The notes beneath the pieces are model-generated. The model saw only the letters and a program-made list of their open reading frames with translations, was not told the DNA's origin and ran no database searches. A program made the translations under genes and the position numbers. Shown here one piece after another: positions 1 to 64,000 of a stretch of 64,000 nucleotides of DNA (positions within the stretch are counted from its first letter, which is position 1; every line of letters starts with the position of its first letter). The stretch is from Callorhinchus milii (taxonomy: Eukaryota), in contig NW_024704770.1 in assembly GCF_018977255.1 (NCBI RefSeq), positions 3,410,001 to 3,474,000 of the forward strand, in the 5' to 3' direction.

Positions 1-9
1 ACAAGCGTC

Positions 10-290
10 AGGCTGACTCAGTTGGTAGCACTCTCGTCTCACCTCAGAAGATTGTGGTTTCAAGCCCTGTGTCAGGCCTTGGAATTCGTAATCTAAGCTG
101 ACGCTCCAATGCAGCACTGATGGTGTGCTGCGCTGTTGGAGGCCCCGTCCTTCAGATGAGATGTTGATCTAAGATCCGTCTGCCTGTCCAGGTGGATGCT
201 AAAGATCCCATGGAACTGGGTGAAATTAGAAGGGGATTTCTCTCTCTCATCCCCGCCCCGTCTCTGGTGTCCTGGCCAACAGTCCCCTTT
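10..290 (+). mobile_element. DeuSINE-like (SacSINE1-type) SINE
   Basis: tRNA-like head (GGTAGCACTCTCG...GGTTTCAAGCCC) and core GGAGGCCCCGTCCTTCAGATGAGATGTT; related copies at about 43450-43680 and 48040-48330. The family name comes from recalled consensus only. Confidence 0.5.
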
Positions 291-382
291 GGGACATCCT
301 CCTCACTAGATAAGCCACTGTATCAAATGCAAGGATTATTATTATTTTATTTATATTCAGCTGTTCCATGGGGTGGATGTAG

Positions 383-9105
<8,723 letters not shown>

Positions 9106-10316
9106 AGCCCACCCGCCCGCCGGGGGCTGCCGGCCGACACACACACACACATACACACACACACGCACGCACGAACCCACCTCTTCCCCCCCCCCCCACC
9201 ACCGCCCCTCGTTCTCTTATTTTCTAACTACTCTCTGTATCTTTTTTCTCGGAGACGCTGCTGATTGGGGAAATCCCCCGTGTGTGTGTGTGTGTGTGTG
9301 CGTGTGCGTGTGTGTCTGGGGGGGGGGGGGGTCGTACTCGCACGGACACGGTTTTCCTCACTAGCCCTGCGTTCTCCTGTTAGGGTTCAAGTTTCCCGGC
9401 ATTCCTGTAGTCAGTCAGTCAGTCAGTGCTGTGCCTCAGTGTCACATTACCAGAGTGAAGACTCGGGACACCCCCCCCCCCCCGACCTCCCTGATGGCCG
9501 CGCACACACACACGCACAGTCGGTGACCTGACCTCCCTTTTGTGTGGCTATCTATTTACCTGTTCGGGGGGGGGGGTGTCAGCCTCACGTCAGTCCGTTC
9601 AGAGGGAGGGTGTTTCAGTAAGTTAAAGCTGTGAGCGAGGCGTTAAAAGAAGGGCCAGAGAAGAGGGGCTTCGTTGCTTTTCGTCCCGACACACTCTCGT
9701 CTGGGAACCTTGTGACTCGGTGCGTAATTCGCTACCGAATTAAACGCACTCCTCCTCTCTCCCCAAATCTGGAGGTTTGATTCACCGCTCACCATACGGA
9801 GCGCTGTTCGCTGTTCGTGCTGTAATATTTGATATTGCTCGGCGGCGATCTTGATCTCTTTATTTTTTTTTGCCGGTCTGGGGTTGAAATTCCTGCGCTC
9901 CTGGTTCGTTGGCACCTGTAACGGTTCCATTTTAAGGGAAAAAAGCCCCCGCCCGGGTTTTTTTTCTTTTTAAAATACTGCAGCGGATTAATTCCTGGCA
10001 AAGCCACCCAACTCGTAGCAGTCAGTCCCGTCTCTCTCTGCCTGGCAGTCAGAAAATGCTTTCACACTCACACTCTCTCCTCTTACTCTCTCTCTCTCTC
10101 TCTCTCGTGATACAAAATCTTCCGGATGATTTCTGGAAGTGAAAGCTTTGTGCTTTATTCTTAATTAAAAAAAAAACAATTGTACTGCTTTTTTTTTTGT
10201 TAGTTTTATAAAATTGTGTGAATTTTATTTTAAGATACCATGTGTTTTTTTTTGTACTTTATCCCTGTATTAGTTATGACCGTCTTGGAGTTGACATTGC
10301 TCATCAAAAGTGGTTG

Positions 10317-10322
10317 AATAAA
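10317..10322 (+). terminator. Poly(A) signal for the ILF3 NF110 isoform
   Basis: AATAAA ending a U-rich 3'UTR, followed by GT-rich downstream sequence. Confidence 0.7.
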
Positions 10323-10887
10323 AATGTTTATAAATTAAGTGGGGTCTGTGTTTGCCTGTGTGTGGGTGGGTGTGTGTGTGAGCTGTGTGTGTGTGTGCAT
10401 TTGTATCTCTGGGGTTTCCATGTCTCGGTGCGATTGCAGGGAATTCTCAGCTCGGTTTGGAGATTCTCAAGCAAAGGTGATGGGTTTCCGCTGTGTCGCT
10501 GGACCTCCTCCCGACTTAACCAAAACGAAACCTGCAAAGTCATGGACCAGGACAGATTCCCACCGAACTGCTCTCCGCACTTGGTGTCCGAGTGCTCACT
10601 CCATCGGGTGTTTTGTGCACATCACAGGGAGACGTCGCACTGTGGCCGCAGTGAACCTCAGGTAAGGAGCGATTTGCATTTTTGCTTTCACACAAAGGTG
10701 AGTGTAGCGCTCTCTCTCTCTCTCTCTCTCTCTCCTCATTCACGAGGTCACGCTGATGCTGGTTGCGAAGTTGCCCACTCTCCCCCCCGCTGGGAGCTGG
10801 CGTTTGCCGACGGGCCTCACGCTCCCCTCGTAGCCTCGCTGTATTCACACCGGAAGCCGGGCTCCCAGCCCCCACCCCTTCCCGCCA

Positions 10888-13800
10888 CTACTCCAGCCTG
10901 ACGTTGACGGTCGCCAGGGCCTCCACAGCCCACCCAGGATAGTGCTCAGCACTGCCGTACATCCTCCTCATGAAGCTCTGGATAAACAGCGGGAAACGCT
11001 GCTCCTCAATACTGTCCCGGATCGCACTCATGAGGTGCAGCTGCAAACACAGGGAGCGGAGCTCACAACACACTGCACTTTGGTAATAGCGCCTTTAACA
11101 TCAGGATATCCCAAGGCACCCGCCCCACACCACCCGCACCCCCCAACTACCCCCACACACACCACCCGCACCCCCCAACTAACCACACACCACCCGCACC
11201 CCCCAACTAACCCCACGCACACCACCCGCACCCCCCAACTAACCCCACGCACACCACTCGCACCCCCCAACTAACCCCACCCGCATCCCCCTACTAACCC
11301 CACACACACCACCCGCATCCCCCTACTAACCCCACGCACACCACCACCCCCACACACAAATCCAACACATAACCCCCCCCACACACACACACACAACAAA
11401 TTTGCCGCTATTGCAAGTTTCACATAACTCATGATTCGCATAAGTTACATTAAATGTCTGGTCCCGACCGATGCAACTTGTGTGAGGTTCTAGGTAGCGA
11501 ATCACAGCAAGACCGGTATCCCCTCCCCCCCCACCCCCACAAACACCCCCACATCTCCCGAGCTCCAGTCCAGCTCAGCCTCTCACACCAGCTCCTGGGC
11601 CACTCACCTGGTAGGCGATGTTGTGGATGGTGATGTGGTGAAGAGCAGCTGTGTCACTTTTGTAGAGGGTGTGGAGATAAGCTCGCGTGTACCTGGGACA
11701 CACACAGCCCAGCGTCACGTACACATCAGCCCAGTGGCGCCTAATAATCCCTTCCAAAAACTAAACCAATAACGCGGTCATTCAATCCACGGCTGTTTGC
11801 GGAGACGCTGCCGCGTTTCACCCACAAAAAACAGTCAATTTCACTTGACGGTACATTGTGTGAAACACTTTATTTAATGAGACGTCCCACGGCCTGACTC
11901 TGAGCTCAGTCCGTGCCCTGTTCAGGCAGATGCGGGGCTGTTGGTAAAAGAGAAGGGAGTTTCTCTCTCTCCCCCCTATCCCCCCCACTCCCCGGTGTCC
12001 TGGCTGACAATCCACCAGTTAAATTGGTCGCTCATTTCATGGCTGCTTTGTGGGACAATGCTGTGCGCAAAATGACAGTGCCGAGGCCGGGCAATGAGGT
12101 GTGAACTTTAGTGCAGACAGACAGACAGACGCTGACAGTCTCACCTCTGACACGTGGGGCAGTTGCACTCGGTATCGATGGGCTGGAAATCCTTGGCATA
12201 TTGTTTGTTCTTCAGCTGGAGCGACCCCCAGGGCACGAGAGCAGAGCCGAACCTCTAAGAAGACGGGGACGAGAGGTTAGAAAGCTCAGCGCTGGGGGGG
12301 GGGGGTCAGAGAGCAAAGAGAGGCTTTCATCGAGACCTCAATTCATCCGGCTCAGCGTCCTGCTCCGCCACTGTCGAGCGCTCGGGGACATTACCCTGTG
12401 TGAGGGGCGCTGTGTAAGGTTCAATCACTACACCAGCAGCCGGCAGGCCGGTCAGTCTCTGCGAAGGTCACCGAGGAACACTCCCCCCCCCCCCCCCCCA
12501 GCTAGTGTAGTGACTGTGAAACTCGTTGTATAAACTTACTGCTGTCCTGGTGGGGAAAACGCAGTCAAACATATCACAGCCCAGAGCCACACAGACGACG
12601 AGATCGGTCGCATATCTGCACACAGAGAGAAACGGTCTTTAATCTGAGCTCTGCAGATCCCAGACAGGAATCGGGCTGAGACGTCTGGTTAAACACGGCC
12701 ACATAAACCCCAGAAACATGGCTCCCAAACTGACCATTGTCCAGCCTCAGCTTTAGAGGAACCTGTTCATGTAACGCCCAGGGGCCGGTCATTTTAAAGA
12801 CAACATGGGTAGGGGTCCCAGCATCGTTGCTCTAATAGCATCAAGTGTGTGTGTGCGCGTGTGTGCGCACGCTGTGGCCTCCTACCCTACGCCCATGAGG
12901 TAACGGGGTTTCTCTCGCGGCAGGAAGTCAGTGCTGAGCGTCACCATCTTCCAGAAGTCGTCCTTCTCCTCCCCCCCACTCAGCCCCCCGATGGCAAACC
13001 CCGGCACATCCCGCTTAATCATCTCTGAAATCACAAAGAGAGAGAGGGGGGAGGGGGTCACCACAGAGAGAGAGAGAGGGGCGTATCAGCACAGAGGGGG
13101 GGGGGTCAGCACAGAGAGAGAGGGGTATCAGCACAGGGGGGGGGGGCTCAGCCCACAAAGAGAGAGAGAGGGTCAGCACACAGAGAGAGGGGGGTATCAG
13201 CTCAGAGAGAGAGGGAGAGGAGGGCTATGGAGGATTATTATTAATCCCCCCCCCCACCAGCGCTCACTGACCTGTCAGACACACTCGCCTCAGCTCAGCG
13301 TTCAGTCCCCCCTGAATGATGGCAAACAGGTTCTGTTTTTCGAGGTTCCTGTTGGCTGCGATGCAGCGATCCAACCACCGGATAGACCTGACAGGAGAGA
13401 CAGTGATCCAGTCAGCCAGTGGCCTCCCCTCCCCAGCTGTTACCTGTGGATGCCTACCCCCCCCCCCCAACCACCTCTCCCCCCACCCCACCCCTCCCTG
13501 GTACCTGTACATGGCCTCCTCCACCCGGGACCCCGAGATGGTGCTGCTCACAACATCGTCCAACTGCATCATGATGTCCGAGCCTGAGCCGGGCAGGAAA
13601 CACAGTGAGAGAGATGGAGAGAGAAACGGAGGGAGACGGAAGCAGTCAATTCCCCCCCCACCCCCCCACCCGCCCCCCAACATTTGTACAGCGCCTTTCA
13701 CGTGGGGAGGACGTCCCAAAGCAGTGGTGTGCGCGAGTAACTGCGGTATCAGTGGAACAGATGGACACGACGCATCAATTTTACCCAAAACCTCTGTGCG

Positions 13801-15218
13801 GTGTGTGTGTGTGTGTGTGTGTGTAAGAACAGAACCTCAACCCTATAGATACCGAGGAGGTGGGAGATCAGCAGCTTGGGCAGAGGGGGGGGGCAGAGGG
13901 GGCGGAGTGGGGGAGGAGGGTGGGGGCAGAGGGGGGGGGGAGGAGGGTGGGGGCAGAGGGGGGGGAGGAGGGGGGGGCAGAGTGGGGGAGGAGGGTGGGG
14001 GCAGAGTGGGGGGAGGAGGGGGGGCAGAGGGGGGGGGGGGGAGGGTCAGTCACTATGTTACCCAGAGCGTTCTGGATGTGGATGGATTTCTCCGGTGACA
14101 GGAGGGTCTCTTTGCCGTCGTACGGGGAACAGAAACGCACACCTTCCTCCGTCACCTCCGACAGCTCCACCAGAGACACCATCTGAAAACCCCCACTGTC
14201 CTGAGCACAGACAGAGACACAGACAGACCCGTCAGGAGCCGAGTGACCTGCAAACAGCCCCCTCCCCCCCCCCCAACAACCCCCCCTCCCCCCCCCCCAA
14301 CAACCCCCCTCCCCCCCAACCAACGCCCCCCTCCCCCCCCCAACAACCCCCAACAACAAGAACACATTATATTTAAGATAAGAGCAGCAGTCGCTGTCCC
14401 CCTCTCTCTGTAGATGCCGCCTGACCCGCGGGCAATTAATCACAGAGGCTTTCACGTGTGGNNNNNNNNNNNNNNNNNNNNNNNNNNNNNNNNNNNNNNN
14501 NNNNNNNNNNNNNNNNNNNNNNNNNNNNNNNNNNNNNNNNNNNNNNNNNNNNNNNNNNNNNNNNNNNNNNNNNNNNNNNNNNNNNNNNNCCCCGGTGACA
14601 CCCCTCCGGGCTAACCCGCGACCCGGTGCGCAGTCCGCGCCTCACCGTCAGCAGCGCTCGCTTCCAGTTCATGAAGCCGTGCAGTCCCTTCGCCTTCGTG
14701 ATCAGCTCCGGGCCCTGTGGGGGCGAGAGGGCAAAACCGCGCTTACTGTCGCGTCAAAACGTCGCCCGGGAAACCGCAGCGGCCCGTCAGGGCGGGAGAG
14801 CAGAGTGGGGGGGGGGGGGGGGCATTGTGAAGCGGGGGGTGGGGGGGGGGATTGTGAAGCGGGGGGTCCGCGGTGGGGGAGAGAGCGAGAGAGAGAAACC
14901 CCTTCCCCCCCCCCCCCCCCCCGGGGACTCGCGTGGCCGAGGTTGGGGGCTGGGGGTTGACCGGAGGGCCGGGTGCGGCCCGCGGGCCGCGGCAGGCTGA
15001 CTCACGGGCCGGTTGCCCAGGTGGTAGGTGTTGCCGAGGCAGATCTGACAGTCCAGGGCCTCCAACTGCCCCGCGGTGATGCCCTTCAGGGTTCCCTGGG
15101 TCCCCACCGGCATGAAGACGGGGGTCAGGACCGTGTGGTGCGGGAGGCGGAGGCGGCACAGTCGGGCCTTGGTCACCCGGCACTCGGCCACGAGCTGCAG
15201 CGACAGCGGCGCCGCCAT
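10888..15218 (-). CDS. QTRT1: Queuine tRNA-ribosyltransferase catalytic subunit 1; exons 15218-15006, 14714-14646, 14200-14062, 13583-13505, 13387-13272, 13024-12886, 12615-12540, 12254-12145, 11692-11608, 11040-10888
   Basis: Motifs [69 protein letters not shown] and the zinc ligands CNCPTC...H. All 10 exons have GT-AG boundaries in consistent phase. Confidence 0.97.
11120..11395 (+). repeat. C-rich tandem repeat (CACCACCCGCACCCCCCAACTAACCCCACA) in the last intron of QTRT1
   Basis: Directly visible. Confidence 0.85.
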
Positions 15219-15300
15219 TTTCCCGCCTCGCACTTCCCGCCCACAGACCGGAACCGGAAACCGCGCCATGGCAACCGCGGCGCCTGGCAACAGGAAGCGT
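15210..15300. promoter_or_regulatory. CpG-island bidirectional promoter (QTRT1 / unknown + strand gene)
   Basis: CpG-rich; ETS-like CCGGAA x2, CACTTCC and CAGGAAG; YY1-like GCCGCCATTT overlapping the QTRT1 start codon. Confidence 0.6.
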
Positions 15301-15760
15301 GGTCCATGCCTGGTCCTTGGCAACCAACTCTCCTGGCAACCAGACCCCTAGTAACCAAACCCCTCCCACCACCGGCAACCAGACCCCTAGTAACCAACCC
15401 CCCCCCCCAGCAACCAGACCCCTAGTAACCACCACCCCCTGGCAACCAGAACCCTAGTAACTAACCAAATCCCCCCCCCCCAGCAATCGGACCCCTAGTT
15501 ACCAACCACCCCCCCCCCACACCCAGCAACCAGAGCCCGAGTAATCAACCCCTCCCCCCCCCCCGGTAACAAGACCCCCAGTAACTAAACCCATCCGACA
15601 ACAAGACCCCTAGTAACGAGGCTCCTGGCAACCAGACCCCCTGACAACTTGTCTCCAAGACAACGTGGCATCCAGACCCCATGGGAACCACATCCCATGG
15701 CAACCAGGCCCCTGGCCCTTAGCAACCACATCCCATGGCAACCAGACCCCACGGTAACCT
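15265..15760 (+). repeat. Degenerate tandem array of (TG/TA)G(C/T)AACCAGACCCC units (about 20 RFX half-site-like RGYAAC motifs)
   Basis: Repeated ggcaac/agtaac/agcaac/ggtaac cores separated by C-rich linkers. Confidence 0.7.
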
Positions 15761-16654
15761 GGCTGTGGTCCCTGGCTCTCATTGTGGAAGGCCAGGCCTG
15801 GGGGAAGCCTGGCAATAGTGGGGACGGAGTGGAGCAGAGACAGGAGCAAGACCCACCCGGTTTACAGGCTGAAGTGTGGTTTGTCCCCTGCTCCCCCAGA
15901 CCCGCGACCCTACCACCCGACCTGGGCCCCAGACCCCAGCCTGTGATGGCACCAAGGTCCCCAACCATTATATCTGGGGGATTGTCAGCCTGGAAACCGG
16001 GAGAAACTCTCCCTCTCTTCCTACAGTGTCACCGTATCTTTGACCTGTGGCGGACAGGAGCGCAGGTTACTGTCACCTGAAGGACAGCGGCTCTGACAAC
16101 GGAGAATCTTCTGACCCAGAGGTGAGAGGTAACTACACTTCACAGTATATCAGGTGCAACGCTTTGAGATGTCTTGACGACATGATTGATGAGATGCTAT
16201 GTCAAATGCAAAGATTATTGATTGATTCCCATTAATATTCTTTCTATTTGCTGACACAGCCGGTTAGGAAGCCTGCAACAGACACGAAATGGAACTCATC
16301 CACAAAGGAAGTCTTGAAGCCAGGAGCTTCCCATCAATGAAGGTGGGTAATTAATTAATTGATCAGTTTATTGAGCCTCTTTGGACTGGGCTGGGACAGC
16401 CTGGTTCCATCTGGTTTTGATATTAATGGTATAAAAGCCCACATGCAAAGCGAGAGGCTTCAGTTATGTCTGGGGGATGTTACTTTAGGGATGTGTGTGA
16501 GAGAGCAGCAGAACCAGAAGGTTAAATGCTGTGGTAAGTAATGTGCCAAAGAGTTTACTATTTGAAAGGAATGACAACCCTTCGGAATTCATCCCACAGT
16601 CCCTCCGCCTGGTCCGTTTGCGTTGCAGCTAACAGGACAAGGCAGCGTGGAGGA

Positions 16655-18865
16655 ATGGAGCCGGTGATCCCCGGTCCCCAGCAGCTGACGGAGGGGGCAG
16701 TTCAACGCATCAAGACGAGCTGGAACCTGGAAGTCCAAGCCCTGCAGGAGAAGCACAGTACCCAGGCCGTCCAGCTACGACAGGACCCGGCGTATTACAA
16801 GCAGCAACTGGAAAAGATCCTTCACGGTGAGGAACAGGAGGCAGGTGGGCCTTCAGCCTCTCTACCTCCACCCTCTCTACCTCCACCCTCTGGAACTCCA
16901 TCCCACAGTCACTCCGCCTCACACCCTCCCTTGCCTCCTTCAAGACCTGTCTCAAGACCCCTCCTCTTGTACTCCGACCCTCCCCACCTAACCAGCTCAG
17001 GTGCAGATGGAACCCTGACTGTCCAGCGCCTTGGGACGTCCTCCTGATGTGAAAGGTGCTAAACAAAAATATGTTGTTACTGTTTACTAACTCACTCACT
17101 GATAATAGTGTTTCTGTAGATTAGTTTTATTTGGGATTTACCTCCCCTTCAATCGCAACCATTGTAAAAAAAAATCAGCTGCCGTGTTTCACCCACAGAA
17201 TACAGTCACTTCACTTTACAGTCTACTCTGTGAAGCGCTTTGAGACGGGATAAGGCACTGTATCAAATGCAAGGATTATTATTATTATAAACCAGATTTT
17301 TTTNGTCTCTTTTTCAGTTAAAGCTCAGCTTCCCCTTCACTCAGACACGGAGAGTTTCCTGGCGCACAACCCTTCTCCTGCTCGCTGTCCGCAAGCCTGC
17401 TGTGGCGTTACCGGGGAAGTGAGGTGAGTGAGTGAACCTTTTAAAACAAATAGACTGCTTGGTATTAAAGCAGAGCTCAGCTCCAGCACTGTTTCCTGAG
17501 TTGCTCAAGCCCTGACCTTTAATTACCTCTCAAAGGCAGATTCCCAGGACCCCAACTTGCATTTACACAGCACCCTTCATGCCGGGTAGTGTCCCGGAGT
17601 GCTTAAGAGTGGCGGAGTCTGACCCCAAGCCAAGGGGGCGAGGGAGGGGAGGGGGAAGTGACCCTAAGCACTGTCAAAAAGGAAGGTGTTTAGGCAGGTT
17701 TTGAAAGTTGGCAGGGCGGAGAGATTGAGCAAGAGAGTTTTGGGGCGTAGTGTCGTCAGCCGAGCGGAGGCAGCAGGTGGTGGAGTGGGGGGGGGAAGGA
17801 TAAGCAGATCGGAGAGGCGCAGAGGTGTCAGGGCAGGCAGGGAATTGAAACCAAGGTGGCTCAAGACAGGAGCTCCTTTGCCTCTGTGGCAGGTTAGTGC
17901 AGGCCTGGGCACTGCGCTACCCTGTAAGAGATGCTGTGCTTTGGATAAGAGGGTTGCAGTTGCAGAGCCAGTGTAGCTTGTCGGGCTGAGCGACTTCTGT
18001 TCCGAGCTGTATTCTCGCACGTGACTGGTTTGTGCGTCTCTGTTGTGTGTTCCTAGCCGCTTGGTGTCACCGCTGCCCGGAGATCGAGAACGAGCGCCGA
18101 GGGCTGAGCGAGCCGTGGCAGGAGGCCAGGGGCGGAGGCAGGACACGGTGAGGCAGCCCCCAGCTAGGACTCTCTACGGGGAGATGCAGAAAGCCATGTC
18201 CCTGCAGCAGAGACGACGGGCTGTGCGAGCGACATCGCCAAATCCCTCTCCCAGCTCGGCAACATCCTGCAGTCGGTGTCTCTCGGTTCCTCACCGTGCT
18301 TCGTCGATGGCTCACTCAGGTACACACCGCAAGCACATGTGCTTCCACATTCATTCACTCAATCCACGACTGTTTGTGGGACGCTGCTGTGCAGAATTGG
18401 CTGCCACGTTCGCCCACACATCAGTCACTACACTTTACAGTGTATCCTGTGAAGCGTTTGAGACGTCTCGATGACATCTTGATAATAATAATCCTCGCAT
18501 TTGATACAACGTCTTATCACGTCTTTGTGACGTCTCAAAGCGCTTCACAGGTTATGCTGTGAAGTGAATTGACTGACGTTTTATGGGTGAAATCTGATAA
18601 GGCGCTATATCAACTGCAAAGATTATTATTCCTCTGCGTCCATCAGCGAGAGACTGTGGCCACCTGCTCCCCGTTCTCTTATACAGGGACTCAATGTGGG
18701 AACAGCTGGGAGCTGCGGGGGGCTCGAGTCCACGAGAAGCCAGGCGGGAGACAAGAAACCGGAGTCGGGACAAAGCGAGCGGAGGGGAAAGGATTCTGCG
18801 CCGAGGTCAGCCATCGCCGCGAGGGGAGCAGCACCGCCCACTGTCAGCGCCCAGCACCGGCCTGA
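16655..18865 (+). CDS. Uncharacterised spliced gene (about 239 aa); coding exons 16655-16826, 17318-17423, 18057-18319, 18687-18865 (an alternative frame ends at 18996); candidate 5'UTR exons 16027-16121 and 16260-16342
   Basis: Strong Kozak context (ggaATGG). Four exons with canonical AG/GT join in phase into a 720-nt open frame. Helical N-terminus (TEGAVQRIKTSWNLEVQALQEKH...YYKQQLEKILH). AATAAA at 19118 and 19410. No family recognised. Confidence 0.5.
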
Positions 18866-19554
18866 CCCGCCGTCAGGCCTCCGCGGACACCAGCTCCGAG
18901 CTGCCGGGAAACAGGCCCCAGAAACGCAAGGTCACGTGGGCTGACCCCATTGTCGTCTCCTGGCCTCGCTCCTCCCGCTATCCGACTTGGCAATGAGGGG
19001 GCGTTGGGGAATGGCTGGGCTAACGTGGGATCTCTGTGCCTCAATCGGTGAGCAATGTGAAGTGGAACAGAATCTCTCTACATATCAAAAAGTCGTGATA
19101 TCTACCCTATTATCTAAAATAAACATAATTTCTTTAAGACTTATCAGATATTGTAACGGTATCACGGCTTTTTGGCTCTGCAACTGCACCCTGTATATAT
19201 TTACTTTAAACTGTCTGAATACGTATTTGATTTATATTGTGTGTGTGTGTGTGTGGAGGGGGTGGGGTGGGGGAAAGGGGGTGTGTTATGGTTCTGAACT
19301 CTGCCTTTCAGCCTGTCTGCATATTTTGTGTTCACGCAAAGTAACACTCACTGAATCCACAAAACCCACAGACTCCTGTGAATGCAACACAACTGTTTAT
19401 TTACTAAGCAATAAATTTATGTACCCTAATTTCCAACTCGGTTTTACGTCTCATCCAAAGGGTGGGAGTGGGGGTAGGGGGGTCTCTCTCCCTATGTGGG
19501 CATTACACGCTCTGGGTGGAGGAGGGTGATTCTGTCTCTGCGTGTGCGCGTTTG

Positions 19555-20040
19555 TGTGCGTGGGTAGGGATCTCCCTGTGTGGTTGGGGGGCAGGGGTGT
19601 CTCTGTGTGGCTGGGTGGGGGGGAGGTAGGGGTCTCTCTGTGTGGCTGGGTGGGGGGTAGGGGTCTCTGTGTGGCTGGGTGGGGGGTGGTGTGGGTAGGG
19701 GTCTCTCTGTGTGGCTGTGTGTGGGGGGTGTGGGTAGGGGTCTCTCTGTGTGGCTGTGTGTGGGGGGGTGTGGGTAGGGGTCTCTCTGTGTGGCTGGGTG
19801 GGGGGTGGTGGGGGTAGGGGTCTCTGTGTGGCTGTGTGTGGGGGGGTGTGGGTAGGGGTCTCTCTGTGTGGCTGGGTGGGGGGTGGTGTGGGTAGGGGTC
19901 TCTGTGTGGCTGTGTGTGGGGGGGTGTGGGTAGGGGTCTCTGTGTGTGGCTGGGTGGGGGGTGGTGGGGGTAGGGGTCTCTGTGTGGCTGGGTGTGGTGG
20001 GGGGTAGGGGTCTCTGTGTGGCTGGGATGGGGGGGGTCTT
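19555..20040 (+). repeat. G-rich minisatellite (GGTAGGGGTCTCTCTGTGTGGCTGGGTGGGGG-like units)
   Basis: Directly visible tandem units upstream of the UCK promoter. Confidence 0.9.
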
Positions 20041-20179
20041 TCACACACAGGAATAGGGAGAGGGAGAGAGAGAGAGAGACACGTGGCCGCTCAGGCACCT
20101 GCAGTGAAGGCCAAGGCACCTTCTGGTGGGAGAGGGAGGGCTTGACATCCAGGCGCAACCTAACTTGACGCCAGCGAGA

Positions 20180-20310
20180 GGGCGGGGCTCTGCGTGGGGA
20201 GGCGTGACGGGCAGCCCGGCCCGACCAATGGAGCGCGGGGGAGGGGCGGAACCGACCAATGGGGGCGGGCGGGCGGCGGCACGTCGGGTCCGCGGCGCGC
20301 TATAAGAGAC
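20180..20310 (+). promoter_or_regulatory. UCK-like promoter: GC boxes, two CCAAT boxes, TATA-like TATAAGA at 20301
   Basis: GGGCGGGG, CCAATGG x2 and TATAAGA inside a CpG island about 50 nt before the ATG. Confidence 0.65.
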
Positions 20311-20350
20311 GCGGCGCCGGGCGCTCGGCCGCCAGTCAATGTCGGCGAGG

Positions 20351-23172
20351 ATGGCGGGCGACGCGGCTGCAAAGGCCGCCGCCGAGAGGAGGCTCCAGCA
20401 GCAACGGCCTTTCCTCATCGCCGTCAGCGGCGGCACGGCCAGCGGCAAAGTACGTAGAGCGCGCGAGAGAGAGAGCGGTTTTAAGAGGGGGGGGGGGGGG
20501 GAAAGAAAAAAAAAAACCCCGTTTACCTCAGGGTTTTTGACCCCATTCGTTCCTTTCGCTCTGATTTTTTTTTCTCTCTCTCTCTCGCCGCTCTCTTCGT
20601 CATTTGGCCGTTGGAAAGAGCCGCGTGGACGGACGGGCGGACGCTGCGGCGCATGCGCACTGCTCCCTCCTCCTCCTCCTCCTCCCCCCCCCCCGCCGCC
20701 GCCGCGCGGAGTGATCGGGTGGCACTTCTTTTCCCCCCTCTCTCTCTCTCTCCCTCTCTGGCTCGGCGCGCATGCGGGTGATGAGGTCAAGGACGAGTCG
20801 CGCGCGTGCGCACGCGCGCCCCCCTTCCCCCTCCCCCCCCCCTTTTTCTCTGGTCGGTGTGTCTCCGCTCCGCTCGCTCTCTTTTCTTTTTTCCCGACCC
20901 CGCCCCGATTGATGGTTCGTTGTTTCACGTGCGCGGCCGTCAGGTCAAGAGCGGGCGGGCGGGCGGGGGGGAAGGGGAGACGAGGAAGCAGGTGGGAGGG
21001 CTCCTTGCTGCAGACACCTGGTCACCTGTGTGTGTGTGTGTGTGTGTGGGGGAGTGAGTGTGTTGTATATTTTTTTTCTTGGATTCTCCCCCCATTTGAC
21101 TCCTTTGTGTGCGCGGATGGATGTTACGCCGAGGAGGATTTTCGGTTGTTATTTTCGAGGCGCGGGGAAAAAAAAAAATGACACCGGGGGCGGGTGTGCG
21201 CGTACGTGCTATGTACGGTCCGCGTGGCCACGCGCCGCGCTTGCGTTCGGGGTACGGCGTCTTATCCCCCGCCCTCCAGGCGCCCCGAAGCGCTCCGCGG
21301 CCCTGACAGCAACGGCGGTGGACAGCCCCCCCGGCGTTCGACCCCGGCGGCCTCGAGCCGTCCCGCAGCGCTTCCCGGCATCCGCCGCGCCGCCCGGTTG
21401 CGCTGCCCCCGACGCGTGCCCGCGGGACGCCCCGCCGGTCGGAGTGACCCCGATTTGTTGTTTTAGGGCGTTACTGTCAAGCGGGCGGGACTGTGTATTG
21501 TGGGGGGTGGGTGTGCGGGGGGGAGGCCCCGAGTGAAACGTTTTCGCCGCCGGTTCGGGTGGGCGTGTTTGAGGCGTCTCGAAGCGCCTCGCGGAACGTA
21601 CTGTTGGGGTGCAGTGACTGTCCGTTTTGTGAGCGCGAAGGTAATCCGGGTCTGTGGGTGACCTGATTTGTGGGCGGGAGTGGAATGAGGACTTTCACAG
21701 CCAATATCAGGGGAAGGAGATTATTGGAGAGCCGCTGGATGGCAGACTGACTGACTGACTGACTGACTGACCAGCTTTATGGCAGCCACAAATCACAATT
21801 AGTACAGTAGTTCCCTGTGGTTGATTGCGGCTGCTTTCTGTCTGGTATATCTAGTTCTATCTGGAATCCTCCAGCTCAGTGGTTAGAGCAATCGCCTCGC
21901 AAGCGAGAAGACGGGTTTGAATCCCGGTAGGCGGGAACGTTGGACAAGTTTCCTTACTCCACGCGCTTCTGTTGACCCGGTAAATAGGAACCCGGTTGAT
22001 AGTCGATTTGTGGATTGCTTTTCCGGGAATAATAATTCCTTAACAATCACTGAATCCGCGACTGTTTGTGAGTCACTGCTGTGCACAATTGGCTGCCACG
22101 TTTTGCCCACAAAATATACAGTCAATTCACTTTACAATCTATTCTGTGAAGTGCTTTGAGCTGACTCAATGACATGATAAGGCACTACATCAGATGCAAG
22201 GATGATTATTATATCAGGGGAAGGAGATTAGATAGCCGCTGAGTCTGTGTTAGCCACAAATTGCAACTGGTGCAGTAGTTCTCTGGTTTATTGCCAATGC
22301 TTTCTGTATGGTGTATCTCAACGCTATGTTGATGTGGTTTGTTTTTTTTTGCCCAGTCCTCGGTGTGTCAGAAGATCGTGGAGCTCCTGGGGCAGAACAA
22401 AGTGGACCAACACCAGAGGCAAGTGGTGATCCTGAGCCAGGACAGTTTCTACCGGGTGCTGACGGTGGAACAGAAAACCAAAGTCAGTAAAGGACAATAC
22501 AACTTCGATCATCCAGGTACCCTGCCCTACGCAGCCTGACAGCTGAGATACACAAGGATAATAATAATAATAATCCTTGCATTTGATATAGCGTCTTGAT
22601 CACGTCTTTGAGACACCTCAAAGCACAGAATATACTAAAGTGAATTGACCGTATATCTTGTGAGCGAAGTGCGGCGGCCAATTGCACACAGCAGAGCCTC
22701 CACACACAGTCGGGGATTGAGTGTGCCCAGTGCAGTCTGACCTCCTGGTTTGTTCCCACGCAGATGCCTTTGACAATGAGCTGATACTGCGGACCCTCAA
22801 GGACATTATCAGCGGCCGAACGGTTCAGATTCCTGTCTACGATTTTGTGGTTCATTCTCGGTACGCACAGGCTTTTTTTTCATTTTTCCCTCTTGACTCT
22901 GTCTATGCTTCTCTCTCTGCCCTGTGTCTCTCTCTCTCTCTCTCTCTGACTTTGTCTTTCTCTCCCTCTGTCTCTGTACCTGGTGCTCAGTCTCTCTCTG
23001 CCTGTGTGTGTGTGTCTCTCTCTCTTTGCTGTGACTCACACTCTCTCTGTCTGTGTGTGTGTCTTTCTCTCTCTGCTGTGACTCACTCTCTCACTCTCTG
23101 GCAGGAAGGAGGAGATGGTGACGGTTTATCCGGCTGATGTGGTTCTGTTTGAGGGGATCCTGGTTTTCTACT
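20351..23172 (+). CDS. Uridine-cytidine kinase (UCK2-like; UCK1/2 family), partial; exons 20351-20449, 22357-22516, 22764-22860, 23105-(gap at 23173)
   Basis: MAGD...[15 protein letters not shown] (P-loop)/[14 protein letters not shown]...[14 protein letters not shown]...[14 protein letters not shown]...[35 protein letters not shown]. Exons of 99, 160 and 97 nt join in phase. The remaining exons are lost at the N gap. Confidence 0.93.
21860..22215 (+). mobile_element. Near full-length tRNA-derived SINE with L2-like tail
   Basis: Head AGCTCAGTGGTTAGAGCAATCGCCTCGCAAGCGAG...GGTTTGAATCCC; tail TGTGAAGTGCTTTGAG...ATGCAAGGATGATTATT. Confidence 0.8.
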
Positions 23173-24856
23173 NNNNNNNNNNNNNNNNNNNNNNNNNCCC
23201 ACACAGTCCTTGTTTGCTTGTGTTTTCATTGCAATCTGCTCAGTTCCTTCATTACTCCTCCAGTTGAATCGTTCTTCTTTAGCTGCATTTTCCTTTCTGT
23301 CCAGTCTTTTTTTTTTGGGGGGGGCGGGTGAATGGGGGGGGGGGGGGTGAATGGGGGGGGGGGGGGGGGGGGGTGAATGTGGGTGGGGGAAAAAGAGGGT
23401 GGGGGGTGACAGGTGATGGGGTGGCAGAGGCTGTGCTGGTAGTTGTGGTCCTCCCTCAAACGATCACAGTAATATAATCTAACAATCCTGGCACTTGACA
23501 CGGCGCCCGATCGTTGAGGCGCCTCAAAGAGCTTCACCGCTCACGCCGTAAAGTGGAGTGACTGCGTGTATTTGCGCGCGAAAAGGCACGTGACCCCGGC
23601 CTCCAACCCAAGCCATTGGCCCTTGTCTATTTTTAAATAAAACTTAACCTTTTTGTTTGGGAGGAGTGGTGGTGGTGGAGGCGGGGGGGGGGGGGAGACA
23701 TGGACCTTTGAGACACTTAAAAGAGGTCAGAAGGTTCATCTTGTGTCTTTGTTGCCTGGGCTATCAACAACTTGCATTTCACAACTCTGTCCACCAGTTC
23801 TGGTGGATGTTAAAGATCCCGAGGCAGTCTCTTCCAACTGTCGCATTCGCCTACCCAAAATACAGTCACTACACTTCACAGTAAAAAATCCTGCGGAGGA
23901 GTGGTAAGAGGATGTAGTCAGAAAGCATTCTGAGAGGTGGGTCCTTGGGAAAGTTTTGAAGGCAAGGACCTCTGTAACAACGTCAGAACGCCCTGAAACG
24001 TGGTGGGATGGAGGTTAGAGAAAACATCAACAGTGCAAAGCCTTTGCTTTTTTTGTTGTTGAAAATATATATTTATTTATCAATATAGTATTCGGTACAA
24101 ACAGAAATCAAAATCAAACACAACGTACAACAGCTTCTGTTACATTTTTCCCTTCCTCCTGATACAAAAACATTCCATTCCTTCACCGCACACAAGATGT
24201 GCACAGTTTGTTTTTGGGGGGGACACTCCCTTTGAAACAGTCAGGAGTCATAGGAAGAGGAGTAGGCCATTCAGCCCTTCGAGCCTGTTCCGCTATTTAA
24301 TTAGACCATGGCTGATCTGTACCTCAACTAAGCCTTTCGCCCTGTGTGCACTACATCAACGTGTACACCCACACACACCCCGATAGGGTGCACTTACTGC
24401 TTTTGGAAGGTGCCTGTGCTCAGTATCAGGAGGAGTGCTCGAGAATAGACTCAAATGACCTTTTGTACTCTGCGCTATGGACTAGGAGATAGCTGCTGAT
24501 TCAACAGTAACCGCTGAGATAGCTGAATAGTGTGGTTACAGTGTGAGCAAGCCATAGCTTGTTCTGCTGATAAACCTGTTATTCAAGCTTCTCCCCCCAC
24601 GTGACAAGCAGCCCCCAAAGTCAGAAGCTACAGGAACAAAGGTTACGTAGAGGAAATGGGACTGAATGCGGAAACAATAAGGGAAGTTGAGTTGCAGTTA
24701 TCTTTAAGAGATCTGTGAGAGTTGACTGACTGTCAGAAGCCGGTCTTGTACAGATTACAGGAAGTCTGGTGAGACTTGTGCAGGGTATCTGAGGTTGTGG
24801 CCAAATCCGACCGGCTTAACGTTCTCCCCTTTGCGCCTCTCAAGTTCGAGGCAGAG

Positions 24857-27800
24857 ATGATTCGAAGAATTGCAGTCGCTGTGCTGGCAGTACTGTACAC
24901 CGCGGCACTCAGTCTCGGCGCTGACCGGGGTACGTTTGTTTTGCTGCGATTAATGTTATTAATAATAATAATCCTTGCATTTGACATAGCGCCTAATCCA
25001 TCGTTGAGACGTCTCAAAGCGCTTCACAGGATACACTGTAAAGTGGAGTGACTGTGTATTTTGTGGGCGAAATGCTAAGTGTATTTGTTAAGCCAACACA
25101 GAAAGGGGTGTTGCACATAGCAAGGTGTCCCTCGCATGAGTCACTAAAGCCAACGATCATCAATCAATGTCTTTCTCAGGTCCCTCCAAGTCTCTTGGCT
25201 TCCTGGCGGTGGGGGACTGGGGCGGGCTGCCGGTCTCACCGTACACCACGCCGGTGGAGAGAACCACGGCTCACCAGATGGGTGTTGCGGCAGAGACACT
25301 GGGTGCCGATTTCATCCTGTCCCTGGGGGACAACTTTTACTTCGATGGAATCAAAGACTTGACCGACCGAAGATTTCAGGTGATATTTGAGTCTCTCGGG
25401 CTGAGGAGTTAACTGACATAGACCTGTCTGCTCCCTCCGCTCAGCAGGCTCCGGCCCGCTCCACCTCCCCCTCTCGGCCCACCCCATCACTGGCGGTCAG
25501 GCCCTCAGCCTCTCTGCCCCCACTCTTTGGAACTCCATCCCATTGTCCCTTTGCTTCTCACCCTCCCTCACCTCCTTCAAAGCACATCTCAAGCCCCATC
25601 TCTTCGACTGTGCCTTCAGTCACCCTCCTAGCCCCACTCCTCCTGATCCCAAACCCCAGCTTGGACCCAAATCCCTGACTGTCCAGCGCCTTGGGACGTC
25701 CTCCCACAGTTAAAGACGCTGTATAAATATCATTTGTTGTTGCTGTTGTTAACAAGAATGGTGGCTGGTTAGGGGTGACTTAATACTCACTAACAGCTCC
25801 CTAATCACACACATTAACTTTGAAATAGTAGCTAAACGAACGATAGAGTAATAAATCAAAGTAAAGCCAGCGAAGAAAACTTATTTGTGGCAGGAACTGA
25901 CAAGTAGGACAGGGTGTATCACTGTTGATAATAATCCTTGCATTTGATACAGCGCTTAATAACGCCTTCGAGACGCCTCAAAGGGCTTCACAGTGTACAC
26001 TATAAAGTGTAGTGACTATGTATTTCGTGGGGGGAAACGCAGCAGCCATCTGCGCATAGCAGCGTCCTGCAAAAAGTCGTGGATTGAATGACCAAATTAA
26101 ACAGCAACTTGCAATCGTATGGCATAGAGTCTCGGGGCTCTGTACAGCAGGAGAGTTGGAAGGCTTGCGAGGGAGAAAGGGAGAAGTGACACCTCAATGT
26201 AATTTCAGTCATAAAGTGGGATTTAAAGGCTGACTGCTTAATCCAAATGCTGATCTGAAACCACACGTAGAAACCTGAGAGCCCAAATTCCACCTAGTCT
26301 GAGCCCGTCAGATCATTTCGTCTCAATGCGGAATTTAAGGCCGTGTGAGATTCTTTTGTATGAACCACGGAAAAGCGGCTTCCAAATTCAAACTGAATTT
26401 AAACATTTTCCGACAAGAATCGCTCTGCCTCACCTGGTCCTTTGCCCCCTTCGAGGCCCGTCTCAAGACTTTCCCGAGTGTGCTTTCAGCCACTGTCCTA
26501 ACCCCTCTCCATTCCAACCCCCAGCTCAGGTGCAAACCCTCAACTGTCCAGTGCCTTGGGACATCCTCCCGACGTGAAATGTGTTTGTTGTTGTTCTTGT
26601 GCCTTTCTAAATATTCAAGTCTTGCTCTGTGTGGGTAGTGTAGTGATATTCACACTCTCTCTCTCTTTTTTGGGGGAAAATATCTTCAGGAAACGTTTGA
26701 AGATATATTTTCTGCCGAATCGCTGAGGGATGTGCCGTGGTTTGTCCTGGCTGGGAACCACGATCATTCGGGAAACGTCACAGCACAGATTGCTTATTCC
26801 AACTCTTCCAGACGCTGGTGAGGATTTCTGCCGTTTCCTGTCATTTGTCAAGCCCTCCCTCCCCTTCCTCTACATCCACACTTTGAGAGGGACTCAATAA
26901 AGATGTGTCCTCCTCTTAAACCATCAAGCACTTTGAGACGTCCTTCCCGCTGTGACAGAATACCGCTCTCTTGTACGGTACAAAATGGTTGTTCACTTGG
27001 CCATTTGAAAAATGGCCGCTCCCTTACCTTCTCTACAAATACACACTCGCTGCTCTCAACACCAGCTAAGCCCCCACGAAGAGCTTGGAGACATCTTGCT
27101 GGTCTGGTCACCATGTCAAGAGGCGAGGCTTGTTGCACTGAAACCATGTCACTCCTAAAACAGAAAATGCTGTTTCTCTTTGGTTTCGTTCCTATCCGAT
27201 TGTTTTGCATTTGTACTGTCCCGACCCAACTGTCCAGCGCCTTGGGACGTCCTCCCAACGTGAAAGGCGCTCTATAAATGAAATCTTGTTGTTGTTGTTG
27301 ACGTGATAAGGTGCTGTATCAATTGCAAGTTATTATTTATTATTATCCGCAGGAACTTCCCCAACTATTACTACGAGCTGAATTTCACACTGGAAGGCAC
27401 CAATGTCACCGTGACCATCCTGATGCTGGACACCATCCTGCTCTGCGGAAACTCGGACGACTTCAACGGAGAGCAACCGGAGGCTCCCAGAAATTCCCGA
27501 GCGGCCGATGCACAGCTGAAGTGGATCCGGACAAAGCTGGAAAGTTCCAGGTATCCCAACAAACGCTGGGACTCTGCTCTGGAATGCAGAGAATCTGTCT
27601 TTCTCTCACATAAAGTTCTGCGCACACACGTGCGTGTGGTGTGTGTGTGTGTGTGAGAGTGACCGGACGTCTCCTGCTCTGCCTCTCAAATAGGATGCAG
27701 CCTTTCTTTTTGTGGAGTGGCTGAAGGTTCAGCCGCCAAAGGTGGGACATACAGCAACAAGTGCAACTTCACGCTTGACAATGGCGGAGTCTGACATTGT

Positions 27801-28830
27801 CTGAACCGAGGGAGAGGGAGGGGAGGGCGAAGAGGTGATCGTAAGCACCATCACGTGGGCTGCGGGATAGATTGGAAGCTTCTTACATGACCGACTACCC
27901 AGCTGTGTGTGTGTGCATGACTCGATTACACTGTTCGTTAACTGCGTCAAGTTGTCAATCCTATTCCCAGTGAGCATCTTTCTCTCGCTGTCTGTTTCTT
28001 TCTCCCCGTCACGTCCTCCAGGGCAGATTTCCTGATTGTCGCTGGTCACTATCCGGTCTGGTCGATCGCTGAGCACGGACCCACCAAGTGCCTAGTGAAG
28101 TATCTCTACCCTCTCCTCACAAAGTACAGAGTCAGCGCCTATTTCTGCGGACACGACCACAACCTACAGGTAGGGGGCAGTCTCCACACAGGGAGCCCAC
28201 TCGCCTCATAGAGTCAGTAAACCGACTGTCTTATCATTCAACAACAACTTGCATTTATATAGAGCGCCCCTCACGCAGGGTAGCGTCCCAGAGCCCTTGT
28301 TCGAGTGTTATTAATACAGCTGCCTTAACACATCGTTGAGATGTCTCAAAGCGCTTCACAGGATACACTGTAAAGTCAATTGACTGTATATTTAATGGGT
28401 GGAATGCGGCGGCCAATTGGGCACAACAGCGTCCACAAACGGGTTCCTACTTACTGCTAAGGTAAACGGAGGTGCGCGTGTAGAGTAAGGACATTTGCCT
28501 AAGGTGTCGCCCTGTCCGGCCAGGGTCGGGAAAGGGCTGTGTGAATTCCCTCCAGACCTCACTCCCTCTCTTCCCGCTCTGTGTCAGTTCATTCAGGACA
28601 GCAACGGGATTGCCTACGTGCTGAGCGGGGCCGGGAACTTCATGGACGACTCGACGAGGCACAAGCACCGTGTGCCCGAGGGGTGGCTGAAGTTCTCCTA
28701 CGCGGACATCGTCTCTCTGGGTGGCTTCGTCCACGTGGAGATCACTGAGGAGGAGATGCTCATCACCTACATCGCGTCTCTCGGCAAATCCCTCTTCCGG
28801 GCCAGCGTCCCCAAACGCCCTCACAAATAA
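24857..28830 (+). CDS. ACP5: Tartrate-resistant acid phosphatase type 5 (purple acid phosphatase); exons 24857-24929, 25180-25379, 26690-26817, 27353-27550, 28022-28169, 28588-28830
   Basis: Signal peptide [21 protein letters not shown]; all five metal-binding motifs present (GDWG, GDNFY, GNHD, VAGHYP, GHDH); C-terminal [11 protein letters not shown]; splice sites phase-consistent. Confidence 0.96.
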
Positions 28831-29559
28831 CAAGGCAGACTCTCCCCGGCAGTGGTGATCACACACGATGGCTTTAGCTTCACGATCCACGCTTTGTCGC
28901 ACTCGACTGCTGAGAGGCGACACCTTTGCAGAACAAAGCCCCTCCAGGGGAATGAATTTTGCTTGGAACCCGCGTCAGGTCTTAATCGTTGAGAGCTTCC
29001 CAGCGGAGGGAGGGGCGGGCGGGAGCTGGGAGCAAGCCCGAAGCGATAAAAGAGCGATGAAATCTGCCCGTCCGTCCGCCCCGGAACCGCGAGCACCACC
29101 GGATTCCCGGAGAGCGCGGGCGGACCCCCCGGCCCCCTCCAGCCCGGACGTCTGCACGGAGCGCTTCGCGGGATGTTCGACCTTTAGCGACTTTGCCGGG
29201 GGTCCGGGGGCGACGCTGTAGCCTCTTTGTAACAATAATAATAATAATTTTTGCATTTGATACAGAGCCTTATCGTGTCTTCGAGTCGTCGTCAACAACC
29301 ACGACAGCAGCGACTTGCATTTGCGCGGGCGCCCTCAAGCGGGACAGCGCCCCGGAGCGCTGGGCAGGGGCTGGGCAGGGGCTGGGCAGGGGCTGGGCGG
29401 GGCTGGGCAGGGGCTGGGCAGGGCAGCCAACTGCACCATTGGCTCCCAAAGCCAAGTCTTTGCACCGTTGGGCTCCCAAATCCAACAACAACAACAACCA
29501 GCAACTTGTGCCCCACCAACCGTCACCTCTTTTTTGAATCCTTTTGAACCTCCAACGGT

Positions 29560-30217
29560 CGACCTGGTGACGTCACACCGGCGCACACCGCGCGCCACGT
29601 GGCCCACTCAATCCCGCCCCCCCCCCCGCCTGTCACCCTCTCGGAATGATTGACAGCGGCCGAGAACCAATCGGCGAGTAGTTACGAGGGAACCGGAGGG
29701 GGGGGGGGAGAGAAAGAGAAATGAGCCTCGTGGTGATGGTAAGAGGGGGTGGGGCCGAAGCGGCAGTGATTGACAGCGAGCGGGAGCCAATGGGGAGAGC
29801 GGATCCGATGCAACTGGGGGGCGGGATCATCGCGGGGAGTCATTGAAAGCGGCCGAGGCCAATCAGCGTGGAGCCCTAAGGGAGGGTCAGAGGAAAGGGG
29901 AGACGGGGCGTGGGGTCGGCCATGATTGACAACTGCACGAGCCAATGGGGGGACGGGCGGAGGGTGATTGACAGCGGCGGCGGCCCAATCAGGGGGAACT
30001 GGAGGCGGCTGAGCGACGCGGTGACGCGACGGAGGCGGTTGACGGCGCGGGCAGGCGGGGTGGGTGGTGGGGGGGGGAGGGGCTGCGTCAGGGGCCGAGC
30101 GGAGCGGAGTGTGTCTGTGCAGTCAGTCAGTCAGTCGGCAGCGGCTCCGGGTTCTCCCGGGAAGACGGAGAGACTAACGTGACGACAGCGCCTCCGCGCT
30201 ATTTTTTTTACCTCAGG
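29560..30217 (+). promoter_or_regulatory. ELOF1 CpG-island promoter and probable non-coding exon 1 (donor CAG|GTACGA near 30217)
   Basis: CRE TGACGTCA at about 29568 and five TGATTGACAG-like + CCAAT composites; CpG-rich. Confidence 0.65.
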
Positions 30218-30960
30218 TACGAGTCATATATACATATCTATCTATTCTTTTACCTTGGGCGCCACCACCGGGGGGAGGGAAGCGGTTGACTGGCTGCGAA
30301 TCGAGCGCCATTTGCGCGCCCCGTTCCCTCAAACCGCCGCCGCCGCCGCCCGCCATGAGCCGTTATAACCGGCGTCGTTGATGGGCGCGGCCCTCGGCCA
30401 ATCAGGCCGCGACCCGCGCTCTGACTGACTGACTGACGGGCGCCCCGGGCCAATCGGAGCGGGTCGAGTCGCGGCGGGCGAGCCAATCGGGCGGGGGTGG
30501 GGCGGGGACATTCGCTTGGACCGACAGCCAATCGGAGGATGAGCAGGGGGCGGGACTTCCGCTGGTGTGGTGGGGGTGGGGGGGGACTCTGGCTCACAGC
30601 ATGGCAGCTTCCTCATGTCACTCACTCACTCACTCACTCACAGTGATAACACGAGGGTTTGTGGGCAAAAAGAAGGCCAAGGTCCATCCAGTCCGCCCTC
30701 CAGCCTCCTGGCCGTCGCACGCACGCGTCGCCCCCCCCACCCCCCAAACCGTATAATAATAATAATAATATGATGATGATAATCCTCGCATTTGATGCAG
30801 CGCCGAGTCAGGTCTTCCGAGGCGCAGCATACACCACGAATGTAAAGTGGAGTGACCGTGCGCTGTGCGGGAGAAAACAGCGCGCGCAGCAGAGTCGCAC
30901 AAACAGTATACACACACACATATACATAGAATCACACAAATCGTACAGTCACGACACTTG

Positions 30961-31290
30961 TGGAGTCCTGTGGCTCAGTGGTTAGAGCACTCGCTTTGCG
31001 AGTGAGAGACCTGAGTTAAATTCCAGGCAGAGGGTGAAACCTTGGGCAAGTTTCCTTACTCCACACAGAGCCTAATAATAATCCTCCAAAACCAAAAACA
31101 ATAATAAATTGGTCATTTTCAATCTACGACTGTTTGTGGGACATTGCTGTGCGCAAATGGCTGCCGCGTTCGCCCACAAATATACAGTCAATTCACTTTA
31201 CAGTGTGTTCTGTGAAGCGCTTTGGGAAGTCGAGAAGACGTGAAAAGCGCTATATCAAATGCAAGGATTATTATTATTATTATTATTTAC
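30961..31290 (+). mobile_element. tRNA-derived SINE (same family)
   Basis: GGAGTCCTGTGGCTCAGTGGTTAGAGCACTCGC head; (TTA)n tail. Confidence 0.8.
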
Positions 31291-31529
31291 AGTGTATCAC
31301 ATGAAGCGCTTTGAGACGTCTTGGAAGTTTATTGTGGTGTTATTGTTATTTTATTGTTGCTTTTGTTTTGCCACTATTGGTCATTTTATTACCATAATGC
31401 TTTTAATAATAATAATATTATTATTATTTGCTGCTATTATTATTTGTTATTACGGTAAACGCTGGTAACACCTGGCTCAACTTGTTACTACCACTTAAGT
31501 CATGCTTAAACAATATCCCAGACGCATTT

Positions 31530-31885
31530 CATAATAACAATAAACCTTGCATTTGATACAGCCTCTTATCCGTTGCTGAGATGCCTTTAAAGGGCTTCAC
31601 AAGATGTGCTGTAAAGTGGATTGACTATATTTTGTGTGCGTAAATCGGCAGACAATCGCGCACAGCAGTGTCCAGCAAACAGTCGTGGATTGCGTAACCA
31701 AATTTTTGTGTTTGGAGAGATTATTGCCCCCGGAAAGTGATCCACCAAATGACTAACGACCGGGTTCCTACTTACTGCTAAGTAAACAGAGGGGTGTATG
31801 TGGAGTAAGGAAACTTGCCTGGGAATGGAAGCCAGGTCCTCTCGCTTGTGAGGCGAGTGCTCTAACCACTGAGCTACAGGACGCT
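31530..31885 (-). mobile_element. tRNA-derived SINE, reverse orientation
   Basis: Reverse complement of the family head at about 31840-31885 and of the tail at about 31535-31620. Confidence 0.8.
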
Positions 31886-32163
31886 GCTTACTTACTTGGA
31901 TGTGTTGAGGAATTCATTGAACCTTTGTCTCTGTTTCCCCAGGAAGAGGGGCTGCGTTGGGACATCGGGACAGTGGTTGACGACAGTGTGTATTGATGCT
32001 CGGATCGGGAGGCTGGAATTTAATTGGAAAGAGTGACGTGAAGAGACTTGAAGGTTTGTGGCATTATCGTGAGTTTCTTTTGAGGTTGGCCCAAAGTCGT
32101 GACCGGGGGACAGCCAGAGAATCAGAGCCTGGGGAAGCAAGCCTGTGATTAAACGATGAATGA

Positions 32164-33777
<1,614 letters not shown>

Positions 33778-33959
33778 CTAACGGGATTTGGCTGGAGCCA
33801 CTCTTTATATTTTTATTTTCAAGTGTTTTTTTTTCCTTTCTTTTTACCGACTGTAAATAGGTTCTTTGAGTGCTTGTGGAGTCCTCTCTCTCTGTCTCTC
33901 TCTCTCTCTCTCTCTACTCCTTTGCAAGCTGTGTATAAAATGAAAAGTAGCATATTTTG

Positions 33960-34310
33960 TGGAGTCCTGTTGCGTATTGGTTAGAGCACTCGCCTCGCAA
34001 GCGAGTGTTATCCGGGTTCGATTCCCGGGCGGGTCAGGGCGAAACCTTAGGCAAGTTTCCTTACTCCACATACACGCCACTTGTTTACCTTGCAGTAAGC
34101 AGGAAACCGGTCGTTAGTCGATTGGCGGATCACTTTCCGGGGGTAATAATCCCTTCAATAATAAATAAAGAAATAAATAATAATAAATTGGTCACTCAAT
34201 CCACGACTGTTTGTGGGACACTGCTGTGCGCAGTTGGCTGCTGTGTTTTGCCCACAAAATATACACTTACAGTGTATCCCGTGAAGCGCTTTGCGACGTC
34301 TCGAAGACAC
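33960..34310 (+). mobile_element. tRNA-derived SINE
   Basis: A/B-box head (GGTTAGAGC...GGTTCGATTCCCGG), family body and tail. Confidence 0.8.
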
Positions 34311-34639
34311 ACTCATGCCCACACGTTAACCGTAGAGACGGGAGGCATTCTGTAGCCTGGTTTGGTAGTCGCAGAAATAGCAGCTCTTTGAATCACTTTT
34401 CCCCGCTCTCTTTCGTAGCCTTCCTCCCCGGCGATCCCAGCTGGACAACAATCTATCTCCAGCATTTCCATGTACAGGTGGGTTTTGGAGTCTCTTAGGG
34501 GAGGGAGAGAGAGTGCCAGATTTCCAATAGCCTTAGGGTGAAAAACTGCCTCCTGACTTCACTCCCTGGTTGCCCCGGGTCTAATTTTAATTTGCAGTGA
34601 CTGACATGCCTGTGGCATGTAGATTGCCTTACCTGTGTT

Positions 34640-34656
34640 GGCCAGCAGGTGGCGTC
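34640..34656 (+). promoter_or_regulatory. CTCF-motif match between the ELOF1 and CNN1 3' ends
   Basis: GGCCAGCAGGTGGCGTC. Confidence 0.55.
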
Positions 34657-35544
34657 GTGCACTGGGCCACGTGTGTTACTGTGCAAGCACCAGTTTCTTC
34701 CCCCCCCCCCCCACACACACATGTATATACACACAAACACTGTTCCGAGAGAGCTTTAAATAGTCAACCAAGAAGTTTTAATCCATTAACACTCGGAAAT
34801 GGCTGCCTCACGTCCACATGGCTTCTCCCCGACACCACAGACTCACGGCATCTTCGCCCAACAGAACCTTCTAGAAACCACATGTGGGGATAAGCGACCA
34901 TTCACAGGGGGACACAAGTAGTCAACCACACGTGGTAACCTGGATCTCATTTGCTCCCCTTCAAGCAAGGACTTACTTTTGCATTATCCTAGTTTGGCTC
35001 ATTTGGGTGGGTCTTGTCCAACCCCAATAATCATTGACTTCTCTTCAAAGCATTCGGGAGTGGGTGGTGGGGGGAGTGTGACGAGTGGGGGGGGGGGGGG
35101 GGTGGGGGAGATGCGATTCCTTCGCTCTCATCTCACTGGGCTCCACTAAAATAAATATACAATCTACAAAGAAAAAAAAATGCTAAATTGGAAAGAGAAG
35201 ATACAATAATCCCAGGAAGGTCACTCTTGGAGACTCCAAGGCATTGGAAGGAAAGGGTGAAAGGTTCGGTGGGGCTCGAAGGTCCCGTTTCAGGACGGAA
35301 ACCAGGAAGTACTCCTTTGCACAGGAAGTAGGGCGATCAGCTGTGGGGTGACCAACAAGCAAGGAAGCCAGGGAAGGTAGTTTGAGGCTGGGACCAGTAA
35401 TGTGAACAGTGACAAGGTGTGTGGGGATGGGGGGTGATGGAATGGGGTTGAAAGACTCTTGGAAGGATGAGATCAAATGATCTTTGTGAGCGTGACTAAT
35501 AGAATAGATAATAATACTAATAATTTAATGAGGCGCTTGAAATC

Positions 35545-35910
35545 ATCAGGGGTTTTGATAGAGTGGATAGGGAGGGAGAAACTGTTTCCACTGGTGGGTG
35601 AGTAACCAGGGGACACAGATTGAGTTGGCAAGGAACCAGAGGGGAGACGAGGAGAAATTAATATTTCTGTTTACACAGAGAGTTGTTACGGTCTGGAACG
35701 CACTGCCCAAAAGGCCGGAGGAAACAGATTCAATGACAAGTTTCAAAAGAGACTTGGATAGGTACTTGAAGAGGAAAAACTTGCAAGGATATGGGGCAAG
35801 AGTTGGGGAAGGGGGGTAGTGGGACTAATTGGGTAGCTCTTCCAAAAAAGCTGATACAGCACAGGCACGATGGGCCAAATGGCCTCCTGCTGTGCTGTCG
35901 TATTCTATTA
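35545..35910 (+). mobile_element. CR1 LINE 3' fragment
   Basis: Encodes FTQRVVTVWNALP...SFKRDLDRYLK...QGYG (CR1 ORF2 C-terminus); 3' UTR GATGGGCCAAATGGCCTCCTGCTGTGCTG; shorter CR1 tails at about 24240-24330, 38190-38320, 52260-52310 and 63600-63710. Confidence 0.8.
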
Positions 35911-36165
35911 TTCGGTGACCGTAAAGAAATTGAAAGGCACCCACTACTTGAATAAGCATTCCATTTGGGTTGGGACATGAGCAGGTCAAGGAGGGAAGGA
36001 GACAGTGTGCAGGGCAAGGTAGGTGGGTGGGTAGGGAGGGAGGTGGGTGGGTGGGTGGGTGGGTAGGGAGGGAGGTGGGTGGGTAGGGAGGGAGGTGGGT
36101 GGGTGCACTTGGACGAAGCCAGTCTTTTGGTAGTGATGGAGGTGCTGCTGTGATTGTCTTGCGTC

Positions 36166-39100
36166 TCATTCAAAGTCCTGGTACGTTTGTTCCTGGTTGT
36201 GGTCGAGGTGTTGGTTGTACCTGTGGTAGTTATCTTGGTATTCGCCCTCGCTGCCCTCGGAGCCGCTGGTGTACCGGTAGGAGCCGTCCTCGGGAAGGGG
36301 GTAGCAGCCAGAGGGGCAGTATTTGGGGTCGCACACCGGCCGATTCATGCCGTACACCGTCATGCCTTTCTGCGAGGCCCCCTGGTTCGACCCCATCTGC
36401 AGCGACACAAAGCTCGAGTCGTACTTCTCCAGCCCCAGCTTGTTGTCAAAGATGTGCCTCCGTGTCCCGGGTGCCGTCATGCCAGCCTGACCAACAACAA
36501 CAACAACATCAACAAAATGGCCGCTTCACCAACAGCTTGCATTCACACAGCGACCTTCGCGCGGGATAGCATTTCTGAAGCGTGTGATGGTGGCGGAGTC
36601 TGACCCCGAGCCGGGGGGTGGTGGGGGAAGGGGAGAGAGAGAGGGAGGGGGGAGGTGACTGTAAGCACCGTCGAAAAGGAAGGTCTTCAGGTGGGACTTG
36701 AAGGAGGGAGAGGGGCTGGGGGGGGGGATTTGGGCCTGAACTGGGGGGTTAGGATTGGGAGGGGTGGAGGCCAGGGAGGGTTGGGGTGGGAGGGTATCGT
36801 CGAAGCGGAGGGTCTTGAAGAATGCAAGGGCGGGGGGAGCAAGGTGGAGTTCCAAAGGGTTGGGGCAAAGAGGCTGAAGGTCCGACCACCGATGGTGGGG
36901 TGGAGTTTTCGGGGGTAATAATCCCCCCAAAGAGAATCTTAAACATCGATCACTCAAACCATGACTGTTTGTGGGCCCCACATGTAGTAGGAAAGGGTTG
37001 GAGATGTCCTGGTGGGGGGGGGGGGGGGGAAGGAGAGGGGTCCATACCTGAGTAGCTCCCTTGTTGGTTCCCATCTGCAAGCTGATGGTGGTCTGGTCAA
37101 GGGGTTTCTCTGCCCCAGTCTTGGGGTCGTACAAGTGTCTCCGTGTCCCGTATGCTGTCATCCCCTGCTGGCTGGCAAACTTGTTGGTCCCCATCTGGGG
37201 GGGAAAAAAAGGGGGTACAACATTGAAATCTCCCCCAAACACCCAAAAATACAGTGACTCCACTTTACGGTATATCCCGTGAAGCATTTTGAGACGTCTC
37301 AACGACTTGATAAGGTGCCGTATCAGATGCAATAATAATCCTCGCGCAGTTTATTATTATTATTGTTATTATTATTATTAACTGATTATTTTTCTGGGGT
37401 AATAATCCCTTCAAAAAAGGAGAATAATAATAATATGGCCATTCCATCCACGACTGTTTGTGGGGCGTCGCCGTGTGCAATTGGCTGCCGCGTTTCACCC
37501 ACAAAATACGCAGTCACTACACTTTATTATGTATCATCCTCCCTGTGTTCCACTATATTTTTCTCCCCCACGCTCTCTCCCTTGGTCACGCTCACCCTCC
37601 CACACTCTGTATGTGAAGAATGAGGAATACTTTCCCAAGTATCTATCCATCTCCTTTTTTATCCTTCCCAAGTATCCATTGGCGATTGACTGCCGCGTTT
37701 CGACCACAAAACACACAGTCACTCCACTTTATGTTGTATCCCGTGAAGCGCTTGGGGACTTCCTCCTGGACATGAAAATGGCTGTATCAGATATAAGGGT
37801 TATTATAATCATAAATATAATAGTCCTGGCATTTGATACAGCGCCTTTTCACGTCTTAGAGGCATCTCAAAGCGCTTCACAGTAAAGTGTAGTGACTGTA
37901 TATTTCTGTGGGCGGAACAATGATTGTTTATTAATAATTATTATTGACTATTTGGTAATGTCCGTACCTGGAGGCTGATGACATTTTGTCCGGCTTTGAG
38001 CATTTCACTGTTGAAGGCTCGCTGACATTTCTCTGCGTAGCGCACGCCCAGGTCTGTTGGCACGTGGTGACCTTTTAATTTGGCCTATGAGCAAACGCAA
38101 CTCAACGTTAATCTGGGAACGACACAGGGAACTGAGGAACAGGAGGCCATTTGGGCCTTACCCCATCCCCACCCCTCACCCCTCCATCCATGTACGTCCC
38201 TTGGTATTAAGGTCGGGGTATCAAGGGATACGGGGTAAAGGCAGGTAATTGGACTTAATATAATAATGGCGGAACAGGTTGGAGGGGCTGAATGGCCTTC
38301 TCCTATTCCTATGTTCCTATCAGGAAGGAGAGGGCGGGAGATTGAGAGGGAGGGAGAGAGGAGTACGCACCACACTCGCGAGAGCCAGCAGCGTGGTTTG
38401 GACTTGGGTCAAGTTGCAGTTCTCAAATAAGTCATTGGCTTCGAAGAGATCGTGAGGTTTCACCCCATATCTGGTGATGGCTTTGAGGAAGTTCCCGATG
38501 TTGTCCATCTGCGATCAAAGAGACACGTTACACAACCCCCCGCGTGTCCTAACAGCGACCTGCATTTACACAGCGCCACTCACACAGGATAGTGCCACAG
38601 AGCGCTCGACAGTGGCGGAGCACAACTCCAAGCCAGGGGAGCGGGGAGGGGGGAGGGGACCGTAGGCACGGACAAAGAGGAAGGTCTTCAGGCACAACCT
38701 GAAGATGGGGAAGGAGCAAGGCGGAGGGGGGGAGAGATGGAGAGAGTGACAGAGTTTGGGGGCGTATAGAGGCTGAAAGCGCGGCCACCGAGGGTGCAAT
38801 GGAGGGGGGGGCTGGGGGGCAGGGGGGAGTGAGAGAGAGTTCCTTTGCACAAGTTACCTGGTGCCAGTTCTGTGGAGCACCACTGATGCTCTTCACTGCT
38901 CCCGGCTGTAGTTTGTTAATCAGTCTTCAAACAGAAGAGAACACGTGGGTTATAATAATAATAATATAACATAATATAATAATAATATAATAATTATTGC
39001 ATTTGACACAGCGCCTTATCACATCTTCGAGACGTTTCAAAGCGCTTCGCAGGACACACTGCAGTGTGGAGTGACTGTGTTTTTATGGGGGAGTTGGTGA

Positions 39101-41513
39101 CGATGGATGTTTGAGACAGACGCAGAGCGAGTGGCTCTGTCTCTCTCGCTCTCTTACTCGCACAGGACCACTCCGCTCTTCAAACCCTCCATGAAGTTCT
39201 CGGGGAAAGTGAAGCTCGTCACGTCTTCGATCCAGAGACGCAGTTCCTCCTCTTTCTGAGGGTCGTATTTCTGAGAGATCTGTAAAGCAAAGAGCAGAGT
39301 GAGAGGAGAGAGAGAGAGAGAGAGAGATGGTGGCAGGTCAAAGCACTGATACCCACACATTCCCTCCGTCTCTCTCGCCCGCTCCCTCCCTCCCTCGCCT
39401 CCTTCAAGACCCTCCTCTTCGACCGCGCCTTCGGTCGCCCTCCTACCCTCTGGCCTCCCTCCAGCCCCTCCTGGTCCCGACCACCAGCTCGGGTCCAAAT
39501 CCTTGACCGTCCAGGGCCTTAGGACGTCCTCGTCACGTGAAAGCCGCCGTGTAAATGTCCTGTGTTGTTGTTGTTGTGGTTGTTCTCGTCAGAAACACCT
39601 TCCCTCTTGAGAACACGCTCACAGTTCAGAGCCCTCCCCCCCCCCCCACCCTCCACACACACATACATACACACAGGACTGCAACAACAACAACTTGCAT
39701 GTACATGAGTCTGACCCCCGATCCAGGCCGTGCCCTGGAATACTGCAGACCCCACTGGCCCAGGAACCAAACCAGAGACTGTCACAGAGGGGGGACCTGG
39801 CCCGGCTCCATCCTGACACTGCCATCGCCAGCCACGCCAACTCGCGGACAGGTCAGCTCCGAGCAGCAACCGCCCACTCACCTTCTTCCTCCCCCGGAGA
39901 GGGTAAGAAAGGAAGTGGATGGTGAGGCTGAGACAGAGAGGAGTTCTGAGACGAGTGTTTATCGGAGACCATAAATGGAATGATACTGAGACACAGCGGG
40001 AGGGGGAGAGAGGGGGGGGGAAGGGGGGGGGGAGAGAGAGGGAGAACAGTATAGCATAGAAATTCATTACAACCTATTTTTACTGCCAAACTTCTCCCAT
40101 TATTTGCCCATACGTTACCCAGTGGCTTTAAATTCAACGCCAACCCTTAATCTCACCTCCCGCCCTCGTTCATTATTGAGTGATAATAATAATAACAATC
40201 CTTGCATTTTAATACAGCGCCTCATCAAGTCGTCGCGACGTCTCAAAGCGCTTCACAGAATGTACTGTTAAGAGTAGTGACTGCAGTTTTGTGGGCGAAA
40301 CGCGGCAGCCAATTGCGCTACATCCCAGAGACAGTCGTGGGTTGAGTGACCACTCAATTACTATTTGGTTTTGGGGAGGGATTACTCCCCTGGAAAGCGA
40401 TCGGCAGGTCATCTAACCAGTTTCCTACTTACTGCTGGGTAGACAGAGGCTCGTGTGTGTGTGTGTGGAGTAAGGAGATTTGCCGAAAGTTTTGTTCAAG
40501 GTCTGTCTCAAGACTTAACCCCTGGACGGGTCACCTCGATGACGTGATAAGACGCTATATCCAATGCAAGGATTATTATTTATATTATTATTATTCCACT
40601 CCCCTCCTGCCCAAACAGTGAAATGCTTTGGGATGTCCTCCCGACGTGAAAGACACTGTGTAAATGTTCTCCCTGTGACAGTGCCATCCTCAAGTCAATT
40701 TGGTATCACTCAATCTGCGATAGTCCTTCCCCCAAAAAATAAATTGATAAATTGATCCACGACTGTGTGGGATGTTGTTATGCACAATTGACTGCTGCGT
40801 TTCACCCACAAAATACACAGTCACTACACTTTATATAGTGTATCCAGCGAAGCGCTTATCAACCACCTGATAAGACGCTGTGTCAAATGTGAGGGTTAAT
40901 GTATTAATAATTATTATTAAGTAAAGCAGCAAAGTTGGTTTAATCAGAGTCCTGACTAATACCTGGAACAAGATTAGATTTGTAGTTTGAGAGAGAGGAT
41001 TGGGAGAGAGAGGGTTGGGAGAGAGAGGGTTGGGAGAGAGGGTTGGGGTTGGGAGAGAGAAGGTTGGGGGAGCGTGTTGGGGTTGGGGGAGAGAGGGTTG
41101 GGATTGGGAGACGGTTAGGGGAGAGGGCTGGGGTTTGGGGGAGAGGGTTGGGGTTGGGAGAGAGAGGGTTGGGGTTGGGAGAGAGAGGGTTGGGGGAGAG
41201 TGTTGGGGTTGGGGGAGCGAGGGTTGGGGTTGGCGGAGAGAGGGTTGGGATTGGGAGAGAGGGTTAGGGGAGAGGGCTAGGGTTTGGGGGAGAGAGGGTT
41301 GGGGTTGGGGGAGAGAGGGTTGGGGTTGGGAGAGAGGGTTGGGGTTGGGAGAGAGGGTGAGGCGAGGGTTAACTGAAGATACGACCCAGTGGCTGAGAAA
41401 AGCATTGCTTAGAAAAGCAACAGTTACTCGGGGAAAAAAAATTCCCCCTTTACCTTACGGTTCACCTCGGCCGATAACCCATAGGCCGGTCCCCGGACAA
41501 AATGTGCTGTCAT
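36166..41513 (-). CDS. CNN1: Calponin (CNN1-like, 323 aa); exons 41513-41454, 39279-39158, 38924-38858, 38508-38371, 38084-37968, 37194-37048, 36486-36166
   Basis: [17 protein letters not shown]; CH domain ([28 protein letters not shown]); three calponin repeats ([27 protein letters not shown]...). Tail-to-tail with ELOF1, as human CNN1 is. Confidence 0.9.
39969..39978. promoter_or_regulatory. Perfect CArG box (SRF site) in CNN1 intron 1
   Basis: CCATAAATGG fits CC(A/T)6GG. Confidence 0.55.
40995..41360 (+). repeat. G-rich tandem repeat (GGGTTGGGGTTGGGAGAGAGA)n in CNN1 intron 1
   Basis: Directly visible; many G3-G5 runs. Confidence 0.9.
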
Positions 41514-43019
41514 GGCGAGTGTCGAGCGTTGGCAGAGAAAACTCTGAATCAACAAGGGTCGTGGTCCAGACGCCTGTGTTGCCTTGCCCTTGCCCGTGTG
41601 TCCTGTCTGCCTCTCTCTGCAGCCTTTTCCCCCTAAACTTTCCCCAAACTCTTGAATAAGTTTGGAAGCTCTGCTCTATTGGAGGCAGAAATCAGCCAAT
41701 CTGCTCCCCGGGCATCCAACACTCCAACCAATTACAATTGGCCTCCATCCCCTCTCTCTCTCTCTCCCCCGTCCTCCAAACTCGTCCCCCTTCCCCCCCC
41801 CTCCCACCCCACACCTCCCCTCCCTCACCCCCCCTCCCAGGAGAAATTAATGTATCTGTTTCTCCTGTGATAATATCCCCAGGTCTCCGCCGTCGCCTGC
41901 GATTGTGAGATATTCCTTTATTGTAGATTTTTGGCAGCGTCTCGAAAGAGAGAGATTGAGACGAGTCATTGGGGTGGGAGGGGATTCCTGGTCTGGAGAA
42001 CCCAGGAAATGATTTTATATATATTTATATATATATATATAGCTTTAGCTCAGAGGTTAGACCCCTCACCTCGCAAGCGAGTGAGAGGACCCGGGTTCAA
42101 TTCCTGGGTGAGTCAGGAAGAAAACCGAAGTCCATCCAGTTCCCCTTCCGCCCATCCTGGCAGTCGCTTGACATGTCAAATCCCCCAACTTTGCCCTGTC
42201 CCCACCCCCCCCCCAACCCCCAGATATTATTTCCTCGCAGAAATCAACCTAATTTGTTCTTGAAACAATATTATTTCCGGGGTTGGGGGGGGAGGGAGAT
42301 GGGGAATGGGGGGTGGGGGGAGATGGGGAATGGGGGTGGGAGGGGGAGAGAATTGCTGGCCAGGACACGCAGCAACTTGCGACAGAAAGAGAAAACCCCC
42401 GTCTCTTTTCCCAGTAAGTGAAACGCTGACCCCAAGTCTGTCCTGGAACAGAGAGGCAACCGGGCGGGAGTGTGGGATTAAACACCTCGCCCAGAACAAC
42501 ACGGGCTCCTCCGACAAATTGGCACGAGGGAGAGGAGAGTCCGCAGGGACTTGGCGCTCGAAGGGTTAATCCCTTCACACTGGGAGGTGTGGAGAGAGGC
42601 GAGGATTTACAGGAGGGGGGGAGGGGGGTGACGGGGAGGGGAGGGGTGGCGGGGGGGTTAGTGGTAGTGGGATCGGTATCTAAACGACGAGTTCTAATGG
42701 GTGAGTTATATTCGCGCTCACCAAAGCCTTATAAGTCCTTAACCCATCATGGCTGGAGCTCACAGCCTGGAACAGTACAAATCTGGTAGCAATCACACAT
42801 CCCGAAGCTCCTGCCAACCGACAGAAATGTGTATAAACATTCTGCAGCTCGCACCGTGCAGCGCGAGCATTGCTGGCTTTATATGGACATCGAATGGTAG
42901 CTGCTCAATCTCTCGCTCTTCGGAGGATGAGCCTTTCTGGAGAGACGTTAGGTTAGACATTCCTCCTGCCCCGGTCCCCGCAGCCCTCACACCACCTCTC
43001 CTTATGGAGACATTCAACT

Positions 43020-43440
43020 CTCCCTGGAGCCCCGCAGCGTGGCTCGGAGGTTAGGGACCTCGCTTTGCGAGCGAGAGGACCCGGGTTCGATTCCCGGTCG
43101 GCTGAGGTGAAACCTTGGGCAAGTTTCCTTACTCCACACGCACACACACACGTGCGCACGCACACACACACCTGTGATTGTCAGCAGTCAGTAGGAACCC
43201 GGTTGTTAGTTGATTGGCGGATCGCTTCCCGGGGATAATAAGCCTTCAGAAAAAAACAAATAATAATAATAATATTGTGGTCACTTCAACCCACGGCTGT
43301 TTGTGGGGACGTCGTTGGGCGCAATTGGCTGCCGCGTTTCGCCCACAAAATACACAGTCACTACACTTTACAGCGTATCCTGTGAAGCGCTTTGAGACGG
43401 AATAAGGCACTGGGTCAAAGAGAGAATTATTATTATTATT
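43020..43440 (+). mobile_element. tRNA-derived SINE
   Basis: Family head, body and tail. Confidence 0.75.
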
Positions 43441-44084
43441 GTTCTATGAACCTCTGAGTCAGAAGGTTGTGGGTTTCAAGCCCCTCACCCAAGTCTGGGG
43501 ACGTTGAGCTCATGGTCTCGGCTGACGCTCCAGTGTGGCTGACGCTGGGGGTGTGGGGGGTGTTGAGGGGGAGGGGGGAGAGAGCCCCATATTGGAGATG
43601 CCGTCCTTCAGACGAGTCATTGATCTGTCGATTCAGGTGATTCTGAAAGAGAAGAGAGTTTCTCTCTCCCCTCATCGCTGAGGGGCCATCGCTGTGGGTA
43701 AATGTGCTCCCGTGTTTGCCCACAAAAACAGTCACTACACCTTGTCGTGTCATTACTGTCACGCGGTTTGAGCCGTTTCCATGTTACATTCAGTCAATGT
43801 CCAAATGCAAGATTTTCAATATTATTTTCCCCAAATCTCGGGTTCTAAACTGTAAAGTGACTCCTGACCCCCACACTCTGCCCCCCCTCCCGTCCCACCT
43901 CATGGTGGGGGTGGAGGGTGGGATTGTACCACCTCACTCACACAGGGTGGGGGGAGGGGAGACGAGGAAAAGGGGATATTTGGACCTTGGGGTAAAAGAG
44001 CAACGTTCACGATAGCGACTACCGGAGTGTATCACAGCCTCGAGAAAGGCAAACAAGGGTTCAACAGAGAGAGGGGCACAAACA

Positions 44085-44412
44085 CACAGAGAGAGGGATA
44101 GAGAGAGGGATGGAGAGAGGGATACACACAGAGAGAGGGATAGAGAGAGGGATAGAGAGCGATACACACAGAGAGGGATAGAGAGAGGGATAGAGAGCGA
44201 TACACACAGAGAGAGGGATAGAGAGAGCGATACACACAGAGAGAGGGATAGAGAGAGCGATACACACAGAGAGAGGGATAGAGAGAGGGATAGAGAGCGA
44301 TACACACAGAGAGAGGGATAGAGAGAGGGATAGAGAGCGATACACACAGAGAGAGGGATAGAGAGAGCGATACACACACACAGATGGATAGAGACACACA
44401 CACAAATGGAGG

Positions 44413-44499
<87 letters not shown>

Positions 44500-44500
44500 G
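44085..44500 (+). repeat. Compound minisatellite (GAGAGAGGGATA / GAGCGATACACACA) followed by (CAGA)n
   Basis: Directly visible tandem units. Confidence 0.9.
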
Positions 44501-45234
44501 AGCCAAAAAACACTGGTGTACGTCACGGCTGTTTGTGGGGACGTCGCTGGGCACCAACATAAACCGGTCACCGCACCAGCGCCGCAACGGCCCGGGAAGC
44601 ACTTTCGAGACGTCCTAAGCCGTCGAGTGCCGGGCTCAGCGCCAAATGATGTCTGGCGTTTTATTGTTATTTTTATTGTCAGGAAGAAGCGTGAGATAGA
44701 ACGAGTGATAGCGCCAGCCTGACGCAGCCCCGGCCTCGCCGCTAACACACTTTGCCTTTTTTAGTAGCCCGGCTGTGCGGTGAGGTCATCGCGTGAACAA
44801 CAAGACAACAAAACTCTCCCCCTCTCTCTCGCTCGCTCGGAAACGAAGAGCTCAGGGAAAGGGAAAGCAAACAGCAGGACTTGGAAGAAAGCCACGTTAC
44901 ATCACCTCGCTCTCTCTCTCTCCGTCTCTCGCAGAGCCTCACGCAGGGAGGGAGGGAGGGAGGGAGGGAGTGAGGGGAAGAGAGAGAGAGAGAGAGAGAG
45001 GAGCAGACCTGTTTCCAAGGCAGACCTTCGAGCCAGCGATGTTTGACTATTTAAGGAGGCGATTCAGACTCTGACCAGAATTCCTTCATGTCTCACTCGC
45101 TGCAATCCTGTAGGAATCGGAAGATTTAGTACAGAAAACTCAAGCAGATTAGACAGAGAGCGAGCGAGAGGTCCCAGGGGGAATTAGAGGGGGTGGTAGG
45201 GGGGGGGGGCGCACCCAGTTAATGATGACGGGAA

Positions 45235-45645
45235 TAATAGTAATAATATTGGCATTTGACACAGCGCCTTATCACGTCTTCAAGACGTCTCAAAGCGCTT
45301 CACAGGATACACTGTAAAGTGAATCGACTGTATATATTGTGGGTGAAACGAAAATAATTATACAGGTTTAAACAATTTTAATAGACCGCTGAGTGACCAC
45401 ATTATTATTATTATTTTTTGGGGAGGGGTTATTATCGCTGGAAAGCGATCCGCCAATTGATTTAACATCCAGGTTCCTACTCACTGCGAAGGTAAACCGG
45501 CGCGTGGGTGGGTCTGTGTGTCTGTGTGTCTGTGGCGTAAGGAAACTCGCCTAAAGTTTCGCCCCGACCTGACCCGCCCGGGAATCGAACCCGGGACCTC
45601 TCTCTCGCTCACTCGCGCTCTCACCACTGAGCTGCAGGACTCTAC
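45235..45645 (-). mobile_element. tRNA-derived SINE, reverse orientation
   Basis: Reverse family head (GGGAATCGAACCCGGG...CACTGAGCTGCAGGACTC) and tail. Confidence 0.8.
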
Positions 45646-48600
45646 GTTACACTACGGGACTCCCACCTTTGCTTGAAGAGAGATGGGTCTGTGAGTGAGA
45701 GTGGAGTCGGTCCTCTGTGACGGTCTCTGTAGTGTGTGTGTGTGTGTGTGACAGAGATTGAGTTCCAGGGGTTAGGAGTGTAGTGGTTGATAACAACGGC
45801 CACTGAAGGACGGGATGAGGAGTAAATGCACAAAGGAAGGGGCGGAAACGGAAATGCGTTACTAAAATAAAACACTGCCCTGGAAAACTGGCTCAGGGAC
45901 CGGACCCAGGGAGCGTCACGGAGGGAGGGCTCGGTTCTGATATTGCGTTGCCAAACATGTCACCTTGGGGCCAGTTCAGCTCCGAGGAGACCCCACTTAC
46001 CCCCCCCAAGAAAATGTCCTCATCGTGAAGTGGAGGGAATTCATTTTATTCATTAGAAGTACAAAGAGGAATCCTGTTAAGTTGCACAGAATGAGCTCAG
46101 TCTGAGGCTGCACCAGAGCTCAGCCCAAGTCATGATGATAGTAATAATAATCCTCGCATTTGATACAGCGCCTCATCACGTCTTCGAGACGTCTCAAAGC
46201 GCTTCACAGAATATACTGTAAACTGAATTGACTGTATATTTTGTGGGCGAAATGCGGCAGCCGATCGCGCACAGCAGCGTCCCCACAAACAGCCGCGGAT
46301 TGAGCAACAAAATTATTCTTATTTTTTCGGGGGGAGGGATTATTATTATTACCCCCCGGAAAGTGATCCGCCAATCGACTAACAACCGGGTTCCTGCTTC
46401 CCGCCGGGTGAGCAGAGGGGTGTGTGCGCGTGTGTAAGGAATAAGGAGACTTGCCTGAGGTAACTCTTCTGTGAAGCGCTTTGAGACGTCTCAACGGCAT
46501 AAAAAGGCACTGAGTAATAAAATATAACAATAATCCTTGTGTTCAATACAGCGCCCCGTCACGTCTTTGAGACGTCGCAGAGCGCTTCACAGGATATACT
46601 GTCAAGTGTAGTGACTGTGTAGCGAAGTGGGCAATATATCAAATGCCAGGATTATGATGATGCTGATGATTTGAAGGACATTTTTTCACGGAATCAATCA
46701 TAAGAACAAACAAAAAAAAAGGCACTGAGGTATACTGTCCTTGCCAGCAGTGACTCTGGTCTGTCACACACACACACACACACCACGCACACACAGGGAC
46801 TCCGTCTGGGGAGTGATTCCTCATTGCGGGGGGGGGGGGGTGGGGGGAGGTTGTGGGAAGGGATTTATTTTTAAAAACTTTAGGCTCAGTTCTGTTATTA
46901 CACGTCATCTATTTAACAATTATTTTTTTCCCCTCAATTTCCCCCATTAGAAAATAAATACTTTTGCCTGAGTAGTGTAAGACAAGTTAAAAAAAAAACA
47001 CACAAGGAGATAGTGGGGGCGGGGAGGGGGGGGGTTAGTTAAGGACAGGGTGAGCTTACGGAGGGCGATCGTGTGAGGGGGGGAAGAAAAGGAGGGAATT
47101 AATCCCCCCCCCAGCTCCAATTCCCCCTCCGTTCCCCCCATGACAGAGACCACACACCCCTTTATTTATTATTATTATTCTTTTCTTGCTTTACAATTTA
47201 CCAGCATATAAAACGAGCAAGAAATATTATTATTATTAAAAATCTCCCGACTGGGTCTGAATCTGGATGGATTTTATTGTCATATATATTCTAGATATAT
47301 ATGGAGAGAGAGAGAGAGAGATTTTTTTATTATTATTTATGTATTGAAAAAAGGCTTTGTCGGAAATTCAGGCTGAATCGAGAGATGTTCTTCGGTTCAG
47401 TGTTTAAGTTAAGAGTCTGACGGGGTTAAGGCTGGGAGTAATTTTGGTGGCTGTAACACACACACACGCACCCACACATACACCCACACACACAGGCACA
47501 CACACACGCGCACACACACACACACGCACGTGCACCTCCCCAAAGGCAATGGGACAAATTACAATTCAAAGCCATTTTTACATCTGTGGGTGAATTAGGT
47601 AAAGCAGGAGGTGTCCCTCCAGGGAGAGAGGGAGGGAGAGAGGGAGAGGGAGAGGGAGGGAGAGAGGGAGAGGGAGGGAGAGGGAGAGAGAGCGCATTCC
47701 ATTCCATTCCAACAATCTGTCTCTGGCATTTCCACGTGGAGTTGGGACGTGTGGAATTCTCAGTTTGGGTTTGGAGACTCTTAGGCAACGGTGATGGGTT
47801 TCCATGTGCGTCAGACACAAAACACACGTACTCTCCCCCACCCACCCCTCCCCCCAGCACCCACCAACACACACACCCACACACATAGCCACATACACAC
47901 CCACACACACACACACACACACACACAGGTGGCAGAGCTAATCACAAGTCAAAGCATCTTGTCTCCTCTTTTTCTCTCTCTCTCTCTCTCTGTGACACCA
48001 GATAGATGAGATGAGGTCACCCACAGACTGGGAGTGCGGTGGTCTGGCTCAGTGGGTAGCACTCCCTTCCCCGCGCCCCCCCAGCCCCCCTCCTCGCCGC
48101 CCCCCCCTCTCAGCCCCACCCGGGTGGGGGTGATGACTTGGGAGTTCACAGTCCAGGCGTTCCATTTGACACCCAATATGGGGTGGGGATATGGAGGGTG
48201 GGGGATGGAGTGGGTGGGGGTGGTGGGGAGGAGGGAGAAGGAAGCAAATGGTGACGTGTTGGAGACACCGTCTTTCAGACGAGACATTGAGTTGAGTTTC
48301 CCCGTCAGCACCTGTTCGGGCAGACGTTAAGGGTTCCTCCCCTTCCCCCCCCCTCCCCAACCCCTGATGTCCCAGCCTCCCCCCGCCCCCCCCACCGCCC
48401 GCCCATGTAAATCGCTCGCTCCCCCCCACGGCTCTTTGCCGTGTGCTAAACACCGGCTGCTACACGTCCCTCCCGAGAGGAACGCGGGACCCTCCCTACA
48501 CGCGGACCCCTTAAAAGGTATGCGCCACGTGGCGACGTTAAAGGCACTGACCAAGGCACGGGTTATTATCTGTAGGCAAAAAAAACGGGACCCCATAAGC

Positions 48601-48959
48601 CCAACGGTGAGGTGATCTGAGCCTGAGCCCAGTGGGGCTCACTCCCCCTCCATCCCATTCCCCAGTTTGCCCTCTGGGATGATTTGGCGGGGGGGGGGGG
48701 GGGGGACATTGAACTTGTGTGGGGGGGGCAGGGGAGAATTAAGGGAAGAGGGTGTTGTGGACTGTACAGGCAGGTTGGGGAGGAGGGGTGGGGGAGAGGG
48801 AGGGGTGGGGGAGAGGGAGGGGGAACGGACGGACATCAGATCTATTCCAAAATCCTCACTCGAAGGCAAGTTCCTAAAACAAAATGGACAAGGGATTGGG
48901 CTTCAATCGTCTAATGGGCTCTGGGAGCAGGTGACCAGGAGCAGAGTCTGGGCTCGTTC

Positions 48960-51900
48960 CTACTGCACCTTCTCCGCCAACAGCAGCCGACTGGGTTTGC
49001 GGGATCGGAATCGCAGGAGGATCTTGCAGCAGCCTCTGCCGATCTTATACATCCAGATAACGTTCAGCACGTCCAGACTGATGCTGGATGTAAGCCAGGC
49101 ACACTGCGGCCCCAGCCCCAGGCGCTCAAACCCCTCCGTCCCAAACGTGTCCACCACCTTGTGGTAGTAGGAGGGGATGACAGCGATCCTCACCAGGAAG
49201 AAGGTGCCGGCCATGGCCACTCCATTCAACATCGCCAGCGTCTTGGTCCGCGGGAAGCCCAACACCTCGAAGAACCACCTGGAGTTAANNNNNNNNNNNN
49301 NNNNNNNNNNNNNNNNNNNNNNNNNNNNNNNNNNNNNNNNNNNNNNNNNNNNNNNNNNNNNNNNNNNNNNNNNNNNNNNNNNNNNNNNNNNNNNNNNNNN
49401 NNNNNNNNNNNNNNNNNNNNNNNNNNNNNNNNNCAAACACAGAGACACTCACAGACACACACACAGATACTCATAGACACACGCAGAGACACAGAGAGAG
49501 ACACTCAGACACAGACACACACATACAGACACACAGAGTCAGAGAGACACACACACACACCCACACGCACAGAGAGAGACACACACACCCACACGCACAG
49601 AGGGAGATACACACATACATACACACACACACACACACACACGCGCACAGAGACACACACACACACTCAAGAGAACAATCAATACTGAGTTACGGAGATT
49701 GCAGCAAAACTGAAAAGATTCCTTTGTGCCTTTTTTATTCTTATAATAATAATAATAATAATCCTGGCGTTTGACCCGGCGCCTCATCACGTCATCAGGA
49801 TACACTGTGAAGTGTAGTGACTGTGTGTTTTTGGAGGCAAAATGTGACAGCCAATTGTGCACAGAGACGCCCCCACAAACAGTCGTGGATTGATTCACCA
49901 AATTATTATTTATTTTGGAGGAATTATTACCCCCAGAAAGTGATCTAACGATCGACTAACAACCAGATTCCTACTTACTGCTGATAAACTGAGGCGCGTG
50001 TGTGTGTGTGTGTGTGACTGTGTGTGACTGTGTGTGCGTGTGTGTGGAGTAAGGAAACTTGCCTAAGTTTCACCCTGACCTGACGTGCCTGGGAACCGAA
50101 CCCGGCTCTCTCGCTGGCGGGGGCTCTAACCCCTGAGCTACGAGACTCCGGCAACTTACCTCTGGTTGACAAACGGAGTGGAGAGCTCCGCGATCAGCCG
50201 GAAGTTGGCAAAATAGGGAAGGAGGCCCCGGTTCTGTGGAAGAAACACATGGAGGATGTGAAACAGTTCGCGCGTTGGGAATGTTCTGGGAAAGTTCCGG
50301 AGACGGCTAAACCAAGTGGGGGGGGGGAAGGGTCCAACCTTTGGCCGGCCGAGGGCTGGATGCCCAGTTTGAGAAATGTCTGGAAGGGGGGAGGTGGGGG
50401 GGCAAAGGCATGAGCAATATTTTTGGTTTCCCTTCCAGAAACATAACGTAAGATAACATTTCCGGGTTGTGGGGGTGGGGGGGGGGGATGAACAACAGCA
50501 ACAACACTATGTTTGTAAAGTGCCTTTCACATCGGGAGGACGTCCCAAGGCACCAAACAGTCGGGGATCAGAGCCTGAGCGTGTGGTGGGGGGGGGGGGG
50601 GTTGGGGTGAGGGAGGGCAGGGGTAAGAGGGCGGCCGAAAAGGAGGGTCTTGAGTCATGCCTTGAAGGAGGCAAGGGAGGGAGCGAGGCCAAGGTTGGGA
50701 TGGAGTTGCAGAGGAGGAGGAGGCATGATATGGAGTGGGGGGGATGAATTTGGCCGAAGCAGCCACCATTTGGACCACTCTGGGGTGAGAGCTGGCAGTG
50801 GCCGGACTTACCAGCACATACTGGTAGGCGTAGAGAGCCGCCAAGTGGTGGCAGAGGAAAAAGCCGTCACCTATTGTCGTCCAGTGGCACAGGAGCAGCA
50901 CTAAATCTGCAAGAGAGCACGGGCATGAGCGGGCAAAGCCAAGAGACTGATGGGAGAGAGGGCAGAGCCAACCAACACACCAACAGCACAGACATAGCCA
51001 AAGCCAACACACCAACAGCACAGACACAGCCAAAGCCAACACACCAACAGCACAGACACAGCCAAAGCCAACACACCAACAGCACAGACACAGCCAAAGC
51101 CAACACACCAACAGCACAGACACAGCCAAAGCCAACACAGCAACAGCACGGACACAGCCAAAGCCAACACACCAACAGCACAGACACAGCCAAAGCCAAC
51201 ACACCAACAGCACAGACACACCAACAGCACGGACACAGCCAAAGCCAACACACCAACAGCACAGACACAGCCAAAGCCAACACACCAACAGCACAGACAC
51301 ACCAACAGCACAGACACAGCCAAAGCCAACACACCAACAGCACAGACACAGCCAAAGCCAACACACCAACAGCACAGACACAGCCAAAGCCAACACACCA
51401 ACAGCACGGACACAGCCAAAGCCAACACACCACAGCACGGACACAGCCAAAGCCAACACACCAACAGCACGGACACAGCCAAAGCCAACACACCAACAGC
51501 ACGGACACAGCCAAAGCCAACACACCAACAGCACGGACACAGCCAAAGCCAACACACCAACAGCACGGACACAGCCAAAGCCAACACACCAACAGCACGG
51601 ACACAGCCAAAGCCAACACACCAACAGCACGGACACAGCCAAAGCCAACACACCAACAGCACGGACACAGCCAAAGCCAACACACCAACAGCACGGACAC
51701 AGCCAAAGCCAACACACCAACAGCACGGACACAGCCAAAGCCAACACACCAACAGCACGGACACAGCCAAAGCCAACACACCAACAGCACGGACACAGCC
51801 AAAGCCAACACACCAACAGCACGGACACAGCCAAAGCCGGTGAACAATGAGAGACAAAGCCAAGGCCAATTGGGAATGAGGCACAGATCATTGCAAAGCC

Positions 51901-53267
51901 ACAGAGACCAATGGAAGGGAGTGAACAGCGAGAGGGAGAGTAACAACGGGAGGAAGGGAGAGAGAGGGAGGGAAAGACAGACAAGTGAGAGAGCAACCAC
52001 AAAGGGATAGAGAGAGAGCGCACAAGAAGAGAGAGAGAGCAAGGAGAGCGGGTGAGCAAGGTCACGGTGATGAGGGCATAGAACCAACAAAGCTCAGGAG
52101 ACAAGGACAGGCAGTCGAGGCGCTGAAGCAAAGCCAAGCCCCCGGTGACCGTGGGAAACCTTCCTCCTCCCGGGAATGTTCTCCCATCAACCAAGCTCTC
52201 TGGAAAAACCTCCAAGCGCAGAAACAGGTCAACATGGCTGCTGTCTGTCACCGTGATCTTACAGAATGGCGGAATAGGCTCAAGGGGCTGAATGGCCTCC
52301 TCCTGTACCTATAATGGCAGCTAACTCTAGGTGTTGCTCCCGTGCTTTGAAGGGCTGAGTGAGAGACACTCACTCTCAAATGGAGGCAGAGAGAGAGATG
52401 TTTAGAGAGGGAGAGAGGGGAGAGTGGGAGAGAGAGGCAGGGAGAGAGAGAGGGGCGGGGGAGACAGAGAAAGGGATAGAGGGAGAGGACCCCAAGAATT
52501 TCAACCATAGATAGAAGAAACTTGGCTCCAAAAAAACCAAAGGCAATTGCCATTAGCTGCTGGGTGTCTGTTCGCTGGTGTGTGGGTGTGTATGTGGGTG
52601 TGTGTATGTGTGTGGGTGGGAGGCGTAACTCACCATTTATGAGATAACCTGAAGCGATTGCTATATTCACCTTCACTAATTTGGGGTCACCCCTGTGTGA
52701 GAGAGAGAGAGACTTTCATTTAATCCACATTCCCTGGTTCTCCTCAACACTCGCCTCGATCAGAGAAAGATAACAGAGAGAAAGAGAGAGATTACAGAGA
52801 GAGATTGTGTGGGGAAAAGAGAGAGAGAGATTACAGAGCAAGAGAATAGAGAGAGAGAGAGAATATAGGGAGAGAGAGGGAGTTAGAGAGGTTACAGAAA
52901 GTGAGGGGGAGAGAGTGAGGTTACAGGGAGAGAGAATACAGAGAGGGGGAGAAAGAGAGAGAGATTACAGAGAGAGAGAGATTACAGAGAGAGATTAAAG
53001 AGAGAGATAGCAGAGAGCGCGGGGGAAGATCACAGAGAGAGGAGTGAGTGACAGAGTGATTGCACTGAGGGTCACAGAGCAGTGGGTCATCCAGGCAAGG
53101 CTTGCTGTGAGCGAGCTGTGAGGGAACCTAGCGCTGGTGTGTGTGTGTGGGGGGGCGGGGGGGGGGGGGGGGCTAAACCGTGGGGCTAAACAGTGGCAAA
53201 CAAAGGAAGCGTTCAGAGCGGGTCTGGGAATGTTGGTGCCTGTGATTGAGGAGATTAGAGGCTGATC

Positions 53268-53303
<36 letters not shown>

Positions 53304-54229
53304 TAGCAGCTTTGCTGTAGCTTTACTCGATCACATTTGTACTGATCCAGCACCTCATGGGGGGGGGGGGGGCGGAACAAATCGACAGAGCCAAAAGCAG
53401 GGAAAAGGGGGGATAAAATGTTCAAGTCCAAACCCTACAGCGTTAAGCGCAGACGGAAACATTTGCCCATCGAGCCCGTGTTGTCTCTCTGTAAAGGATC
53501 CAATGGTCAGTCAGTCTCTCAGTAAGCGGATCACACTGTGCTGGACACAGCCGGTCTCTCAACAACAACAACTTGCATTCACTGTGCCCCCTCACGCAGG
53601 GCAGCGACCCAGAGCGCTCGACAGTAGCACAGCACGACTCTGAGCCGAGGGGAGGGAGGGGGGAGGTGACTGATGGTGGAGCGGAGGGCACAAGGGACAT
53701 GCAGGAGGCTGGAGCCAGTCGAGCGGAGGCTGTGGGTTGGGGTGGGGTAAGCAGGTTGGAGAGGTAGGGAGGTGCCAGGGCATGAAGGGGTTTGAAGACA
53801 AGTGTGAGGATCTTGAAATCAATCCAATCGGTGATAGGGAGCCAGTGGGGGCTGGCGAGGGCTGGGGTGATGGGGGGACCGGGTTTAGTGTGTGTGATAG
53901 GGAGCCAGTGGAGCCGGGCGAGGGCTGGGGTGATGGGGGTACAGGGTTAGTGTGTGTGATAGGGAGCCAGTGGGGCCGGGCGAGGGCTGGGGTGATGGGG
54001 TACGGGGTTTAGTGTGTGTGATAGGGAGCCAGTGGGGCCGGGCGAGGGCTGGGGTGATGGGGTACGGGGTTTAGTGTGTGTGATAGGGAGCCAGTGGAGC
54101 CGGGCAAAAGCCCTTTCCCCTTTTCGCGGTTGCTTACCATACTGGGTCCCTGTTCACTGCCTCATCGAACCAGAGAATGTACAGAGACAGCGATCCGACC
54201 AACAGCGCGTGTAGTGTTGAGACACACCT

Positions 54230-54265
<36 letters not shown>

Positions 54266-54578
54266 AACAGGTAAACACGTGAAGTGGAGTCCCTGTAGCT
54301 CAGTGGTCACAGCGCTCGCCTCGCAAGCCAGAGGAACCCGGGTTCGATTCCCGGGCGGGACAGGGTGAAAGGTTAGGCCTAGGGGTTCGAGATCGGACAC
54401 TGCGCTCCCCTCCCCCACGGTGGAGTGGCCCCTACCTGGAGTTCCACTCTGTTTTCTGGACCTCGCTGAGGAGTTTGTAGCCGGGGCTGAGCGAGGCGGA
54501 CAGACGGGGACTTGCTATGTGGAACAGCACCTGGAACAGAGAGAAGCTGCCGGCCACCAGCAGGTAACTGGCTTCCAT
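48960..54578 (-). CDS. TLCD4: TLC domain-containing protein 4-like (TMEM56 family, 259 aa); exons 54578-54436, 54227-54138, 52692-52634, 50906-50812, 50233-50160, 49278-48960
   Basis: [25 protein letters not shown]...[24 protein letters not shown]/...[12 protein letters not shown]/...[20 protein letters not shown]...FFLVRIA...[15 protein letters not shown], all TLC-domain motifs of TMEM56; 780 nt in phase. Confidence 0.88.
49745..50150 (-). mobile_element. tRNA-derived SINE, reverse orientation
   Basis: Reverse family head and tail. Confidence 0.75.
50970..51840 (+). repeat. 32-bp minisatellite (ACACAGCCAAAGCCAACACACCAACAGCACGG)n, about 27 copies, in a TLCD4-like intron
   Basis: Directly visible; the ORF translations repeat with a 32-aa period (3 x 32 nt). 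Confidence 0.95.
53830..54105 (-). repeat. About 62-bp tandem repeat (about 4.5 copies) derived from L2 LINE ORF2 sequence
   Basis: The unit on the minus strand reads [14 protein letters not shown] and is contiguous with an L2 fragment ([21 protein letters not shown]). Confidence 0.75.
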
Positions 54579-55343
54579 CACAGCTCAGCTCAGCTCAGCC
54601 CCTGAGGAGACAACACGGATCAGCACAGACCAGCTCAGCCCCCACCCGCATCTACTACAGTAATCACACACACACATGCACACACGGGCTCTCTCTCTCT
54701 CTCTCACGCGCTCTTGCGTACACTCTCTCTCTCTCTCTCTGTCTCTCGCACACACGCACGCACGCTCTCGCACACGCATGCCCGCGCTTTCTTCCACGCG
54801 CGCTCTCTCTCGCACAAGTGCTCTCTCGCCCGCGTTCTGTCTCGCAACGCGCGCGCAAGTGCCGCTTGCAGCTCACACCCGGGATCCCAGATCCCCCGCA
54901 CTCTCTCTCTCTCTGTCTCTCTGTCTCTCTGTCTGTCTGTCTGTCTGCCGTCTACATCGCTTCTGCTCAAAACACCAAAACACACAGTCACTACACTTTA
55001 CGGTGCATCCCGTGAAGCGCTTTGAGACATCTCGAAGACGTGATGAGGCGCCGGGTCAAATGCGAGGAGGGGCTGGGTAGGAGCGAGGCTGGGTGGGGGG
55101 GGCTGGGTAGGAGGGTGAGGGGGGTGGCTGGGAGGAGGGGGGGGGTGGTCCTGGGCAGGAGGGTGGGGGGGTGATCCTGGGCAGGAGGGTGGGGGGTGGT
55201 CCTGGGCAGGAGGGTGGGGTGGGTCCTGGGCAGGAGGGGGGTGGTCCTGGGCAGGAGGGTGGGGGGTGGTCCTGGGCAGGAGGGTGGGGGCCCGATGGTG
55301 GTCGCTGGCAGAGGAGGATCTTGAGACGGGCTTTGAGACTCAC

Positions 55344-57976
55344 CGCTGTGTACAGAGCTGCGTACATGCTGAGCGCTGCCTCCTTGGAGGGGAAGGCTCT
55401 GCGTGCGCTGGACACCAGCCTGGGGGGGCCCGTGCAGGGGCGGGGGCTGCTGATGTACTGAGAGGCCGTCCGACAGCCCAGGGCCGTGAAGTTAGGCCGA
55501 CACACGGTGAGGAAGTGGGGGGTCAGGCTGCCCATCACCAGCTGCCCACAGTTCACAAAGATGTCGGTGGCAAACAAGCCAAAGGCATAGACGCCTGCGA
55601 GAGAGAGAGAGAGAGACACACACACAGAGGCTTCTCACATCACTGTCGTTCCGCCCGCAAAACACACAGTCACTACACTTTTATGGTGCGTCCAGTCCCG
55701 CGAAGCGCTTTGAGATGTCTCGACGACGTAATCAAGCGCCGGGTCGAACGCCAGGATTATTATTGCACAGCCTTCCCTTGCTACTCACCATTTCTGTGAC
55801 CTGCTAACCCCCCACCCCACACAGACCTGTTGGGCACCCCCACCCCACCCCACCCCACCGCCCTCCCTCCCTCCCTCTGCTCAGCGGGCTCCAGCCTGCT
55901 CCGCACCCCCCCGCCCCCGCCATCCTCTCTGCCTCCGCCCTCTGGAACTCCATCCCACAGTCCCACGGGTGCAAACCCCTGACTGTCCAGCGCCTTGAGA
56001 TGTCCTCCCGACGTGACAGGCGCCGAGTAAATGTTATTCTTGTTGCTTGGCCAAATGCAGCAATGACGTGTTTAAGGCAGGGATTCCTGTTCCTACGCTC
56101 CCTCCTTCCCTCTCTCTGTGTCTCCCTCCTGGAGTCAGTGGCTGAGCACAGAGAGAGAGAGAGAGAGCAGGGAGCAGCGAAGCAGGGCAGAACAGGACGA
56201 GGGTGGGGCGGGGAGGGGGAAGGGGTGGAGGGGCAAATGTCAGGCTGACCCAGGAACCTGACCACACGTCGGAGCAGAGGGTTGAGGGAGCAGCAATCCG
56301 CAGTCAAGATGGTTCTTTCCTGACGCACAAAATCCACCTGGAAAACAAAGGCAGCCAACTCCCCCAGCACCATCTGCAAAACACGGGGTAACAGAGTTTA
56401 GAAGCCTCTCTCTCTTCCTCTGCCTCTCTCTCCCTCCCTCCCCTCCGCCTTCTCTCGTTCCCTCTACCCCTCTCTCTCTCCCCCTCTCTCTCTCTTCCCC
56501 CTTCTCTCGTTCCCTCTGCCTCTTTCTCTCCCTCTCTCCCTCTGCCTCTCTCTCCCTCTCCATCACTTTGCCTCGCAAGAGAGCGGACCCGGGTTCGATT
56601 TCCGGGCAGGTCGGGCCGGGTTGGGTTGGGTTGGGTTGGGTTGGGTCAGGACGAAACCTTAGGCGAGTTTCCTTACCCCGCGCACACACACGCCTCTGTC
56701 TACCCAGCAGTAAGTAGGAACCTGGTTATTGGTCGATTGGGGGCTCGCTTTCTGGGGGTAATAATCCCTCAAAATAAAATAATAATAATTTGGTCACTCA
56801 ATCCACGGCTGTTTGTGGGGACGCTGCTGTGTGCAATTGGCTGCTGCGTTTCGCCCACAAAATATACAGTCACTACACTTTACAGTGTATTCTGTGAAGC
56901 GCTTTGAGACGTCTCGAAGACGTGATAAGGCGTCCGGTCAAATCCAATGAATATAAATTTTATTATTATTATCATGGGTTATTATCTCTCTACACTGTAC
57001 ATCCACACTCCCAGGTCAGGGTTAGACGTTGTGTGTGTGTATGTGTGTGTGAGTGGGATGGTGGCGCGGGATTGAGTGATGTGTGTGTGTGTGTATGTGG
57101 GTGTGTGTGTGAGTGTGTGTGGGTGTGTGTTTGGGTGTGGGTGTGTGTGTGAGGTGTGGTAATGGAGCAGGGTGGGGGGTGTGATGTGTGTGTGGGAGTG
57201 TGCGTGGGCGCAGGGTGTGACGGGGTGTCCAGTACCTTACCATGACCATGGGCAGGGCAGACACCAGTGAGTACACCAGGACAGGAGGCACAGCACTGAT
57301 CTCCTCGGGGCCTGGGTAAGGCTTCATGTAGGAGCTGTCGAAGCAGAAAAAGCCCTGGGTGTGGACCTGGAAGGTGTCGGTGTATTCAAAGTGATAAGCC
57401 AACAGCACCGTACCCACCATGATCAGCAACTGGAACACAGAGGGCGGGGGGGGGGAGAGAGAGTGAGAGGAGAGTGTGTGTAGAGAGAGAGAGAGAGAGA
57501 GTGAGAGTGTGAGAGGGAGAGACAGAGAAAGAGAGTATGAGAGGGAGAGAGAGAGTGTGTGTGAGAGGGAGAGAGACAGAGAGTGAGTGTGAGAAAGAGG
57601 TTGGGAAAGGGAGAGACAGAAAAGGCTGTAGTGATGGAATTGGAAATGATTGCGGGTGGGTTGGCCTGTCTTGGCTTGGACTGGCTCGGCCTGGGTTGGA
57701 CTGGCTCGGCCTGGGTTGGACTGGCTCGGCCTGGGTTGGACTGGCTCGGCCTGGGTTGGACTGGCTCGGCCTGGCTCGGCCTGGGATGGACTGGCTCGGC
57801 CTGGGTTGGACTGGCTTGGCCTGGGTTGGCCTGGGGTGAGGAGGTCCAGTCTGGCTGCTCAGCCTGGCCTGGCCCCGGGGGAGACCCACCTCCACAAACA
57901 GGAAGCAGGGGATGATGGAGTCGCTCTTGTACATCGTCTCCTTCTCTTTCTTCTTCTCCATCTTCGGCTTCCACAT
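55344..57976 (-). CDS. PLPPR2: Phospholipid phosphatase-related protein (PLPPR2-like), 3'-incomplete; exons 57976 (or 57961)-57890, 57429-57241, 56373-56250, 55594-55344
   Basis: [50 protein letters not shown]/..[30 protein letters not shown]...[15 protein letters not shown]...[26 protein letters not shown]2 is favoured over PLPPR1 by some residues and by 19p13.2 synteny. The downstream exons were not found. Confidence 0.82.
56565..56970 (+). mobile_element. tRNA-derived SINE
   Basis: GCCTCGCAAGAGAGCGGACCCGGGTTCGATTTCCGG head; tail AAGCGCTTTGAGACGTCTCGAAGACGTGATAAGGCG. Confidence 0.8.
57670..57835 (+). repeat. 20-bp minisatellite (CTGGCTCGGCCTGGGTTGGA)n
   Basis: Directly visible. Confidence 0.9.
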
Positions 57977-59039
57977 CACGNNNNNNNNNNNNNNNNNNNN
58001 NNNNNNNNNNNNNNNNNNNNNNNNNNNNNNNNNNNNNNNNNNNNNNNNNNNNNNNNNNNNNNNNNNNNNNNNNNNNNNNNNNNNNNNNNNNNNNNNNNNN
58101 NNNNNNNNNNNNNNNNNNNNNNNNNNNNNNNNNNNNNNNNNNNNNNNNNNNNNNNNNNNNNNNNNNNNNNNNNNNNNNNNGCGAGAGAGAGCGAGAGAGA
58201 GTGCGAGAGTGCGAGAGAGAGCGAGAGAGAGCGAGAGAGAGCGAGAGAGAGAGCGAGAGAGAGCGAGAGAGAGAGCGAGAGTGCGAGAGAGAGCGAGAGA
58301 GAGCGCNNNNNNNNNNNNNNNNNNNNNNNNNNNNNNNNNNNNNNNNNNNNNNNNNNNNNNNNNNNNNNNNNNNNNNNNNNNNNNNNNNNNNNNNNNNNNN
58401 NNNNNNNNNNNNNNNNNNNNNNNNNNNNNNNNNNNNNNNNNNNNNNNNNNNNNNNNGCGAGAGAGAGCGAGAGAGTGTGAGCGAGAGAGAGCGAGAGAGA
58501 GAGCGAGAGAGAGAGCGAGAGAGTGCGAGAGAGAGCGAGAGAGAGCGAGAGAGAGCGAGACGCACAGGCAATAACGACTTGCGTTCTGCCCAGAAAACAC
58601 ACAGTCACTCCACCTTACAGCGTGTCCTGTGAAGCGCTCTGAGGCGTCTCGAAGACGCGGTCAAACGCCGGGATTATTATTATTATTATTTATATCGCGG
58701 TCTTCACGCCAGATTGCGTCTCGGAGCGCTCTCCCCCCCCCCCCTCTCTCTCTCTCTCTCTCGCACTCATTCTCTCTCTCACACTCTCTCACACTTTCTT
58801 TCTCACACTCTCTCTCACTCACACTCACTCCACCTCATTCACTCTATCTCTCTCTCGCACTCACTCACTCTTACGCGCGCACACCTCTCACTCACACTCA
58901 CTCCACCTCATTCACTCTATCTCTCTCTCGCACTCACTCACACGTGCGCACACCTCTCACTCACACTCACTCCACCTCATTCATTCTATCTCTCTCACTC
59001 TCTCGCACACACTCTTTCTCACACACACACACACACTCT

Positions 59040-59200
59040 CTCTCTCACTCTCTCTCTCTGTCTCCCACTCACCCTCTCACTCTCTCTCTGTCTCCCACTC
59101 ACCCTCTCACTCTCTCTCTGTCTCCCACTCACCCTCTCACTCTCTCTCTGTCTCCCACTCACCCTCTCACTCTCTCTCTGTCTCCCACTCACCCTCTCAC
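59040..59200 (+). repeat. 30-bp tandem repeat (TCTCTCTCTGTCTCCCACTCACCCTCTCAC) x5
   Basis: Directly visible. Confidence 0.9.
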
Positions 59201-61724
59201 GCATTCACATTTGTGGGTAAATTTGGGACAGCAAATCCAGGCAATTGGAGATGTAATAACAATAATAATAATCCCGGCATTTGATGCAGCGCCTCATCAC
59301 GTCTTCCGGACGTCTCAAAGCGCTTCACAGGATACACTGTAAAGTGCAGTGACTGTACTTTGTGGGCGAAACACAGCAGCCAATCGGGCACAGCAGCGTT
59401 CCCCACAAACAGCCGTGGGTTAAGTGGCCAAATTATTAATATTATTCTTTTTTTGGGGGGGAATGGGTGTGCAGTCCTGTAACTCAGTGGTTAGAGCAGT
59501 CGCCTCGCAAGCGAGAGGACCCGGGTTCGATCCCCGGGCGGAGAGAACCAAACANNNNNNNNNNNNNNNNNNNNNNNNNNNNNNNNNNNNNNNNNNNNNN
59601 NNNNNNNNNNNNNNNNNNNNNNNNNNNNNNNNNNNNNNNNNNNNNNNNNNNNNNNNNNNNNNNNNNNNNNNNNNNNNNNNNNNNNNNNNNNNNNNNNNNN
59701 NNNNNNNNNNNNNNNNNNNNNNNNNNNNNNNNNNNNNNNNNNNNNNNNNNNNNNNNNNNNNNNNNNNNNNNNNNNNNNNNNNNNNNCACAGACCCACNNN
59801 NNNNNNNNNNNNNNNNNNNNNNNNNNNNNNNNNNNNNNNNNNNNNNNNNNNNNNNNNNNNNNNNNNNNNNNNNNNNNNNNNNNNNNNNNNNNNNNNNNNN
59901 NNNNNNNNNNNNNNNNNNNNNNNNNNNNNNNNNNNNNNNNNNNNNNNNNNNNNNNNNNNNNNNNNNNNNNNNNNNNNNNNNNNNNNNNNNNNNNNNNNNN
60001 NNNNNNNNNNNNNNNNNNNNNNNNNNNNNNNNNNNNNNNNNNNNNNNNNNNNNNNNNNNNNNNNNNNNNNNNNNACCCGGGTGTTAGTCGATGGGCGGAT
60101 CGCTTTCCGGGGGGAAATGATCCGTTAAAAAATAAATTTTAAAAAAAATAATAAATTGGTCACTTAACCCACGGCTGTTTGTGTGGACGCTGCTGTGCGC
60201 GATCGGCCGCCGCGTTTCACCCACAAATATACAGTCAATTCGTTTTATACTATATCCTGTGAAGCGCTTTGAGACGTCTCGAAGACGTGATCAGGCGCTG
60301 TGTCAAATGCAACGATTATTATTATTATTATTATTATTATTGTTATTGCTATTAAATCTCCGATTGCCTGGANNNNNNNNNNNNNNNNNNNNNNNNNNNN
60401 NNNNNNNNNNNNNNNNNNNNNNNNNNNNNNNNNNNNNNNNNNNNNNNNNNNNNNNNNNNNNNNNNNNNNNNNNNNNNNNNNNNNNNNNNNNNNNNNNNNN
60501 NNNNNNNNNNNNNNNNNNNNNNNNNNNNNNNNNNNNNNNNNNNNNNNNNNNNNNNNNNNNNNNNNNNNNNNNNNNNNNNNNNNNNNNNNNNNNNNNNNNN
60601 NNNNNNNNNNNNNNNNNNNNNNNNNNNNNNNNNNNNNNNNNNNNNNNNNNNNNNNNNNNNNNNNNNNNNNNNNNNNNNNNNNNNNNNNNNNNNNNNNNNN
60701 NNNNNNNNNNNNNNNNNNNNNNNNNNNNNNNNNNNNNNNNNNNNNNNNNNNNNNNNNNNNNNNNNNNNNNNNNNNNNNNNNNNNNNNNNNNNNNNNNNNN
60801 NNNNNNNNNNNNNNNNNNNNNNNNNNNNNNNNNNNNNNNNNNNNNNNNNNNNNNNNNNNNNNNNNNNNNNNNNNNNNNNNNNNNNNNNNNNNNNNNNNNN
60901 NNNNNNNNNNNNNNNNNNNNNNNNNNNNNNNNNNNNNNNNNNNNNNNNNNNNNNNNNNNNNNNNNNNNNNNNNNNNNNNNNNNNNNNNNNNNNNNNNNNC
61001 TTGGGACAGGAATCGGGGAGCAAAACGGGCACAGATCCACCAAATCGATCAACGAATCAATCAATCAATCAATCAACCGACGTCCTTTGTCCCAATATAT
61101 GAGTCTGAAACAACAAAGGTATCCGACCCACACACACACGCAGAGCGCACACGCAGAGCACACGCACAGCACACGCACAGCACACGCACAGCACACACAC
61201 AGCCCCCCAAAATGATCCCCTGTACCGCGGGCAGCACAGCTCCTCACACGGGAATCATTCCCCTTTTCGCATCTGCCGTTCGTTCCCTCCCCTCGAACCT
61301 CAAGGTAACAGAATAGTAAAATAATAATAATCCCTAATAACAATCCCAAACAATCCGGAGACAATTCAGCACCGCACAGCGCACCGCACCGCAGCGCAGC
61401 TGATGGCTTTGTGCCTTACATTTACAGCCCAACCATCTCCTGATCGCTCCCCGTCTCACTGCTGTTGTCTGGGTTTAAAGGACCCTTTTCCTCCTCGTCG
61501 GGGGGTGGGGGAGGAGTGGGGGGGGTGGGGCGGGGGGGCCGGGGGGGGGGGGGGGCCGGGGGGGGGAGGGTATCTCACGTGGAGCCCGGGGGGGATTTGG
61601 TGTGAAATTGTCCCCCCGGTGAAGGCTCTCAGACACACACACACACACACAGACTCCCAGTCCCCGTCAGCCTCAAACCAGCAGCTGATTGTGATTCTAC
61701 AGACGTTGATCCACCGGCAGATCA

Positions 61725-63310
61725 GCCTCACAGTCACACACACAGTCACACACACAGTCACANNNNNNNNNNNNNNNNNNNNNNNNNNNNNNNNNNNNNN
61801 NNNNNNNNNNNNNNNNNNNNNNNNNNNNNNNNNNNNNNNNNNNNNNNNNNNNNNNNNNNNNNNNNNNNNNNNNNNNNNNNNNNNNNNNNNNNNNNNNNNN
61901 NNNNNNNNNNNNNNNNNNNNNNNNNNNNNNNNNNNNNNNNNNNNNNNNNNNNNNNNNNNNNNNNNNNNNNNNNNNNNNNNNNNNNNNNNNNNNNNNNNNN
62001 NNNNNNNNNNNNNNNNNNNNCACACACCGTCACACACACAGTCACACACACCGTACACACAGTCACACACACCGTCACACACACAGTCACACACACCGCA
62101 CACACAGTCACACACACCGCACACACAGTCACACACACAGTCACACACACAGTCACACACACAGTCACACACACAGTCACACACACAGTCACACACACCG
62201 CACACACACAGTCACACACACCGTCACACACAGTCACACACACAGTCACACACACAGTCACACACACCGCACACACACAGTCACACACACAGTCACACAC
62301 AGTCACACACACAGTCACACACCGTCACACACACAGTCACACACACCGTACACACACAGTCACACACACAGTCACACACACAGCGCACACACAGTCACAC
62401 ACACAGTCACACACAGTCACACACACAGTCACACACACAGCCACACACACAGTCACACACACACCGTCACACACAGTCACACACACAGTCACACACACCG
62501 CACACACAGTCACACACACACCGTCACACACACCGCACACACACAGTCACACACACAGTCACACACACCGCACACACAGTCACACACACGGCACACACAC
62601 AGTCACACACCGTCACACACACAGTCACACACACCGCACACACACCGCACACACAGTCACACACACCGCACACACACAGTCACACACCGTCACACACACA
62701 GTCACACACACAGTCACACACACCGCACACACACAGTCACACACACCGCACACACCGTCACACACACAGTCACACACACCGCACACACAGTCACACACAC
62801 AGTCACACACAGTCACACACACAGTCACACACACCGCACACACAGTCACACACATAGTCACACACAGTCACACACACAGTCACACACACCGCACACACAC
62901 AGTCACACACACAGTCACACACACCGCACACACACAGTCACACACACCGCACACACACCGTCACACACACCGCACACACACAGTCACACACACCGCACAC
63001 ACACAGTCACACACACCGCACACACAGTCACACACACTGCACACACAGTCACACACACCGCACACACAGTCACACACACCGTACACACACAGTCACACAC
63101 ACCGTACACACACACTGTACACACACAGTCACACACACCGTACACACACAGTCACACACACCGTACACACAGTCACACACACTGTACACACATGGTCACA
63201 CACACACACTGTACACACACAGTCACCCACACACACTACACACACACAGTCACACACACTGTACACACACAGTCACACACACACACTGTACACTGTCACA
63301 CACTGTACAG
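61725..63310 (+). repeat. Long degenerate (CACACACAGT/CACACACCG)n satellite, interrupted by an N gap
   Basis: Directly visible. Confidence 0.95.
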
Positions 63311-63709
63311 TAATACACATAGTACATATCTTGAAGACGTGATAAGGCACTATATCTAATGTAGTTATTATTATTTTATTATTGTTGTTAATGAGCCATT
63401 CAAAGGACGACACCTCTGACCATGCGGTACCCTCCCCCCTCCTCTGCCATTGGAGCCTCAGATAGGTATCAAATTTCGCTCAGAAAACACACAGTCACTA
63501 CACTTTACAGTATATCCTGGGAAGCGCTTTGAGACGCCACGAACCCGTGATAAGGCGCTACATCAAATGCAACAACTATTATTATTTTATTATCAAGGGA
63601 TTTGGAGCAAAGGGCTGGTAATTGGACTTGAGGTACAGATCGAGCCGAGGTCTTACAGAATGGCAGAACGGGCTCGATGGGCTGAATGGCCTCTTCCCGC
63701 TCCTATGAC

Positions 63710-63749
<40 letters not shown>

Positions 63750-64000
63750 GTGAGTGTAAGATGAGTCTGGGTGTAGCTGTAAATATTTTACACTGTGTGC
63801 GTGTGTGTGTGTGTCGGTGTGTGTCAGTCACTGAAGGTCCACATTCCGGGGGACGGCAAACAAAACTCTTTCCAGTCAAACCAGCCTGTCTTGTGAGTAC
63901 CTAATCACAGGAAGCACCCTCCAACACCTCTGCCTACCCACCCACCCCCTCCCTCCTTCCCTCCCTCCCTCCCTCCCTCGCTCCCTCCTTCCCTCCCTCC

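What the first reader, a model, noticed from the sequence alone, without database searches (positions are those of the whole stretch)
16027..19415. Unrecognised multi-exon gene head-to-head with QTRT1
Seen: two candidate UTR exons (carrying a short uORF starting MELIHKG) and four phase-compatible coding exons give a roughly 239-aa ORF, followed by poly(A) signals at 19118 and 19410. The N-terminus looks helical or coiled-coil and the rest disordered. I do not recognise it as any human 19p13.2 gene. Inference: a lineage-restricted or fast-evolving gene, and the best candidate for undescribed biology in this window.
Basis: partly seen in the sequence, partly recalled or inferred. Interest (0 to 1): 0.7.

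Follow-up and report, generated by a model that had tools for sequence, protein, structure and literature searches.

The report
Orphan PP1-docking gene beside QTRT1
A real spliced gene with no relatives found sits back-to-back with QTRT1 in this elephant-shark-type genome; the assembly lacks one base in it, and with that base it reads as a 283-residue, mostly floppy protein whose tail is predicted to dock the phosphatase PP1, so it likely steers that enzyme, perhaps in sperm or other ciliated cells.

Summary
One 901-nt contig of run X1 joins all four coding exons at the predicted GT-AG sites. All three runs that cover 18250 (X1, X4, X5) carry one more base than the window. With it the frame runs 283 codons to the stop at 18994-18996, not 239. 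The corrected tail holds an RVxF motif (RKVTW, aa 261-265) followed by hydrophobic and Arg residues. A model docks it on PP1: 0.90 against best control 0.02, though similar complexes are solved, so this shows likeness only. No homolog was found except an old RefSeq model of this locus (LOC103172601), which shares only the first coding exon. Relatives under about 45% identity could be missed. The two UTR exons and the uORF are unverified. Twenty RFX half-sites lie in 500 bp upstream. Verdict: a fast-evolving or lineage-restricted gene, likely a PP1-targeting adaptor; germ-cell or cilia role inferred only.

The parts
16655..16826 (+). First coding exon (aa 1-57), ATG at 16655 with G at -3 and +4; predicted helix aa 13-56
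   Evidence: X1 contig covers 16656 onward and joins to 17318; codon-position GC 0.70/0.32/0.77, 0 of 500 shuffles as biased; model mean pLDDT 78, single sequence
17318..17423 (+). Second coding exon (aa 58-93)
   Evidence: both junctions in the X1 contig
18057..18319 (+). Third coding exon (aa 93-181); one base longer in the runs than in the window
   Evidence: both junctions in the X1 contig
18249..18252 (+). Place where the window lacks one base (likely assembly error in a short C run); the frame shifts here
   Evidence: extra base in 3 of 3 covering runs: X1 and X4 one letter, X5 another
18687..18996 (+). Coding part of the last exon (aa 181-283), stop at 18994-18996; predicted disordered and basic
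   Evidence: X1 contig covers 18687-19046; frame and FoldIndex-type profile
18922..18984 (+). Predicted PP1-docking string: KRKVTW (aa 260-265), hydrophobic aa 269-271, Arg 275/278
   Evidence: motif match and shuffle rate; interface aa 261-266 and 268-280 in the complex model
18997..19415 (+). 3' UTR with AATAAA at 19118 and 19410
   Evidence: hexamers in sequence; an X1 contig covers 19048-19215, past the first signal, and ends in adapter-like letters; cleavage sites not shown
16027..16121 (+). Candidate 5' UTR exon (unverified)
   Evidence: splice-site sequence only
16260..16342 (+). Candidate 5' UTR exon with uORF start at 16289 (unverified)
   Evidence: splice-site sequence only
16600..16654 (+). 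Candidate untranslated front of the first coding exon (unverified acceptor 16599)
   Evidence: sequence only; the acceptor region resembles a second stretch at 16884-16919, 78% over 36 nt
15251..15760 (+). Array of RFX-type half-sites (RGYAAC) between QTRT1 and the gene, partly a degenerate 35-41 bp minisatellite; candidate promoter element
   Evidence: 20 half-sites in the best 500-bp window, at most 4 in any 500-bp window elsewhere; 21 in 15220-16026 against shuffle mean 1.5, max 6 of 300; repeat unit

Best explanation
This is a single-copy spliced gene whose frame, with the base the assembly lacks, is 283 codons, and whose protein likely works as a PP1-targeting adaptor: a predicted N-terminal helix would anchor or dimerise it, and the C-terminal RVxF string is predicted to bind the phosphatase PP1. 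Shown: the four-exon splice form, the extra base, the open frame and the motif. Predicted: the helix, the disorder of the linker, and docking of aa 261-280 on PP1. Inferred: that the protein is made; that the helix provides the anchor; that phosphorylation of the Thr inside the motif would release PP1 (as for Aurora sites in RVxF motifs, PMC6363451); that the RFX half-site array drives it in flagellated or ciliated cells such as spermatids; and that it is a fast-evolving gene rather than a newly born one.
For: Three GT-AG junctions in one X1 contig; X1 also holds a spliced QTRT1 contig, and the DNA-like runs X4 and X5 show none of these three joints. Three exons searched in the genome each match only this place, so the joined form is not a retrocopy. 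Extra base in 3 of 3 covering runs. 283-codon frame rare in shuffles, first exon strongly codon-biased. RKVTW fits the review consensus; 190 of 20000 residue shuffles hold such a motif. It lies in a predicted disordered tail. Complex model: score 0.90, best of 3 controls 0.02; the mark was reached by 51 of 78 solved and 2 of 108 mismatched pairs (eukaryotes: 39 of 65 solved without a like complex, 2 of 126 unrelated); runs agree in at least 59% of contacts, partner pLDDT at least 53. PP1 residues touched include 24, 70, 71 and 271, which PMC7599070 names for the Arg motif. The motif plus next four residues resembles the RIF1 peptide VRRVSFADPI printed in PMC6613105. RFX half-site cluster upstream.
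Against: No ortholog was found, so the motif's conservation is untested. The complex pass may be memory of solved RVxF complexes; the calibration did not test peptides or disordered chains, no control carried an RVxF motif, and PP1 was a mammalian stand-in. A loose RVxF occurs in 2694 of 20000 shuffles. No strict SILK motif, and the Trp-motif contact (PP1 Ile133) is not in the listed interface. The last exon has no codon bias in either frame (236 and 158 of 500 shuffles). Variants give no selection signal: 3 of 7 synonymous, p = 0.45. Splice support comes from one run only. No strict two-half X-box in the array, and its copies are partly repeat units, not independent. Tissue and transcription start are unknown.
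Confidence: 0.45

Rival explanations
1. A real 283-aa protein whose function lies in the N-terminal helix; the RVxF string is a chance match in a drifting disordered tail.
For: Codon bias is confined to the first exon; loose RVxF matches are common (2694 of 20000 shuffles); missense variants occur along the linker and tail.
Against: The stricter consensus is met (190 of 20000), with flanking basic, hydrophobic and Arg residues that the model places on the matching PP1 surfaces; the frame stays open for 102 codons of the last exon up to just past the string.
Confidence: 0.25
2. An unrecognisably diverged ortholog of a gene already named in other vertebrates (for example a coiled-coil spermatid gene of the human 19p13.2 neighbourhood such as CCDC159).
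For: The neighbours ILF3-like, QTRT1, ELOF1 and a calponin gene are those of human 19p13.2 (domains; human gene order recalled). Search sensitivity is poor below 45% identity. CCDC159 is a spermatid-neck protein (PMC12901780 passages); its map position and exon count are recalled.
Against: No Pfam match at curated cut-off for any exon; no hit among 1.84 billion representatives or in the word searches, in a collection that holds many named vertebrate proteins. No direct comparison with CCDC159 was run.
Confidence: 0.15
3. A young or decaying gene, or a spliced non-coding transcript from the QTRT1 bidirectional promoter, whose frame is open largely by GC richness; the window's shorter allele could be a real loss-of-frame variant.
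For: No relatives; no selection signal in 7 variants; no codon bias after the first exon (87 of 500 shuffles).
Against: 283 open codons across three phase-compatible junctions (0 of 1000 and 11 of 1000 shuffles); strong codon bias in the first exon; none of the 7 coding variants is a stop; all 3 covering runs have the in-frame form.
Confidence: 0.1

Closest known systems
RefSeq prediction XP_007883539.1, uncharacterized LOC103172601, Callorhinchus milii (P0001, 213 aa)
   Same: Same locus by sequence: identical over the 57-aa first coding exon and a few residues either side.
   Different: Adds 149 N-terminal residues from upstream sequence for which no joint was listed, uses another donor, and lacks coding exons 2-4 and the RVxF tail. 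No paper names it (0 papers).
PP1-interacting proteins with RVxF-phiphi-R(-W) strings: Phactr1-4, neurabin/spinophilin, PNUTS, PPP1R15A/B (PMC7599070, PMC12185105)
   Same: RVxF core, hydrophobic residues 4-6 after it, Arg 10-13 after it, in a disordered region; modelled on the same PP1 surfaces. Phactr1 spacing is +5 to +8, +14 and +20.
   Different: No sequence homology; spacing 1-3 residues shorter; Trp contact not seen in the model; the protein ends right after the string, so no groove-remodelling helix or PDZ domain follows.
RIF1 PP1-binding motif (peptide in PMC6613105)
   Same: Core plus the next four residues are alike (KVTWADPI here, RVSFADPI there), with a phosphorylatable residue at the x position.
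   Different: RIF1 is a very large HEAT-repeat protein with a SILK motif (recalled); no homology was found; only a SILK-like RILR at aa 216 here.
Lineage-specific (orphan) genes of fishes (PMC3599513, abstract and outline)
   Same: [quoted passage not shown]
   Different: Tissue here is unknown; no paralog was found, whereas many zebrafish cases arose by duplication.

Membership tests
PP1-interacting protein (RVxF type) | RVxF motif [KR][KR][VI]x[FW] | tested here: met
   RKVTW at aa 261-265 of the corrected frame; 190 of 20000 shuffles; consensus from PMC6363451, where I read the fourth position as excluded residues from recall
PP1-interacting protein (RVxF type) | Motif lies in a disordered, accessible region | tested here: met
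   FoldIndex-type values negative over aa 181-283; a prediction
PP1-interacting protein (RVxF type) | Motif conserved in orthologs | not testable with these tools
   no ortholog retrieved
PP1-interacting protein (RVxF type) | Physical binding to PP1 that depends on the motif | tested here: inconclusive
   model passes (0.90, best control 0.02; 51 of 78 solved and 2 of 108 mismatched pairs reach the mark) but like complexes are solved; no measurement
RVxF-phiphi-R-W string PIPs | phiphi and Arg motifs contacting PP1 | tested here: inconclusive
   aa 268-280 in the modelled interface with PP1 23-25, 70-71, 74, 78, 270-271, 288-300; model only
RVxF-phiphi-R-W string PIPs | Trp motif contacting PP1 Ile133 | tested here: inconclusive
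   W282 and PP1 133 are not named in the interface; the tool says an unnamed residue is uncertain
PP1-interacting protein (RVxF type) | SILK motif (accessory, not required) | tested here: not met
   no [SG]IL[KR]; only RILR at aa 216
Protein-coding gene | Spliced transcript with a long open frame | tested here: met
Protein-coding gene | Translation or purifying selection | tested here: inconclusive
   first-exon codon bias (0 of 500 shuffles) but 3 of 7 variants synonymous, p = 0.45
RFX target gene | X-box GTNRCC N0-3 RGYAAC near the transcription start | tested here: inconclusive
   20 half-sites in 500 bp but no strict two-half box; start site unknown; consensus from PMC5752003 and PMC10530576
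Known vertebrate gene family (Pfam or sequence homology) | Significant sequence or profile match | tested here: inconclusive
   none found; simulated detection for the 57-aa exon 71 of 200 at 40% and 157 of 200 at 50% identity

The most novel reading that the evidence does not exclude
A chimaera- or cartilaginous-fish-specific PP1 targeting subunit with no counterpart in other vertebrates, which gained an RVxF-phiphi-R docking string at its very end and a promoter built from a minisatellite of RFX half-sites, wiring a new phosphatase adaptor into the flagellum or cilium programme from the back of the QTRT1 promoter.
Probability: 0.15. Interest if true: 0.65.

Novelty: new member of a known kind. 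Interest (0 to 1): 0.4.

Why it matters
It corrects the gene model at a locus where a one-base shortfall in the assembly hides the real C-terminus and an old prediction has the wrong exons. If the docking is real it adds a PP1 regulator with no recognisable relatives, in a lineage used as an outgroup for jawed-vertebrate gene content. It would then be a clean test of how a phosphatase-docking string and an RFX-type promoter arise in a fast-evolving or new gene. Orphan-like genes and newly arisen short motifs are common, so the surprise is moderate.

Tried and rejected
Alternative last-exon acceptor 18647 (296 aa from window letters): not among the listed joints; 18687 is. The 239-aa reading: rejected by the extra base. 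Retrocopy as source of the joined contig: rejected, single genomic match for each of 3 exons searched. Expression breadth: no RNA holder is listed on record. Contigs show presence, not absence, so I draw no conclusion on tissue restriction. UTR exons: no X1 cover over 15256-16655 apart from repeat-derived depth, and one unspliced X2 piece at 16149-16311 at depth 2.8; a hole proves nothing. Homolog searches: first exon by word index among longer proteins, 1 hit among 27 candidates; by full phmmer, 1 hit; last exon, none among 409 candidates. The two middle exons were not searched in these collections, and the spliced protein was never used as a query. Pfam: nothing at cut-off, best a Mu Gam coiled-coil match at E 0.05-0.08. 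PDB sequences: best E 0.41, designed coiled coils. Fold searches of the helix: 0 Foldseek matches; best Z 4.6, rmsd 2.5, 50 aligned, generic helices. Rfam: 0 matches. ESM Atlas gave no answer. The bacterial promoter scan was irrelevant. The QTRT1 control row was out of frame and was redone. The three longer motif patterns (6, 27 and 2 of 20000) were written after seeing the sequence and are not used as evidence. TRGYAAC is not enriched window-wide (23 against 26.8 expected); only the local cluster stands out. Not in print: searches for LOC103172601 (0 papers), QTRT1+ELOF1+synteny (1 paper, terms not in its main text), Callorhinchus milii + orphan genes (1 zebrafish paper); supplements were not searched and could list the gene.

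Full report
Setting. The window is G000:C29:3410001-3474000 of a 991.5-Mb genome. The only protein hit carries the label Callorhinchus milii. A Pfam scan of 150 of 180 selected reading frames gave the order: dsRNA-binding domain (+), TGT (-), this gene (+), uridine-kinase family (+), Elf1 (+), calponin (-), TLC domain (-). Naming these ILF3, QTRT1, UCK-type, ELOF1, CNN and TLCD rests on those domains and on recall of human 19p13.2. QTRT1's ATG is at 15218 on the minus strand, 1437 bases from this gene's ATG at 16655, so the head-to-head layout holds.

Splicing. Twelve runs were listed, none on record as RNA; I laid seven. Run X1 holds one 901-nt contig spanning 16656-19046 with three GT-AG joints: 16826/17318, 17423/18057 and 18319/18687. 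X1 also holds a spliced QTRT1 contig, so it behaves as RNA. X4 and X5 run through intronic sequence and show none of the three joints, and each of three exons searched matches only this place in the genome. The four coding exons are therefore real, on the support of one run. The two upstream exons and the uORF were neither confirmed nor excluded.

The missing base. X1 and X4 have an extra C in the C run at 18250-18252, and X5 has an extra G at the same codon. That is 3 of 3 covering runs, from 2 studies. The simplest reading is that the assembly dropped a base at a site that is also polymorphic (Pro or Arg 158, read by me from the two tables); a real deletion allele in the sequenced animal is not excluded. 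With an unknown base placed there the frame is 283 codons, stop 18994-18996, pI about 10.8. Side evidence is weak but in the same direction: 2 of 3 last-exon variants are synonymous in the new frame against 1 of 3 in the old, and the 22 codons after the site have GC 0.59/0.45/0.77 against 0.45/0.77/0.55 (72 and 490 of 500 shuffles).

Is it coding? A stop-free frame of 283 was reached by 0 of 1000 shuffles of the spliced span and 11 of 1000 of the coding part. The first exon has strong codon-position bias (0 of 500 shuffles), like QTRT1 exon 1 (0 of 500). The rest has none (87 of 500; last exon 236 of 500). Seven coding variants include no stop, but 3 synonymous of 7 is no selection signal (p = 0.45). 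I put about 0.85-0.9 on a real protein, with constraint visible only at the N-terminus.

Relatives. The 57-aa first exon found only XP_007883539.1 (LOC103172601) among longer proteins by word index and among 1.84 billion representatives. That old model shares the first exon and nothing downstream. The last exon found nothing among 409 candidates. The collection holds many named vertebrate proteins; no shark name appeared in the rows I saw, but two unchecked earlier notes of this scan report shark proteins. A simulation gave detection of 14, 71, 117, 157 and 198 of 200 at 35, 40, 45, 50 and 60% identity for this exon. So close relatives are absent from the collection, and distant ones are not excluded. 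Pfam, PDB sequence, fold and Rfam searches were uninformative.

Anatomy and mechanism. Residues 13-56 model as helix (mean pLDDT 78, no alignment), with one heptad register 8 of 14 hydrophobic. Most of the rest is predicted disordered, with two short less-polar patches. The tail that the error had hidden holds KRKVTW at aa 260-265, then hydrophobic aa 269-271, Arg 275 and 278, Trp 282. RKVTW fits the consensus given in PMC6363451 (passages); 190 of 20000 residue shuffles hold such a motif, and 2694 of 20000 hold a loose one. The order recalls the RVxF-phiphi-R-W string (PMC7599070, passages and section 7; PMC12185105, passages), with spacing 1-3 residues shorter than Phactr1. The core and next four residues resemble the RIF1 peptide in PMC6613105 (one passage).

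Complex model. The last 42 residues were folded with a mammalian PP1-gamma (aa 7-300) and manganese. Score 0.90, best of 3 controls 0.02. The mark was reached by 51 of 78 solved and 2 of 108 mismatched pairs; in eukaryotes by 39 of 65 solved pairs without a like complex and 2 of 126 unrelated pairs. Runs agree in at least 59% of contacts; partner pLDDT at least 53. The interface covers aa 261-266 and 268-280 and includes PP1 24, 70, 71 and 271, the Arg-motif contacts named in PMC7599070. The Trp contact is not listed. Because many RVxF complexes are solved, peptides were outside the calibration, and no control carried an RVxF, this shows likeness to PP1 partners, not binding. My committed reading is a two-ended adaptor: helix as anchor or dimer, disordered basic linker, PP1 docked at the tail, release by phosphorylation of T264. 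Only the sequence features are shown; all function is inferred (0.45).

Upstream. Between QTRT1 and the gene lie 20 RGYAAC half-sites in 500 bp, against at most 4 in any other 500-bp window, and 21 against a local shuffle mean of 1.5. RGYAAC is the reverse complement of the monomeric RFX site (PMC10530576, passages) and half of the X-box (PMC5752003, passages). RFX2 is a major regulator of spermiogenesis whose sites cluster near start sites (PMC4498915, listing and passages). There is no strict two-half box, part of the array is a 35-41 bp minisatellite, and it could equally serve QTRT1 or nothing. It is the only ground, with the general bias of orphan genes (PMC3599513, abstract and outline), for guessing a flagellar or ciliary role.

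Verdict. Observation partly confirmed; interpretation partly supported. A real gene with a wrong old model and a frame broken by a likely assembly error; no known family; works most likely like an RVxF-type PP1 regulator, membership unproven. Other papers seen: PMC6544628 (passages), PMC12901780 (passages), PMC7990949 (term search, no hit). No supplements were read. Interest 0.4.

Noticed in passing
window 15251-15760: Dense one-strand array of RFX-type half-sites, partly a degenerate 35-41 bp minisatellite, directly behind the QTRT1 start.
   Followed up: partly
window 20351 onward (+), exon at 22333-22536: Uridine-kinase-family gene with two further copies elsewhere in the genome at 73% and 71% over this exon. 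Likely a third UCK paralog in a region where human has none (recalled).
   Followed up: partly
window 48963-49286 (-): TLC-domain gene next to the calponin gene; resembles the TLCD4-CNN3 pairing on human 1p21 (recalled), so possibly a retained ohnolog.
   Followed up: no
window 16655 and 19047: The X1 contig begins one base after the A of the ATG and breaks again at 19047, where X5 has a variant; the cause of the first break is unexplained.
   Followed up: no
window 18069: All three covering runs differ from the window at this synonymous position: a second possible assembly error or private variant.
   Followed up: no
window 19648-20034: 40/78-bp GT-rich minisatellite of about 10 units just upstream of the UCK-type promoter.
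   Followed up: no
window 16127-16222, 16900-17290, 18340-18630: High-copy dispersed repeat fragments in the introns; they swamp read-laying and give false joints.
   Followed up: no
window 16533/16534 and 16629/16630: A strong donor and a nearby acceptor, apparently those used by the old RefSeq model, offer an alternative 5' route into the first coding exon; no joint was listed.
   Followed up: no
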